Sequence record: OR844650.1 | Reading direction: 5' to 3' (one strand) | Length of the DNA stretch: 64,000 bases | Shown: in pieces, positions 1 through 64,000 of the stretch | Layout of the letters: every line of letters begins with the position of its first letter | How positions within the stretch are numbered: position 1 is the stretch's first letter | The notes under the pieces: model-generated | What the model was told of the DNA's origin: nothing | What the model saw: the letters and a program-made list of their open reading frames with translations, nothing else | Database searches by the model: none | Position numbers and translations under genes: made by a program

Positions 1-727
1 GAATTACGTGTTCTGCACCAACAGGAATAACGTCTAATTGACCGTTAGTACTGAATGGATCAGCAGTATTTCCTTGACTTGTAAAACCAGATGCACCACC
101 CGCAGCTACTGAACCACCACCACCCATTGTTGTCGGAATAGCTCCTGGATAAGCGGTTTTATCAAATCCTACTTGAAGGTTACTAAAAACTTTATCTTTC
201 AAATTTAATGATACGTCACGTATATAATAAATTACTGGTGTTTTACCAGTGGCTTCGTTAACAAATACTTGCTCAACATTTTTGGGACTTACCCAATACC
301 AATCGAATGTTTCTGGATCTCGAATGAAAAATTGATCACCATATTTCAGAAGACCACGCACAATTTCATACATTCGTGTTTTAAAATCATTTTGTTCAGT
401 CCATGCATCTAAACGATCTTCAATAGTAGTTACTTCAGTATCACCAATATCATCTTTATATTTGATTTTATATGGTAAACCAAAATCTTCAGTACTTTGG
501 GTACAAAAGTCAGCAATTATATTCAATGCAGTTCTAATTTCAGGATCTTGGTCCATTTGCTCATACTGACTATAACGCTCAGTACGGTTTGCCAATCCAT
601 TATATACAACAGGAAGATAGGAAGCGAAATTTGTTTTCGTTCCTGTTGATTTATTGCTATTACTGGACTGATTCGGGATGGTCGATAGTTTAGACCTTCC
701 CACTGTCATATGTCGTTTCCAACTCAT
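1..727 (-). CDS. gp20: Portal vertex protein (T4 gp20-like), 5' part only; runs off the window's left edge
   Basis: Manual translation from ATG at 727 (RBS AGGA): MSWKRHMTVGRSK...RTERYSQYEQMDQDPEIRTALNIIADFCTQ...YEIVRGLLKYGDQFFIRDPET. The RY..Y..M..D.EI..AL.II and K.GD.F motifs are typical of T4-like portals. Not in the ORF track because it is truncated. Confidence 0.85.
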   Translation of the reverse strand, partial: MSWKRHMTVGRSKLSTIPNQSSNSNKSTGTKTNFASYLPVVYNGLANRTERYSQYEQMDQDPEIRTALNIIADFCTQSTEDFGLPYKIKYKDDIGDTEVTTIEDRLDAWTEQNDFKTRMYEIVRGLLKYGDQFFIRDPETFDWYWVSPKNVEQVFVNEATGKTPVIYYIRDVSLNLKDKVFSNLQVGFDKTAYPGAIPTTMGGGGSVAAGGASGFTSQGNTADPFSTNGQLDVIPVGAEHVI

Positions 728-738
728 TATTTTCGTCC

Positions 739-2946
739 TTAACTGTTTCTCTCACCTTGAGTGTTTTCAGAGATAGTTCTTAGATAGTTATTTGTCTGTT
801 GCACGGCAGATAGAGATTGCTCATTAACATCAGCAAGTTTTTTAAGTAACTCTTTCATGTCTTCTGATATTGTGGCATTATTATTATTAGCATTTGCCAT
901 ACTACTACCACTATTTATCATCGCTTTCATGGCCTCATAATCGTCCGGTTCAGCTTGAATTGGTGGTTCATTTGGACCCCATGCTGATTTATCAAAAGTT
1001 TTTGGAGTTATGGTAACATATGGTGCAACATGTTCAGATTTTTCGATTCTCGCAGTTGCTCTTGGCTTATTTTCAAGACCACTACTAATAAGTTTTTCAG
1101 CAACTGATTCATCAAGGGGTTTTGGTTGTTTAAAGTTTCTACTTGAATTCCATTTTAAAAAACCATCAAATGAACTAGAAATATAATCACCAAATGAATT
1201 CATTTTTTCTTCAAAATAATTATTAACTTTTTCTGCACCATCGGTAACAGAATTGTTTTCTACTTTTACTTTGTCGTCTGAACCACCAAACCAACCTTTA
1301 ACAGAATCCCAAAGTTTACCAGGAAGATCCATTAGGTTATTCATAAAGCTATCAAATGCTTCTGAAACTTTATTATATCCACTACCAAAAATTTCAGTAC
1401 CTAACCCTTCTAACCACTGCTCAAACTCACCACCAATCCTATCCAAATACGCAACTGCATCTTTCGCAATAGGAACCAAACCAAAACCATCAAGTGCTAA
1501 CTCTCCGATAAATTCCCATGCACCATCAGTACGGTCTGCAATATCAGTAAGGTAATCCGCAATAGAATTTTGTGTATCTGCATACATTTTATTAAATGGT
1601 TCAGTAAATTCTTTACTAATCCATCTATTGAATCTATCAGTGAATTGTGTTAGTTTATCTGCTGGTTGACTCTTAGGATCATTAATCGCAGCTTCCATAT
1701 CAAGTAGTTGTTGGTTGAAGGTTGCTGCCGTAGTGTTTCCTAATTGTATCTGATTTAATAAATCTTGCTTTATTAGTTCTTTGTTCTTTTTAACAAATTC
1801 CAATTGTTGACGGCGAATTTCTTGTGAATCAGTAACACCACTACGTACCAAGTTCTCACCTAAATCAGCAAATTGGTTCAGTACTGGAGTCAATAAATCA
1901 TCTGGTACTCCACCAATAGTTAAACGATGTGAAATTAAACGTAGAAAATCTGCACCAGCATCACCCATACTGGCAGCAGCTTCGTTAAATGCTTTTGATG
2001 TTGCAACTGCTGCTTTACTAGATAATCCAGAATAGTTTTGTAATGCGATTTGCATTGAACGTGTGTCTAATGATTTATCTAAGTTTTGTGTTTTATTTAA
2101 TAGTGCATCAACTGACTCACCCATACTTTTACTGAACTTAGTCATACTCATGATAAACTGTTCAGTACTTTTTGCTTGATCCATACTACGTAACATTTCT
2201 CTTCCACCAAATTGCTTTTGGAATTTAATATTACGTGCAGTTAAATCAGTTAATGTTTTTTGAGAAACACCATATAAACCTAATTGATTTTGTGCTTGTT
2301 GCACAGTACCCAATAATTTACCAAATGTAGAAACACCATCACCATATGCACCATCTAATTGTGCAACAACTGCACTATGGGTTTGTAATGCTTCACCAAA
2401 TGCATCAATACTCATCATTGATGCACCAGCACCTTTTAATATGGAGCCGTAACCTTCAGATAGAGCGACACCAGCACTGTTTATTCTATTATAAACTTCA
2501 AGCTGTGCATTTAACACATTATAAACTGCTAAACCAGCGTCAGCAACCAATTTGAATGCAGATGCTGCTGCACCAACTGGACCTGGGATCATTGCTAATG
2601 AACCAGCAAATGAAGATGCACTCATTCCTAGTGAGTTTACAACATTGCTAACGTTTGCAGACGTACTCATCATAGTTTTGCCGACATTCGATACTTCAGA
2701 TGATAATGATTTGAATATTTTTCCAAATTCTTTACCATCATCAGCTTTGTTATTTGTTCGAGAGCCACGGTTTCCAGTACTTGATGAATTACTTCCATTA
2801 CGTTTTCCACTTTTAGAACCGGATTTCTTTCTATCATTTTTTATATTTTCAGCCAATAACTCACGAATAGCACTCAAACTATCGTTGTTATCTTTAGTTT
2901 GATTAACCAACTGCTGGAGTAGGTAATCACTTGTATTTCCAGCCAT
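739..2946 (-). CDS. Putative tail tape-measure / baseplate hub protein (gp29-like)
   Basis: 735 aa, Ala/Gly/Ser-rich and predicted helical, with hydrophobic AGPVGAAA-type stretches. Sits next to hub-chaperone genes and behind a late-promoter-like CATAAATA. Function inferred. Confidence 0.55.
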   Translation of the reverse strand: MAGNTSDYLLQQLVNQTKDNNDSLSAIRELLAENIKNDRKKSGSKSGKRNGSNSSSTGNRGSRTNNKADDGKEFGKIFKSLSSEVSNVGKTMMSTSANVSNVVNSLGMSASSFAGSLAMIPGPVGAAASAFKLVADAGLAVYNVLNAQLEVYNRINSAGVALSEGYGSILKGAGASMMSIDAFGEALQTHSAVVAQLDGAYGDGVSTFGKLLGTVQQAQNQLGLYGVSQKTLTDLTARNIKFQKQFGGREMLRSMDQAKSTEQFIMSMTKFSKSMGESVDALLNKTQNLDKSLDTRSMQIALQNYSGLSSKAAVATSKAFNEAAASMGDAGADFLRLISHRLTIGGVPDDLLTPVLNQFADLGENLVRSGVTDSQEIRRQQLEFVKKNKELIKQDLLNQIQLGNTTAATFNQQLLDMEAAINDPKSQPADKLTQFTDRFNRWISKEFTEPFNKMYADTQNSIADYLTDIADRTDGAWEFIGELALDGFGLVPIAKDAVAYLDRIGGEFEQWLEGLGTEIFGSGYNKVSEAFDSFMNNLMDLPGKLWDSVKGWFGGSDDKVKVENNSVTDGAEKVNNYFEEKMNSFGDYISSSFDGFLKWNSSRNFKQPKPLDESVAEKLISSGLENKPRATARIEKSEHVAPYVTITPKTFDKSAWGPNEPPIQAEPDDYEAMKAMINSGSSMANANNNNATISEDMKELLKKLADVNEQSLSAVQQTNNYLRTISENTQGERNS

Positions 2947-2978
2947 AACATTCCCTTTTAATAGATGTATTATAGAAA

Positions 2979-2986
2979 TATTTATG
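2979..2986 (-). promoter_or_regulatory. T4-type late promoter (CATAAATA)
   Basis: One mismatch to T4 TATAAATA, about 33 nt upstream of the 2946 start; a gp55 homolog is present in the window. Confidence 0.55.
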
Positions 2987-3034
2987 AAACTATAGAGAAT
3001 ATAAAAATTAGTTTAATTTAATCTTTTTTAGTCT

Positions 3035-3042
3035 TATAAATA
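3035..3042 (+). promoter_or_regulatory. T4-type late promoter (TATAAATA)
   Basis: Exact T4 late consensus, 35 nt upstream of the 3077 start. Confidence 0.8.
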
Positions 3043-3076
3043 CTAAAACACATTTATTACATGGAGATTTAATAAA

Positions 3077-3913
3077 ATGGCTATGAATCCACTTGCTAAG
3101 TACACTAAAATTGAAGAGATCAGTACTAAGTTAGTTACAAACGGCGTTATTCCTTATAAAGAAGGAGTTCTAGGTCCAAAAGGTGTCAAATGTGGAGTTT
3201 GTGCACGTAGTGCACGTGATGAAATGACACTTAATACCCCCGATATGTTACTAAACGGAGATGCAGTATCCCGTGTTATTGAAAACTGTGTTCCTAATGT
3301 AATTGACGCTGATGAGTTGTATGTAAATGACGTTGAAATGCTTCTTATTGCTATTAAAGTTGCTTCTAAAGAAGAAACATATGATATTAACGTTGTATGT
3401 CCTGAATGTGAAAAAGAAGGTCGATTTGAACGTAATCTATCATATCTTCTTGAAACTGCACAAGCATTTGAAGAAATCCCATCAATTGATTTAGATAATG
3501 GACTACGTTTAGAATTTAGACCACTGACATGGAAAGAATATTCATCGTTTGCTGAACGCATGTTCAGTGAGCAGCAGAAGACTAAGTTTCTTGAAACTGC
3601 TGATATTGATAAAGATGAAAAAGTAAAAATATTTTCTGAAGTATTTGAAAACATGGCTCAACTTAACTTCGATATGATTGGTGGAGTTATTGCAAAAATT
3701 ATAACACCAGATGGTGATGAAGTAGTTGAAAAAGAATTTATTAATGAATGGCTTGGACAACAATCGAAGGGAGTACTTAAACTAATTCGTGAAAAAATGG
3801 ATGAAGTACTTGAAATTGGTGTATCTCATAGTATGGAAGTAGAATGTGATGGATGTAATCATCAATGGGAAATTGATGGACTAAAATATGATCCTAGTCA
3901 TTTTTTCGAGTAA
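3077..3913 (+). CDS. Baseplate hub assembly chaperone (T4 gp26/gp51-like)
   Basis: TARDEMTLNTPDMLLNGDAV...VNDVEMLLIAIKVAS, CPEC and CDGC motifs, C-terminal HFF; strong RBS GGAG. Confidence 0.7.
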   Translation: MAMNPLAKYTKIEEISTKLVTNGVIPYKEGVLGPKGVKCGVCARSARDEMTLNTPDMLLNGDAVSRVIENCVPNVIDADELYVNDVEMLLIAIKVASKEETYDINVVCPECEKEGRFERNLSYLLETAQAFEEIPSIDLDNGLRLEFRPLTWKEYSSFAERMFSEQQKTKFLETADIDKDEKVKIFSEVFENMAQLNFDMIGGVIAKIITPDGDEVVEKEFINEWLGQQSKGVLKLIREKMDEVLEIGVSHSMEVECDGCNHQWEIDGLKYDPSHFFE

Positions 3914-4122
3914 TGCTTCTCCAGTCATCTCCTGAAGAAATACAAGAAGTACTGAAGGAGATAGAACTGAATAAGTCAGAAATCAAAAATGCACTAATGG
4001 AATGTTCTGTATATATGGATAACATTGACTATGGAACACTCCTTAATATGCCATTAATAGATAGAGACTTATTAGTTAAGTCTTTTAATAAAAAAATTAA
4101 AAAACAAAACGAGAAGCACTAA
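3913..4122 (+). CDS. Small baseplate hub assembly protein (gp51-like in T4-related phages)
   Basis: 69 aa, TAATG overlap with the upstream gene; 'LLNMPLIDRDLLVKSFNKK' resembles tail-chaperone C-terminal partners. Confidence 0.55.
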   Translation: MLLQSSPEEIQEVLKEIELNKSEIKNALMECSVYMDNIDYGTLLNMPLIDRDLLVKSFNKKIKKQNEKH

Positions 4123-4132
4123 TTTTCATATA

Positions 4133-4159
4133 GCCAGCACATTGTTGCTGGTTTTTTTT
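4133..4159 (+). terminator. Intrinsic terminator
   Basis: GCCAGCA/TGCTGGT stem followed by a T run, just after the 4122 stop. Confidence 0.8.
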
Positions 4160-4377
4160 GGTTTTAAACTACAGAATTATTTGAATTGAATTACGAAAGG
4201 ATTAATTTTAATATTATTGGATTCATCTAACTCATTTCATTCGTTAGCTGAAGAATATTCGTTACTACGTAACTCATATTCATTTAATTAAATTAATTAT
4301 AAAGAACTTTAAAAGATTTAATACTTGACGGGATTTGTTGAGGACATTTTCATCCCCCCGCAGGGGAATGAAGACAA

Positions 4378-4832
4378 TAAAAAAGAGACAATGAAGTCTC
4401 TATTTCTTGACGCTGATGGTTTCAGCATTTATTGTATTGCGAATTTCTTAAAAATATATTAAGAACGAAAGCGGGTTGCTCTGTTTCTCTCTATCGCAGT
4501 CATGTGCAACGGTCGTCAGTCTTAATCATCCTGACACTCACCTGAAAGTCTATACAATCAAACTTCAGGCTGTTTATTAAAATCACTTAATAAACTCCCT
4601 TAGCAAATCTGGTAAGGTGCGATCCTTATATGTCTATCTAGGAACTCTCTGTATGCTTATCGGAGTTCTTTATTGAGCCGCATTGCCGTGAGGGGTTCAA
4701 ACTATGCCCACATCTAACGGGTTTCTTTTGCTCATCGCACTGTTGAACTGCTCATCTGCCATCTACATTTTCGATAGGATCAGGTTCTAATTTATATGCA
4801 TTTCTGCATTCAACAGGATTGTCATTACTACA
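4378..4832 (-). ncRNA. Candidate ~450-nt structured non-coding RNA of unknown family
   Basis: Upstream TGcTATAAT promoter, downstream AGAGAC/GTCTCT hairpin + T6, no ORF with an RBS, and more than 10 helices including a GAAA-tetraloop hairpin (see findings). Confidence 0.6.
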
Positions 4833-4838
4833 ACAAAC

Positions 4839-4868
4839 ATTATAGCACCATTTTTAAAATCTTCCCAC
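4839..4868 (-). promoter_or_regulatory. Promoter GTGGGAAG-N16-TATAAT with extended -10 (TGc)
   Basis: Minus strand reads GTGGGAAGattttaaaaatggtgcTATAAT; same architecture as the sites at 10559 and 54534. Confidence 0.65.
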
Positions 4869-4916
4869 TAATATCATAAAAAAATAAAAAAAGTACTTAG
4901 TACATTTTTGAAGTAT

Positions 4917-4948
4917 AAAAAAACCAAGTAACAAAACATTACTTGGTT
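4917..4948 (-). terminator. Intrinsic terminator after the homing endonuclease gene
   Basis: 10-bp stem AACCAAGTAA/TTACTTGGTT followed by a T run on the minus strand. Confidence 0.8.
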
Positions 4949-4960
4949 CATAAAAACTAT

Positions 4961-5917
4961 TCAATAATTTATATTTTTTGATATGAAGTCTTTTATAATT
5001 TTAATGTGGTCATCTGAATACTTTATTCTAAGTAAAGTAATATTATTATCATAACAATACTTATTCTTAATTTCATCATTTCGTTGTTGTTCAGCTAAAC
5101 CTTCTTCTCCACCGAAGTATTCTATTGGTTTGAAGTGTTGGATACCATCATATTCTATTAGTAGATTAAGTTCAGGAATATAAAAATCAAATGGTAAATG
5201 ATTGATGTTTTTACAACTATCAAATTTCTTTTCCATTTCAAACATTATATCACACGTTTTTAAAAAATTCTGAATTTCAATAACAGGTTTTGATTTTAGT
5301 TCTTGGTCTGAACAAACTGGACACCCTTGTTTTCTATGATAATGCTTAGTAGCTAGTACGGTGAATTCCCCATGTCTCTTACATAATGGTGTAATGGTTT
5401 CATACATGCCATTATATTTTGTATTAGAGTAATCATAATTATCCATGTGTATGAACTTACAATCTTCAAAGAACACATCTTCTGGAGTTCTCTTCTTTAA
5501 TCCATTTTGAATTTTGGCACATTCAGGGCAACCTTGTCCAGATAGATGATTACTAACTACTTGATTAAATTCACCATGACCTTTTTCTTTGCATATAATA
5601 GTAATCTTTTCTGAACGAATGTTAAAAAACACTTTTGAGTAATCATACTTATCACCATGAACTTCGGTAGCTTCAGTGAAGAATGACCCCAGAGATTTTT
5701 TAGACTTTCGTTCTTTCTTTGCAATATCAGAACAAACTGGACAACCTTGTTTTGCAGAAATGTGTTTATTAGGAACTACTGTGAAGTCACCGTGAATGTT
5801 ACACGTAACAGTTATTGGATGGTGTGCATTGACATATATTGTTTTATTGTATGTGTAAATACTACCATGAATATTCATTGATTTATCTATGAATTGTTGT
5901 TGTGTAATTTTAGCCAT
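4961..5917 (-). CDS. Free-standing putative homing endonuclease: three Zn-ribbon repeats plus a C-terminal Vsr/DUF559-like (EDxHD-type) nuclease
   Basis: Three ~70-aa repeats (HG..YDY.K..Y......I.C..HG.F.....H....GCP.C) and C-terminal LPFDFYIPELNLLIEYDGIQHF. Start moved to ATG 5917 because GAGG lies 9 nt upstream. Confidence 0.75.
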   Translation of the reverse strand: MAKITQQQFIDKSMNIHGSIYTYNKTIYVNAHHPITVTCNIHGDFTVVPNKHISAKQGCPVCSDIAKKERKSKKSLGSFFTEATEVHGDKYDYSKVFFNIRSEKITIICKEKGHGEFNQVVSNHLSGQGCPECAKIQNGLKKRTPEDVFFEDCKFIHMDNYDYSNTKYNGMYETITPLCKRHGEFTVLATKHYHRKQGCPVCSDQELKSKPVIEIQNFLKTCDIMFEMEKKFDSCKNINHLPFDFYIPELNLLIEYDGIQHFKPIEYFGGEEGLAEQQRNDEIKNKYCYDNNITLLRIKYSDDHIKIIKDFISKNINY

Positions 5918-5977
5918 TCTTGTGTACCTCACAAAACTTTTTAATATACATTATTTACAGAAACAGGACAAAACGCT

Positions 5978-6469
5978 ATGAAAAAGAGATTGAAAAATCC
6001 CAATGAAGCAGCAGCTTACAGAAAAGAACTACTAAAAAAACAAAATGGTATTGACCCCATTATAGGAATAAAAATAACTAAACCAGTACTTGACCACTAT
6101 CATGGTGGAAATCAACATTGTAGACAGGTTCTTCAAAATGAGGTGAATGGATGGGAAGGAAGGGTCGCAAATTCATTTAAACGCTGTCTGGGCCATTTAA
6201 CTGATAAACCTCTTCATGAAGTACTAAGAAATCTGGCAGATTATCTTGAAAAGAACAATAACATTCCACCTGAAGAGCAAGTCATACATCACACAGCACT
6301 AACTGTGGATGTTAATAAGTTTAAAAGGCTTCCAGCAACACAGCAAAACGCGATTCTGGAAGGGTTAGGAGTTGTCCCTGGTAGTAACACTACTGCTCGT
6401 GTAAAGCAAGCTAGAAAGCTGATTAAGGACGGTAAATTAAATATGGTTGATATAAAAAAAGGGAGCTAA
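5978..6469 (+). CDS. Recombination endonuclease VII-like (Holliday junction resolvase, T4 gp49 family)
   Basis: PVLDHYH...RQVLQNEVNGWEGRV matches the endo VII D-H-x-H...N..EG core; adjacent to gp46/47. Confidence 0.7.
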   Translation: MKKRLKNPNEAAAYRKELLKKQNGIDPIIGIKITKPVLDHYHGGNQHCRQVLQNEVNGWEGRVANSFKRCLGHLTDKPLHEVLRNLADYLEKNNNIPPEEQVIHHTALTVDVNKFKRLPATQQNAILEGLGVVPGSNTTARVKQARKLIKDGKLNMVDIKKGS

Positions 6470-6479
6470 GGCTCCCTTT
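6455..6479. terminator. Bidirectional intrinsic terminator
   Basis: AAAGGGAGC-TAAG-GCTCCCTTT between convergent genes. Confidence 0.8.
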
Positions 6480-6487
6480 ATCTTTAA

Positions 6488-8635
6488 TTAGAAAACATCG
6501 TCAAGGGTTGCATATTCAACAGTACTGAAACCGTCCTCTTTAACAACTTTGAGGATTTTTTCAGTCTTAGATAGTAACTCTTCTCTGTGGGAAATAGCAT
6601 AAACGTTCTTACCACGTACAGCAGCCATATCTTGGAAGATAGACCACACACGTAGAACACCACTTGAGTCAAGACCTTGGTCAATCATCTCATCAATGAT
6701 AAGAATATTAATACTTTGGTATAATGACTCATATGTATCACGGAAAGCACAAGATAATGCGATGTTTACCCTTGTACGCTCACCTCTACTAAGCTGTTTA
6801 TAGTCAAAGTACTGTCCACTCTTCTCAATTTCAACACTCAAATCATTCAAAAACACAACATTATGCTCAGAACCGCACATATCGATATAGTACTGAAGTC
6901 GTGTATTCAAATATGAGATATTTTGTTCAATAATACGTTTACGGACATAAGAATCCTTGTTTAAAAGTAATTTAACCAAGAAATCTTGGTGATTTGACAT
7001 TTTATCAAGATTATTATAGTCGCTATAATCGATTGGTACTAAAGAATCAGTCTTCAGGGTATTAATTTGGCTAATAAATGTGTTAGTAGTCTTCAATTCA
7101 CGATCTAATTGCTGTGATAATGAATTTACAGTCATTTCTAACTCTTTAACTTCATATTTGTTTAATGTATCTGGAACTTCCATTAGTTCATATGAGTTAA
7201 GTTCATCATATGATGACATAAGTTCATTTGCATAGATGTTTATTTGTTCTTCTTCACTCTTTCTGACCAATTCTTGAAGCTTATGTTCATGCATTTGTGC
7301 TTCTGAAAGTGTATTATAATATGTCACAGGCTTAGGTGGCATATCAAAAATCTCAATACTATCAATTTCTTGAAGTAATGTTTCAATTTCCGAAGAAGAA
7401 CTATCAATTTTAGCTTGAAGATCATTAATAGTACTTTGGATTTTGTCTTTAATTGAAGAAGTATGTTCGTTATGTTCTAATTCAGACATACAAAGTGGAC
7501 ATTTGCTGTTTTCAACTGTTGATAATTTGTCAATTTCAGCATTAATTGAACATTCATATCCTTTTAAAGCTATTTTTAGTGAGTTTAGTTTTTGTTCTTT
7601 GAAACGTTTTTGGTTATTATTCTCTTTTAGAATACCCTCTAACTGTTTCCATATCTCCAACTCATTATGATTTTCCAATTCTGCACTAATATCAATAGTT
7701 TTTAGCTTATCAATGCTTAGATTTAATGCTCTTTTAGATCTTTCAAGTTCACGGTCATATGCATCAAATTTTAAAGCCAACTCTTGTACACGGCGTTCGA
7801 TTTCACCACGCTTTGCGTTATGAATAAGAGCTTTCTCTTTTATGTCAGCAGCTTCATAGAGGTCATTAAAGTCTAAAGTTTTATATATATTCAACTCTTC
7901 ATTTAACTTAGATACTCTATTATTTTTATCAATTTCAAACTGGTTTGCCTGTTCTTGTAGTGCCTCAATACTTTTTTGAATACGTTCATTACTTGCAGCT
8001 ACAGTTTCATTTTTGAACTTTTCTTGTTCGGCTAAACGTTTAGTATCCTTATACATCTCCTTTAGCATTTCAGCTTTTTCCGTCAACTGTGTTATTCCAA
8101 GAAGTTCTTCTATCATATCACGTTGTTTTTGTGTGGATAAAGCTAAGAAAGGTTCAACGTTAGCATTCAGGACTACAATATGTTCAAATAATAATTGAGA
8201 TATACCAAGAATTTCATTCAAATCTTCTTGGGTGTCTTTCTTTTCTCCCCTTGATTCATCTTCAATTTTATTATCTTTCCCTAAAGTAACAAAATTGAAA
8301 TACGTGGGACTTCTCCCACGTTCAACCAAATATTGTACACCATCTTTTTCAAACTCTACAACTACTTCACAATTTTTTCCATTAGTTTTATTGACTAGGT
8401 TAGGAATTTTAATATCGTTACCAATACTTTTACCAAATAATCCAAAAACTAATCCTTGAATAATAGCACTTTTCCCTACACCATTTCGACGTCCGGTACT
8501 GTCACCACCTTCAATAACTGCATCATTATTTTGACCCAGTACTAATGAAATGTCGGAACCATTCAAGTCAATTGATTGTGGTGCATTACCAAATGAAAAG
8601 AAGTTCCTCATAGATATACGTGTAATGTTTAGCAT
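6488..8635 (-). CDS. gp46: Recombination endonuclease ATPase subunit (T4 gp46 / SbcC-Rad50 family)
   Basis: Walker A RNGVGKS, CPLC zinc hook within a coiled coil, signature LSRGE, Walker B LIIDE, ISH. Confidence 0.95.
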   Translation of the reverse strand: MLNITRISMRNFFSFGNAPQSIDLNGSDISLVLGQNNDAVIEGGDSTGRRNGVGKSAIIQGLVFGLFGKSIGNDIKIPNLVNKTNGKNCEVVVEFEKDGVQYLVERGRSPTYFNFVTLGKDNKIEDESRGEKKDTQEDLNEILGISQLLFEHIVVLNANVEPFLALSTQKQRDMIEELLGITQLTEKAEMLKEMYKDTKRLAEQEKFKNETVAASNERIQKSIEALQEQANQFEIDKNNRVSKLNEELNIYKTLDFNDLYEAADIKEKALIHNAKRGEIERRVQELALKFDAYDRELERSKRALNLSIDKLKTIDISAELENHNELEIWKQLEGILKENNNQKRFKEQKLNSLKIALKGYECSINAEIDKLSTVENSKCPLCMSELEHNEHTSSIKDKIQSTINDLQAKIDSSSSEIETLLQEIDSIEIFDMPPKPVTYYNTLSEAQMHEHKLQELVRKSEEEQINIYANELMSSYDELNSYELMEVPDTLNKYEVKELEMTVNSLSQQLDRELKTTNTFISQINTLKTDSLVPIDYSDYNNLDKMSNHQDFLVKLLLNKDSYVRKRIIEQNISYLNTRLQYYIDMCGSEHNVVFLNDLSVEIEKSGQYFDYKQLSRGERTRVNIALSCAFRDTYESLYQSINILIIDEMIDQGLDSSGVLRVWSIFQDMAAVRGKNVYAISHREELLSKTEKILKVVKEDGFSTVEYATLDDVF

Positions 8636-8643
8636 ATAGTCCC

Positions 8644-9675
8644 TTATAACGATCTGTAAATTTGGATTAGAAGATTTTTATCAAACATTGGTGAATCAAT
8701 TTCCATAATTTGCTGCAAAACTATCTCATCAACTGATTCAGTACTTTCAAAACTAACACCATCTTCGATTAATTCTGAAATACTTTGCTTGCTTGTCACA
8801 ACATTAAACTCTCTAATGTTATAAAGTTTAGTAAATGTATCACGAATAAAACTAATCTCATCAGTTGTTATTGATATATCAACTTGAACTTTTGATATTG
8901 TGTTATCTTGTAGATAATAGCTTGGATCAGTCAACAATTCAGAAAGTGTGAATGTTCTATATTTTGGTGCATTATCCCATGACTTGAAAATAGGTTCTTT
9001 TCCATGTTCAAGAATCATCACACCTCTTGCATCATCCCATGTATCGGAAAAATTATGTGGAAAACAATTACCAGTATAAACTACACGAGTTCCTTTTGAA
9101 GTTGTTTTTGACTGCCTTTTATGAAAATGTCCACTAAAAACATACTCACAACCACCAAAAGAACCTTCTGTTTCTTTTCCATGATCAGGCATTTCTACCA
9201 TCTTGTTAAGCAAGTAACCTGGTAACTCTAAGTGACCAAAAACATACTTACTTTTTAGATGAGGTAACAACTTATATTCATCTTCAATCATAAATGGAAT
9301 GAAAGTACAATCATCAAATGTTGTAATTTCATTAATGAATTCTATATTTTCATAAACTTGAGCCATATTGATACTTGTTATATCACGTTTGTTTTTATGA
9401 TACATATCATGGTTGCCTACTAAAAAATATACTTTTTCAAAATTATCATTTAATAATTGAAGAATTTGTAAACCATAGTTTAGTGTTTGGATATTGATAT
9501 TACTTCTATTATGAAAATAATCTCCCATAAAAACACAAACTTTGATATTATTTTTTTTAGATACATCAATCATGAATTTAATGAAGTTTAAACAATCTTC
9601 ATTGTGTTGCTTGCTGTTATTCTTTAAACCTAAGTGAATATCAGTGAATGTAATTGCTTTATCAAACAGAGCCAT
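8644..9675 (-). CDS. gp47: Recombination endonuclease nuclease subunit (T4 gp47 / SbcD-Mre11 family)
   Basis: DIH, GDYFH, GNHD and GHFH phosphoesterase motifs. Start at MALF chosen from RBS spacing; 9681 is an alternative. Confidence 0.95.
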   Translation of the reverse strand: MALFDKAITFTDIHLGLKNNSKQHNEDCLNFIKFMIDVSKKNNIKVCVFMGDYFHNRSNINIQTLNYGLQILQLLNDNFEKVYFLVGNHDMYHKNKRDITSINMAQVYENIEFINEITTFDDCTFIPFMIEDEYKLLPHLKSKYVFGHLELPGYLLNKMVEMPDHGKETEGSFGGCEYVFSGHFHKRQSKTTSKGTRVVYTGNCFPHNFSDTWDDARGVMILEHGKEPIFKSWDNAPKYRTFTLSELLTDPSYYLQDNTISKVQVDISITTDEISFIRDTFTKLYNIREFNVVTSKQSISELIEDGVSFESTESVDEIVLQQIMEIDSPMFDKNLLIQIYRSL

Positions 9676-10501
9676 CTTCATTTTTCCTTTCAATCATGTT
9701 CAATTCAATTTCAATTTGACGTGTATGTGATGGCGTAAAGCCATGCATTTCAAGTAAATCATCACGTATATTTCGAACATTTTTCTCACTATTCAATATA
9801 GAACGAAAACTATTGTTTACGAATGATGTATAGTAAGAGAAAGGATTTAGCTGAACTGCTGGTTTATCTTTTTTATAAAGAATGCTCTCTTTAAAGAGAA
9901 GTGCGTTTTTAACTAATTGTATTCTTGCATCACCCATCATTTCATCTAAGTATGTATAGTTTCTGTAATTAGATTTATGAGAGATTTCCTCAGCAAGTTT
10001 AATGAACATCTTCCCTAGTTCATTTGTAATTTTACCATGAACAGTACTGAATTCACCAGTTTCAAGATCTCCTTTCCAATGAGAACGACATACTTCATAG
10101 AGAATTCCTTCATTATCTACAATGTAATGCTTGAATGGTTCAAAGTTAACTCTAGTGTCGGGTGGAATATGTTCATCAGTGATAACACGAATAACAACTT
10201 CATCGATTGGAACATCAGTGATAACTAAATTATTTTCATCTGCATATTCTTTAGCTTTTTTAGCACTCATACTTTCCTTTTCACGAATACTATCAAGCAT
10301 TTCATTGTTTAGTCGTTTGATTCGTGCTGCTTTGGCTTTTTCAAGTAACTCAGCAGTAATTTCTGACTCATGAAAAACAATATAATCATACATACTATAT
10401 GATTTGTCTAATAACCAGCAGTATGAAATCTTACTTTTTTGTATTTCACGAAGTAAATCAGCATTATTGAGATACTTTTTACGCTTTGGCCTATTTGTCA
10501 T
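9662..10501 (-). CDS. gp55: Late-transcription sigma factor (T4 gp55-like)
   Basis: YLNNADLL N-terminus; ELGKMFIKLAEEISHKSNYRNYTYLDEMMGD and NPFSYYTSFVNNSF motifs; lies upstream of gp47/gp46. Confidence 0.85.
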   Translation of the reverse strand: MTNRPKRKKYLNNADLLREIQKSKISYCWLLDKSYSMYDYIVFHESEITAELLEKAKAARIKRLNNEMLDSIREKESMSAKKAKEYADENNLVITDVPIDEVVIRVITDEHIPPDTRVNFEPFKHYIVDNEGILYEVCRSHWKGDLETGEFSTVHGKITNELGKMFIKLAEEISHKSNYRNYTYLDEMMGDARIQLVKNALLFKESILYKKDKPAVQLNPFSYYTSFVNNSFRSILNSEKNVRNIRDDLLEMHGFTPSHTRQIEIELNMIERKNEDGSV

Positions 10502-10558
10502 TGTATTTTACTCTCCATGTTTAAATCCAATAGGTACAATCCTTGTACCATCAATGTT

Positions 10559-10588
10559 ATTATAGCACCAAAAAGCATTTTGTCCCAC
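10559..10588 (-). promoter_or_regulatory. Promoter GTGGGACA-N16-TATAAT driving gp55-47-46
   Basis: Minus strand reads GTGGGACAaaatgctttttggtgcTATAAT. Confidence 0.65.
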
Positions 10589-10589
10589 G

Positions 10590-10597
10590 TATAAATA
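10590..10597 (+). promoter_or_regulatory. T4-type late promoter (TATAAATA) for the baseplate operon
   Basis: Exact consensus, 36 nt before ATG 10633. Confidence 0.8.
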
Positions 10598-10632
10598 CAT
10601 CAAATGTTCCCTTATTATGGAGAATCAAAAAG

Positions 10633-11364
10633 ATGATTGATCGTAGAATTCGATTACGACCTAAAGCCGCAGGTGCTAACTATGTATATGGTGATTTCGG
10701 GGATAGCTCCGAACCAACACTACTTTCGTTTCTGCGTCCAACTAATGGGTTGGTTTGGACTGTAACACCAACAATTACTGAACAAAGGTCAATTCAGTAT
10801 GAAACACAGTCTCCTATACATACCAACAGTAACTATAACAACTATAAGAACACTACTAATACAGTTTTCACTATTCAGGGTGAATTTTATGCAAATACAG
10901 CAGCAGAAGCTATGTATGCGTTGGCATGTGTTCATTTTATACGTTCTGTTTCATTGATGGATTTTGGTAGACAAGCTGCTTCGGCTAATAACCCCGAACT
11001 CGCAATTGCGGGTGCACCACCACCAATCTTACTTCTAAGTGGATATGGTCGTTATACATATAATGATATTCCTGTTATTTTAAAATCTTATAATTTTACT
11101 TACCCAAATGATGTTTCTTATATTCAAGTTCCATTGAATAGTAGCGATAGTACTTTTAATTTATCCGACATGGATAGTAGAAAATTCTTCGAACAACTTA
11201 GAAGTACTGGATATATGAACCCACAAGATGAAGTTTGGGTTCCACAAAAAATTTCAGTTATGTTACAACTTGAAGAACAACCTACATCTGATTATATGAC
11301 TAAAACGTTCAACCTAAATGCATTTAAACGTGGTGAACTATTACGTAAAGGAGGATTTATTTAA
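10633..11364 (+). CDS. Baseplate tail-tube initiator-like protein (gp48/P2 gpU-type fold)
   Basis: GAPPPILLLSGYG...IPVILKSYNFTYPNDVSYI motif; precedes a LysM/gp53-like gene and the hub gene. Start moved to 10633 (RBS GGAG, downstream of the late promoter). Confidence 0.55.
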   Translation: MIDRRIRLRPKAAGANYVYGDFGDSSEPTLLSFLRPTNGLVWTVTPTITEQRSIQYETQSPIHTNSNYNNYKNTTNTVFTIQGEFYANTAAEAMYALACVHFIRSVSLMDFGRQAASANNPELAIAGAPPPILLLSGYGRYTYNDIPVILKSYNFTYPNDVSYIQVPLNSSDSTFNLSDMDSRKFFEQLRSTGYMNPQDEVWVPQKISVMLQLEEQPTSDYMTKTFNLNAFKRGELLRKGGFI

Positions 11365-11678
11365 TGTCCAACTATAGTCAATACTCACCTTACGCTAAGG
11401 TGAAACAAACATGGTATCTTGGGTATAATTTACCACGTGATATTGTTCCGGCTGATACTGATGATTTTTATGAGATCCCATTGAAATATGAATATCAACC
11501 TTGGCGTTTAGCATACGAAATGTATGGTAATGAACGCTTATATTATATTTTCGCATTGTTAAATCCAGACATACTAGGAGAAGATCCTATATATAATTTT
11601 AAAAGTGGAGTAACAATTAGAATACCAGCAAATCAAAGAGTACAGAATTATCTTAATGGTACTCGAAACATAGGCTAA
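11364..11678 (+). CDS. Baseplate wedge subunit (T4 gp53 / P2 gpX LysM-like)
   Basis: YEYQPWRLAYEMYGNERLYYIFALLN...F..G..IRIP is the typical motif. Confidence 0.7.
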   Translation: MSNYSQYSPYAKVKQTWYLGYNLPRDIVPADTDDFYEIPLKYEYQPWRLAYEMYGNERLYYIFALLNPDILGEDPIYNFKSGVTIRIPANQRVQNYLNGTRNIG

Positions 11679-11689
11679 TGGAGTAACGT

Positions 11690-13939
11690 ATGGCAGATTT
11701 ACGAAGTACAGTTGATAATTTTCAAAATGATATTACAAGTATTACTGGTAAGGCTAAAACCACCACATCTAATGCACTTGATAGTTTGAAAGCTACAGCA
11801 AATACATTACAAAATGATGTAAAAACTATTACAAAAAATAATTACAAAGCAAATGTAAGTAATGTAGTATCATTACCAAAACAAAGTGCTAGTGTTGATC
11901 AAGTTTATGAAGATCTCGATTTAAGTCAGTTTGTAATACCGTATGACAATAAATTATTGAAATATGATAACCCAACTTGGCACTTTTGTTTATTTGCCTT
12001 AGATAAAGATGATTTTAAAAACTTTTGGCTTTACCCAGATGCAGAAGTGCAACGACATGTGATATCAGAAAGTGGTGTTACTGGCAAATATAATATCACT
12101 AGTGTACAAATGACACAAGCTGGACCTTCAACACCAGGAATGACAACAAACTATTGTTTTAATACAGCAGTACTTAATATGTCTGAAAATAATAGTATGA
12201 GTCTATATGATGAATTAATTTCGTTAAGTAACAAACTTAGATATCATAAATTTATGGACTTGCCATTGATCTTGGAATTAAAGTTTATTGGCTTTAATAA
12301 AAATGGAATACCTGAAATTATCCCAGAAACAACAAGACGCTGGTCAGTTAAAATTAATAGTGTTACTGCAAGTGCTTCACAAAGTGGTAGTACTATGATG
12401 TATACTATGAACTTAGTTCATAATAGAGCAGCTTTAGTTGATAACATTGAATGGACCTTAAAAGAACCATTCAATTGTACTGCTGAAAACTTTGGTGACT
12501 TCTGCTTTGATTTAGAAGATAAATTAAATCAGATGGCTGACCAACAATATGGTTATCTTAGATATAAATTTGGTGAATTATCCGAAGGTAAATTTTTCGA
12601 ATTTAAAGTAGCACCTGATTTGCAAGATTTGTTTATAAACTATGATTCTAAACAAATGGCAGAGGCCGGAACAACTAAAAGTGGTGCACAAGGTTCTAAA
12701 AACTTTTCATGGAACCCAAGTACTCCTATATCTCGAATTATTGATGACGTTATTGATACATGTACTGTACAAGCCGATGATAGTACTAGTGTGCGTCAAT
12801 TTGTAAACATTATACCAGTTAAACAATACGTTGGTTTTGATAATTATCGTAATACTTCTGTTTATAAAGTAATTTTTTATATTGTTAGATTTAAAATAGG
12901 TGATATTGTTCATGAATCGGATTTACAACCTGAAAATTTCACATTTGAGTACTTTTTTGAGAACGCAGAAAAATACGTAGATCCTAATGATCAAAAACCA
13001 AAAATAAACATGAAAACTTATAATTATCAATTTAGTGGACTTAATAGTGAGATACTTGATTTGGATTTGAAATTTGATCAGCAATTTTTCGTAGCCACTA
13101 CACGTAACCCTGGTCCGATACAAGATGTAGCGAACCATGCAGGTACACATACATCCCAAGAACTCAATATTCAAGGTGTACAATACAATAGTATACCAGA
13201 CGCATGGGCAAAAACAAGTGATTTACGTGTAACTCGTGATTTAGGAGGGATGTTAACACAAGCCCAACAACAATTGTTAACTGAAGTTGAAACTTTAGCA
13301 AAAAATCAAATGCAGGTTGGTAACGCAGAAGAACAAGACCGTTATAATAACTATCAAGTCAATGTTTTACCTCAATATATTGAAGATTATGTAACCACTT
13401 ATGAAGAAAACGATGGCGGTACTGATGGTGTTGGTCACCGTTATGGTGAAGTGTTCACAATGCCAACCGAAGCAACTAACAATGAAACAACTTTATCCGC
13501 TTCGTTAAACGATAACAGCAGCACATATGAAATGGATAGACGTAAAATACGTGACAACTATTACAATAGACCTTTTTTGTGTAAACTCGATATGCGTGTA
13601 GTAGGCGACCCGTACTGGTTAGGGTGGAGTGATTACTCTTACTTACAATATCTAGAACAAGTAATTAATGGTGAAGATATGGAAATTAACCCAGATGATT
13701 ATCATGTAGCAAATTATATAACATCTGAAGCGTATCTATTACTAAAATTACAACCAGTAATATCAATAAATGATAACACTGGTGTTTTGGATATTAATAC
13801 ACCAACCACATTTAACCAAACAATTTATCGTGTTAATAAAATTGTTCATGATTTTGGTGCAGGTGGTTCTTTTACACAACAAATTCAAGCTGCAATTGTA
13901 ATTCGTGCACTCAAACGTCACGATAGTATAGTTGATTAA
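11690..13939 (+). CDS. Baseplate hub protein (gp27/VgrG N-terminal-like)
   Basis: 749 aa between the gp53-like and gp5-like genes; C-terminal 'MRVVGDPYWL...YRVNKIVHDFGAGGSFTQQI' hub motif. Confidence 0.6.
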   Translation: MADLRSTVDNFQNDITSITGKAKTTTSNALDSLKATANTLQNDVKTITKNNYKANVSNVVSLPKQSASVDQVYEDLDLSQFVIPYDNKLLKYDNPTWHFCLFALDKDDFKNFWLYPDAEVQRHVISESGVTGKYNITSVQMTQAGPSTPGMTTNYCFNTAVLNMSENNSMSLYDELISLSNKLRYHKFMDLPLILELKFIGFNKNGIPEIIPETTRRWSVKINSVTASASQSGSTMMYTMNLVHNRAALVDNIEWTLKEPFNCTAENFGDFCFDLEDKLNQMADQQYGYLRYKFGELSEGKFFEFKVAPDLQDLFINYDSKQMAEAGTTKSGAQGSKNFSWNPSTPISRIIDDVIDTCTVQADDSTSVRQFVNIIPVKQYVGFDNYRNTSVYKVIFYIVRFKIGDIVHESDLQPENFTFEYFFENAEKYVDPNDQKPKINMKTYNYQFSGLNSEILDLDLKFDQQFFVATTRNPGPIQDVANHAGTHTSQELNIQGVQYNSIPDAWAKTSDLRVTRDLGGMLTQAQQQLLTEVETLAKNQMQVGNAEEQDRYNNYQVNVLPQYIEDYVTTYEENDGGTDGVGHRYGEVFTMPTEATNNETTLSASLNDNSSTYEMDRRKIRDNYYNRPFLCKLDMRVVGDPYWLGWSDYSYLQYLEQVINGEDMEINPDDYHVANYITSEAYLLLKLQPVISINDNTGVLDINTPTTFNQTIYRVNKIVHDFGAGGSFTQQIQAAIVIRALKRHDSIVD

Positions 13940-13952
13940 GGAATAAAATATT

Positions 13953-16616
13953 ATGGCAGATACAAGTAAAAAGTATGCACAACAGCAGTTGGGTCGTTTT
14001 GACCCATCTTATCCGCAGTTAGCAACTGTTATGGATAACAGAGATCCAACTAAATCAGGAAAACTGAAAGTTTGGATACAAGGTTCTCAAAGTGATAAAA
14101 ACTCAAAAGAATCATGGATAGAAGCATCTTACATGTCTCCTTTTGCTGGTAAAACACCAGGTATTCCAAGTGCTGATGCATATGGTCAATATCCAAAAGG
14201 ATACGGTTTTTGGGCAGTACCACCAGACGTAGGGTGTACAGTTGTTGTAATTTTTGCACAAGCCCGTACATTCCAAGCATATTGGATTGGTTGTGTATAT
14301 GACCAGCGTATGAATACTATGGTTCCAGGTATGGCAACTGAAGTAAGTAATTATGGTGGAACTGATATGCCACTTCCTGTTACTGACTATGATCGTAACA
14401 CTATCACTACCGATATGCAAGACAAATATGCTAACGTTCCAATTATCGCAGGTCTTAAAAAGCAAAACCTTTTATATGACGAAGAAGCTGGGTTGGCGAA
14501 TCGTAGTAGTACTCGACAAACCACCAGTACTGTATATGGTATGTCTTCGCCACGTGGTAATAGTTTTATTATTGATGATGGATATACTGAAGAGGAATTA
14601 ACAGCACCAACGTGGGATCAAGACCCAGATGGATATCAAGATACACAATTTAATAACCCAGTAAACGATACACGTGTTGGTTCTCGTAAAAATGAAGGTG
14701 TCGTAATAAAAACACGTAGTGGTGCACAACTTCTTTTATCAGAAGCTACTGGTGATGTTCTTTTAATTAACCGTGATGGCACTGCACGTATAAAATTCAC
14801 TGGTGAAGGTGATATTGACATGCACTGTGATAAGAATATTAATATTCGTGCTGGTCAAGATATTAATATTACTGCTGGACGTTCATATAATATTGAAACC
14901 GGACAAGATTTCAATGCACGAGTTGGTGCAAATACTAAATTAGATCTAATTGGTGCTCTTGATGCAAAAGTTGGTGGACAAGTTGTTGTTAATTCTGGGG
15001 CAGACCTTCGTTTAGTTACTGCTGCATCATTACGTATGCAAAGTGGTAGCAGTACTGATATTACGGCTGGTTCAAATGCTTCTATTTCTGCCGCAACATC
15101 TGCAAACCTAATTGGATCATCATCAGCAATTATTAGTGGTGGTGGTCAAACATTAACAGTTAATAGTGGTGGTAATAGCGGTACTGCTGAATTTACTGCA
15201 CCAAACTTTAGAACACCATCTGCTGGTCTTAATGAACACATTCATGATATTGCTGCATGGGTTAACGCTGAAAATCATGGTAGTTATGTTGAACCACCAA
15301 GACAAGGTGGTGGAAGTGGTTCTAGTGAATCACCAGTACAACCACAACCAGCAAATGATGTATCACCAGAATTACCCGTAGCACAAGACACTGAAGCTGT
15401 TCAGTTTGTTAACTATACATCAGAAACTGAACAAGTTCAATCACAAGATTTGATGACATCTGATCCTGGGATGACTGGATATAGTATTACATATGAAGGT
15501 TTACATATGTTAATGCCATGTAGCGGTACTATTCGACAATATGGTTACTGGGGGAAAGGTGTTCCAACACAAAGTGGAGGAAAGGCAGACCGTTCAGGTT
15601 GGGAAATACAATGTAAAGGTGATGTAGTTGCACCAGATGGTGGTGTGGTAGTAATTACTAATGGTGCTCTTTTAATACAACATAAGTCTGGATATAAATC
15701 TATTTTTTATAATATTCAATCTGATTTATTAAACAAAGATGTTGTTCAAAAAGGTCAAGTTGTTGGAAAAGCAAATGGTGTCATACAGTTTGAAATTCGT
15801 GTTACATCAGCAAATGTTCTTGGATTCAGTGGTTCTGTTGACCCAGGATTATTTTATGCTTCACAAACAGGAACAGGGTCTGATGCGGCGAATAAAACAT
15901 TAATTGGTGGTCAAGCAACTAATCAATCTGCTCCAAAAGCAGTTGTACAACCTTCAGTTGATAGTGATGAATTGGTAGTTACAACAAAAATCAAAACGAT
16001 AGGTACTGGATATTCTCAACGTGGTTCTCGTCATGTGCCTCGTAGAAGAAGAACACAGAGAAGTGGAGCTTCAACAACTCCGGTGGAGCAACCTACCTAT
16101 AATATTGGAAATGTTGATAAAACTGCAATCGATTGGAAAGTTGTTCCAGGTGATGCACAATTTATTTCTGAATTAAAAGAATATGAAGGTACATTACAAT
16201 ACCAACAAGCAAAAGGATATTATCGTAATGGTAAATTCTGGCGTTATTTGGATAGTCGTGGGTATCCAACTATTGGTTATGGTCACTTGATTATTAGTGG
16301 TGAAAACTTTTCAGATGGAATAACTGAACAGCAAGCCAACGATATGTTAGTTCGTGATAGTAGTAAAGCTATATATGATGCTAAATCAATTTATGCTTCA
16401 TATAACATGAAAACACCTTATTTGGCTCAACAAGTACTATGCCAAATGGTATTCCAGATGGGTAAAGGTGGGGTACTTAAATTTAAAACTATGTTGTCTG
16501 AATTAGCTAAAGGTAATTATAAACAAGCTGCTGCTCAAATACGTAATTCAGCTTGGTATCGCCAAACTACTCGCCGTGCTGAGTTAATGGCTCGTCGTTT
16601 AGAGGCATGTCAATAA
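13953..16616 (+). CDS. gp5: Central spike / tail lysozyme (gp5-like): OB fold, beta-helix, M23-like domain, GH24 lysozyme
   Basis: N-terminal VMDNRDPTKSGKLKVWI...GFWAVPPDVGCTVVVIF (gp5 OB fold), 8-residue beta-helix repeats, HIH motif, C-terminal YLDSRGYPTIGYGHL lysozyme. Confidence 0.85.
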   Translation: MADTSKKYAQQQLGRFDPSYPQLATVMDNRDPTKSGKLKVWIQGSQSDKNSKESWIEASYMSPFAGKTPGIPSADAYGQYPKGYGFWAVPPDVGCTVVVIFAQARTFQAYWIGCVYDQRMNTMVPGMATEVSNYGGTDMPLPVTDYDRNTITTDMQDKYANVPIIAGLKKQNLLYDEEAGLANRSSTRQTTSTVYGMSSPRGNSFIIDDGYTEEELTAPTWDQDPDGYQDTQFNNPVNDTRVGSRKNEGVVIKTRSGAQLLLSEATGDVLLINRDGTARIKFTGEGDIDMHCDKNINIRAGQDINITAGRSYNIETGQDFNARVGANTKLDLIGALDAKVGGQVVVNSGADLRLVTAASLRMQSGSSTDITAGSNASISAATSANLIGSSSAIISGGGQTLTVNSGGNSGTAEFTAPNFRTPSAGLNEHIHDIAAWVNAENHGSYVEPPRQGGGSGSSESPVQPQPANDVSPELPVAQDTEAVQFVNYTSETEQVQSQDLMTSDPGMTGYSITYEGLHMLMPCSGTIRQYGYWGKGVPTQSGGKADRSGWEIQCKGDVVAPDGGVVVITNGALLIQHKSGYKSIFYNIQSDLLNKDVVQKGQVVGKANGVIQFEIRVTSANVLGFSGSVDPGLFYASQTGTGSDAANKTLIGGQATNQSAPKAVVQPSVDSDELVVTTKIKTIGTGYSQRGSRHVPRRRRTQRSGASTTPVEQPTYNIGNVDKTAIDWKVVPGDAQFISELKEYEGTLQYQQAKGYYRNGKFWRYLDSRGYPTIGYGHLIISGENFSDGITEQQANDMLVRDSSKAIYDAKSIYASYNMKTPYLAQQVLCQMVFQMGKGGVLKFKTMLSELAKGNYKQAAAQIRNSAWYRQTTRRAELMARRLEACQ

Positions 16617-16628
16617 ATATTTTAGTAC

Positions 16629-16636
16629 TATAAATA
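16629..16636 (+). promoter_or_regulatory. T4-type late promoter (TATAAATA)
   Basis: Exact consensus directly upstream of the stand-alone lysozyme RBS. Confidence 0.75.
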
Positions 16637-16652
16637 AAACGAGGATATCTTT

Positions 16653-17141
16653 ATGAGTAAATGGGAAATTAAAAATACAGATGAGCAATTTTTTAAGGAA
16701 ATTAAAGAATTTGAAGGAACTATTGCTTATCAGAAAAAACTTGGTTATTTTAAAAATGATAAGTTTTGGGTATATAAAGACAGCTTAGGTCTTGATACAA
16801 TTGGCTATGGTCACCTAGTTTTACCTGGTGAAAATTTCAAGAATGGTTTAACAGAAGCACAAGCTGACCAACTTCTTCTTAAAGATGCTCAAACTGCGTA
16901 CAATGATGCAAAATCAATTTATGAACAATTTGGTATGACCGCACCTATACAGGTTCAACGTGTATTATGGTTGATGGTATTCCAGATGGGCAAAACCAAA
17001 GTTTTAAAATTTAAAAAAGCAATGACCGCATTAGGTAAGGCTGATTATAAAACTGCTGGTAAGGAATTGCGTGATAGTACATGGTATAAACAAACCACTT
17101 CAAGAGCGGAAAAGATGGCACGTATTGTTGAATCCGTATAA
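16653..17141 (+). CDS. GH24 (T4-type) lysozyme, endolysin or virion muramidase
   Basis: EFEG...YKDSLGLDTIGYGHL catalytic E/D/T region and MVFQMG; paralog of the gp5 C-terminus. Confidence 0.9.
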   Translation: MSKWEIKNTDEQFFKEIKEFEGTIAYQKKLGYFKNDKFWVYKDSLGLDTIGYGHLVLPGENFKNGLTEAQADQLLLKDAQTAYNDAKSIYEQFGMTAPIQVQRVLWLMVFQMGKTKVLKFKKAMTALGKADYKTAGKELRDSTWYKQTTSRAEKMARIVESV

Positions 17142-17156
17142 TAAAGGAAATAGTCA

Positions 17157-17552
17157 ATGGCAGTTGTTTTTAAAGGTTTTTCTACCCCAGTAGTGGGTAG
17201 AACTGAAACATTGTATGATAGTGAATTGGTTCGCCAAGATTTAATGAATCATTTCAATACAAAAAAAGGCGAAAGAGCATTTGATGCTGACTATGGTTTT
17301 ATTGCATGGGATTTGCTGTTTGAATTGGAAGGTTATAATACTATCAACCTTTTGGAAGCAGATGCCCGTAGAATAATTAGCTTAGATCCACGCTTAAATC
17401 TTAAGAAATTGCAAATTTCAAGAATAGAATATGGATACCAAATGAATATTGTATTACAGTACGTAGTATTGGATACATTAGAAGAACTTACTATTGTATT
17501 CGATGCAAGAAGTAATAACAGAATGGCAACATATTCAGTATCGTCTTTATAA
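17157..17552 (+). CDS. gp25: Baseplate wedge subunit (gp25 family)
   Basis: LVRQDLMNHFNTKKGERAFDADYG...IISLDPR motif. Confidence 0.88.
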   Translation: MAVVFKGFSTPVVGRTETLYDSELVRQDLMNHFNTKKGERAFDADYGFIAWDLLFELEGYNTINLLEADARRIISLDPRLNLKKLQISRIEYGYQMNIVLQYVVLDTLEELTIVFDARSNNRMATYSVSSL

Positions 17553-17556
17553 TTAC

Positions 17557-17586
17557 AAAAGCACTCTTCGGAGTGCTTTTCTTTTT
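17557..17586 (+). terminator. Intrinsic terminator with cUUCGg loop
   Basis: AAAAGCACTC-TTCG-GAGTGCTTTT followed by a T-rich tail. Confidence 0.85.
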
Positions 17587-17653
17587 GAATAAATATTTCT
17601 ATATATAATTCCCAGTACTGAACTAGTACTTTACTGATTTAAAGGAATAAATT

Positions 17654-20600
17654 ATGTCACAACAAAAAAGGCAATCAAATTTATACGCTGGTGAGGATTG
17701 GACTCAAGTATATGAAAGTTTTTATAAAATCAATCTTACAGCTTATGACTTCGATACTATCCGTCAGAGTATGATTGATTATCTACGTGCAACTTACCCA
17801 GACTCATTCAACGACTGGATCGAAAACGACCAGTTTATTTTTATTTTAGATACGATTTCTATGCTAGGGCAGAACTTGGCATTTCGTATGGATTTGAACA
17901 CACGTGAAAACTTTTTAGATACTGCAACTCGTCGTGCATCAGTACTAAAACTAGCTAAAATGATTTCTTACTCACCACGCCGCTCATATCCAGGTCGTGC
18001 AGTTGCTAAATTAACCGAAATTAAAACAAACCAAGATGTTCGTAATAGTTTTAATGAATCATTAAAAGATAAAATCATTCGTTGGAATGACCCGATGGAT
18101 GCTAACTGGTATGAAAACTTCATTCTAGTAATGAACAGTTCATTTGTCAGTACTAACCAATTTGGTAATCCAGTCAAGCGTATTGATGTTAATGGTGTCT
18201 CTCGTCAACTATATCGAATGAACACCATCCCAATGACAGCACCCAGTATTCCATTTATTGCAACTGTCAATGGTGAATCTATGACATTTGAAGTAGTGAA
18301 TCCTGATATTACGTCTGTTGGTGTTGAAGAACGACATCCAGAACCACAAGAGCAAAAATATATTGTTTATCAAAATGATGGTAATGGATTTAGTTCACCA
18401 AATACTGGTTTTTTTGTATATTTCGTACAAGGTACATTGACATATCAAGATTATCAATATGCTATCCGTGAAGAGAACCGTATACAAGATATTAACGTTG
18501 ATAATATCAACGAAACTGATGTATGGGTTCAAGAAATAAATGAAGATGGTATTGTTCGTACCAAATGGACAAAAGTTCCATCAATGGAAAGTATTGCATA
18601 TAACACTGTTAATCGTCAATTAAAAACAATTTTTGCTGTTACTACTCGTGATAAAGATCAAATAACAATTAAGTATCCAGACTCAAGAAGTGGTGTTGTT
18701 CCCCGTGGGACGTTCCGCGTATGGTATCGTGTTAGTAATGGTAAAACATATAACATTAAAACTTCTGAAATTCAAAACAAAAGCGTAAAATATACATATC
18801 GTACAAAAACACAGTCAAGTTATGAATCTAGTACATTGGATATACGTTTTTCATTACAATATGAGTCCGACCGTGCACAAAGTGCAGAGACTATTGAGCA
18901 GATTAAAGCACGTGCACCACAAATGTACTATACACAAAACCGTTTTGTCAATGGTGAAGATTATAATATTGCACCACTTAGTTTAGGCAATACTGTACTT
19001 AAATCTAAAGCTATTAATAGAATTTATAGTGGACAATCAAGATTTATTGATATTAATGATCCTACTGGTAAGTATCAAAATACCGATGTTTTTAGTGATG
19101 ATGGTGCATTATATCAAGAAAACACACAATTTAATAGATCATTATTGCTACCAACTACAAAAACAAATGCTAGTATTGTTATTGACAATATTCAACCATT
19201 GATTGGTGAAAATGCGGTAATACAACGTTACCAAGCGTTTCCATCAAATACAATTGGTATTGAAATACAACAAGCATGGACTCCGGTATACAATTCAAAT
19301 TATACAACTAACACATATGGTAGAATTTTGGGTTCATCTGGTACAGTTTATGGTTCATATCAGGTTGGTACTCTAATTAAATTTTCTAATTCTGGAACTA
19401 CTATATGGGCTAGTGTAGTTAGTGTATTGGATAATGGATTTTATGTACTGAGTACATCGGTTCCAAGTGGAATGCAAGCCATAGAGTACATTTTACCATA
19501 TAGAACTAGATTTAACTCGGTTGAAGTTCAAGCAATTTCTGCTATGCTAGATAAAAAAACTGATTTTGTTATTGTACATGACAAAGAAACGACATCATGG
19601 GTTCCTATTGAAGTAAGTACCAATGATGATACTATTGTATATAATGGTAATGAAGTTTTAATTATAATTAATGTAAAATATACAGCAGAAACTTGGGAAT
19701 TTGATGCTAACGGTATTGAATATATTTTTGTGGGTGGAGAAAAAGTAAGATTTTACTTTGTATCATCTAAAAAAATTACTGATATTAGTACTGGTACAGT
19801 TCAAAGTGATAAGATTGAAATTTTATCATCTAACACTACTAGTAGTAGTAATTCAGGATTGACAAGTAATATAGATTTTCAAATTTATGACACAATTCAA
19901 CAAGAGAATGGCTATCTAGATGGTTCTCGTGTTATTGTTACATCTAGGAAAGTAGATAGTAATGGTATACCATTGGAACCAAACCAATTTAAAGAAATTG
20001 TTCCTACTTGGACTGGAACCGATGCATTAAAATATGGTGGTATTTTGGTATTTCAGGAAAATAGTGATTTCACTATATCAGTACTGTCGTTACCAAATGA
20101 TACCTTCACACTTCTTGATTCATCGTGGTCTTATACAATGGAACAAGCCTTGGCAGAGCCGAATGCATATAAAAGAACTGAATTTGTTAGAAATAACGCA
20201 ATTCGTTCAACCACATTGAGTGGATTATATAGTAAAGGTTCTGGATTTTTAGTTGGTTTTAACTATGATGGTAAATATTATTTTATTGAACAAACAGTTG
20301 GTAACAACAATGATCGTTTAGGACAGCTAATTAGTAATTTAACTTATTCCGATGATACTGGCACTGTTAGTCCTGAATTGGCTTTTTATCGTGCAATTAA
20401 TAACATGGGAACTAATGCTGACGAGAATCAGAAGCTAGATTATTATGGATACAAAGATGTTACTTCACAGTACACTGTTAAAACTAATGCACGTACTAGT
20501 ATAGACTTCCATTGGAAACACTATGCACCTGACGACAATCGCATTGATCCTAGTAGAACAAACTTAATTGATATGTATGTATTAACCAATTCATATAAAA

Positions 20601-21115
20601 CTGAAGTTGACGTTTGGTTGAAAAATAATGCTGTTGGTAGTATTCCTAAACCACCTACATCGGTTGAATTGAAAGATATGTTCAAAGATGTTGAACAAAA
20701 AATAGTCATTAGTGATAGTATTATTTGGCATAGTGCTGAGTACTTACCTTTATTTGGCAACAGTGCTGCTGAAGATTACAAAGCTGATTTTAAAGTAGTG
20801 AAATTACCAAACAGCACAATGAGTGACGATGAAATTCGTCAAAATGTTATAGCATTAACTAATGAATACTTCAATGTTGACAACTGGGATTTCGGTGAAA
20901 GTTTCTATTATACTGATTTGTGTACTTACATACACTCACAGTTAGGTAGACATATTAGTACCATTGTTATAGTTGCACAAAATCCAAATTCAAAATTTGG
21001 CTCTCTATTTGAAATCCCTTCACGTTCAGACCAAATATTTTTGAGTACTGCATCTGTTGAAAATGTTCAAATTGTTAACTCACTAGCTAAAAGTAATATT
21101 AATATCGGTTCTTAA
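17654..21115 (+). CDS. gp6: Baseplate wedge subunit (gp6-like, extended to 1153 aa)
   Basis: DFDTIRQSMIDYLR, ENFLDTATRRASVLKLAKMISY and ETIEQIKARAPQMYYTQNRFVNGEDY motifs. AATAAATA late-like site at 17588-17595. Confidence 0.85.
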   Translation: MSQQKRQSNLYAGEDWTQVYESFYKINLTAYDFDTIRQSMIDYLRATYPDSFNDWIENDQFIFILDTISMLGQNLAFRMDLNTRENFLDTATRRASVLKLAKMISYSPRRSYPGRAVAKLTEIKTNQDVRNSFNESLKDKIIRWNDPMDANWYENFILVMNSSFVSTNQFGNPVKRIDVNGVSRQLYRMNTIPMTAPSIPFIATVNGESMTFEVVNPDITSVGVEERHPEPQEQKYIVYQNDGNGFSSPNTGFFVYFVQGTLTYQDYQYAIREENRIQDINVDNINETDVWVQEINEDGIVRTKWTKVPSMESIAYNTVNRQLKTIFAVTTRDKDQITIKYPDSRSGVVPRGTFRVWYRVSNGKTYNIKTSEIQNKSVKYTYRTKTQSSYESSTLDIRFSLQYESDRAQSAETIEQIKARAPQMYYTQNRFVNGEDYNIAPLSLGNTVLKSKAINRIYSGQSRFIDINDPTGKYQNTDVFSDDGALYQENTQFNRSLLLPTTKTNASIVIDNIQPLIGENAVIQRYQAFPSNTIGIEIQQAWTPVYNSNYTTNTYGRILGSSGTVYGSYQVGTLIKFSNSGTTIWASVVSVLDNGFYVLSTSVPSGMQAIEYILPYRTRFNSVEVQAISAMLDKKTDFVIVHDKETTSWVPIEVSTNDDTIVYNGNEVLIIINVKYTAETWEFDANGIEYIFVGGEKVRFYFVSSKKITDISTGTVQSDKIEILSSNTTSSSNSGLTSNIDFQIYDTIQQENGYLDGSRVIVTSRKVDSNGIPLEPNQFKEIVPTWTGTDALKYGGILVFQENSDFTISVLSLPNDTFTLLDSSWSYTMEQALAEPNAYKRTEFVRNNAIRSTTLSGLYSKGSGFLVGFNYDGKYYFIEQTVGNNNDRLGQLISNLTYSDDTGTVSPELAFYRAINNMGTNADENQKLDYYGYKDVTSQYTVKTNARTSIDFHWKHYAPDDNRIDPSRTNLIDMYVLTNSYKTEVDVWLKNNAVGSIPKPPTSVELKDMFKDVEQKIVISDSIIWHSAEYLPLFGNSAAEDYKADFKVVKLPNSTMSDDEIRQNVIALTNEYFNVDNWDFGESFYYTDLCTYIHSQLGRHISTIVIVAQNPNSKFGSLFEIPSRSDQIFLSTASVENVQIVNSLAKSNINIGS

Positions 21116-21122
21116 TATAACG

Positions 21123-21146
21123 GGCGTTCTTCGGAACGCCTTTTTT
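21123..21146 (+). terminator. Intrinsic terminator with cUUCGg loop
   Basis: GGCGTTC-TTCG-GAACGCC followed by T6. Confidence 0.85.
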
Positions 21147-21194
21147 ATATCATAAATAAATCAAATGAATGAACGAATTATATGGAGTCCAAAA

Positions 21195-24100
21195 ATGACT
21201 AATAATTTTAAGTTTCAACCTACACAGATGGCTGAAGCAGTACAGAAGAAGCTTTTTATTAAAAGATTGCCTGAGTGGATGCAAGGCTTAGAAGATATTC
21301 AAAAAGTCAGTGATGATGTTATTCAACAATGGTTTAATCCGGCTGAAAACGAATTAGTTGACGGCTATATTGGTGATATGGGTTCTCCTGCCGCTGCTGG
21401 TAATATCTTCTTACATGAAAGTACTGTAGCACGTCAACTTTATCAGTTGTCCACTGCTTACGTCTCAAAAAATGATGATTCGACAATTCGTTCAATTCAA
21501 TTTTATGATGATCTAGTTGGATACATGAATCATTATGGAGCACTAACCGATAATGAAAGCCGTTTGTTCAACGGTAAGTTTTATGCATGGACTCCAGCTA
21601 TTAACCCAAATAAAATGAACAATTTTAGCTCATATCTTTGGGATACTAAAAACTCTTATAATATTACTTCACCTGATTACATTGTAATGGAACGTGGAGC
21701 ACTTAATGGTAATACATGGTCACTACAAAACTTTTGGTATACTTTAGGTGAAACATTAGAAGATGGCTCAATATTAACTGAAGAATTAATGCAAGATTCA
21801 CGTTTTATTCGTGCACGTGCACCAATTATTGAATATAATAAAAATATTGAGCTAATTAACTACGGTACAAAATTCCGTGGAACTGTTGATCTGTTCTCTG
21901 ATATTATTAAACCTGAAGATATCGTTCAAAAAGATATTAATAGTGGTATACGTATTGATGGTATTATTCCGCAAGATGGAATGCGTATTCTATTCACCAG
22001 TATTGGTAACAATGGTGAAAACAATAGAATTTATAATGTATATGTGAAAAAAATGCAAGATGGTACTCGTGTTTATGGTTTAGCACTAGATCCAGAAGAA
22101 GAAACCGAATCACGCCCAAGTGGTGAACCTCAAGATGGTGATGTTGTTCTAATCACTAAAGGTAATGAGTATGGTAATAGTTCTATGTACTGGAATGGAT
22201 CTTTGTGGGTTCGTGCACAATCAAAAACTAGTGTTAACGTATTCCCTAAATTCCAACTTTATGATCGTAATGGTATCAAACTTGACAACAGTACTACATA
22301 TCCATCAAGTAACTTTAAAGGTTCAGAGTTGTTTGGTTTTAAAATAAATTACAACTATGCAACTGATAGTGTATATGGATATAACATTGAACTTGGTGAT
22401 TATAATTATTACATTTATGAAAACTTTTTACAATCCCAACGTTATACCTATGACCATCTTGGAAAAGAAGTTGAAATTGATGGTTTATACTATTATAACA
22501 TTATTGATGAAAATAATGAAATGAATCTTCAAACCGATTGGGTTCGTTCAGAAGAGTACTCTAAACAATTTGTAAAACAAACTCCACAAGTCCAACGTAC
22601 TGATATGTATCGTGTATTCAGTACTGTTTATGATATGGAAGTTTTTAAAGAACCAGTTGATGGTATGTATGCATATGTTATTGAAGTTGATAGAACATAT
22701 CAGTACTATAAAGCTGACCGTGAAACTTATCTAGATTGGCATCCAATTACTGGTGATGGTGTTCAGATTGTAAAATATGACCATACATTCGAATTGGCAC
22801 AAAAAGTTTTAGATAATGATTCTGATATTATTGAAGTTGTGGTTGATGGTGTTGATGTGTCCAAATATACCAAAAATGTTTCAAAAGGTCAAGTACAAAG
22901 CATCACTCTAGATAGTACTGTAGAATTGGATGAAGATTCTGTTATTCAAATTAGAACTTATAGCAGTACTGTAACTCCTAATAAAGAATTAGGTGCATAT
23001 GAAGTTCCAATCAACCTACAAAATAACCCATATAATTCTAATATTATATACATTAACCAAGGTGACTACACTTTACATTTTCAGGATATTATTCAAAAGA
23101 ACATTACACGTGGTTCTTCTGATGATTTCAATGACTATGAAGAACGTTTGGCTAAAGGATTGGTTAATAATGGCGTAGGTACTAAAATTATCCAAAATGA
23201 AGCATCTATGCTTCCATTGATGGCACATACTGCAAATGAAGATATTGATTTGTTTGAAGCAACTATGTTTATGCAATCTGAATATTTTAGATTCATTAAT
23301 AAATTTAATACACAAATGCTTCGTATGTATGATGAAAATCCATCAGACTTTTTACAAAATAGTGCTGCAAACATTGTTGATGCAATTTTAACTACTATTA
23401 ATATGGGACGTGATAGTTCATTCCCATTCTATTATGATAATGTTGGAAGTACTTCTGGATTCATTCGTGCATTTATACCACCAACACCACAGTTCTTAGG
23501 TATTCTTCAAGCATATGTACCAGAAAAAGCGACATTCCTCACTGCTGGTAGTAAACCAAGCTGTTATAACATCAGTCATACTGGTATTATTTCCAAAGCA
23601 TACCGTGTTATCAATGGTGTTGATAAAATGGATGATGTTGTATATGAATTAGAAAATAGAATTTTTAATAGTATTGATAATAAATTCAAAGATGTTGATT
23701 ACGTACCAGTATTGAATAGTGATGACCTTTTCCCTACACCATATTTCACTAAAACTGAATATAGTGCTGAAGAGAAACAAACATTATTACTACGTGGATA
23801 CATTAACTTCACCGCAACTAATGGTATCAGTAATAGTACACATGATTATGATCCTAACAATTGGAGAACTTGGAACTATACTGGCACTTATTATGTAGTT
23901 AATGGTCAAAGTACTGAAATTCCTGCACGTGGTTCATGGCGTGCCATTTACACTGACCAATATGGTACATATCGCCCAGCTACCCATCCGTGGGAAATGT
24001 TTGGCTTTACACAACGTCCAACTTGGTGGAACCAAGAATACGAACCAACGGCTGTTCAAGTTGGTGAACGTGATAGTGATGTTGTATATGTATATGAAGC

Positions 24101-27100
24101 ACTTGTTATGAATGAGCAAGGTGATTTAGTTCCTAGTGGTCTTTGGGATATTGACGGAACTATTGGAGATAGCAGTACTGGAACTATTTTATTTGGTGAT
24201 CGTCGTGGTCAATATGACAAATATAAAAGATTTGGTGTACAGCCATTCAAAATTACAAAAACTGGAAATAAAACATCTTCTGGTATTGATATTTGTGTGG
24301 TTGAATATATTGCACCTGAAATTTTAGGTTTAGTGTCTGGATCTTTAAATCATAGAGCAGAACCTTGGACATATGGTGATATGGGTGACATGGAATTTAC
24401 ATACATGAACACTACATTGTTTGCATATGACCAAATGATGCTTTTGTATAAAGCTAAACCAGCACAATTTGCTAACTATTTCTGGGATACCCGCAACGAT
24501 AACTTAAAAGAAGTATTCACTGATGGTTCACAATTCCTTTATGGTGATACACGTAAGCGTATTAATTTTGATAAAAATACAGTAGTTCATGGTGAAAATA
24601 GCACAAGAACAATTGGTTATCAAATGTTTGTAAGTGACCATTTGATGTATCAAAATAAAAATATTACCACCAAGTATGGGGATGTAGTTCGTTCTTCTTA
24701 TATAAATGTTGGTCATAAAATTGGAGGATTTACTAAAGCAGATCAGCTAACATTCAATGCTAAATCTTTCGGTCTTATTTCACAAGAAAACCAAACCATT
24801 GGTCTTGTTCGTTCTAATAATATCCGTGATGAGCAAATGAGTGCGATCAAAATTACTTGGAATGGTAGTGCATATCAGATTGATGGATATGATCTAGTTG
24901 GTGCTAAATTTAAATATAAACTTCCAGTAAAAAATGGTAGAAAAGTAACTCTTAAATTGGAAAACCGTAATGTTGTTCATTATAATGAATGGAAGTCTGA
25001 AGCTTCAATTGAATATGGTAAAGTTTTCAATAGTTACCAAGAAGTTTATACTTTTATTTGTGGATATGGTGAATATCTTAAAGAACATGGTTGGATTTTT
25101 GAAGATGTAAATGATAGTGGTGCTCAACAAGATTGGAACACTATTGCTAAAGATTTCGTGATCTGGAGTCAGAATTCTCTAGTAACTGGTGAATTTATTT
25201 CTTGTACCCCAAGTGCTGCAAACGCTAAATTTGGGGCAGACTTTGGTTCAGTACAATCTATTACGCAAAATAATGGTGGTGTATGGTCATTACTTGATGA
25301 TAATAACCAAGGTATTCGCCAATATGAAATTGAAACTTCTCGTATTGGAAATATCTTCACTGTTAGAACTTTAGAATCTAATAAACGCATTGCATTGATT
25401 CGTTTAAGTTTGTGTTCATATGAACATGCTGTTATTTTTGATGATAAAACTATTTTTGGTGATTACATTTATCAGCCAACATATGGTTCTATTCAAGAAC
25501 TAATTAAAATGTATGGATATATTACTGGTTCATGGACTGGTCGCCTACAAGCTCCTGGATTTATTATCTTGGAAGCTGGAACACTACCATCATTTGAAAA
25601 ATTAGTGTCGGATTTCCAACATTATTATGATAGTGAAACTCCAGTAAGTGATGTACAATTACAAGAGTTGTCAAACCATTTGATTGGTTATCAATCTCGT
25701 GATTATCTACAGCGTATGATTAGTAGTGATGTTAGTCGTGTTGATTTCTATAAAGGATTCATTCACGATAAAGGTACTAACCAAGTTTTAGAACGTGTAC
25801 TTCGTGTTTCTAAATCATATGACACTGATGAATATAAAGCATTACAAGAATGGGCATTTAAAATTGGTACATATGGTAATATTGATGGTAAGAAAAACCT
25901 TCAATTTAAACTAATCAATGACCAATTTAAACAACAACCTCAAATGGTTTCTTTTGATGTAAATGCAACTTCAAATGGTAATGGTAATCATATTGTATAC
26001 TTCGGTGAGCAAGGTAAAGATCCTCGTTGGATTACACGTCCAAATGGTAAGTTCTCATTCCCAATGCGTAGTGGAAGAAGTGAAAACATCCAACTTCCAG
26101 ATATTGGTCCAGTAACATTGGATGAAGTATCGTACACAACAAAAGATTTCAGTACTGCATATAATGACCGCATAACTTATACTAATGGTAAAGGTGAAAA
26201 TCCTGAATCTGTGTGGATGTTTAAAGACGGTAATGGTTTGTGGAACATTTTTGAATTGGTTGATACTAATGTACAAATGGTTTCTATAACACCTATTGAA
26301 AATACCGATGTGTATGCTGAACAATTTTGTAAAGTAACTTTAACTGATAATGTACCACTTGAAGATGGTGATTATTATTATTTTGTTGATGAAACTAACT
26401 TTATGCCAGATACTTTAACAGTAGAAAGTCAATATTATACTGCTGGTTCTGATCCTAAAGTTATGGTAGTTCCATTTGACACTTCTATTGATATTGAATT
26501 TACTGATCCAGATACACGTCCACGTTTGTATCGTTATGTATCACGTTTTGCCAGTACTGATGATCGTCAAGCTTACATTGACAAGAAATATAGTTTTAAA
26601 GCACCACAAAGTACTTTATTTGATCGTCCAACGACATATGATGAACGTACTAACATTACTGAGCTATATCTAAACGTTTATGACCCAATTAATGGTGTTA
26701 TTCCAGGTGCGGCTATGCAAAACGTAACATATACTTCACCAGTTGATCCTGCACAGTATAATAGTAATGGAGAGTTAATCCAGGCTTGGGGTGCTGATAA
26801 AGTTGGTCAAGTATGGTGGAACACTAGCACTGCATTTTATTTGGATTATACTCGTGCAATTTATGACGCAGACGGTAATGTTGATATTGATGCAACCAAT
26901 GAATACAAACGTTACAACTGGGGCCGTTTGTTACCACATAGTACCATTGATGTGTTAGAGTGGGTTTGTTCACCAGTTGAGCCATATAACTGGGACAAAT
27001 ACTGTAAAGATGTTGCTAAGAAAAACAAAAATAATACTATGTATCTACCAAGTGGAACTGCACTTGAAGATAATTATAGTACATTTTTGGAATATGATAG

Positions 27101-30100
27101 TTCAACTGATAGTTATGTAACAAAATACTATTTCTGGGTACGTGATACAATTTATGTACCACCACTACATACCAGAACGAAATCATGTACTGACATTGCT
27201 CGTATTATTAAAGATCCAACACAGCTAAACATTCCTTGGTTCGCTCCAATAAATGAAAACTCGTTTATTCTTAGTAATATGCAATTTAAAGTGAATGATG
27301 ATACCAGTATTTTAACTGTTTCTTATTACATGGATAGTACTGAAGTTGTTAAACATGACCAGTATCAACTATGTAAAGAAGGTGACAGCTATAACTTTAA
27401 CCCACTAATTTGGGATTCAATGTGGAACTCACTAATTGGTCAAGAAACAACTGAATCAGGTTCTGTGATTAATTTATTATATCCAGATGTTGATAACGGT
27501 TTAGGATCAAACAAAACTTGGTTCCAAAATGTTATAGAAGCTCGTAGAAACTTTGTAGAAAGTGCTAATAATTATTATAGGTCACAAAACATAACCACTA
27601 ATAGTGTTGTTATGGAAGATGTGTTTAATGTTAAAACCACTGAAGTTAACCCTAATGAAGTTTCTTTCCGTGTGTTGTCTTACAATAATGAATTAGTTAT
27701 TGCAGTTGAAAGTGATAAATTTAAAGAAAATGACGCTGTTATTTTAAGTACTAGTGGATATCTACCAAATCCATTAACTTCTAGTGCTGTTTATTTTATT
27801 CACTTCGACGAAAATGGATATATTCAGTTAATGAATAGTCCAGCAAACGCGGGTAGTGTTGTTACTATAACGTTAGAAAACAAAGGTGAGGGACAACATA
27901 AAATGATTAAACAATCTGATTATGTTGAATCACTAGGAACCTCATTAGACATGACTCAGTACTGGTCATATGCTGATTGGTATGATGTTGGATATGATAG
28001 TAACACGACTTATACTCAAGAGTCAAGCTTAGAAGATGCTAATACTAAAAACTACCAAGTTGGCGATATTATCAGAGTTACCGATAGTGAAAACATTTGG
28101 ACATTGTATATTAAATCACAATCACGCGATTCAATTTATTGGAAAGCGATTGGTCGTGAAAACAGTACAGTTGAACTCAATGATATGCTTTACGCAGATT
28201 ATAGTGTTCATAATGATAATGGTTCACTAAGCAATCGTGAAATCAACGTTCGTAAAGCACTAGCTTTACTCAAAAATTCTTTCGATTTACATCAAAGCGA
28301 AATTGTTTTTGATATGGTCAAATATGTACATGTTGAACAAAGTGTTGTGGATTGGGTATTTAAAACATCATATATCTATATTGTTGGTTTGGAACAATCA
28401 TTAGTTCAAAACTATTCAAACGATAATTTGATTAATCAAATTGTTGAATATTTTGAAGAAGTTAAACCTTATAGAACTAAAATTCGTTCACAAATAGAGC
28501 AAAAGACATCTGATGATGATTTAATAAAAGGTCTATGTAATGATTTAGATCCTAATGGATATATTTTCGTTGACGGTTCTTGGATCAAAACTGAAAAAGA
28601 TATTTGGGATTATGAGTACGCTCAATTTAATGAAATTACCCAAAAATGGGAACAGGTAGGTTCACTACCAAGTGATTTCGTTACACCAAATAGAAGATTC
28701 CAAGAAATTGATATTATTATGCATTATGATAATATTCAGTGTAAACCAAATGAAGATTTGGCAAGCATAAATGAATTAGTAAGTGTTAATAACAAATATC
28801 AATCCAATGAAAAGGATGCTGTTAGTAACTATGAATTACAACGTTATATATATTCTTTCCCAGAATATAGTGAAGAAACTTTCGATCTTCTTATTGCTTA
28901 TCAAATGCAAATCTACTATCCAGAATTGGATGTAACACTAGGAACAGCATATGGCGTTAACCAGTGGTATAAAGACCATGCGGAAGATTTAGAAGCAACT
29001 GATGAATTCACTGCTACATTGGAACGTGTTTATAAAGAATCAACGCATAACGATATGTTTACTGACCTTAGACAATATGTTCAGTATAACACATTGGCAA
29101 ACCGTTTGAAACTTTATAAAGATATAAGTGATGAGAAAATTCACGATGAAGTTGGATGTGGATTTAGTGGACTTACTTATAATGACAATCCTAGTACTAG
29201 ACTTCCATTAGGCTTTTCTTCTAGTAATGATTATAACTATGGATATTTTGAAATAAGCAGTGAATTGTATCAAAAATACATTTCATTAATTAAAGATAAA
29301 AATCCTGACGCATCAGACTATGAAGTAAAAGTTAAACTTGAAGTTGAGTATGGTGTATATGTTTATCGTTATGATGAAGTAGGTGGTGATACCCGTTTCT
29401 ATACTGATGCTATTCACGTATTAGCAGGTATGAGAGGGTTATTCGACAAAGACGCTACTGATAAGTACGAAAAAGCTGAAGAGATTCTTAGTAAGACCCC
29501 AATTGATATCTATGCAATTACAATGATTCCACGAAAATATGTTTACTTAAATGTTAACGGTGTATATCAAAGTATACCTGATGAACAAAGTATTGATGAT
29601 TTCATGGAAGATTATTTTATCACAAATGGTGAAATGGTTGAACTAGCTGAAATAAATCTTGATGATTTACCACTAGATCAAAATAATCCAATGTATTCTG
29701 ATTATCAATATATACTTGATAGTATTACTGAAGCTAAGTACTTCAATGATATGAATGCATTTGATAACCTAGCATTGGAATCTCAAACTTCTTCAATAAA
29801 ATGGGAAGTTAAAGATGATGAAGTTGATCCTTATATTGTGGATATATCTGACATAAACCCTTCTGGGCGTGATGTTGGACAAATTAGATTTACAGTTGAT
29901 GGATATGGGTTTGACAATGTATCTCTTGTACAATTACGTGATAACAGCAGATATCAAACTGAAGGTATGGCAATTATCAATCCATATAAACATACAGAAG
30001 CAATTGTAAGTATTCCTTCATATGCTAAGATTGAAAATGATATTAATAAAACAACATCGAAGTTTGATGAAAAATATTTCTATCGTGTGAGATCTATTAA

Positions 30101-31166
30101 TAGCTTAACTGAAGCAGAAATAGTTGACAATGACCTATCTGATGGTGATAAGGTGATGATTTTCACTCCTGATGGTGAAGATTTTGTGAGATATCAAAAT
30201 CACACATGGGAAACAATCTTGCGTGTATCTAACATCAAAAACAATACAACTCCGATCCTATTCACTGTAAGAAATACAGGTAAGGAAACGATTGAATTGA
30301 TTGATGAGAGTACTGGTGCAGTTCTCCGTTATGATAACATCACTCTTGCACAACAAAATGAGCCAGTACAGCCTCTAGCATTGAACATTGTTCGTGTTAG
30401 AACATTTGCTGACCCTGAATTTGTCAAGAATGGTATTAAATTGTATGAACAAAATAGAAATTACACCATTGATGTAATTAATTATGATGTTTTCTACGAT
30501 ACTACTTTAAATGGTGGTAAGTACAATGACGGAATAACACCAGATGACGTTGACGTTTGGATAATCTCCAATGAAATATTTGATGTTGATGGAATTACTA
30601 TCGATAACGGTTATAACTTACCAATTACGGGTGCGGGAGTTCTTAGTGAATTGGCAAGAACTAAAATGACTGATAGTTTAGAAATCAACGTTATCGAATA
30701 TGATTCAAGTGTTATTCAACCGTTTAGAAATAATGAAGGGATATGGGTTTATGGATTCCCAATGGTTGACGGTATGTATATCGGTGTTGTTGGTGGTACT
30801 GTTACTAACATCACAACCATTAGTGAAGAAAATACAACCTATGTTTCTCAACCTAAATCAATAAGTCCTTATAGTATTAGAAATAATGTTTTATCCGGTT
30901 CAGCCGCGAACATGAATGATATTATATCGATTGGATATGAAAAAGTTGAAGTTAGAAATGCAAATAATTTACTCCGTGGTGTAATGTATAGTGCAGAACA
31001 TGATTTTAAACTTAATACCACATATTCTTTCAATGGAATTAATTTAGGTAATTATGATATGTTAAAACGTTACACACAAAATAGTTACACTATAGATCTT
31101 TCAGTATACACTGATAGTCTACAAGTTAGTGGTAATGATATTAAAAATATATTATTAGTTAAGTAA
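21195..31166 (+). CDS. Giant (~3320 aa) virion structural protein, probable gp7-like baseplate wedge
   Basis: Uninterrupted ORF after gp6; late-like CATAAATA at 21151-21158; start moved to MTNNF (RBS GGAG). Function is inferred from position. Confidence 0.6.
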   Translation: MTNNFKFQPTQMAEAVQKKLFIKRLPEWMQGLEDIQKVSDDVIQQWFNPAENELVDGYIGDMGSPAAAGNIFLHESTVARQLYQLSTAYVSKNDDSTIRSIQFYDDLVGYMNHYGALTDNESRLFNGKFYAWTPAINPNKMNNFSSYLWDTKNSYNITSPDYIVMERGALNGNTWSLQNFWYTLGETLEDGSILTEELMQDSRFIRARAPIIEYNKNIELINYGTKFRGTVDLFSDIIKPEDIVQKDINSGIRIDGIIPQDGMRILFTSIGNNGENNRIYNVYVKKMQDGTRVYGLALDPEEETESRPSGEPQDGDVVLITKGNEYGNSSMYWNGSLWVRAQSKTSVNVFPKFQLYDRNGIKLDNSTTYPSSNFKGSELFGFKINYNYATDSVYGYNIELGDYNYYIYENFLQSQRYTYDHLGKEVEIDGLYYYNIIDENNEMNLQTDWVRSEEYSKQFVKQTPQVQRTDMYRVFSTVYDMEVFKEPVDGMYAYVIEVDRTYQYYKADRETYLDWHPITGDGVQIVKYDHTFELAQKVLDNDSDIIEVVVDGVDVSKYTKNVSKGQVQSITLDSTVELDEDSVIQIRTYSSTVTPNKELGAYEVPINLQNNPYNSNIIYINQGDYTLHFQDIIQKNITRGSSDDFNDYEERLAKGLVNNGVGTKIIQNEASMLPLMAHTANEDIDLFEATMFMQSEYFRFINKFNTQMLRMYDENPSDFLQNSAANIVDAILTTINMGRDSSFPFYYDNVGSTSGFIRAFIPPTPQFLGILQAYVPEKATFLTAGSKPSCYNISHTGIISKAYRVINGVDKMDDVVYELENRIFNSIDNKFKDVDYVPVLNSDDLFPTPYFTKTEYSAEEKQTLLLRGYINFTATNGISNSTHDYDPNNWRTWNYTGTYYVVNGQSTEIPARGSWRAIYTDQYGTYRPATHPWEMFGFTQRPTWWNQEYEPTAVQVGERDSDVVYVYEALVMNEQGDLVPSGLWDIDGTIGDSSTGTILFGDRRGQYDKYKRFGVQPFKITKTGNKTSSGIDICVVEYIAPEILGLVSGSLNHRAEPWTYGDMGDMEFTYMNTTLFAYDQMMLLYKAKPAQFANYFWDTRNDNLKEVFTDGSQFLYGDTRKRINFDKNTVVHGENSTRTIGYQMFVSDHLMYQNKNITTKYGDVVRSSYINVGHKIGGFTKADQLTFNAKSFGLISQENQTIGLVRSNNIRDEQMSAIKITWNGSAYQIDGYDLVGAKFKYKLPVKNGRKVTLKLENRNVVHYNEWKSEASIEYGKVFNSYQEVYTFICGYGEYLKEHGWIFEDVNDSGAQQDWNTIAKDFVIWSQNSLVTGEFISCTPSAANAKFGADFGSVQSITQNNGGVWSLLDDNNQGIRQYEIETSRIGNIFTVRTLESNKRIALIRLSLCSYEHAVIFDDKTIFGDYIYQPTYGSIQELIKMYGYITGSWTGRLQAPGFIILEAGTLPSFEKLVSDFQHYYDSETPVSDVQLQELSNHLIGYQSRDYLQRMISSDVSRVDFYKGFIHDKGTNQVLERVLRVSKSYDTDEYKALQEWAFKIGTYGNIDGKKNLQFKLINDQFKQQPQMVSFDVNATSNGNGNHIVYFGEQGKDPRWITRPNGKFSFPMRSGRSENIQLPDIGPVTLDEVSYTTKDFSTAYNDRITYTNGKGENPESVWMFKDGNGLWNIFELVDTNVQMVSITPIENTDVYAEQFCKVTLTDNVPLEDGDYYYFVDETNFMPDTLTVESQYYTAGSDPKVMVVPFDTSIDIEFTDPDTRPRLYRYVSRFASTDDRQAYIDKKYSFKAPQSTLFDRPTTYDERTNITELYLNVYDPINGVIPGAAMQNVTYTSPVDPAQYNSNGELIQAWGADKVGQVWWNTSTAFYLDYTRAIYDADGNVDIDATNEYKRYNWGRLLPHSTIDVLEWVCSPVEPYNWDKYCKDVAKKNKNNTMYLPSGTALEDNYSTFLEYDSSTDSYVTKYYFWVRDTIYVPPLHTRTKSCTDIARIIKDPTQLNIPWFAPINENSFILSNMQFKVNDDTSILTVSYYMDSTEVVKHDQYQLCKEGDSYNFNPLIWDSMWNSLIGQETTESGSVINLLYPDVDNGLGSNKTWFQNVIEARRNFVESANNYYRSQNITTNSVVMEDVFNVKTTEVNPNEVSFRVLSYNNELVIAVESDKFKENDAVILSTSGYLPNPLTSSAVYFIHFDENGYIQLMNSPANAGSVVTITLENKGEGQHKMIKQSDYVESLGTSLDMTQYWSYADWYDVGYDSNTTYTQESSLEDANTKNYQVGDIIRVTDSENIWTLYIKSQSRDSIYWKAIGRENSTVELNDMLYADYSVHNDNGSLSNREINVRKALALLKNSFDLHQSEIVFDMVKYVHVEQSVVDWVFKTSYIYIVGLEQSLVQNYSNDNLINQIVEYFEEVKPYRTKIRSQIEQKTSDDDLIKGLCNDLDPNGYIFVDGSWIKTEKDIWDYEYAQFNEITQKWEQVGSLPSDFVTPNRRFQEIDIIMHYDNIQCKPNEDLASINELVSVNNKYQSNEKDAVSNYELQRYIYSFPEYSEETFDLLIAYQMQIYYPELDVTLGTAYGVNQWYKDHAEDLEATDEFTATLERVYKESTHNDMFTDLRQYVQYNTLANRLKLYKDISDEKIHDEVGCGFSGLTYNDNPSTRLPLGFSSSNDYNYGYFEISSELYQKYISLIKDKNPDASDYEVKVKLEVEYGVYVYRYDEVGGDTRFYTDAIHVLAGMRGLFDKDATDKYEKAEEILSKTPIDIYAITMIPRKYVYLNVNGVYQSIPDEQSIDDFMEDYFITNGEMVELAEINLDDLPLDQNNPMYSDYQYILDSITEAKYFNDMNAFDNLALESQTSSIKWEVKDDEVDPYIVDISDINPSGRDVGQIRFTVDGYGFDNVSLVQLRDNSRYQTEGMAIINPYKHTEAIVSIPSYAKIENDINKTTSKFDEKYFYRVRSINSLTEAEIVDNDLSDGDKVMIFTPDGEDFVRYQNHTWETILRVSNIKNNTTPILFTVRNTGKETIELIDESTGAVLRYDNITLAQQNEPVQPLALNIVRVRTFADPEFVKNGIKLYEQNRNYTIDVINYDVFYDTTLNGGKYNDGITPDDVDVWIISNEIFDVDGITIDNGYNLPITGAGVLSELARTKMTDSLEINVIEYDSSVIQPFRNNEGIWVYGFPMVDGMYIGVVGGTVTNITTISEENTTYVSQPKSISPYSIRNNVLSGSAANMNDIISIGYEKVEVRNANNLLRGVMYSAEHDFKLNTTYSFNGINLGNYDMLKRYTQNSYTIDLSVYTDSLQVSGNDIKNILLVK

Positions 31167-31169
31167 TAA

Positions 31170-31196
31170 AAAAGGAGAGCATAATGCTCTCCTTTT
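31170..31196. terminator. Bidirectional intrinsic terminator
   Basis: AAAAGGAGAGCA-TAA-TGCTCTCCTTTT between convergent genes. Confidence 0.85.
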
Positions 31197-31202
31197 CTTT
31201 TT

Positions 31203-33491
31203 TTATACTAGTGCTTTATCTACAGCTTTGGTACGTTTCGGCTTAATACCGATTTTACCATCAATAACATCAAATGTAATGTTACCACCATTCACAAGTG
31301 AACCACACAACATTTCTTTAGCTAGTGGTACACGAATGTTTTGTTCAATGGTACGTTTCATTGGACGTGCACCCATACCAACTTTTACCCCATTTTTCGC
31401 AAGCCATTCACGTGCAGCTTTTGTCAATGTAACTTTAACATTACGGTCTTTGACTTGTTCATTCAAACCACCCATGAACTTATCAATGATGCTGTCAATA
31501 GCTTCACTGCTTAGGTCTTTAAACGTAACGATACTATCAATACGGTTAATAAACTCTGGTGGCAAGAATGCTTTAATTGCCTTGTCCTGTGCAGTGTCAC
31601 TACCGCTCATACCAATGCTACGCTTTGTTGAATCAGCCGCACCAAGGTTTGTAGTCATAATAACAGTTACGTTATTAAAATATACAGTTTTACCTTGAGA
31701 ACCAGTCAGACGACCTTCATCCAAAACCTGTAGGAAGGTTAGTAGTACTTTACGATCTGCTTTTTCAATTTCATCAAGTAACAGTACTGCATTAGGGAAC
31801 TGCTCAATTTTATCCAACAGTAAACCGTTACCAGAATCATGACCAACATAACCTGGAGGTGAACCAATTAGTTTAGAAACAGTATGTTCTTGAGAAAATT
31901 CTGACATATCAAAGCGAATGAGTTCCGCACCAGTTGCGTCTGCTAATGCTTTGGTAATTTCTGTTTTACCAGTACCAGATGGTCCAACAAACATAAATGC
32001 ACCCTGAACACTAGATTTGTCACGCAGTCCTGCACGAGCTACCATCACGTTATCAACTAATTTTTGAATAGCTTCCTCTTGACCGTATACACGTGAGCGT
32101 AGTGCATCTGGTAGATTACGCATACGATCACTTTCAGTACATGCAACCACGTTGATATCCAAATTGGCAATACCAGCAACAACTTCTTGAATCAAATTGG
32201 CAGTAATTAGCTTACTATTGTTGTCACGTGAACGAACTTTAGCCGCAGCAGCATCCATTAGATCAATTGCTTTATCTGGGAAGTGCTTATTCTTCAGGAA
32301 TTTATCACTGAGAGAAATTACAGCATCCATTGCATCAGATGTGAACTCAACATTATGGAATTTTTCATACGTTGGTTTCAAACCATTAACAATTGCACGA
32401 GTTTCATCAATTGTCGGCTCAACTACGTCAATTTTCATAAAACGACGAGTTAATGCACTATCTTTCTCGATATTTTTACGATATTCATCATATGTTGTTG
32501 CACCAATTACACGAATCTCACCACGTGAAAGTGCTGGCTTAAGCATATTGCTCATGTCCATAGAACCATTACTTGCGGAACCAGCCCCAACCATAATATG
32601 AATTTCATCAATGAAAACAATAGTATTTTCACGTTTCTTTAGTTCTTTTAGCAAATTGTCGATGCGTTCTTCAAATTCACCACGATACTTAGTACCAGCA
32701 GTCAATGCACCAACATTTAGTGAAAGAATTTCAACGTCTTTCAGGTGTTCAGGTACGTTACCATCAGCAATAGCTTGTGCAAGCCCGTCGATGATTTGTG
32801 TTTTACCTACACCAGCTTCACCAGTGAGAATAGCATTCTTTTTGGTTTTGCGAGCAAGAGTCTCAATCAATGCAGACAATTCTTTCTGGCGACCAATCAT
32901 AGGATCTAGTTTGCCTTCTTTTGCAAGAGCAGTTAGATTCGTTGTATAGTCTTCCAAACCTTTTTGTTTAGATGATTGCTGCTGTTGGGCCACTTTTTTA
33001 TCTCCAATCGGTTCGTCATTAATACTTTGTAAGTTGATACCCTTATCAAGTGACTCAACGTGTTTCTGTAATGCACGTGCAGCTTCAGTACAGCTAACAC
33101 CTTCTTCTTTTAACGCAGCTTCTAGTGCTGTGTTAGGGAAAGACAGACATTCGAATAGAACAAAATATGCATCAATCGAAAAATCATCACTTTTTAGTTG
33201 TTCAATAACTGATTTTTTAGAAAGCTCATGTACAACGCGATTCACTAGAAGTGAAGTTCGATTCGCGTCTTCATCTTTAACACTTTTTGGTGCATGTGGA
33301 ACTGTTGTATTTTTAAGATAGTTCATTAGGCGGTTGTGCAGTTTGTCTGCATCAATGTTCATATCTTCAAATACGTTCTTGATGCTATCAATAGTCAGTA
33401 CTGTGGCACTTACGTGGTCAATAGTCAAGAATGTATGACCTAGAGATGTTGCCAGTTCGTCGCTTTTTTTGAACAATTGAGTAAGATTCAT
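31203..33491 (-). CDS. clpA: ATP-dependent Clp protease ATP-binding subunit (ClpA-like, two AAA+ domains)
   Basis: Clp N-domain, GEAGVGKT and GPSGTGKT Walker A motifs, [11 protein letters not shown] and GSPPGYVG pore loops, FIDEIH and LLDEIEK Walker B motifs. Start at MNLT (RBS AGGAG). Confidence 0.92.
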
Positions 33492-33531
33492 GTATTCTCC
33501 TATGTGATTCACGTCACTCTAATTAATAAAC

Positions 33532-33559
33532 ATTATATCACATTCTTACGGTTTGTCTA
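33532..33559 (-). promoter_or_regulatory. Sigma70-type early promoter for clpA (TAGACA-N16-TATAAT, extended -10)
   Basis: Minus strand reads TAGACAaaccgtaagaatgtgaTATAAT. Confidence 0.75.
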
Positions 33560-33601
33560 CAAGGTAAATAAAGATATACCCGATTTATTTTGGAGACAAT
33601 C

Positions 33602-35095
33602 ATGACATATAGAATGTGGAAAAAAGGTAGAACCAATGATTACAAGTTCATTGATTCTGCCATTGCTGAACAATACAACATTGGTGGAGTTGACATGTGG
33701 CTTTATGCATATGTCGGTCCAAAACAAGTTGCTGACAACACTGACTTATCCTATGGAGGTGATTATACATCTTCAGGATCAGTTGTGTCAAGTATTGGCG
33801 ATTTAATTTTTGGTGACACACCAAACAGAAACTACAACCTTGAAGCTATCACACTTAGTTGTGTCTATCAAGTTCAAGAAGCAACTCCAGACTTGAAAAT
33901 CCCAGGATTGTTCTTTAATTTCAACACTATGGACATCACAATCCATTATAATACAATGATGCAGCGTTTAGGTAGAAAAATCATGCCTGGGGATGTGATA
34001 GAACTACCAAATTTACGTGATTTTGATGTATTGGGTAAAGATACAGGTCTAAACCGCTTCTATGTCGTCCAAGATGCATTTCGTACATCTGAGGGATACT
34101 CGGTTACGTGGCAACATCACATTTATAAACTTAGAGTTAAACCGCTAACCGACTCACCTGAGTACTCCGATTTACTCGGTAACAATAATTATCCTGATAA
34201 TCCAGATGACCCTAATAATGGTAATGGAAATACCGATGATGGTTCGTCGGAAAACAGTAACTATGGCAATGAAATGGATATCATGAACCGTATCATCATG
34301 CAAGCTGATGATGAAGTACCCTATATTCATTATACAAACGAACATTTGTATGATGATCGACCTGATACAGTAGATTTATCAAAATATATGCTTAACGGTT
34401 ATGATTTTCCAGAAGAACCTGCCGATGGAATGTATTTTTTGAAAAAAACATACCCAGTACTCAAAGAGTTTGTTAATGATACATGGATTTCTGTGGAAGT
34501 TAAGCGTGGAACCATCTTTCCCAGAAAACCAATGGATGGTGACTTCTTCTTTAAAGAAAATGACGCAGATGTGACAGGTTATACGTTGTATCAATATGAT
34601 AAAAGTGCTAAAAAATGGTTAAATTGTGATGTAGAATATACTACCAGTGATGTTCCACCAGAAGATGTGGAAGATTTTTGTATTTTTTATAAAGAACCAC
34701 ACATTTATCAGTATAATGATGACAAGTGGGGGGAACCAAAGGTAACTTATGTCAATGAACCATTCACGTCCAATTGTGTATATGGTAATATTGATTCGCA
34801 ACAAGATTATCGTCCTAAAATTCCACCAGCACGAGGTACAGTCCCTGAAGGAAATATGTTCCCAACTGATGCAGTAGATGGTGACTATTTCTATCGCACC
34901 GATTATACTCCAGTTACGTTATGGGAATTCAATGCAACTAAGAATTCATGGGTTATTTTTGATTATGGTGGAAGAAAACCGTGGGAAGGTGCAGACTTAG
35001 CACTTACACAGTTTGTAAATAGTGATAACAAAGTTCCATTACATGACGCAGTTAAACCTAATACTGTTTATCGCATACATAAGGACACAGAATGA
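33602..35095 (+). CDS. Neck / head-completion protein (gp14-like) with a repetitive C-terminal extension
   Basis: YKFIDSAIAEQYNIGGVDMWLY...LGRKIMPGDVIELPNL...WQHHIYKLRVKPLTDSPEY; lies upstream of the gp15-like gene. Start moved to 33602 (RBS GGAG). Confidence 0.65.
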   Translation: MTYRMWKKGRTNDYKFIDSAIAEQYNIGGVDMWLYAYVGPKQVADNTDLSYGGDYTSSGSVVSSIGDLIFGDTPNRNYNLEAITLSCVYQVQEATPDLKIPGLFFNFNTMDITIHYNTMMQRLGRKIMPGDVIELPNLRDFDVLGKDTGLNRFYVVQDAFRTSEGYSVTWQHHIYKLRVKPLTDSPEYSDLLGNNNYPDNPDDPNNGNGNTDDGSSENSNYGNEMDIMNRIIMQADDEVPYIHYTNEHLYDDRPDTVDLSKYMLNGYDFPEEPADGMYFLKKTYPVLKEFVNDTWISVEVKRGTIFPRKPMDGDFFFKENDADVTGYTLYQYDKSAKKWLNCDVEYTTSDVPPEDVEDFCIFYKEPHIYQYNDDKWGEPKVTYVNEPFTSNCVYGNIDSQQDYRPKIPPARGTVPEGNMFPTDAVDGDYFYRTDYTPVTLWEFNATKNSWVIFDYGGRKPWEGADLALTQFVNSDNKVPLHDAVKPNTVYRIHKDTE

Positions 35096-36435
35096 AAATA
35101 GATTATTATTATGACGGTCAATTTCGCAGAGTACTGAAACATCTTATCAGAGTTTTTGGTGAATTTCAAGTACAAAATGGTATTGATGCTAATGGAAACC
35201 CAAAATACAAAAAGGTTCCATGTCGCTATGCCGATATTTCAAGAATGGCAGCAGCAATTATAAATGGGAATAGTGAAAATGTTCTCCCATCAGCACCTAT
35301 AATGACCATAAGTGTTAATCAACTAAAGTTGGATCGTAAAAATATTCGTTCTAATGCCAACGAAACTATAGTAATGGGGTCTAACAAGTCCCCTGCTATT
35401 AATGAGTACACAAAAGATCTTGACACACAATACAAAATTGTAAGACATAACCCAGTACCTTGGACTTTTACGTTTGATTTGAATATTTGGGTAACTCAAA
35501 CTCAAACTAAAATGGAATTATTCGAACAAATCTCAACTTTGTTTGCACCTAGTATACAACTTCAATTATCTGATAACCCGTTAGATTGGACATCGCTTAG
35601 TGATGTTGAACTAATAGATTGTCAGTTTTCTACTCGTGGTTTTCCACAAGGAACTGACCCAGATTTGGATATAATGGTTTTAACATTTGAAACGACAATA
35701 TGGTTTTCTTTACCAGCTATTGTTGAAAAACCAAAATTAATCCAACAGATTACTACAAATATTAAAGGTGCTCGTGACGAATTTGATTTTGAAATGGGAA
35801 ATTATTCAGATATAATAACAGATGTTTTTACACCCAAGAATTTATGCATTAAAGTTGAAGAAATTACTAATTCCAAGTATAATTTACCTGATACATACCA
35901 ACTTACCTTGGTTAGCCAATCGCTATCGGCGGTTTCCCCCAACGGTGGAATATATTCATGGGAAAAATATCTTAAATATCTAGAACCAAATTTTGATGAC
36001 AAAAAAGTAGGGATTAAATTTCAACAATCTATTGAAGAAGACAACCCACTAAAAGGTCATATAGCGTCGTATGGTGAAAATGAAGATGCCAACAAAATTA
36101 TAGTACAGCTTGATAATACCAATTATACTGTTGATTACACTATACATGGGTTTGTGCAGAAAGATTCAGTACTTTCAAGTGCATTACCTGAACAATATTA
36201 TGTAAATAACAGTATACATAACATCATTTATAAAGAAACCGAAATCCCATCAAATTATTTGTTTAAAATTACAAATGACGGTGCACAATTAATTGATCCA
36301 TCTACTGTACGAAATTACATTTATAATAAAGAAGACAATGGTTATTATAGATATAATGACAAATTTAAATGGCATAAAAGTATCATGCCTGTGTATCGTC
36401 AGGGATATTGGAAAATAACTTTCACTGACAAATAA
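35092..36435 (+). CDS. Tail sheath stabiliser / tail terminator (gp15-like)
   Basis: YYYDGQFRRVLKHLIRVF...KVPCRYAD...PVPWTFTFDLNIW...ELFEQISTLFAP motif. Confidence 0.75.
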   Translation: MKIDYYYDGQFRRVLKHLIRVFGEFQVQNGIDANGNPKYKKVPCRYADISRMAAAIINGNSENVLPSAPIMTISVNQLKLDRKNIRSNANETIVMGSNKSPAINEYTKDLDTQYKIVRHNPVPWTFTFDLNIWVTQTQTKMELFEQISTLFAPSIQLQLSDNPLDWTSLSDVELIDCQFSTRGFPQGTDPDLDIMVLTFETTIWFSLPAIVEKPKLIQQITTNIKGARDEFDFEMGNYSDIITDVFTPKNLCIKVEEITNSKYNLPDTYQLTLVSQSLSAVSPNGGIYSWEKYLKYLEPNFDDKKVGIKFQQSIEEDNPLKGHIASYGENEDANKIIVQLDNTNYTVDYTIHGFVQKDSVLSSALPEQYYVNNSIHNIIYKETEIPSNYLFKITNDGAQLIDPSTVRNYIYNKEDNGYYRYNDKFKWHKSIMPVYRQGYWKITFTDK

Positions 36436-36448
36436 AGGAGGTGTTGTT

Positions 36449-36913
36449 ATGAATGAAGCGGTTGGTGCTATATTTTTATCAAAAAGTACTGGACATATGA
36501 TGTTAAACTTGCGTTCTGAAAGAAGTACCTATTCTAACAACTGGGCATTTGTTGGTGGAAAGCTTGAACATAACGAAACACCACTACAAGGTCTGATGCG
36601 AGAAATTAAAGAAGAGTTGGGCAACTCAATACCTAACATTATTGATATTATACCGTTTGATGTATTTTGTACAAAAAATGGTAAATTTAAATATTATTCA
36701 TTTGTTATTGTAGTTGAGAATGAATTTGTACCAACTTTAAATCATGAAAGCTCTGGTTATGCTTGGGTTAGAATTGGTTCTTGGCCTAAACCATTACACC
36801 CTGGTGCTAAAAATACTTTACTTAACACAAACTTAATGAAAGATTTTTACTCACTATGGGAAAGTATACGTGAAGGTACACAGTTTGTCAACAGTTTACC
36901 ATATAGATATTAA
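36449..36913 (+). CDS. Nudix hydrolase
   Basis: Canonical Nudix box GKLEHNETPLQGLMREIKEELG. Confidence 0.9.
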   Translation: MNEAVGAIFLSKSTGHMMLNLRSERSTYSNNWAFVGGKLEHNETPLQGLMREIKEELGNSIPNIIDIIPFDVFCTKNGKFKYYSFVIVVENEFVPTLNHESSGYAWVRIGSWPKPLHPGAKNTLLNTNLMKDFYSLWESIREGTQFVNSLPYRY

Positions 36914-36916
36914 AAC

Positions 36917-36942
36917 AAAAAGGAGCCGTGTGGCTCCTTTTT
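36917..36942. terminator. Bidirectional intrinsic terminator
   Basis: AAAAAGGAGCC-GTGT-GGCTCCTTTTT between convergent genes. Confidence 0.85.
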
Positions 36943-38043
36943 TTATACTCCAATAATCGGAATACCTGTAATATTTAACAACACGGATGCTTGTAGTTTA
37001 ACGGATTCACCAGCAGTTAGATTACTAATGCTACCATCAACTCGAAAACCTAAATTTTTATTTGAGTTTAGAGAATTGATAACCCAATTTTCATAATCAG
37101 CTTTAGATGTTCCATTAGGATTTGGGATAGATGGATCTACACCATTAATAACAATATTTACGTCCCAGTTTGGGCGACTACTGGTAATAACATCTTTTAT
37201 GGATTCTAATTGTGTAATCCTACGTGGGTCTGGCATTTGACTTGCCCCCACCGAACCAGGAACAAAAGTTCCTTGATTATCTACATAAAATTGCCCTTTT
37301 ATAAAAAAGGTTTTTGAATTGTATGGAAGAGAAACTATCTCACCAGAAGAATCATTTACTTCTCTAATCATAATTTTTAATTCATAGAAATAGTTGCTAC
37401 CAAATTCAAAGACACCAGTACCATTAGTTAATGTTGTCCAGTTATTTGTATCTACTTGTGAAGTACCACCTAAGTTAAAATACGCAATTGGTTTAGTACT
37501 ATTACTTTGTGTGAACTCTATATATTTTTTACCATTATCATAGTTAATATCTAATAATGATGAATACTCTTTGTTTTCTGGTCTAGATGTTTGAATTTCA
37601 CGCCATTCTTTGTTTTTCATTAACACACGAAGAGAATCACCGTTACTAGTTAATACCATACGACCCATAACACTATTTTCACCATCAGGCACTGTGTTAA
37701 AAACAGTAATCATAGGGATAGACGCCCACTCAGCTTCACTTACCATATCAGCAGGTTGTCTAGCATTATCAACTAATGATATCAATAACTCACCAGTACT
37801 ACCAGTGTTTCTATACCAAAGTTGACCATTGACGTTGCCACGTGGTGCAGATGCTGAACTGAAATTTTCAACTAAATGTAAAAAGTTTTCATTCCATGCT
37901 TGACCGTAACTTACTTTATTTCTACCAACTAAATTTAACGGAACTGGGTTACTTCCGGGCTGGTTTGGTCCTAAAATAACATTATTTGGAATGGTAGCAT
38001 AAACACTACCATTACTTCTATAAATTGTATAATTAACACTCAT
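36943..38043 (-). CDS. Putative virion structural / fibre-attachment protein
   Basis: LNLVGRNKVSYGQAWNENFLHLVENFSSASAP...GQLWY motif seen in large-phage virion proteins; lies in a late-promoter operon. Confidence 0.5.
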   Translation of the reverse strand: MSVNYTIYRSNGSVYATIPNNVILGPNQPGSNPVPLNLVGRNKVSYGQAWNENFLHLVENFSSASAPRGNVNGQLWYRNTGSTGELLISLVDNARQPADMVSEAEWASIPMITVFNTVPDGENSVMGRMVLTSNGDSLRVLMKNKEWREIQTSRPENKEYSSLLDINYDNGKKYIEFTQSNSTKPIAYFNLGGTSQVDTNNWTTLTNGTGVFEFGSNYFYELKIMIREVNDSSGEIVSLPYNSKTFFIKGQFYVDNQGTFVPGSVGASQMPDPRRITQLESIKDVITSSRPNWDVNIVINGVDPSIPNPNGTSKADYENWVINSLNSNKNLGFRVDGSISNLTAGESVKLQASVLLNITGIPIIGV

Positions 38044-38055
38044 TATATGTCCCCA

Positions 38056-38664
38056 TTATTGTAATTGTACACGAACTGTGTATTTAATTTGTAAGACACG
38101 GTTTGCACTTTTCTCAACTGGGTGAAAAATGATATGGGTTAAAGGAATACCACTATCGCCATCCGTGTATAATCCCAATTCATCAAACACATAAGTTCCA
38201 TCCATGCTTGTCCCTGAGCTTACACCTTGGTCGGATGGTTCACCTAACCCTAGAGTACAAATACATACAATATCAGTATAGGACTGTCCTGGTATATGTA
38301 CAGTTGTAATATTATTGTATTGTGAATCAATACCTGCCGTAATTCGTGGGTTGATTTTTTTCAAATATGTTTGTGAATACAAACCACCAAATGATGTAAC
38401 ACGTGGTTTTTTATAAGTAACACGACCAGTACTTAAAACTACTGTACCACCATTACCAAAACGCATCTCGCTAATAGAACCAATAGGAATACCAGTACTG
38501 TCTTGATTATATGCTAACGCATTAGCAATGGCAGTACTCATATTTTCAGGGTGAATAGCGTTAGATTTATCTAAAACGATTTTTTGATTTGATGGATCAG
38601 TAACGTCAGTAATTAGGACATGACCTTTAACAAATAGTTTTGGTTGTTCTGTTTCTAATTTCAT
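38056..38664 (-). CDS. Putative baseplate/tail-collar structural protein (DUF3751-like)
   Basis: YVFDELGL...LTHIIFHPVEKSANRVLQIKYTVRV C-terminal motif. Confidence 0.5.
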   Translation of the reverse strand: MKLETEQPKLFVKGHVLITDVTDPSNQKIVLDKSNAIHPENMSTAIANALAYNQDSTGIPIGSISEMRFGNGGTVVLSTGRVTYKKPRVTSFGGLYSQTYLKKINPRITAGIDSQYNNITTVHIPGQSYTDIVCICTLGLGEPSDQGVSSGTSMDGTYVFDELGLYTDGDSGIPLTHIIFHPVEKSANRVLQIKYTVRVQLQ

Positions 38665-38673
38665 TTCTAATCC

Positions 38674-39171
38674 TTAGTAGTTAATTAAAATTTGTTCTAA
38701 CTTCCCAGCTAAACTTTTTTGGACATCTGATGGATACTTACTAATATAATCACGGTCTATACCAACTTTAAGGTAAGTAAAATTACCAGTTACTGTTTCA
38801 GCAAATGTTCCGGTAGTTCCTTGTTGTCTAATTAAATCCCCACCATTTGGATTTAAAATAACCATATCAGTAAATTCAAGATAATAATTACAACTTTCAG
38901 TGAATTTAATTGGAAACCAATCATCATCAGTAGGATTACTAGCTAATGTAGCTAATACATAAATTCTACCAATAAAATTACGTAGTGTAAATGAAATAGT
39001 ATGTAAACCTGTAGTACATCCATAGTAGCCACCACTTGCGAGTGGTAACGTTTGTTCATTCCAGTGATAATCCAAGTTAGCTGGATACCAGCTATCAGAT
39101 TCAGGAAAATCTTGCCATGAACCATCTTTTGTTTTTCTTCTGAAGAGAAAGTCTTTTGATCTTAATGCCAT
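38674..39171 (-). CDS. Hypothetical (probably structural) protein
   Basis: 165-aa ORF with RBS AAGG and late-like AATAAATA at 39204-39211 on the minus strand. Confidence 0.6.
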   Translation of the reverse strand: MALRSKDFLFRRKTKDGSWQDFPESDSWYPANLDYHWNEQTLPLASGGYYGCTTGLHTISFTLRNFIGRIYVLATLASNPTDDDWFPIKFTESCNYYLEFTDMVILNPNGGDLIRQQGTTGTFAETVTGNFTYLKVGIDRDYISKYPSDVQKSLAGKLEQILINY

Positions 39172-39281
39172 TGTTTAAGCCCTTTTAGTAGTGAACTTTC
39201 ATTTATTTATTAATGATAACGAAATGTATTTTGTACTGATAAATATTGGTATATGACATTAACTCATACAAGGGAAATATT

Positions 39282-40409
39282 ATGACAATTTCATTTAACA
39301 ATGGGTCCAGTGGTTCATGTAATAACTCCGGCATCAAAAGTCTAGTTATTAATGGTGCTGGGCATTTAATTGTAACCTATGCAGATAACACAATTCAAGA
39401 TTTAGGTCTTGTTGTAGGACAGAATGGCGAGAATGGTAAAAACTTTTATCCTAATGAGATTGGTTTTGAAATTCCTTCCGAACAATTTAAAGTTGGTGAA
39501 CCACTTGGGTGGTGCTACTTAAGCTTGGCTAACAATACCAGTACTCTATACTTTAAATCAAATGATGCACAAGATCCGACAAGTACATGGATTAGTGTTG
39601 AGTTTGGTAAAGGTGATACGGGTGAAGCGGGTAAGCCGTTCCACATTGATAGTGCTGGAACTACTTTCCCAACAACTGGTCTTTTTGATAACTATACATT
39701 TTATAATACTCAAGATGGTAAACTTTATTTCTATCAAAGTGTAACTGCTACTTGGAGTGATGGTATACCTTTCCGTGGTGAACAAGGTCCGCGTGGTCGT
39801 TTCCATATTGATAGCAGTGGTGATCAATTTCCAAGTATTGAAAATCTTCCAGTTGATTATTGTTTTTATAACAACACTGATGGAAAACTATATTATGTTG
39901 ATGAAGTAACTACAACTACCCCTCCTTCAAAAGAGTGGAGTGAGGGTATTCTATTCCGTGGTAAAGAAGGTCAGCAAGGTATTCAAGGTATACAAGGCGA
40001 ACCAGGTGCACCAGGTAAAGATACAATTTCTATTAGAAATACAATAGATAGCTCATGGACTAACGCACTATTAGTTATTGGTACGTGTCCTGCTGGATAT
40101 GTAGTTTCTAATATTGATGTAAACGTTATACAACCTTATTCTCTTCCTGTAACTGATATGTTTGTACGTTTTGGTGGTGAAGCACAAGAAGATATTGGTG
40201 GGACTGTAATTGCACCAACTTCCTACTTTGATATCAATCGTCAGATGCGTTTTATTGTTAATGAAACTAATCATGCAGCATCCGATGTTGATGAAATTAT
40301 TTCATGTGTATTCAACGATTCTGTTAACAACAGTCCTTATGGAAAAATGGAAATTATTTGTACTCTTTCATGGCAAGCTCCTATCCAACCGATTCAAGAT
40401 AATATTTAA
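39282..40409 (+). CDS. Collagen-like repeat-containing fibre/structural protein
   Basis: G-X-Y stretches (GQQGIQGIQGEPGAPG) and two ~55-aa repeats; late-like GATAAATA at 39238-39245; start at MTISF. Confidence 0.65.
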   Translation: MTISFNNGSSGSCNNSGIKSLVINGAGHLIVTYADNTIQDLGLVVGQNGENGKNFYPNEIGFEIPSEQFKVGEPLGWCYLSLANNTSTLYFKSNDAQDPTSTWISVEFGKGDTGEAGKPFHIDSAGTTFPTTGLFDNYTFYNTQDGKLYFYQSVTATWSDGIPFRGEQGPRGRFHIDSSGDQFPSIENLPVDYCFYNNTDGKLYYVDEVTTTTPPSKEWSEGILFRGKEGQQGIQGIQGEPGAPGKDTISIRNTIDSSWTNALLVIGTCPAGYVVSNIDVNVIQPYSLPVTDMFVRFGGEAQEDIGGTVIAPTSYFDINRQMRFIVNETNHAASDVDEIISCVFNDSVNNSPYGKMEIICTLSWQAPIQPIQDNI

Positions 40410-40423
40410 GGGAGGATGTCATA

Positions 40424-42565
40424 ATGGCAGTATTTTCTAATTTTGAAGGAACTATGCAGCCCAAATTCATATTGGGGAAAAAAGGTGCTTCAATAAATTT
40501 TATCAATGATTCAGTTTCTATAAAAGATTATCTAGGAGAACAGTTCCTACCACTGAAGGTAGGAACTTCATCTGACCCTAATTCAGCAGTTAACGTAAAA
40601 TATCTTGAAGATAACCCTAATGCATTATTTGGTGTTGTACCCCCTACCGATGATGTAGGAAAGAACAATAATACGTATTTTCAAATTGATGAAGATGGTA
40701 TTGTTGATATTTTTGCAAAAAGTAATGGTACATGGGTAAAATCATTATACATTAATAAAAAAGTTCTATCCAGTAAAAATGGTGGCGATTTCATCGGACT
40801 TATTACTGGAGGTACAGTTCAACAGGCCCAGTTTTATATAACACCAGAAGAATTTGGTGCTAAAGGTGATGGCGAAACTGATGACACTGCTGCTGTAAAT
40901 TTATGTGCTGCTTATGCTAAAGAAAATAAAATCCAAATTCAGGCTGGTGGTAATTACCGTATCAAAACTGCAATATACCTGGAAGATGTAACTTGGTTTG
41001 GGGGAACTATTACTGGTAATGGTGGTACTATGGTATCCGTTATTAATTCCCAAATACAATTTGCAACACTTACTGGATGTTATTTAAAATTCTTCGGTGG
41101 CGATGGTAAGTTTTATTTTAATAAATTTATAAACATCACAAGTACTGCTGCATTTTTAATGCAAGGTATGACACAACCAGGAACAATAGATTTTTGCTTT
41201 AATGAAATGACCCAATGTAAGTATGGTGTTCTTCAACAAGGTACTGGTGAGAAAATGAAGGTTGGTAGATATTCATATAACCACATACATGATATATATG
41301 GTGATGCAATTGAACTAAACGTAATTAACTCACATTATCCTGATGGTTTTGTGATTGAAGGAAACGTAATTGAAAACGTTGATGGTTCTAACGCTCCAAT
41401 CCCACTTTCAAACTGGGGCATTGGTATTGGCGTTGCTGGTTCTGGTCCTTATGGTTTAGATGCACCAGATACACAATATGTCAGAAACTTTGTTATTAAA
41501 AATAACAGACTATATAATGTTAGACAATGTATCCACGTTGAATTAGGAATGGACTTTAAAATACTTAATAATGAAGTTTATCCATCATCTTTAGTTTCTG
41601 TTGGTACTGGATTAACCACTGCTGGTGTTATAACTTATGGTTCGAAAGAATTCATTATTGATGGGTTGACTGGTCATTTGCTTAATGATCCTTCTATCAC
41701 AAATAGAATGGTTTCAATAAACTGGGGTGTAACTTCTGGTCGTTTTGCTGGACCACCTAGAAACTTTAAAATTTCTAATCTCTATATTCCAGAGTCTTCT
41801 ATACTTGTTTATACTTCCGGTTCTGATAATTGGTTAAATAATACAGAATTGAGCAATATCACCTGTTCTAAAATCCTTTGGCGTGGTTTGCCATCATCAT
41901 CTAAATTTAGTGATATTAGAACTAAAGAATTAGATGTAATTGGTCAACACCTCTCTACCGAAGGCGAAGGTGGTGGTATCTATACTCGCTCTAAATATAC
42001 TTATACTAATTGGACTAACTGTGTTGTTCAAGATGATTGTAATGTTTCAAAATATAGTTTTTCTAAAATGTATGTAGACAGAATAGACCAATCATCTAAT
42101 AACTTTAAAGTTACAACTGCAATCGATGGTACAGGACACCGTGGCCCAGTACTGATACCTGTAGTTGAGCAATATTATATTCCATACGATACTTTTCCTG
42201 GGGGACGCTATTTCTCTGAAGGCACGATTATTCATAAACAATCGGGTGGAAAATATATTGTAACTGTTGGTGGTTCTTTTTTCGGAAAATATGACACAAT
42301 TAGACAAACGGTAGCAGGACAAACATACATAGAAGCATTGGGTGTGTCATGGGGTGAAAACCAATATGCAAAAGCTGCTGGTACTGAGATCATTATATCC
42401 GGTGCTGGTGAAAATGGTGGTGATTTGAGAACGTATATAACTCGTGCAGTGTATGTTGTAAACAACGTATATAGAATTGATATTGCAGATCCTATCATAA
42501 CAGCAACTGCCGCTGGTGCAGCATTAAAAGCTGCCCAACCCGTAACTTACATAACCCTACCATAA
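40424..42565 (+). CDS. Tailspike depolymerase, WcaM-like beta-helix (probable colanic-acid depolymerase)
   Basis: PEEFGAKGDGETDDTAA spike motif. GDAIELNV...NWGIGIGVAGS...RQCIHVE recalls WcaM (GDAIEWNV...NWGIGIGLAGS...RQLVHVE, from memory). Confidence 0.75.
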   Translation: MAVFSNFEGTMQPKFILGKKGASINFINDSVSIKDYLGEQFLPLKVGTSSDPNSAVNVKYLEDNPNALFGVVPPTDDVGKNNNTYFQIDEDGIVDIFAKSNGTWVKSLYINKKVLSSKNGGDFIGLITGGTVQQAQFYITPEEFGAKGDGETDDTAAVNLCAAYAKENKIQIQAGGNYRIKTAIYLEDVTWFGGTITGNGGTMVSVINSQIQFATLTGCYLKFFGGDGKFYFNKFINITSTAAFLMQGMTQPGTIDFCFNEMTQCKYGVLQQGTGEKMKVGRYSYNHIHDIYGDAIELNVINSHYPDGFVIEGNVIENVDGSNAPIPLSNWGIGIGVAGSGPYGLDAPDTQYVRNFVIKNNRLYNVRQCIHVELGMDFKILNNEVYPSSLVSVGTGLTTAGVITYGSKEFIIDGLTGHLLNDPSITNRMVSINWGVTSGRFAGPPRNFKISNLYIPESSILVYTSGSDNWLNNTELSNITCSKILWRGLPSSSKFSDIRTKELDVIGQHLSTEGEGGGIYTRSKYTYTNWTNCVVQDDCNVSKYSFSKMYVDRIDQSSNNFKVTTAIDGTGHRGPVLIPVVEQYYIPYDTFPGGRYFSEGTIIHKQSGGKYIVTVGGSFFGKYDTIRQTVAGQTYIEALGVSWGENQYAKAAGTEIIISGAGENGGDLRTYITRAVYVVNNVYRIDIADPIITATAAGAALKAAQPVTYITLP

Positions 42566-42581
42566 AGGAGATTATATTAAA

Positions 42582-43478
42582 ATGGCAGTTTTTTCTAATT
42601 TAGAAGGAACCATGAAGAAGTCCTTCATTCTTGGGAAGAATGGTGCACAGATTACCACAAATGGTAGTGTTGTGCAAATTCAAAACTACTCAGGAACACA
42701 ACTTCTTCCAATTTCAGCAGGTGAACCAACTGCAAACACACACTTGGTTACATTAGGATATTTAAACGCACACAGTGGTGGTGGTAGTTCTGGTATCTTA
42801 CGTGGAACAACAGCACCATCCGATTCGATCGGTCTAGATGGTGACGTTTACTTTTTGGTTGATAGTACTAATGTTCTTCAAATTTATATTAAAGATCTTG
42901 GTATTTGGAAACCATTTAAAGGTAGCTCACCTGGGACTGATAGCTCATATGTAACTACTGAAATAGTTCCTGTTTCTGCATTTACATTAGTGCCAGATAC
43001 TACTGATCATTATACTTACACACTACCAGAATCAGTTCATGGTAGAGGTTCTGATATTATGATCCAACTACAAGGTGACCCAGGTAATGTTGCATTGGAA
43101 TCAGTATTCCAAACCACAGTAACAGTTAGTGGTATTGGGGATATAACAATTGATGTGATTGGTCAAATCACAGATTATGCAAGTGTTAAAGTAAACATTA
43201 TAGGAGCAACAACAATGACAGTACCTTATAGTAAATTGGTAAACCAAGCAGATTGGGTTTCTAGTGATGGTGATTTTACAATCACTATTCCTGCATCTGA
43301 ACACAATCAAACACCAGATAATTTGTATATTTCAATTTATGCAAATAAAACACCTGGGAGTGTTTCGTCATCTCCATTTGAATTGGTAGTGACTGATACA
43401 CAAATTAGTAGTACTGGTGATGTAATCTTCACTTCTGATATTTCTTTCAGTGGTAAGATTGTCATCTCTGGTAAGTAA
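42582..43478 (+). CDS. Tail fibre/spike adaptor sharing its N-terminal module with the upstream tailspike
   Basis: MAVFSNLEGTMKKSFILGK versus MAVFSNFEGTMQPKFILGK. Confidence 0.6.
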   Translation: MAVFSNLEGTMKKSFILGKNGAQITTNGSVVQIQNYSGTQLLPISAGEPTANTHLVTLGYLNAHSGGGSSGILRGTTAPSDSIGLDGDVYFLVDSTNVLQIYIKDLGIWKPFKGSSPGTDSSYVTTEIVPVSAFTLVPDTTDHYTYTLPESVHGRGSDIMIQLQGDPGNVALESVFQTTVTVSGIGDITIDVIGQITDYASVKVNIIGATTMTVPYSKLVNQADWVSSDGDFTITIPASEHNQTPDNLYISIYANKTPGSVSSSPFELVVTDTQISSTGDVIFTSDISFSGKIVISGK

Positions 43479-43485
43479 AAAAATT

Positions 43486-43520
43486 AACCAGACTTGTTCT
43501 AAATAAGTCTGGTTTTTATT
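43486..43520 (+). terminator. Intrinsic terminator
   Basis: AACCAGACTT/AAGTCTGGTT stem followed by a T-rich tail. Confidence 0.75.
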
Positions 43521-43615
43521 ATATTTGCTTTTGTCAAATAACATATTAATTGTTGGATAACAGCATAATAAAACTAAATATATACATATTAACAAGGTTA
43601 TAATGGAGGGTATAA

Positions 43616-46600
43616 ATGTACTCAATAAAAACTGACTTAGATATTACTGGTGCTGGTACGGTTGGTAAGGATCTTTTAGTCAAAGGAAATGCTGTTTTCA
43701 ACAATAACCTAACTGTAAATGGTACTGTAACTTTTGCAAATGCAACTTTTACTGCCATTGAATCATCAACTGCCAACATTACATCTACTTTAGATGTAGG
43801 TGGCAAAGCAACACTTTCTGGTGGTCTTGGTGTTGAGGGTAATACTACAATCGGTAGTGCAGTTGTCGGGTCTGATACAGCAACAATTAATTCAAACGCT
43901 ACCTTTAACGGTACTGTATCAGTTGGTTCTGATTTTACACAAACTGCTGGTACAACCACTCTACAAGCAACTAAAGTTAAAAACTTAGAAGTTGCTGAAA
44001 CAACAGCATTTAAAGGTAATATTACTGCTGATGTTGGGACTACTGCTGCATTTGATAAAATTACTGCTAATACCGCAGAAATTACTAATGTAAGTACAAC
44101 AGATATTAGTAGTACTGGTACTGCTACATTTAACGATGTGACAATTAGTGGTACACTTGGTGGTGAGTTTAATCTATCTGACTTAAATGCAGTAACATTG
44201 AACGTTACTGGTGCATCTAACCAACAAGGTGCAGTAACTTTCGGTGCTAACGTAACTGGTATTAACAGTACTGCTACTTTTAAAGACATTCGTATTGGTT
44301 CTAACTCTGAATCACAAACCTTCAGATTAAGCTTCCCTTACACTGCTCCTGGTAAACGCCCAACTGTTATTCTACAAAACGAAATTCAGTCCGAGCTAAT
44401 GTCACCTGCAAACTTGACAGTATTGACCTCTGCTTCTTTTGGTAATGCGTCATTATCTTCTTATGGTATTACTGGTAATGGTCTAAACAAATTAGATTAT
44501 CTAACAGTTTCTGGTAACAATACACAATCACCAGACACACCACTATTAGAAGTTCAAAAAGGAAAAACTAAAGTTGCTGACTTTGAAGTAACCGGAACTG
44601 CAACTATTCCAAATATCGAAAGTACTGGTACTGCTAATTTTAATAACATTAATGTTTCTGGTCTTCTTGGTGGAACGTTCCAACTAGACGATATTAATGC
44701 AGTATCTTTGAACGTTACTGGTGTAACTTCATTAGTTGGTGGTGTTACTCTTGGTTCTAATATTACTGGTTATAACAGTACTGCATCCTTTAAAGCTATC
44801 AGCTTAGGTCAAAATAGTCAAGATGCGGCAGTGAAACTAGGTTTTGGATATACTGCACCAGGTCAACGCCCAACAGTTATTCTACCTAACGAAGTTCAAT
44901 CAGAAGTCGTTTCTCCTTCTACATTGAACGTTCTTAAAACAGCAACTTTCGGTAACGCTTCTCTTTCCACTTATGGTATTACTGGTAACGGTCTAAACAA
45001 ACTAGATTACCTAACTATTACTGGTAACGAAACACAAGCTCCAGGTACACCATTCCTACAAGTTGGTGGTAAAGCAATTCTTAATGATGTTGAATTTACT
45101 GGAACAGTAACTGGACTAACTGTTGATGTTAGTGGGCAGGATCTAACACCTAATTCTGTTGTCGCGGCAGCAAATATTAAAGGTGCAACACTTGAAAGTA
45201 CTGGTAACACTACCGTGGGTGCTAAACTAACTGTTACTGGTGATATTGCTGGTACAACTGCAACTCTTTCTGGTGCATTATCCGCTGGTTCAGTAAGTTC
45301 TGGTTCTATTACTGGTACAACTTCTGTATCTGCACCAACAATTAGTGCATCTACTGAAGTAACGGCCCCTACTATCACTGCGAGTGGAACTGTAAGTGGG
45401 CAAACAATTAACGGTACTAATATTAGTGCAACAACTCTGACTGCACCAACTATTAGTGGTAATACTAACTTTACAGAAAATGTTGATATTACTGGTAGCT
45501 TAACTGTTGGTTCTCTAGACTTGAGCACTACCGATATTAATGCTAAATCAATCACTACTACTGCTGGTGCAACTATTGGTGGTGATTTAGTAGTTCAAGG
45601 CTCTTTTGATTTATCAGCAGCCGACCTTAATGTTAAATCATTAACTACTTCTGGTATTGTTAAAAGTAATGATCTTGTTAATGCTAACGTACTTCCAGTA
45701 CTTAATAGTACTACCATAACGGCAACTACTGTTAATGCTGATGATATAACTGTTACCGGATCTGCTAATTTGGGTACAATTTACTCAAGCTCATCTGTTC
45801 TAGTTGGGTCAACTTTAACTGTAACTGGTGAAACTGCAACTGCATCGTTGGTTACCCCAACCATTTCAAATGCAAGTGGTGTCACTATTTCCAATAATAC
45901 AAATGTAACTGGTGACCTAACTGTTACTGGTGCAGTTATTCCAGGCTCTATCGATCTAGCAACAACTGATGTTAATGCTAAATCCATTACTACTACTGCT
46001 GGTGCAACTATTGGTGGTAACCTAACTGTTAATGGTACAGTAGATCTTACTACGGCTGATGTTACTGTCAAATCTTTAACTAGTACTGGTGCAATTGTTA
46101 GTAATGAATCCACAATTAGTAGTGTTCTACCTAAACTTCAAAGTACTGATGCAACTATTGCAACCCTTGGTTCAACAACTGCAAATATTACTAATTTGAA
46201 TGTTACTGGTGCATCTACCGTAGCTGACGTAACTTCTTCAGGTAAAGTTAAAGCAGTTTCTGTAGAAACCCCAACAATTAGTAACGTTGATGGTGTATCT
46301 ATTTCCAATAATACATCTATTACTGGTGACCTAACAGTTTCTGGTACAGTAACACCAGGTGCAATTGATTTGAGCACAACTGATGTAAGTGCAAAATCCA
46401 TTACTACTACCGCTGGAGCAAATATTGGTGGAGATCTTGTTGTTTCTGGTACAGTTGATTTAAGTGGTGCTGATGTATCTGTTAAATCTCTAACAAGTAC
46501 TGGTATTATTACAGTTAGTAGTGCAGAAGGTATCAACGTTCTACCTAAAGTTCAAAGTACTGAAGTTACAGTGTCTGCTCTAAATGCAACAAATGCAGTA

Positions 46601-49141
46601 GTTTCTGGTGATGTTTCAGCAGCAACAGCTTCAATCTCAGGTGCAATTACTGGTGGGTCAGCAACACTATCTGGTGTTGGAACTGCTCTAAATGTAACTA
46701 ATAACGCAACTGTTGGTGGTGTACTTACTGTTGGTTCTATTACTTCAGCGGCAGAAAATGTATCCATTACTAAAAATACCGCGATTACTGGTAATTTAGC
46801 AGTATCTGGAACACTAACTGCGGGTGTTATTGATCTTAGCACAACTGATGTGTCTGTGAAGACATTAACTTCTCTAGGTGATGCAACCGTTCAAGGTAAC
46901 TTAACTGTTGATGGTACTATTAACCTAAGTTCTGCAAACATCGTCGGTGTAACACTAGAAAGTACTGGCTCCACTACCGTAGGTACTGATTTGATACTAA
47001 CTACTGGTAACATTACAGGTAGTCCATCTATTTCTGGTAACTTAGGTGTAACTGGCACTACAACTTTAACTGGTGCAACAACAGTTTCAAATACATTGAA
47101 TACTGCTGGTAAACTAACAGTTAATGCTGGTGGAATTCAGGTTGTTGCTGGTGGTATACAAGTTGATTCTGGAACTATTACTGCTTCTAGTGCTAATATT
47201 TCTGGTAGCTCAACACTTAATAGTGCTACTGTAACCACTACACTAGGTGTTACTGGTGCAGCAAGTATGAATGGTGGTTTAACTGCTTCTACATTGGATG
47301 TAACAGGTGATAGTACAGTACAAAAACTAACTGTTAAGGGTGTATTTGTTCCTGAAGGTGGTTTGGACTTATCCGGTGCTGATCTTAGTGTGAATAGCGT
47401 AACTGCGGCAACCACATTAAGTGTTACTGGTGCTAGTACTCTAACTGGTGGTGTTTCCACTTCAACTGTTACTGCATCCGGTAAGGTAACCGCACAAGAA
47501 CTAAGTACTGGTACATTGGATGTAACCACAAATGGAACTGTTGGTGGAACTTTAGGTGTAACTGGTAAAGCAACTGTTGGATCACTAGATTCAGGTGCAA
47601 TCTCTGCAACATCTGGTACATTTAGTACTACACTAGATGTGACTGGTGCAGCGACCTTTGGTAATAATGTTAACATTACTGGTACATTAACCCCAGGTGC
47701 ATTGGATTTAGCTAGTACTGATGTAGTTGCTAACAGTCTTTCTGTAGCTACAACTCTACATTCAGATGGCAACGCAACAATTGGTGGCACATTAGGCGTA
47801 ACTGGTGCAGTATCTGCTCCATCAATCGCTCTTAATGGTGAAGGTGCTGCGTTAGCAGTTACTAATAACGCAACAATTGGTGGTACATTAGGTGTAACTG
47901 GTGCTACAACTTTAGGTTCTCTAACAACCTCTGGTGCAGTTAAAACTGGTGCTGATGTTATTATCGGTACTAAAATTGGCGATCAACCAGAGACAGTTCA
48001 GATTTTCCCTAATACTTACATTGCTGGCTCCTTGCGTGTAGATGGTGGTATCAACGCTGATATTGACGTTAGTGGTCAAACAATTGAACCTTATGCAGTT
48101 GTTGCGGCGGACACTATTAGTGCAGCGGGTAATATTACTTCTGGTGCAGAGTTGATTTCCAAATCAGCAACTATTGGTGATGTTGGTTCACAAAACAACA
48201 ACTTAACAATCAATGGTAACGTAGTTAACAACGGTAACTTTACAGTAACTGGTCTACTTAACGCAACACTAAACCAAGCAAACTCTGACGTGGCTGTTAA
48301 ATCATTAACTGCAACCAACAGTGTTGCTGCTGGTACTAGTATTACCGCAGGTACAAGTATTACTGCAACTGGTCTACTAAAAGGGAACACCCTTGAAGTA
48401 ACTACTACTGGTTCATTTGGTGGTGCAGTAACAATGTCAAGTGGTGCTAACATTACTGGAACCGTTGGAATTACTTCTGGTAACCTAACTGTTGGTGGTG
48501 ATATTTCTGCAACAGGTACTGCAACCCTAGCAGCAACTTCAGTAACTACCATTACTACTTCTGGTGCAGCAACACTTGCTAGTGCATCTGTTACTGGAGC
48601 AGCAACAATCGGTGGTACTTTAACTGTTACTGGTTTAATGACTGCAAATGGTAGTGTTGTTTTAGGTGACGCTGCTGCTGATACATTAACTGTCAATGCA
48701 ACATCTTCTTTCAAAGAAAATGCAGTATTTGATAAAGATGTAACTGTAACTGGTCAATTAACAACTACTAATGCTGACCTAACTACTACAACAGTAACTA
48801 CTAAAAAATATGATGTTATTCCTAATCAAGTAACTTCTTCTGTTATCGCACCAACTGGTACTTGGACCCCAGACGGTACTAGCAACGTATACTTTATCAC
48901 TCTAGATCAAGATACCACTCTAGCACCAATCACTGGTCTAATCGGTGGTGGTAAAGCATCTTCAGTATACATTTATGTGAAACAAGATGCAACAGGTAAT
49001 AGAAACTTTACTACTGATGGTACTTATGCGGTTGTTGATGGCACACTGAACAAAACTGCAAACTCTGTAACTATCTACCAAGTCATTTATGACGGTGTGA
49101 GTCCAGTAACAGATATGTTTATTGCACAACGTACTGCTTAA
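43616..49141 (+). CDS. Long repetitive tail fibre (1841 aa, Thr/Gly/Val/Ala/Ser-rich beta-solenoid)
   Basis: Short-period L.V.G...I.G.L repeats plus large internal duplications; RBS GGAGG. Confidence 0.75.
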   Translation: MYSIKTDLDITGAGTVGKDLLVKGNAVFNNNLTVNGTVTFANATFTAIESSTANITSTLDVGGKATLSGGLGVEGNTTIGSAVVGSDTATINSNATFNGTVSVGSDFTQTAGTTTLQATKVKNLEVAETTAFKGNITADVGTTAAFDKITANTAEITNVSTTDISSTGTATFNDVTISGTLGGEFNLSDLNAVTLNVTGASNQQGAVTFGANVTGINSTATFKDIRIGSNSESQTFRLSFPYTAPGKRPTVILQNEIQSELMSPANLTVLTSASFGNASLSSYGITGNGLNKLDYLTVSGNNTQSPDTPLLEVQKGKTKVADFEVTGTATIPNIESTGTANFNNINVSGLLGGTFQLDDINAVSLNVTGVTSLVGGVTLGSNITGYNSTASFKAISLGQNSQDAAVKLGFGYTAPGQRPTVILPNEVQSEVVSPSTLNVLKTATFGNASLSTYGITGNGLNKLDYLTITGNETQAPGTPFLQVGGKAILNDVEFTGTVTGLTVDVSGQDLTPNSVVAAANIKGATLESTGNTTVGAKLTVTGDIAGTTATLSGALSAGSVSSGSITGTTSVSAPTISASTEVTAPTITASGTVSGQTINGTNISATTLTAPTISGNTNFTENVDITGSLTVGSLDLSTTDINAKSITTTAGATIGGDLVVQGSFDLSAADLNVKSLTTSGIVKSNDLVNANVLPVLNSTTITATTVNADDITVTGSANLGTIYSSSSVLVGSTLTVTGETATASLVTPTISNASGVTISNNTNVTGDLTVTGAVIPGSIDLATTDVNAKSITTTAGATIGGNLTVNGTVDLTTADVTVKSLTSTGAIVSNESTISSVLPKLQSTDATIATLGSTTANITNLNVTGASTVADVTSSGKVKAVSVETPTISNVDGVSISNNTSITGDLTVSGTVTPGAIDLSTTDVSAKSITTTAGANIGGDLVVSGTVDLSGADVSVKSLTSTGIITVSSAEGINVLPKVQSTEVTVSALNATNAVVSGDVSAATASISGAITGGSATLSGVGTALNVTNNATVGGVLTVGSITSAAENVSITKNTAITGNLAVSGTLTAGVIDLSTTDVSVKTLTSLGDATVQGNLTVDGTINLSSANIVGVTLESTGSTTVGTDLILTTGNITGSPSISGNLGVTGTTTLTGATTVSNTLNTAGKLTVNAGGIQVVAGGIQVDSGTITASSANISGSSTLNSATVTTTLGVTGAASMNGGLTASTLDVTGDSTVQKLTVKGVFVPEGGLDLSGADLSVNSVTAATTLSVTGASTLTGGVSTSTVTASGKVTAQELSTGTLDVTTNGTVGGTLGVTGKATVGSLDSGAISATSGTFSTTLDVTGAATFGNNVNITGTLTPGALDLASTDVVANSLSVATTLHSDGNATIGGTLGVTGAVSAPSIALNGEGAALAVTNNATIGGTLGVTGATTLGSLTTSGAVKTGADVIIGTKIGDQPETVQIFPNTYIAGSLRVDGGINADIDVSGQTIEPYAVVAADTISAAGNITSGAELISKSATIGDVGSQNNNLTINGNVVNNGNFTVTGLLNATLNQANSDVAVKSLTATNSVAAGTSITAGTSITATGLLKGNTLEVTTTGSFGGAVTMSSGANITGTVGITSGNLTVGGDISATGTATLAATSVTTITTSGAATLASASVTGAATIGGTLTVTGLMTANGSVVLGDAAADTLTVNATSSFKENAVFDKDVTVTGQLTTTNADLTTTTVTTKKYDVIPNQVTSSVIAPTGTWTPDGTSNVYFITLDQDTTLAPITGLIGGGKASSVYIYVKQDATGNRNFTTDGTYAVVDGTLNKTANSVTIYQVIYDGVSPVTDMFIAQRTA

Positions 49142-49205
49142 TAATTATAATAATAAAGGTGTCACTCATTTTGGGTGACACCATCATAACAAGTGAGGTA
49201 GTTAT

Positions 49206-49985
49206 ATGTTCACATATGTGAAAGGAAATTCAAAAGAAAATTATGAATTGGGAAACATTATTTCCAATCCAATTGGTGTAAAAGGACTTAAAGAACGTCC
49301 TGGTGCAACACCAGAAGATCCACAAACCTATCGTTATCTTTATAGTGATATTAGAACTCTTTATGGTATTTCAAGTAAAGATGGTTCCCCAGTAGAACCT
49401 AATGATGCTGTTAGAAAAGAAGAAGGTTTTTGGTGGTTAGTGTATAAAAATGTTGGAAATGTTAATGCTATTGAACAACCGTTGGAGTTTATTAAATTAA
49501 AAGATGAAAATCAACCTATTGTTGAATTTTTAGAAGACGCTACCGAAGAATATAAAGCACTAACTGTTCTTAAAACATATCATTATATTGATATGCCAAT
49601 AGCAGATGTTAAAGTTGATTTAAAAGCAAGAACTATATCAGAACGTACAAATCGTATGAATTCTGGTTATATGTTCAATGGTCATCGTTACAGTACTGAT
49701 ATGTCTGGTCGTCAAATGCTTCTTAATTACTATACACAAGTCACTTCAGGTTCTGAAAGTGTTTCTATTTTTCTTGATGACGCAATTGTAAAATTATCTG
49801 CTACTGAAATGACACAACTATACACTGGAGCCTTTGCTATGATTGAGCAATTGTTTACAGAATGTGACAATCAGTGTGCAGCAATTGATGCAGTTGATGA
49901 TTTAGATCCTGATGCAATTTATAAGGCACAACAAGCTGCAACTTGGGTATATGAAGGTGTTGATATTCCTGAACGTATACGTTAA
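49206..49985 (+). CDS. Putative tail-fibre assembly protein (DUF4376-like C-terminus)
   Basis: Follows the fibre; C-terminal RTNRMNSGYMFNGHRYSTD...IDAVDD pattern. Confidence 0.5.
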   Translation: MFTYVKGNSKENYELGNIISNPIGVKGLKERPGATPEDPQTYRYLYSDIRTLYGISSKDGSPVEPNDAVRKEEGFWWLVYKNVGNVNAIEQPLEFIKLKDENQPIVEFLEDATEEYKALTVLKTYHYIDMPIADVKVDLKARTISERTNRMNSGYMFNGHRYSTDMSGRQMLLNYYTQVTSGSESVSIFLDDAIVKLSATEMTQLYTGAFAMIEQLFTECDNQCAAIDAVDDLDPDAIYKAQQAATWVYEGVDIPERIR

Positions 49986-49991
49986 TTTTTT

Positions 49992-50022
49992 AAGGTCAAG
50001 CCTATGCTTGGCCTTTTCTTTT
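49992..50022 (+). terminator. Intrinsic terminator
   Basis: AAGGTCAAGC-CTAT-GCTTGGCCTT followed by a T-rich tail. Confidence 0.75.
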
Positions 50023-50069
50023 AACTAAAATAAATACATCATATAAATCTATTCTGAGGAAATATTTAA

Positions 50070-52034
50070 ATGAGTATAAATCGAATTAGAGGTGATGGTG
50101 GTGTAATTATTGATAGTAAATCTTTTTTAGAGTTACCGAAAGCACCATCAAAAGAAACCGCTGATGTAATAAGATCAGGGATGATTAGATACAATAAGGA
50201 ATGGAAATCATTTGAAGGTGTTCTGGATTTTGAAGATGGTACTATGGCATATCGTCGCTTTGCAAACTTAGATGCAAATGGTAAACTTCTTACTTCCCAA
50301 TTACCAGATTCAGTAACTAGTGGTTTACAGTTTGTTGGTACATACAATCCTATCCCAGATGATATTGATCCACCTTTAGCACAAACACCACTACCAGCAC
50401 CAGCAGCATCACTAAATGGTGATTATTATGTTGTTCGTGGTATTATGGATGCCGCACAAGCCCATTATGAAGCAAATAATCCACAAACAAGTCCTGTTAC
50501 ATTTACACCTACAAATCCAACTGGACAAGGTAATTGGATTGAAATTTTATATTATGTTGACTCTAATCCAAATATATCTGGTGCTAAACTAGTAACATAC
50601 GCTTTCGCTAGAATTATTCCTGCATCTATTCCTAGTACTGGTCATGATGGTCTTAAAAATTTAGCAACAGATGCTGACTTAACCAAACCATTTGCTTCAG
50701 GTGTTCCAATGAACCAAACCGCACTATCAGATGGTGATTGGATTATTATAACTGAAGATAAAAACATACGTCTACGCCAGTCAAGAACAAGCATTTCCGC
50801 TGCTTCAGTATTATATGACAATACTGTAATGATTGCAAATCATCGTCAATTTAGGACAAACGCAGGGACCGTTCAAACATCCATAGATAACGTTGTGATT
50901 GAGTGTTTACGTAGAACTGGTGATTCCATGTATAATGATGGAACAAGCGGCTCAGGGCGTTTTGGTGTGGTCTATGGTAGTGCAGCAGCACCAGCATTGA
51001 CATTTAATAACAATCCATTTGATCCAACCAATAACCCAGGTAATGATCCTGCAAAATGGTCAGACGCTAATACTGGTATGTTTCATCCAGCAGATGATGC
51101 AATTGGTTTCAGTACTGCTGGAACTGAACGTATTAGAATTAATAATTCAACATTAACATTATACCAAACAACTTCAACCCCAGCATCAACCCCAGTACTA
51201 AGATTTGATAATGCAACCAATACTAATGTTGGACTAAGTGCTAGTAGTAATATTATTTCATTTAGTTCAATGAATAAAGTACAAGTTGAATTTAAAAATG
51301 GTGAAAGTGCGTTTCATGGTAATATTGTGGTTGATGGTACAAGTACATTGACTGGTGATACATCAGCTAGTAATATCACTGCTAGTGGTAATTTGAACAT
51401 TCAAGGTAATACTACATTAGGCGATGCTGCATCTGATACAATTACAGTTAATGGAGTTAGTACGTTTACAGCAAACACTAATTTCAATGGAACAACTAAT
51501 AAATTTAAAAATATAAATCTATTAGCTAATGGTATAATTACATTAGAAAGTACTACTAATCAAAGTACAATCCAATTAGTTAGTTCTGATTTAAAACTAT
51601 CAATGGGTAATTATGCTGATGTAAGTATCTATGATAATGGAACTATAAGAACACGTTTTAATAGATATGGTATCCAATTACCAGTACTAGCTACTATTGA
51701 TAACTCTGTTGGTGTTGATGGTATGATTGCATACTCCAATACCGAGCGTACTTCAATGCAAAAAGTTCAAGGTCAATGGGTTCCAATTGGTTCAGGTTCA
51801 GTGAGAACCGATGCTTTTACAATTTCATCTTGGGTATTAAGTGGTAACTACTACACCCTTACTGTAACAGCCTCAAACATCGTCACAGCAGAGATACAGG
51901 AACAGGTTAGTCCTGGTGTCTATACTCGTGTTGAGGTCGATAGCGTTACGTTTAACGGCACTAACGTAGTGTTTAGTATACCTTCAACTCCTGATGTACG
52001 TTTCGACGGAAGAACATTGGTAACAATTAGATAA
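50070..52034 (+). CDS. Tail-fibre-related virion protein
   Basis: GSAAAPALTF...NTGMFHPADDAIGFSTAGTERIRI fibre motif; late-like AATAAATA at 50029-50036. Confidence 0.55.
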   Translation: MSINRIRGDGGVIIDSKSFLELPKAPSKETADVIRSGMIRYNKEWKSFEGVLDFEDGTMAYRRFANLDANGKLLTSQLPDSVTSGLQFVGTYNPIPDDIDPPLAQTPLPAPAASLNGDYYVVRGIMDAAQAHYEANNPQTSPVTFTPTNPTGQGNWIEILYYVDSNPNISGAKLVTYAFARIIPASIPSTGHDGLKNLATDADLTKPFASGVPMNQTALSDGDWIIITEDKNIRLRQSRTSISAASVLYDNTVMIANHRQFRTNAGTVQTSIDNVVIECLRRTGDSMYNDGTSGSGRFGVVYGSAAAPALTFNNNPFDPTNNPGNDPAKWSDANTGMFHPADDAIGFSTAGTERIRINNSTLTLYQTTSTPASTPVLRFDNATNTNVGLSASSNIISFSSMNKVQVEFKNGESAFHGNIVVDGTSTLTGDTSASNITASGNLNIQGNTTLGDAASDTITVNGVSTFTANTNFNGTTNKFKNINLLANGIITLESTTNQSTIQLVSSDLKLSMGNYADVSIYDNGTIRTRFNRYGIQLPVLATIDNSVGVDGMIAYSNTERTSMQKVQGQWVPIGSGSVRTDAFTISSWVLSGNYYTLTVTASNIVTAEIQEQVSPGVYTRVEVDSVTFNGTNVVFSIPSTPDVRFDGRTLVTIR

Positions 52035-52037
52035 TAA

Positions 52038-52065
52038 AAAAGGGAGAACTGATGTTCTCCCTTTT
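52038..52065. terminator. Bidirectional intrinsic terminator
   Basis: AAAAGGGAGAAC-TGAT-GTTCTCCCTTTT between convergent genes. Confidence 0.85.
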
Positions 52066-52068
52066 CGT

Positions 52069-52998
52069 TTATACAGCCATAGGTGCTTTAATTGTTGGCA
52101 TTGGGTTGTAATTCACTAATTTAAAAGAATCCATAGTGAAATCTTCAATATTAGTAATTGTAGGATCAAGCCACAATTCAGGTAATTCACGAGGTTTTCG
52201 CTGTAGTTGTTCTTTTACTTGTTCAACGTGGTTTTTATAAATGTGACAATCACCACCATTCCAAATAAATTCACCAACATCTAAACCAGTAATTTGTGCA
52301 ATCATATGAGTTAGTAGTGAGTAACTACTGATATTAAATGGAACTCCTAAAAATAGATCAGCGGAGCGTTGATGCAGAATACAGCTTAGTTTTCCTTGCA
52401 CTACACAAAATTGCACAAAGCTATGACAAGGTGGTAACGTCATATCATCAAGCTCACCAACGTTCCATGCACTTAGAATGTGGCGACGGCCATATGGATC
52501 GGACTTTATACCTTTGATTAGTTCTTGTAATTGGTCAGTTGTACGTTTCATAACAACACCATGTGAACCAGTATAATCGATAACTTTGTATCCTTTATCT
52601 TTTAATTCTTGAATTTCTTCAGTACTGGAACTAAATTTATAATCTTCCCATTCACGCCATTGCTTACCATACACTGGACCTAACTCACCATCAGTATAAC
52701 CAAGAGCAACGCCTTGATTTAGGTAATTATCTGTCCAAATAGTTTTCTTTTCTGTATCACGAGTTCCATGCAAAATTTCACAAAGGCGACGCTCATCATG
52801 GGAACCTTCAATAAACCATAGTAATTCTGAAGTCATTGCTTTCCAAGCTAGACGTTTTGTCGTCACTGCTGGGAAACCATCTTTAAGGTCAAAACGCATT
52901 TGTTGACCGATAAGTTTGATTGTTCCAACACCAGTACGGTCAACGCTTTCTACGCCTTCATCTAGAATTTTTTGATATAGTTCTTGTAGTTGTTTCAT
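52069..52998 (-). CDS. thyA: Thymidylate synthase (ThyA / T4 td)
   Basis: DRTGVGT, ELLWFI, GPVYGKQWR, LPPCH, QRSADLFLGVPFNISSY, GDCHIY. Confidence 0.97.
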   Translation of the reverse strand: MKQLQELYQKILDEGVESVDRTGVGTIKLIGQQMRFDLKDGFPAVTTKRLAWKAMTSELLWFIEGSHDERRLCEILHGTRDTEKKTIWTDNYLNQGVALGYTDGELGPVYGKQWREWEDYKFSSSTEEIQELKDKGYKVIDYTGSHGVVMKRTTDQLQELIKGIKSDPYGRRHILSAWNVGELDDMTLPPCHSFVQFCVVQGKLSCILHQRSADLFLGVPFNISSYSLLTHMIAQITGLDVGEFIWNGGDCHIYKNHVEQVKEQLQRKPRELPELWLDPTITNIEDFTMDSFKLVNYNPMPTIKAPMAV

Positions 52999-53591
52999 TA
53001 TTCTTCCTTGAAAAATGTAATAAAATGTTCCATATGTTTTTCGGTGGCATTGCGTGAACCAATACCAGTCCAGTTACCATGTGGTGCTGGAACGACGAAT
53101 GTTTGTGTGAACTCTTTCAGTACTGTATCGAAATAAAATACTGAACGTGAATTCATATCATAACAATAAATTTCAGGATTTTCAACTGAATCCATATACA
53201 TCTGTACTGCCCATGCAGTACCACCACTTACCTTAGTTGGTGATGTGATATTTGCAATACAATATATTCTTTCTGTATTAAGTATCTGATAACTATTCCT
53301 TGCAAGTAAGTTGTAAACATAAGAACCAGGTTTTGGTACTTTTCGCTGCAACGAGTAACATGCAATGTTTAGTTGATTTAATATAGAAATATCAGATAGA
53401 ATATTGGATGGTATTTCTAATATAGTACTTTCATCTACACTATGCTCATGACCTTTGAATGAAAAATTAATAACTTCAAATCCATTATTTTTTGCATAGA
53501 TAGAAAAAAGGCGGTCAGCACCTGCTGCCCCGCCACTAAAACATACATTAGATAAACCTTTAATTGCTTCATCTAATTCATTCTTTTTCAT
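52998..53591 (-). CDS. SLOG-superfamily (YspA/DprA-like) nucleotide-binding protein
   Basis: SGGAAGAD, SGGTAWAV and TGIGSR glycine motifs. Confidence 0.55.
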   Translation of the reverse strand: MKKNELDEAIKGLSNVCFSGGAAGADRLFSIYAKNNGFEVINFSFKGHEHSVDESTILEIPSNILSDISILNQLNIACYSLQRKVPKPGSYVYNLLARNSYQILNTERIYCIANITSPTKVSGGTAWAVQMYMDSVENPEIYCYDMNSRSVFYFDTVLKEFTQTFVVPAPHGNWTGIGSRNATEKHMEHFITFFKEE

Positions 53592-53594
53592 ATT

Positions 53595-54251
53595 TTATTT
53601 TGCTTTACGTTCTGCAAATAGTTGTTTTACTTTCTCAATAGCTTTAGTCTGTGAAATACCTTCTGGAATTTCTAGATAAATTGTTTTACTATCTTTCGGT
53701 TGTTCAACAACTTGTGTTTGCGGACGCAAGCTTGGCTCTAAATTGTATGCACGTTCATAATGTTCTTTAGCCAGTTTTTCATATTTTTGTGCATCAGTGA
53801 GAAGTTGTTCTACAATAGTAGCTTCTTCTACTTTAGTGTCCGCTTCTTGTGGATTGAATGGGTTAAAGTCTTTTACTTTACCATCTTCTTGTACTTTCGC
53901 TTGATTTTCATCTAATGCTTTGTTTAGAACATCAAGAGAAATTTTATTATTACCACCAGTGTGCATATCAATGTCACAAGTACGAACGCGACGTAGATGC
54001 TGCATGTTGTGTAGAACATCTAGCATTTTGCGTCCATCGAGATAACCAATTTTATGCATTACTTCCCACAAATCAATATTAGATTGACCATGACCCATAA
54101 CAATATCAGTTACTGCGTGTACATATGCTTCTGGTAGTGAATCACGATAAACGATAAGGCAGTGTTCAGGATCATCTGGTAGTGAACGCCAAACAACAAA
54201 AACACGAGAACCTGTATTACGCATTACACCAACATGACGAATAGCTGCCAT
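53595..54251 (-). CDS. Conserved hypothetical phage protein
   Basis: 218-aa ORF in the operon (RBS GGAG); no recognisable motif. Confidence 0.7.
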   Translation of the reverse strand: MAAIRHVGVMRNTGSRVFVVWRSLPDDPEHCLIVYRDSLPEAYVHAVTDIVMGHGQSNIDLWEVMHKIGYLDGRKMLDVLHNMQHLRRVRTCDIDMHTGGNNKISLDVLNKALDENQAKVQEDGKVKDFNPFNPQEADTKVEEATIVEQLLTDAQKYEKLAKEHYERAYNLEPSLRPQTQVVEQPKDSKTIYLEIPEGISQTKAIEKVKQLFAERKAK

Positions 54252-54253
54252 AA

Positions 54254-54514
54254 TTATTCTCCTTTATCTTCTTGAGTTTCACTATCTTGTGATTCAGCTT
54301 CTTCTTTAGCTGCATCTTCTTGTGCTTTAATATCTTCAAGAGCTACATTTGCAAAAGAAACAAATTTAGATACAACTGGAGCAACCTCAACAAGTTCTTC
54401 AACTTTAAAGGTGTTTCGTGCAACAGCAGCTTCCATGATTTTTGCAGCATTGATTAGGTCTAGAAGGGTTAGTTGAATTTGATTATTTTCTTGTTCCATT
54501 TTAATACTCTCCAT
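54254..54514 (-). CDS. Small acidic hypothetical protein
   Basis: 86 aa, RBS GGAG, first gene after the 54534 promoter. Confidence 0.7.
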   Translation of the reverse strand: MESIKMEQENNQIQLTLLDLINAAKIMEAAVARNTFKVEELVEVAPVVSKFVSFANVALEDIKAQEDAAKEEAESQDSETQEDKGE

Positions 54515-54533
54515 GTATATTGGTACATTAACT

Positions 54534-54563
54534 ATTATATCATATTTTTATAAGTTGTCCCAC
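54534..54563 (-). promoter_or_regulatory. Promoter GTGGGACA-N16-TATAAT driving the thyA operon
   Basis: Minus strand reads GTGGGACAacttataaaaatatgaTATAAT. Confidence 0.65.
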
Positions 54564-54566
54564 TTA

Positions 54567-54596
54567 TAAAAGAAGAGAACGGAATTTTCCGTTCTC
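54567..54596 (-). terminator. Intrinsic terminator after the VWA gene
   Basis: GAGAACGGAA/TTCCGTTCTC stem followed by a T-rich tail on the minus strand. Confidence 0.75.
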
Positions 54597-54608
54597 ATTA
54601 TTTAGTAC

Positions 54609-56033
54609 TTAACTACGTTGACGCTTTTTATCAGCTTCATATTCGTAGTGTACAGTCTCACCAAATGGTGCAACTTTATTTGGGTTACTGTGAATCACGA
54701 ACAGTGTTTTACAGTAGTTTGGATCACCCCATGACTGCCACGGTTCACCATCAGTAAACATTACAAGCTGTTTAGGCTTGTAGTTGTCGTTCTTCATATG
54801 AACCCATACTGCTTCAAAGTCAGTACCACCACCACCTTTTACTGGATATTCCAGAATCTTACGTTCTTCGCCAGTTTTGTAATCCTTTACAGTATAAACT
54901 TCAGTATCAAAAGTCATGATACGAATCTTAAACTGTTTGAATTGTTTAGTGATGCCAAGAACTTCACTAATGAAATCACGAAGCATATCTTCAGAAATAG
55001 ACCCAGAAGCATCTAGTGCAATCGCAATATCAATATCATCATCTGGTTTCATCCCTGGGTAAATTGGATTACCATAGAATGAGCCATTAGAACCAAAACC
55101 TGCACCCCAAGAACGACGATTCGGATTTTGATATGTTGCATCAGACTTCAACCAACTACGAAGTGTACGTTGAAGTTTTGAACGCCAGTCAATCTTTGGT
55201 TCTTTAAAGTTGTTAATCATACGAGCGATTTCTGCTGGTGTACCACCTGCACGAGCAGCATTCATCATTGCTGTTTTGAAATCATCCATGTAATCACGTT
55301 TTTGCTGTTCACTTGAACCACCCTCTTGACCTTCTTGTGGAACGTCATGCTGGTCAATGGTAGTACCTTTTGGTTTACCCTTACCATCTTTAATATCGCC
55401 AAAAGTACCGCGATTTTTACCTTCACCTTCACCGCCGCCACTTTGTGGTTGACCTTCACCTTCACCATCTTCTTTTTGTTCTTCTTCTTCAAGAAGAATG
55501 TAAATCTCTTCTGCGGTCATGCCTTCATATTTTTTATCATACAACCATGAACTTTGGATTTTCCCAATTTTCTCACGAACGATGATTTGGTTAATGGCAT
55601 AATCCGCTGCACGGTTATAACGTTGTGGATCACGCATACCACGACGAAGGAAGTGATCGTAAGCACAGTGTAGAATTTCATGACAAATTACAGCAACAAG
55701 GTTTTCATCAGTCAAACCTTCAGTCATTTCTTTTAATTGTTCGTCTGTAACTTCAGGGTGCTTTTCACGAATAGCTTCTTCATATTCTTTCTTTTTAGAT
55801 GGGTCTTGAATGCCCATTACAAATTCTACGTTGTAGAATAGATGTTTACCATCCACTGCTAGAGTACGACACCATGTATTATTAGGAACTGGACGTAAAC
55901 GTGAAGCGAGTACACCAAAGAATGGTGCAGTTAACATCAAAGATGTACGAGCCAGAACCAGACGTTCTTGACATTCTTTCTGGAGTGCCGGAGATACTTC
56001 ATTGAATCTTGAAGTAGATTTGTTATCTGACAT
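54609..56033 (-). CDS. HExxH metallopeptidase-like + VWA domain protein (DUF2201-type)
   Basis: CHEILHC, N.AADYAIN, MIDAS motif DASGS, GGGGTDF, LVMFTDG. Confidence 0.85.
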   Translation of the reverse strand: MSDNKSTSRFNEVSPALQKECQERLVLARTSLMLTAPFFGVLASRLRPVPNNTWCRTLAVDGKHLFYNVEFVMGIQDPSKKKEYEEAIREKHPEVTDEQLKEMTEGLTDENLVAVICHEILHCAYDHFLRRGMRDPQRYNRAADYAINQIIVREKIGKIQSSWLYDKKYEGMTAEEIYILLEEEEQKEDGEGEGQPQSGGGEGEGKNRGTFGDIKDGKGKPKGTTIDQHDVPQEGQEGGSSEQQKRDYMDDFKTAMMNAARAGGTPAEIARMINNFKEPKIDWRSKLQRTLRSWLKSDATYQNPNRRSWGAGFGSNGSFYGNPIYPGMKPDDDIDIAIALDASGSISEDMLRDFISEVLGITKQFKQFKIRIMTFDTEVYTVKDYKTGEERKILEYPVKGGGGTDFEAVWVHMKNDNYKPKQLVMFTDGEPWQSWGDPNYCKTLFVIHSNPNKVAPFGETVHYEYEADKKRQRS

Positions 56034-56057
56034 GTATATTTCCTCGTTTAGTTAAGA

Positions 56058-56088
56058 TAAAAGAAGGATACCATTAGGCATCCTTCTT
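56058..56088 (-). terminator. Intrinsic terminator between the AAA and VWA genes
   Basis: Minus strand reads AAGAAGGATGCC-TAAT-GGTATCCTTCTT followed by TTT. Confidence 0.65.
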
Positions 56089-56107
56089 GTCAACAACTCT
56101 TTGTTAA

Positions 56108-57433
56108 TTAGCCAAGAGAGCGTGCTTTACGTACAAGATCAGAGTACTTAGCGATGAAATCTTTAAACGCTGGTACATCTTTAATGGAAATCGCAACCTT
56201 ATGAAGCGTGATGGTACGAATTGCCAGTACTGCCAGTTCTGCTTGAGTTGCAGAGAAGTTATGGTCTAGGAAGGTGATGAAGTTGTTACACAGTTTACCC
56301 CATTCTTCCACTGGTAGACGTTGTTCTTGCTTCTCATTGAACAGGTCGATAATTTTATAAACCAAGTTCAGAGTGATAAAGTAGTTCGCAGAAATATCCA
56401 GCGTTGCGTCGATTTCTTTGATTTCACCAGACAGAATAGACATAGTATCTGGTAATTTAGCAACGTTCTCAACGTACTCAATGTATTCAGTTGCAACACC
56501 TTCACCAACACGACCAGCAATCATTGCACGGAACACTTCTTTATCAATTGTCTTAGTTTTCTTGAGATCTTCGTAGCGTGCTACTGCTTCCCATGAACGT
56601 GGAGAAGTACCACCACTGTGAGAAGGATCTTGTGGACTAAGTGTGTTAAAGTACTTAGAACCAGTGTTGTTGATGAACGCAACAGTTGCTGGGTTCAAAC
56701 GTTTTGCAATCGCATAATCGTTAATCCAATCTTGATGATAAGGAATCATCTCAATGTGAGTCATACGGTCACGCAGTGGTGTAGCAAGAGAGAAAGTTAC
56801 ACCGCCATCAGTTTCACGGTTACCTGCTGCAAGAATCAGTGCAGTCTTAGGTAGCTTCATCTCACCAACACAACGGTCGAGGATTAGCTGATAAGACGCT
56901 GCCTGAACAATAGGCATTGCAGAGTTAATTTCGTCAAACAGAATAACACCTTTCCAATCTTCGGACAATTTCAGAACTTTAGGTGCAGCCCATACTACCG
57001 CAGTTTCAGCTACATAATCTTTTGCTTCGGCAAGCTCAGATTCTTTCAGAAGAGAACCGTCAGTTTTACGGAAAAGCTTCTCTGGTACTGGAATACCGCG
57101 AAGGTCACTTGGTTCGATTTGAGACAAACGGAAATCGATAAAGTTAGTATCTTGGTCGATTAGTTTTGCTTCAAATGCAGCCAGTTCACGGCGTAGCTGA
57201 TCAGCATTTTCAGGGTCAGCTTCGATTTGTTGTTTCATGAACTCGATTTTAGCTACGTTATCTTTACGCAGTGGGTAATTTTCATCAGCGTATTGACGAG
57301 CGATTGCAGACTTACCGATACCTGGGCTACCCCAAATCATCAGGCTATCTTGAATCATGTCAGCTAGTGCCATTGCTTCTTTAGCTTTCTTTGGAGTCAG
57401 TTTAACGTTCAGGATATCGTTTTGAGTAGTCAT
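56108..57433 (-). CDS. MoxR-family AAA+ ATPase
   Basis: GSPGIGKS Walker A, ILFDEIN Walker B, AAGNR sensor, LRDR arginine finger, SPRSW. Confidence 0.88.
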   Translation of the reverse strand: MTTQNDILNVKLTPKKAKEAMALADMIQDSLMIWGSPGIGKSAIARQYADENYPLRKDNVAKIEFMKQQIEADPENADQLRRELAAFEAKLIDQDTNFIDFRLSQIEPSDLRGIPVPEKLFRKTDGSLLKESELAEAKDYVAETAVVWAAPKVLKLSEDWKGVILFDEINSAMPIVQAASYQLILDRCVGEMKLPKTALILAAGNRETDGGVTFSLATPLRDRMTHIEMIPYHQDWINDYAIAKRLNPATVAFINNTGSKYFNTLSPQDPSHSGGTSPRSWEAVARYEDLKKTKTIDKEVFRAMIAGRVGEGVATEYIEYVENVAKLPDTMSILSGEIKEIDATLDISANYFITLNLVYKIIDLFNEKQEQRLPVEEWGKLCNNFITFLDHNFSATQAELAVLAIRTITLHKVAISIKDVPAFKDFIAKYSDLVRKARSLG

Positions 57434-57474
57434 GTATATATTTCCTTTTGTTGGATAAAATCGTTTAAGTTTCT

Positions 57475-57503
57475 ATTATAGCCAATCCGTGGGCAAAAGT
57501 AAA
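57475..57503 (-). promoter_or_regulatory. Sigma70-type promoter TTTACT-N17-TATAAT
   Basis: Upstream of the AAA gene; resembles the T4 early GTTTAC -35. Confidence 0.55.
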
Positions 57504-57602
57504 GGAACTGTGTTAAAATAATTTAACTTATCAGTTCCTTTGTTACTTCATGAATCATCCGTGTGTTTAAAAGGTAAATCTCTTTGCTGTCTTGATGTGA
57601 AC

Positions 57603-57630
57603 ATTATATCACATCGTTTCAACTTGTCAA
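57603..57630 (-). promoter_or_regulatory. Consensus sigma70 promoter TTGACA-N16-TATAAT (extended -10)
   Basis: Minus strand reads TTGACAagttgaaacgatgtgaTATAAT. Confidence 0.8.
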
Positions 57631-57695
57631 TCACTTTTTTTCTTTTTTTTCAAACTCACATCTTGTGTCGCTTGAAAACTTTATGTCTGATGCTT

Positions 57696-57723
57696 ATTGT
57701 ATCACATCATTCTATCTTGTCAA
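57696..57723 (-). promoter_or_regulatory. Sigma70 promoter TTGACA-N16-TACAAT (extended -10)
   Basis: Minus strand reads TTGACAagatagaatgatgtgaTACAAT. Confidence 0.75.
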
Positions 57724-57746
57724 CATTTATTTTTAATTCATTTTTC

Positions 57747-58127
57747 TTACATATGAATAGAAAATAACTGTTTAAAATCATCACAACACAATGTTAATTC
57801 AGTTATTATCATTGCATCTGTCAGATATATGTACTGACCTTCAACATAATAAGGTGAAGTACATATTCTGTCAAGTGATGTAAACATTATAGAACTTTTA
57901 AATTCTCTTTGCAAGGGGATTTTGGTAAATTCATAAAGATTATTTTCTTTACAAATTCCATACCCAAACTTGCTAAGACGTAAACCACCGCCAGTTCTGA
58001 AATTTTCAAAAATTGACATCAGAAGCATACGGTCTGTTATTTCTGAATCTGATTCATGTACTTCCCTAACTTTGGAAAGTACATTATTTTGATATTCAGT
58101 ACTGTTATGTGATGGTTCTGGAAACAT
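57747..58127 (-). CDS. Hypothetical protein
   Basis: 126-aa ORF tightly packed after the 58131 gene. Confidence 0.65.
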   Translation of the reverse strand: MFPEPSHNSTEYQNNVLSKVREVHESDSEITDRMLLMSIFENFRTGGGLRLSKFGYGICKENNLYEFTKIPLQREFKSSIMFTSLDRICTSPYYVEGQYIYLTDAMIITELTLCCDDFKQLFSIHM

Positions 58128-58130
58128 ATA

Positions 58131-58526
58131 TTAGTCTCCAACAAAACCTTGACGTGCAGCATAAGATGGTGCACCAGGCTCATTATAGTGTTGTACGCCT
58201 TCTTTGTCAATTGTTGGTCCCATACCTTCAGTTCCAAAACAACCTGCAATGGCTTCCAACACTTCTTCATCAGCAACTTCAGTACTTTCATCATTATATC
58301 GAATGTCAGACAAAATGTCACAGGCTTTTTGTAGTTTATCTACAATTTCTTTTTGGTCTTCACCAGATTTAATCTTATCAACAATATCAATAAGACATTT
58401 GGTAATATCCTTAAGAACATCAACTGCTACAACATCGGATTCAACTTCAACTGAAAAACTTTCGTCTTCATCTCTTCCGGTAATTTCGTCTAACGCTTCA
58501 ACTAGTTCACGATAATTATATTGCAT
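58131..58526 (-). CDS. Acidic hypothetical protein (possible prohead core/scaffold)
   Basis: 131 aa, Asp/Glu-rich, RBS GGAG. Confidence 0.6.
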   Translation of the reverse strand: MQYNYRELVEALDEITGRDEDESFSVEVESDVVAVDVLKDITKCLIDIVDKIKSGEDQKEIVDKLQKACDILSDIRYNDESTEVADEEVLEAIAGCFGTEGMGPTIDKEGVQHYNEPGAPSYAARQGFVGD

Positions 58527-58527
58527 A

Positions 58528-59505
58528 TTATTTGTCTCCTAAAAATTTCTTGTATTTTTCTTGGAGACTTTCAAAAATATCTTCTACTTCTTCATCAGAA
58601 TCATCTTCCAAGTCAATGTTACCTTCAGGTGAATCATCTTCTTCACTTTCATTAACATTTAGTGGGTTATCTCCTAATGCAGTGCCTGGGAATTTTGGTT
58701 CAAATTTATGAACACGATTTTCGTTCCCTTCATTATCATAATACTCAGGTTCTGGACGATTGTCAAGATCTTCATCTACAACACGTCTCCAATAAAATTG
58801 ATTGCCTTTTGCAATTACAACAAAATGGTCACCTTCAACACCATTAGTCTTTAGTTGCCCATCACGAACGGCATCAGCTTCGGTTTCATATGGACCATAA
58901 TCAGTACTGTTAGATGGTTCTTCATCTTCAGAGATACTTAGATCTGGTAGAAATTGGGTATCTTTCATTTCTTTATCGGTAGCAGGATTACCCTCTACTG
59001 AAAAATCTTCGTCTTCTTCTTCGTTAATACCAGCAAGAGATAGCATACGACTAAAATCGAATTCTTCTTCAATAATTTCTTCTTCCTCATCGTCTTCTTC
59101 AACTGATTCTAGTTGAGGTTGACCACTAAGGTCAAGAGAAAAATCTTCTTCACCTTCTACACCTGGTTCTGAAAATTCAGCATCCATACTAACTTCATCT
59201 GTGTCAGCACCAAAATCACCAACATCAGCGGAAAGATCATCAACTGCCGCTGCTAGTGGGTCTTCAACTGAAGTTTCAATTCCACCAATTTCTTCTTCAG
59301 CACCAATAGAATCGAGATCTAGTGGAGCAATAGGTGGAAGAGATGGAGTCATAGACCCCATAGATGGTACTGGAGCAGCAACTACTGGGTCTTGACGTTC
59401 AGCTTGACCAGCAAGAGCTAACATACGTGATAGAGTTTCCAAATCATCAGATTCTAAACCTGCGATATCGATTTTAACTTGTGCTTCATTAATTTTTTTA
59501 GCCAT
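58528..59505 (-). CDS. Highly acidic protein, putative prohead scaffold / internal head protein
   Basis: Very Asp/Glu-rich with many L/I-x-E sites; C-terminal amphipathic helix IFESLQEKYKKFLG. Confidence 0.55.
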   Translation of the reverse strand: MAKKINEAQVKIDIAGLESDDLETLSRMLALAGQAERQDPVVAAPVPSMGSMTPSLPPIAPLDLDSIGAEEEIGGIETSVEDPLAAAVDDLSADVGDFGADTDEVSMDAEFSEPGVEGEEDFSLDLSGQPQLESVEEDDEEEEIIEEEFDFSRMLSLAGINEEEDEDFSVEGNPATDKEMKDTQFLPDLSISEDEEPSNSTDYGPYETEADAVRDGQLKTNGVEGDHFVVIAKGNQFYWRRVVDEDLDNRPEPEYYDNEGNENRVHKFEPKFPGTALGDNPLNVNESEEDDSPEGNIDLEDDSDEEVEDIFESLQEKYKKFLGDK

Positions 59506-59527
59506 TTTAAATAAATCCTTTTAGTTA

Positions 59528-61045
59528 TCAATCATTATTATTTAATGATTTTAAAATTTGCACTGTTTCATCCTTTTTACCTGAAAGTAAAATGTCAGCA
59601 GCAAGTAGAGAAACCTCATCACCACGAGTTAGTAGTACTGTGATTTTTTTAGCATAAGGTGACTCTTTAATTTTAGAAGCTAATGATTGTACATCATCAC
59701 CAGCAATTGTTTCAGATTTAGTTTCTGGTTCAGAAACTTCGTCTGGTTTTTGTTCAGATTCTGGTTCTTTCTTAGGTTCTTCTTTTGATTGAATTTGCTC
59801 AGTACCAGAGTCTACTTCAGGTGTTTCATCACTTTTAACTTCTTTATCTTGTTCATATTTGGCAAGTAATTTAGCAGCAGTTGCTTTTGGTATAAACTTA
59901 CCATCAGCACTAATGAATCTGTCACCACCAACATACGAATATTCTTTGCCTTGTTTGGATTTAACTTTTGTACCGATTTTCATAGCACCGGAATTGTTAT
60001 GACGGAAAATATCACGCTGTGCTGCTCGTTCAACACTTTTAGAAGCACTTGTGTTAAGTTGCTTTTTACTTTCGATATCATACCACAAGTTATTTTTCTT
60101 AGCGTATGTTTTTCCTTTAGAAGAAGTCATTCTATAACCGTCAGGAACAGTAATGCTTTCAAATTCTTCAATTTCTTCATCTGCTTCATTAATTGATTCT
60201 TTAGTTGCAAATACTGGCTGTTTAGCAGGTTGTGAAGCTTGTTGTGGCTTTTCACCTGAACCAAAACGTTGCTCACTATGTTCTTGTTCACCCGTTAATG
60301 TTGGAAAATCACTTGGGTTATTCTTAACAAATTGCTGATATGCATTAATAATTGCATGTGCATTTTGTTCTGGAATTACTACATTACCATCATTATCACA
60401 AAATTCTTTACCATTCCACTCACAACGTGTATTGCCTTGTACTAAGGTTGATTTGATTGGAATTAGTTTATTTTTAGAAGCTAACTGACGAGCAATACGC
60501 ATACCTTCATCTGATAGTTTACGGGTCATTGCTGGATCAACTGCTCGGCCTGATTTCATATCAACAAAACGGTGATTCTTTGGAACAAATTTAAAACCAC
60601 TTACTTCCATACCTGCTGGAATTGATATATCATCAGCATATGGTGGAAGAATGTAAAATTTTAATGCATTCCATTCTTTTTGTAGTGTTTCTTTAGAAAC
60701 ATTATATACTCGATGATCATCTGCCATTAATTCAGTGATGAATTCACTTTCAGTTAATAGAATTCCATCTTTTGAATTGAAACGGTTTTCACCAATAAAT
60801 GTACACTCTTTACCTTCAACAATATATTTGTTACCAATCTTATATTCATTTGAAGCTAGATTGTGCTCGACAATCTGTTGTCGAGCACTTGCGTACATGG
60901 ATGGGTATTTTCTAGGGTCTACCATTAACATATTATTGTCATTGAACCAGAATCCTTCAAGAAATACATATTTTGCACCAGTATGTGACGTATATACATA
61001 TCCATTAGGAACTGTGGTAGTTTCAGTACTGAAAAAATTATCCAT
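59528..61045 (-). CDS. Repeat-containing protein, putative internal head protein
   Basis: Three ~80-aa related repeats and LTE/INE sites. Confidence 0.55.
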   Translation of the reverse strand: MDNFFSTETTTVPNGYVYTSHTGAKYVFLEGFWFNDNNMLMVDPRKYPSMYASARQQIVEHNLASNEYKIGNKYIVEGKECTFIGENRFNSKDGILLTESEFITELMADDHRVYNVSKETLQKEWNALKFYILPPYADDISIPAGMEVSGFKFVPKNHRFVDMKSGRAVDPAMTRKLSDEGMRIARQLASKNKLIPIKSTLVQGNTRCEWNGKEFCDNDGNVVIPEQNAHAIINAYQQFVKNNPSDFPTLTGEQEHSEQRFGSGEKPQQASQPAKQPVFATKESINEADEEIEEFESITVPDGYRMTSSKGKTYAKKNNLWYDIESKKQLNTSASKSVERAAQRDIFRHNNSGAMKIGTKVKSKQGKEYSYVGGDRFISADGKFIPKATAAKLLAKYEQDKEVKSDETPEVDSGTEQIQSKEEPKKEPESEQKPDEVSEPETKSETIAGDDVQSLASKIKESPYAKKITVLLTRGDEVSLLAADILLSGKKDETVQILKSLNNND

Positions 61046-61058
61046 GTGTTGATTCTCC

Positions 61059-61601
61059 TTAAGAAAGCATACGTAACAGTTGGTCGCGTTGCTCTGGACT
61101 TAATTTTTGTAGAGCATCAGGGATACTGGAACCTTGTGCTTTTGGTTGTTCTTGTTGTGCTGGTTGCTCAGTTGAGGTCGATTGTGATGGTTGTAATTCT
61201 GAACTTTCTTCGCCACCTTGTTGGTCACGGTAGTCATTCATTATATCACGAGCAGCATTTAATAGAGCAGTACCTACATCTTTTGGTGTAAAAGAACGAC
61301 GAGGATTGTTCCCTAAATGTTTAATATCAAGATTGTTACCTTTAAAAAACTGTGCCACATCAGCGTAAGGTACTGATGGTTGAGCTTTACCATATTTACG
61401 TCCAACATAACGTTTAAACTCTGCCCATAAGCGGTTGGCTTCAGCACCAACTTCTTGTGCACCTTGTTCAATCTGTCCACTACCAAAAAAGCCTTTTACT
61501 TTTCCTTTTGCACTATCAACTGCACTTTGTGAACGACTATAAGGACGAGCTTCATTTAACTCATTGTCTTCATAATCTAACATTTCATTAAGTATACTCA
61601 T
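61059..61601 (-). CDS. Putative internal head protein
   Basis: MSILNEMLDYEDNELNEA N-terminus with LNE sites. Confidence 0.5.
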   Translation of the reverse strand: MSILNEMLDYEDNELNEARPYSRSQSAVDSAKGKVKGFFGSGQIEQGAQEVGAEANRLWAEFKRYVGRKYGKAQPSVPYADVAQFFKGNNLDIKHLGNNPRRSFTPKDVGTALLNAARDIMNDYRDQQGGEESSELQPSQSTSTEQPAQQEQPKAQGSSIPDALQKLSPEQRDQLLRMLS

Positions 61602-61604
61602 GTG

Positions 61605-62141
61605 TTAATCCTTTTTACCAAAACCAGCACTCATATATTGAGAGTATTTATTGTCTTTTTTCGATGCTTCAATTGCATCATCAACGGCAGTGTTTGCACG
61701 TTGTTGTCCAGCTAAGTCATAACTGTCTTCTGGTTTACCAAAATCCACTCCAATAACTGGTTCATCAACATCATCAAAATCGATATCATCTTCCAAATCA
61801 GTCATTTCAATTTGACGAGGTTCATCTTTACTACGAACACGAATCAATGCTTCTGTCATGCTTAGTAAATTGCCAATTTCATACATTAGTACATTTGATT
61901 GAACGCCACGATGACATTTAAAGTCAAACATCCAAATTTCACCACAATCTAATTCATAGAAATCTAATGGTTTTTCCATAAAAATTGTTTTCTTTAGTGC
62001 TCCAATTTCAAACGCATCATAGCGATCCATTAGTCGCTGTGTTACTTTACTAAGTTGTTCAGGTGTTGGTTCAACTGCAAACTTAACTCGGTATTCATAA
62101 ACTGGTTTCTTTTCAGTTAGGATTTGTTGTAATCTATTCAT
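61605..62141 (-). CDS. Hypothetical (probably virion) protein
   Basis: 178 aa, RBS GGAG, late-like AATAAATA at 62170-62177 on the minus strand. Confidence 0.6.
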   Translation of the reverse strand: MNRLQQILTEKKPVYEYRVKFAVEPTPEQLSKVTQRLMDRYDAFEIGALKKTIFMEKPLDFYELDCGEIWMFDFKCHRGVQSNVLMYEIGNLLSMTEALIRVRSKDEPRQIEMTDLEDDIDFDDVDEPVIGVDFGKPEDSYDLAGQQRANTAVDDAIEASKKDNKYSQYMSAGFGKKD

Positions 62142-62168
62142 TTTAATAACTCCATAAGGTCGTTTAAG

Positions 62169-64000
<1,832 letters not shown>

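Follow-up and report, generated by a model that had tools for sequence, protein, structure and literature searches.

The locus and its transcription unit

The window analysed here is a 64,000-nt stretch of record OR844650.1, and the region under study (4378–4868) has 100% identity to Escherichia phage ECO103 4-12-1 and ~98% identity to 121Q and PBECO4, RaK2-like jumbo myoviruses of the genus Asteriusvirus. The region lies in a gap without ORFs (4123–4960), all six frames of which are full of stops, between a convergent 69-aa gene and an HNH homing endonuclease ORF that is missing from 121Q; endonuclease VII comes after the latter. An earlier note, made from the sequence alone, had placed here a discrete minus-strand RNA of ~450 nt with a TGcTATAAT promoter (4839–4847), an AGAGAC/GTCTCT terminator with a T-run (4378–4401) and, upstream, the endonuclease terminator as an insulator. 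The promoter is present, and a terminator scan, which returned 5 terminator-like sites against 0.3 expected, found both terminators, the upstream one at 4921–4949. The 12-codon ORF mentioned in that note also reads as described.

3913–4122: convergent 69-aa gene, after the baseplate-hub gene
4132–4163, plus strand: terminator of the 69-aa gene, bounding the locus (terminator scan)
4324–4838, minus strand: conserved family unit of 515 nt in a 41-copy alignment, from just past the -10 to the CGUCAAG tail
4378–4401, minus strand: intrinsic terminator AGAGAC-UUCAUU-GUCUCU + U6 (hairpin 4384–4401, U-run to 4378; scan)
4378–4833, minus strand: terminated RNA isoform of ~455 nt, start predicted near 4831–4833 (promoter and terminator, fold z = -3.1)
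4839–4847, minus strand: extended -10 element TGCTATAAT (sequence read and family alignment)
4862–4867, minus strand: -35-like hexamer TGGGAA, with the -10 17 nt downstream (sequence read)
4921–4949, minus strand: terminator of the HNH ORF, insulating the RNA promoter (terminator scan)
4961–5932, minus strand: HNH homing endonuclease ORF (323 aa)

The promoter is the most constant part of the unit. TGnTATAAT (TATACT in one copy) stands 5' of the RNA in 45/45 full-length copies from IMG/VR, and across the aligned copies it is preceded by a GGGACA/GGAACA-like -35 consensus and a 17-nt spacer. The promoter class GGGACA-N17-TATAAT recurs in 121Q, where all 12 exact sites lie on a single strand, and it also stands before other genes. 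The terminator after the core is an optional insert, present in about half of the family and missing, for instance, from 121Q copies C and D; one paralogue group carries a hairpin and T-run directly after the -10 instead. The check that the RNA strand should carry its own promoter and terminator was met (promoter in 45/45 copies; terminator found). The minus strand of 4324–4847 is the gene for a non-coding RNA with its own promoter; there are no expression data for any member. A coding gene or pseudogene was rejected, given stops in all frames, a median longest ORF of 38 aa and only 16% of gap runs in multiples of 3.

Copies in phages and in bacterial islands

The region described in the earlier note proved to be one of four paralogous loci in its genome, and the family also occurs in bacterial islands. 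BLAST of the core (4317–4802) matched 72 phage records, all of them RaK2-like, with hosts in Escherichia, Salmonella, Klebsiella, Erwinia, Yersinia, Cronobacter, Pectobacterium and Serratia; two were deposited as Xanthomonas phages. Identity between genera is 67–77%; the copy in RaK2 itself is complete and more diverged. IMG/VR, scanned with two patterns, yielded 52 loci and the 45 full-length copies, and a third pattern added ~70 copies in metagenomes and 8 in bacterial genome assemblies. There are four copies per genome in Asteriusvirus, five in most other RaK2-like genera and two in Alcyoneusvirus records. In 121Q, the whole genome of which was examined, the four copies lie at 90.3, 192.8, 247.5 and 326.6 kb, in unannotated gaps and in one orientation, with ~70% mutual identity, and across genera the copies are co-oriented and occupy syntenic sites. 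The annotators of UE-S1 marked part of the element as a repeat_region. Since the RNA occurs in cultivable phages of E. coli (the recorded host of Sharanji is E. coli K-12 MG1655), it is directly testable.

Eight bacterial assemblies hold a full homologue, including the promoter and the conserved structures past the terminator that are described below (GC hairpin, tail and second module). Among the hosts are Serratia fonticola (complete chromosome), Serratia sp., Enterobacter chinensis, Silvania, Buttiauxella and Enterobacteriaceae MAGs; among complete E. coli genomes, 2 of 5426 have a full homologue. In these islands the RNA is present as a single copy in a small integrative element, adjoining an integrase, which belongs to the large serine recombinases in some elements and to the tyrosine integrases in others. 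The usual order after the RNA is a CI-like S24 repressor, a Ner-like regulator, proteins of 286 and 138 aa, a small resolvase and then cargo that varies: in E. chinensis, DarT together with an ADP-ribosylglycohydrolase and a UvrD-like helicase; in E. coli, DUF4326, DUF488 and a dual-OB protein. In S. fonticola the RNA neighbours two ParB-like genes. No family was found for the 286-aa protein, the homologues of which are annotated only as 'hypothetical', and no replication genes were recognised in the islands examined.

The islands sit between ppdD and nadC, beside rof and tilS, beside ytfL or beside ffs. Because these chromosomal sites differ, the RNA is cargo and not the attachment target; that the RNA serves as the integration target was rejected, as integrase families, chromosomal sites and relative orientations all differ. 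In a tree, most island copies form one clade with a distant phage's copy, and the E. coli island copy falls inside a phage clade, which implies at least two transfers. A tblastn comparison of the island proteins with 121Q found no homologue; with no protein common to islands and 121Q, no partner of the RNA is identified. No match to the RNA was found among the 72,556 plasmids of PLSDB.

Base pairing, strand and structure past the terminator

The minus strand folds with a minimum free energy of -111.5 kcal/mol (z = -3.1 against dinucleotide shuffles), and the plus strand gives z = -1.8. Taken alone these z values are modest; the weight of the evidence lies with the homologues, and covariation in the 41 full-length copies that were aligned is decisive. 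The RNAalifold prediction comprises 63 pairs, with compensatory changes at 39, and a scan of all column pairs added three pseudoknots. In the curated model of 86 base pairs and 18 helices, 96.4% of cells are paired across the 41 copies; shuffled controls gave 77.5 ± 0.4%, with the observed value reached in 0/500 shuffles, and sliding the partners by 1–3 columns left only 36–45% paired. Covariation scores 0.508, where slid partners reach 0.099 at most, and 64/86 pairs show compensatory changes on both sides. The check that helices be kept by compensatory substitutions beyond controls was met. The model contains 183 G·U and 27 A·C cells, an excess which identifies the RNA as the product of the window's minus strand. 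Compared with the window copy, UE-S1, also an Asteriusvirus phage, carries a swapped P14–P16 patch in which all pairs are compensated and a hairpin is inserted.

The helices of the window copy, in the 5' to 3' direction of the RNA and drawn from the covariation model, are listed here.

4740–4816, minus strand: P1, long-range helix, CUGUUGAA (4809–4816) with UCAACAG (4740–4746)
4797–4808, minus strand: P2, hairpin UGCA-GAAA-UGCA with a GNRA loop; compensatory changes at 5/5 pairs in the family
4756–4783, minus strand: P3, hairpin with a bulge and the conserved loop GAAAAUGUA; compensatory changes at 7/8 pairs
4749–4751 with 4737–4739, minus strand: P4, 3 bp; its loop holds the P1 3' strand
4674–4734, minus strand: P5 (UGAGC/GCUCA) around P6 (CCGU/ACGG); 100% paired, 4/5 P5 pairs covary
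4642–4668, minus strand: P7, hairpin GAACUC/GAGUUC; every pair covaries
4613–4628, minus strand: P8, hairpin UAAG/CUUA, with invariant GAUAGACAUAU before and invariant UAAGGGA after
4572–4595, minus strand: P9, a plain 9-bp hairpin
4541–4570, minus strand: P10, hairpin GCCUGAAGU/ACUUUCAGG
4552–4558 with 4431–4437, minus strand: PK2, P10 loop AUUGUAU with AUACAAU, 115 nt downstream
4514–4536, minus strand: P12, hairpin UGUCA/UGACG
4506–4510 with 4475–4479, minus strand: PK3, GUUGC with GCAAC in the P15 loop; 100% paired
4438–4498, minus strand: P14 (UGCGA/UCGCA) around P15 and P16 (UUCUUAA/UUAAGAA)
4487–4491 with 4467–4471, minus strand: P15, GAGAG/CUUUC
4412–4426, minus strand: P17, hairpin GCUGA/UCAGC, directly 5' of the first CGUCAAG

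Covariation shows a predicted fold of two domains (P1–P8 and P10–P17) with at least three pseudoknots and invariant joining sequences. Columns 56–142, 57–141 and 134–147, which belong to P1 and P4, all covary; as these two helices cannot both form fully, alternative folds are suggested. PK2 comprises 7 pairs, 6/7 with compensatory changes, and is 99.6% paired. In PK3, columns 479–511 read CG in 24 copies, UA in 15 and AU and GC in one each, and columns 478–512 read GC in 35, AU in 5 and GU in 1. Running through the core are near-invariant blocks, CGAAAAYGUAGA, GAUGAG, GAAACCCGU, CACGGCAAURCGGC, GAUAGAYAUAU, UAAGGGA, GACCGU, UAGNGAGAAAC..AACCCGCUU, AAUU and CGUCAR, between which the aligned copies have hairpins varying in length and sequence. 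P5 and P6 are linked by the conserved joiners AAAAGAAAC and CAAUGCG, and at the P9 site most other copies have a bigger hairpin with the loop UACAAUAUAG.

Most helices that the earlier note had picked out carry compensatory changes: CUGUUGAA/UUCAACAG, which is the long-range helix into the P4 loop, the GAAA hairpin (UGCA-GAAA-UGCA, exactly as it had been described), GAACUC/GAGUUC, CCUUA/UAAGG, the 9-bp stem, CCUGAA/UUCAGG, GUCAG/CUGAC and UUCUUAA/UUAAGAA. The same holds for GUUGC/GCAAC, which is in fact a pseudoknot, formed with the loop of the GAGAG/CUUUC hairpin. GCUGA/UCAGC survives in the family as a hairpin, only in a shifted register (GACGA/UCGUC in other copies), and the suggested alternative helix GAUCCU/AGGAUC remains weakly supported at 74% paired. 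GUGCGAU/AUCGCAC is not conserved (56% paired) and was a chance match.

These data bear on whether the family acts as RNA at all. A relic, a non-autonomous mobile DNA or a repeat bound by protein at the DNA level, without RNA function, would account for the multi-copy state, for the repeat_region annotation in UE-S1, for the CGTCAR direct repeats on both sides of the terminator-hairpin segment, for HNH endonuclease genes near some copies and for the exchange between phages and islands. We regard it as very improbable: the compensation of 64/86 pairs and the preference for G·U over A·C bear the mark of selection acting on pairing in RNA, the promoter is invariant, and the copies are not recent insertions, being old (~70% identity) and syntenic across genera.

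Conservation continues beyond the terminator to 4324 and then to ~4227, through the following features.

4349–4372, minus strand: GC hairpin UUCAUUCCCC-UGCG-GGGGGAUGAA, 3' of the terminator, in 41/41 copies
4324–4337, minus strand: tail CAAAUCCCGUCAAG, kept in all copies (family form CAAAUCYCGUCAR)
4253–4281, minus strand: second-module hairpin GAAUAU-GA-GUUAC..GUAAC-GA-AUAUUC
4227–4247, minus strand: second-module hairpin CUAAC-GAAUGAAAUGA-GUUAG

The GC hairpin varies only from C-G to U-G, as expected of RNA on the minus strand, and the CGUCAR of the tail repeats the CGUCAR that precedes the terminator. The hairpin and tail occur in 121Q at the four elements only. The second module, with the loop GAAYGNARUGA and covarying stems within a longer stem, lies 3' of the element in phages and islands alike; a stem of at least 4 bp is retained by 25 of 32 distinct sequences, where shuffled partners gave a mean of 5.2, and in 121Q this hairpin follows copies A and B only. 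Ahead of this module, many copies have a TAUAAAGUAC-like motif. An independent DNA site was rejected as an explanation of the post-terminator module because 121Q has the module only with its four elements, and a small ORF 3' of the GC hairpin (MKMSSTNPVKY) was rejected because its frame is not kept between copies. The conserved structure past the terminator makes the conserved unit ~600–650 nt long and leaves the 3' end of the RNA unsettled. The discrete length of ~450 nt given in the earlier note holds for one isoform; the structure runs past the terminator, which about half of the family lacks.

With about half of the copies lacking a terminator and conserved structure continuing for another 150–250 nt, the product may be longer or may be part of a leader. 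A giant 5' leader or conditional terminator, the fold of which would sense a signal and control read-through to the GC hairpin, the second module and early genes, would explain why the optional terminator sits 5' of conserved RNA structure, and copies of the B, C and D types do have a conserved, early-type gene on the same strand 40–190 nt downstream (ADP-ribosylglycohydrolase, DNA methyltransferase, phrog_15843 or phrog_16210). However, these genes differ among paralogues, the window copy and all A-type copies face a convergent gene and have no same-strand gene downstream, and the island RNA converges on the CI-like repressor gene. The check for a riboswitch or leader, which should always lie 5' of a same-strand gene, was not met by A-type and island copies. 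No riboswitch was matched in Rfam, and we know of none of this size. We therefore consider a leader improbable as an account of the family.

Relation to known RNAs and possible roles

A cmscan search of the whole window against Rfam 15 gave 0 matches at the gathering threshold, and a permissive threshold produced only chance-level sRNA matches in the region (E ≥ 0.3). A further 10 phage copies had no match within the element, and 7 island loci had none either; the check covered ROOL, GOLLD, HEARO, OLE, raiA, RNase P, tmRNA, 6S, group I/II introns and hammerhead. ARAGORN found 0 tRNA or tmRNA genes in window positions 4000–5100. A hammerhead-like CAGAUGAG...GAA was dropped, as its key positions vary (GAUGAG or GUUGAG) and it lacks covariance model support, and the RNase P-like motifs ACGACCnnUGCA, ACAGAGCAACCCGC and AGAAACCCGUUAG were dropped for want of the same support; both were no more than resemblances. 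Literature searches found neither a prior description of the RNA nor an RNA-seq study of a RaK2-like phage. Apparently, the family is undescribed and is a new one among the large structured RNAs of phages and mobile elements. The earlier note had called it an uncharacterised large structured minus-strand phage RNA and had proposed an Rfam search, folding against dinucleotide shuffles and conservation with covariation in relatives as checks. The outcomes agree with it (no family match; a modest z = -3.1 for the minus strand; 41 homologues with 64/86 pairs compensated), and strand asymmetry and promoter invariance agree with them. None of the scaffold-like, regulatory and replication-primer roles suggested in that note is excluded.

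Among known systems, ROOL and GOLLD RNAs are alike in their length of several hundred nucleotides, many helices and pseudoknots, carriage by phages or mobile elements, unknown function and stand-alone transcription, which is only predicted here. Unlike them, the window RNA matches no Rfam model, does not adjoin tRNA genes, is multi-copy per genome and belongs to phages of Gammaproteobacteria rather than to Firmicutes or rumen settings. The pRNA of phi29 is also a structured RNA encoded by a phage, and the window copy lies near the portal gene. That RNA, 174 nt long and single-copy, works as a multimer with phage proteins. The window RNA has no similarity to it, and its three other copies are far from structural genes. 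The distantly related jumbo phage PA5oct has four ORF-free transcribed loci, one of which is 451 nt and takes ~5% of phage reads (PMC7318152). These non-coding RNAs are supported by RNA-seq and are ORF-free like the window RNA; homology with ncRNA001 and ncRNA002 was rejected (nhmmer E = 4.4, no family motifs).

Large, intricately folded RNAs of bacteria and phages are rare, and every one found so far (RNase P, group I/II introns, OLE, ROOL, GOLLD) has led to new biology. For this one we favour an early, trans-acting folded RNA as the most likely role, with a probability of about 0.5; function is inferred only. The host sigma-70 RNA polymerase would transcribe it from the extended -10 promoter early in infection, and most transcripts of the window copy would end at the terminator (~455 nt), with read-through adding the GC hairpin and tail (~515 nt or more). 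Its three-dimensional fold would then let the RNA work in trans, whether by scaffolding a protein or serving it as a decoy, by catalysis or by self-assembly, and the islands may use their own copy to hijack or titrate the partner. Action in trans is preferred for three reasons: the promoter is the RNA's own, as is the terminator where there is one, in about half of the copies; RNAs with binding partners or catalytic activity typically show invariant loops and several pseudoknots; and RNA genes in dispersed paralogous copies are common. As the RNA is confined to RaK2-like phages and islands in their hosts, with no plasmid among its carriers, the partner is more likely phage-specific than a universal host machine. 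Against this, dispersed, co-oriented and individually retained copies would also fit a cis role tied to position.

Such a role could be that of a replication element. The transcript would serve as an origin primer in the manner of ColE1 RNA II or of a T4 R-loop, its folding would set a persistent RNA–DNA hybrid near the G6/C4 hairpin and the AT-rich stretch after it, and the islands would keep their single copy in order to be replicated by the phage replisome. RNA II resembles the window RNA as a folded transcript of ~500 nt from a sigma-70 promoter, with alternative pairings, a G-run near its 3' part and no element-encoded initiator protein identified; T4 ori(uvsY) and ori(34) resemble it in the setting of a T4-like replisome and UvsW-like helicase with several promoter-bearing non-coding loci per genome. 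This reading would make sense of four to five dispersed copies in one orientation, each kept at a syntenic site across genera, with a promoter class common to other phage genes. The mutually exclusive covarying helices (P1/P4; P10 stem extension/PK2) recall the RNA II folding switch, an invariant G-run hairpin is followed in copy A by DNA of 22–25% GC, and 121Q encodes a UvsW-like helicase, RNase H and a T4-type replisome; UvsW removes origin R-loops in T4. The lack of a recognised replication gene in the islands examined, one of which has its two ParB-like genes beside the RNA, and of any protein common to islands and phage would fit as well.

The same comparisons also count against a primer. 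RNA II has no sequence or Rfam relation to the window RNA and is a plasmid RNA, whereas the present family is carried by 0/72,556 plasmids, has much more conserved loops and places an intrinsic terminator between core and G-run in about half of the copies, the window copy included. Invariant loops and three pseudoknots go far beyond known primer RNAs, of which we know none as elaborate. The T4 origins have no homology to the element; to our knowledge, a promoter and an unwinding element suffice for them, and their RNA lacks a conserved fold. An antisense promoter of the RNA I type is not conserved, in that no promoter-like site on the opposite strand is common to more than 19/41 copies even under lenient criteria, and GC skew has no inflection at the loci, a weak and uninformative test. 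We consider a cis-acting replication element possible but doubtful, and retain the trans-acting RNA as the preferred reading.

A broader proposal is tentative, and we would not put it at even odds: the family may be a new class of functional RNA, large and with multiple pseudoknots (it could be a ribozyme, form an assembly of RNA alone or be the RNA core of a phage-specific machine, for example in replication initiation), of which RaK2-like phages would need four to five specialised copies and which defence-carrying Enterobacteriaceae islands would have captured at least twice to parasitise or block phages. The occurrence of one RNA both in lytic jumbo phages and in islands with defence genes suggests an RNA-level link between the two, by hijacking or mimicry. 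The family also corrects annotations: several GenBank records place two to four 'hypothetical proteins' across the RNA gene.

Hairpins within and around the RNA core

Most of the 41 full-length copies of the pseudoknotted RNA in alignment A1 carry, at helix P9, an inserted hairpin whose loop UACAAUAUAG is conserved; some carry it at helix P16. The loop contains AUACAAU, identical to the 3' strand of pseudoknot PK2, and on sequence grounds the hairpin could compete for, or kiss, the P10 loop AUUGUAU, perhaps intermolecularly. In one paralogue group, that of copy C of the Asteriusvirus genome 121Q, a hairpin with a T-run directly follows the -10 box, which places the predicted start inside the 5' arm of the hairpin or immediately ahead of it; this hairpin may stop upstream read-through while sparing transcripts that initiate inside it. 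A further module downstream of the RNA is common to phage and island copies, and could represent either a small RNA in its own right or a portion of a longer transcript.

Hairpin modules
A1 columns 340-400 and 530-565; L001 (phage UE-S1): hairpin with loop UACAAUAUAG
121Q copy C, L026 2836-2880; orthologues L053, L044, L029, L041, L032, L030, L047, L048: post--10 hairpin and T-run
Window 4227-4281, minus strand: second conserved module, a hairpin with GA/GA internal loops and the loop GAAUGAAAUGA

Integrative islands carrying the RNA

Small integrative islands with the RNA form a family, about 10 kb long where both ends are visible, and we found no prior description of it. Their content comprises an integrase, the RNA, CI-like and Ner-like regulators, proteins of 286 and 138 aa without known function, and a resolvase, with cargo of the defence type, such as DarT with a glycohydrolase.

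RNA-carrying islands
L174 5909-16350: Enterobacter chinensis
L076, L073, L065, L071: further islands
L176: E. coli NZ_AP027515.1, beside ffs

DarT and a glycohydrolase are encoded by the E. chinensis island, and in phages of several genera the gene directly 3' of the B-type copy of the RNA encodes an ADP-ribosylglycohydrolase (L028 6819-7811, L020, L033). The recurrence may be coincidence or may reflect a link to DarT counter-defence.

Promoters, annotation and neighbouring genes

The motif GGGACA-N17-T(A/G)TAAT occurs 12 times in 121Q (L003-L009), always on one strand (for example at 5189, 5264, 101440 and 321900), preceding structural genes and a sigma-factor gene; judged from sequence alone, this appears to be a class of promoter specific to the phage. 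Another unannotated 2 kb gap of 121Q (135194-137161, L005) does not contain the RNA. Automatic annotation has placed two to four 'hypothetical protein' CDS over the RNA gene in GenBank PP886230, PQ390715, PQ330092, OR699282 and other records, and these CDS are almost certainly spurious.

Adjoining the RNA promoter of the window phage is an inserted gene that 121Q lacks:

Window 4961-5932, minus strand: HNH homing endonuclease, 323 aa, phrog_559

In 121Q, copies B and D likewise have HNH endonuclease genes nearby, no more than about 1-1.5 kb away.
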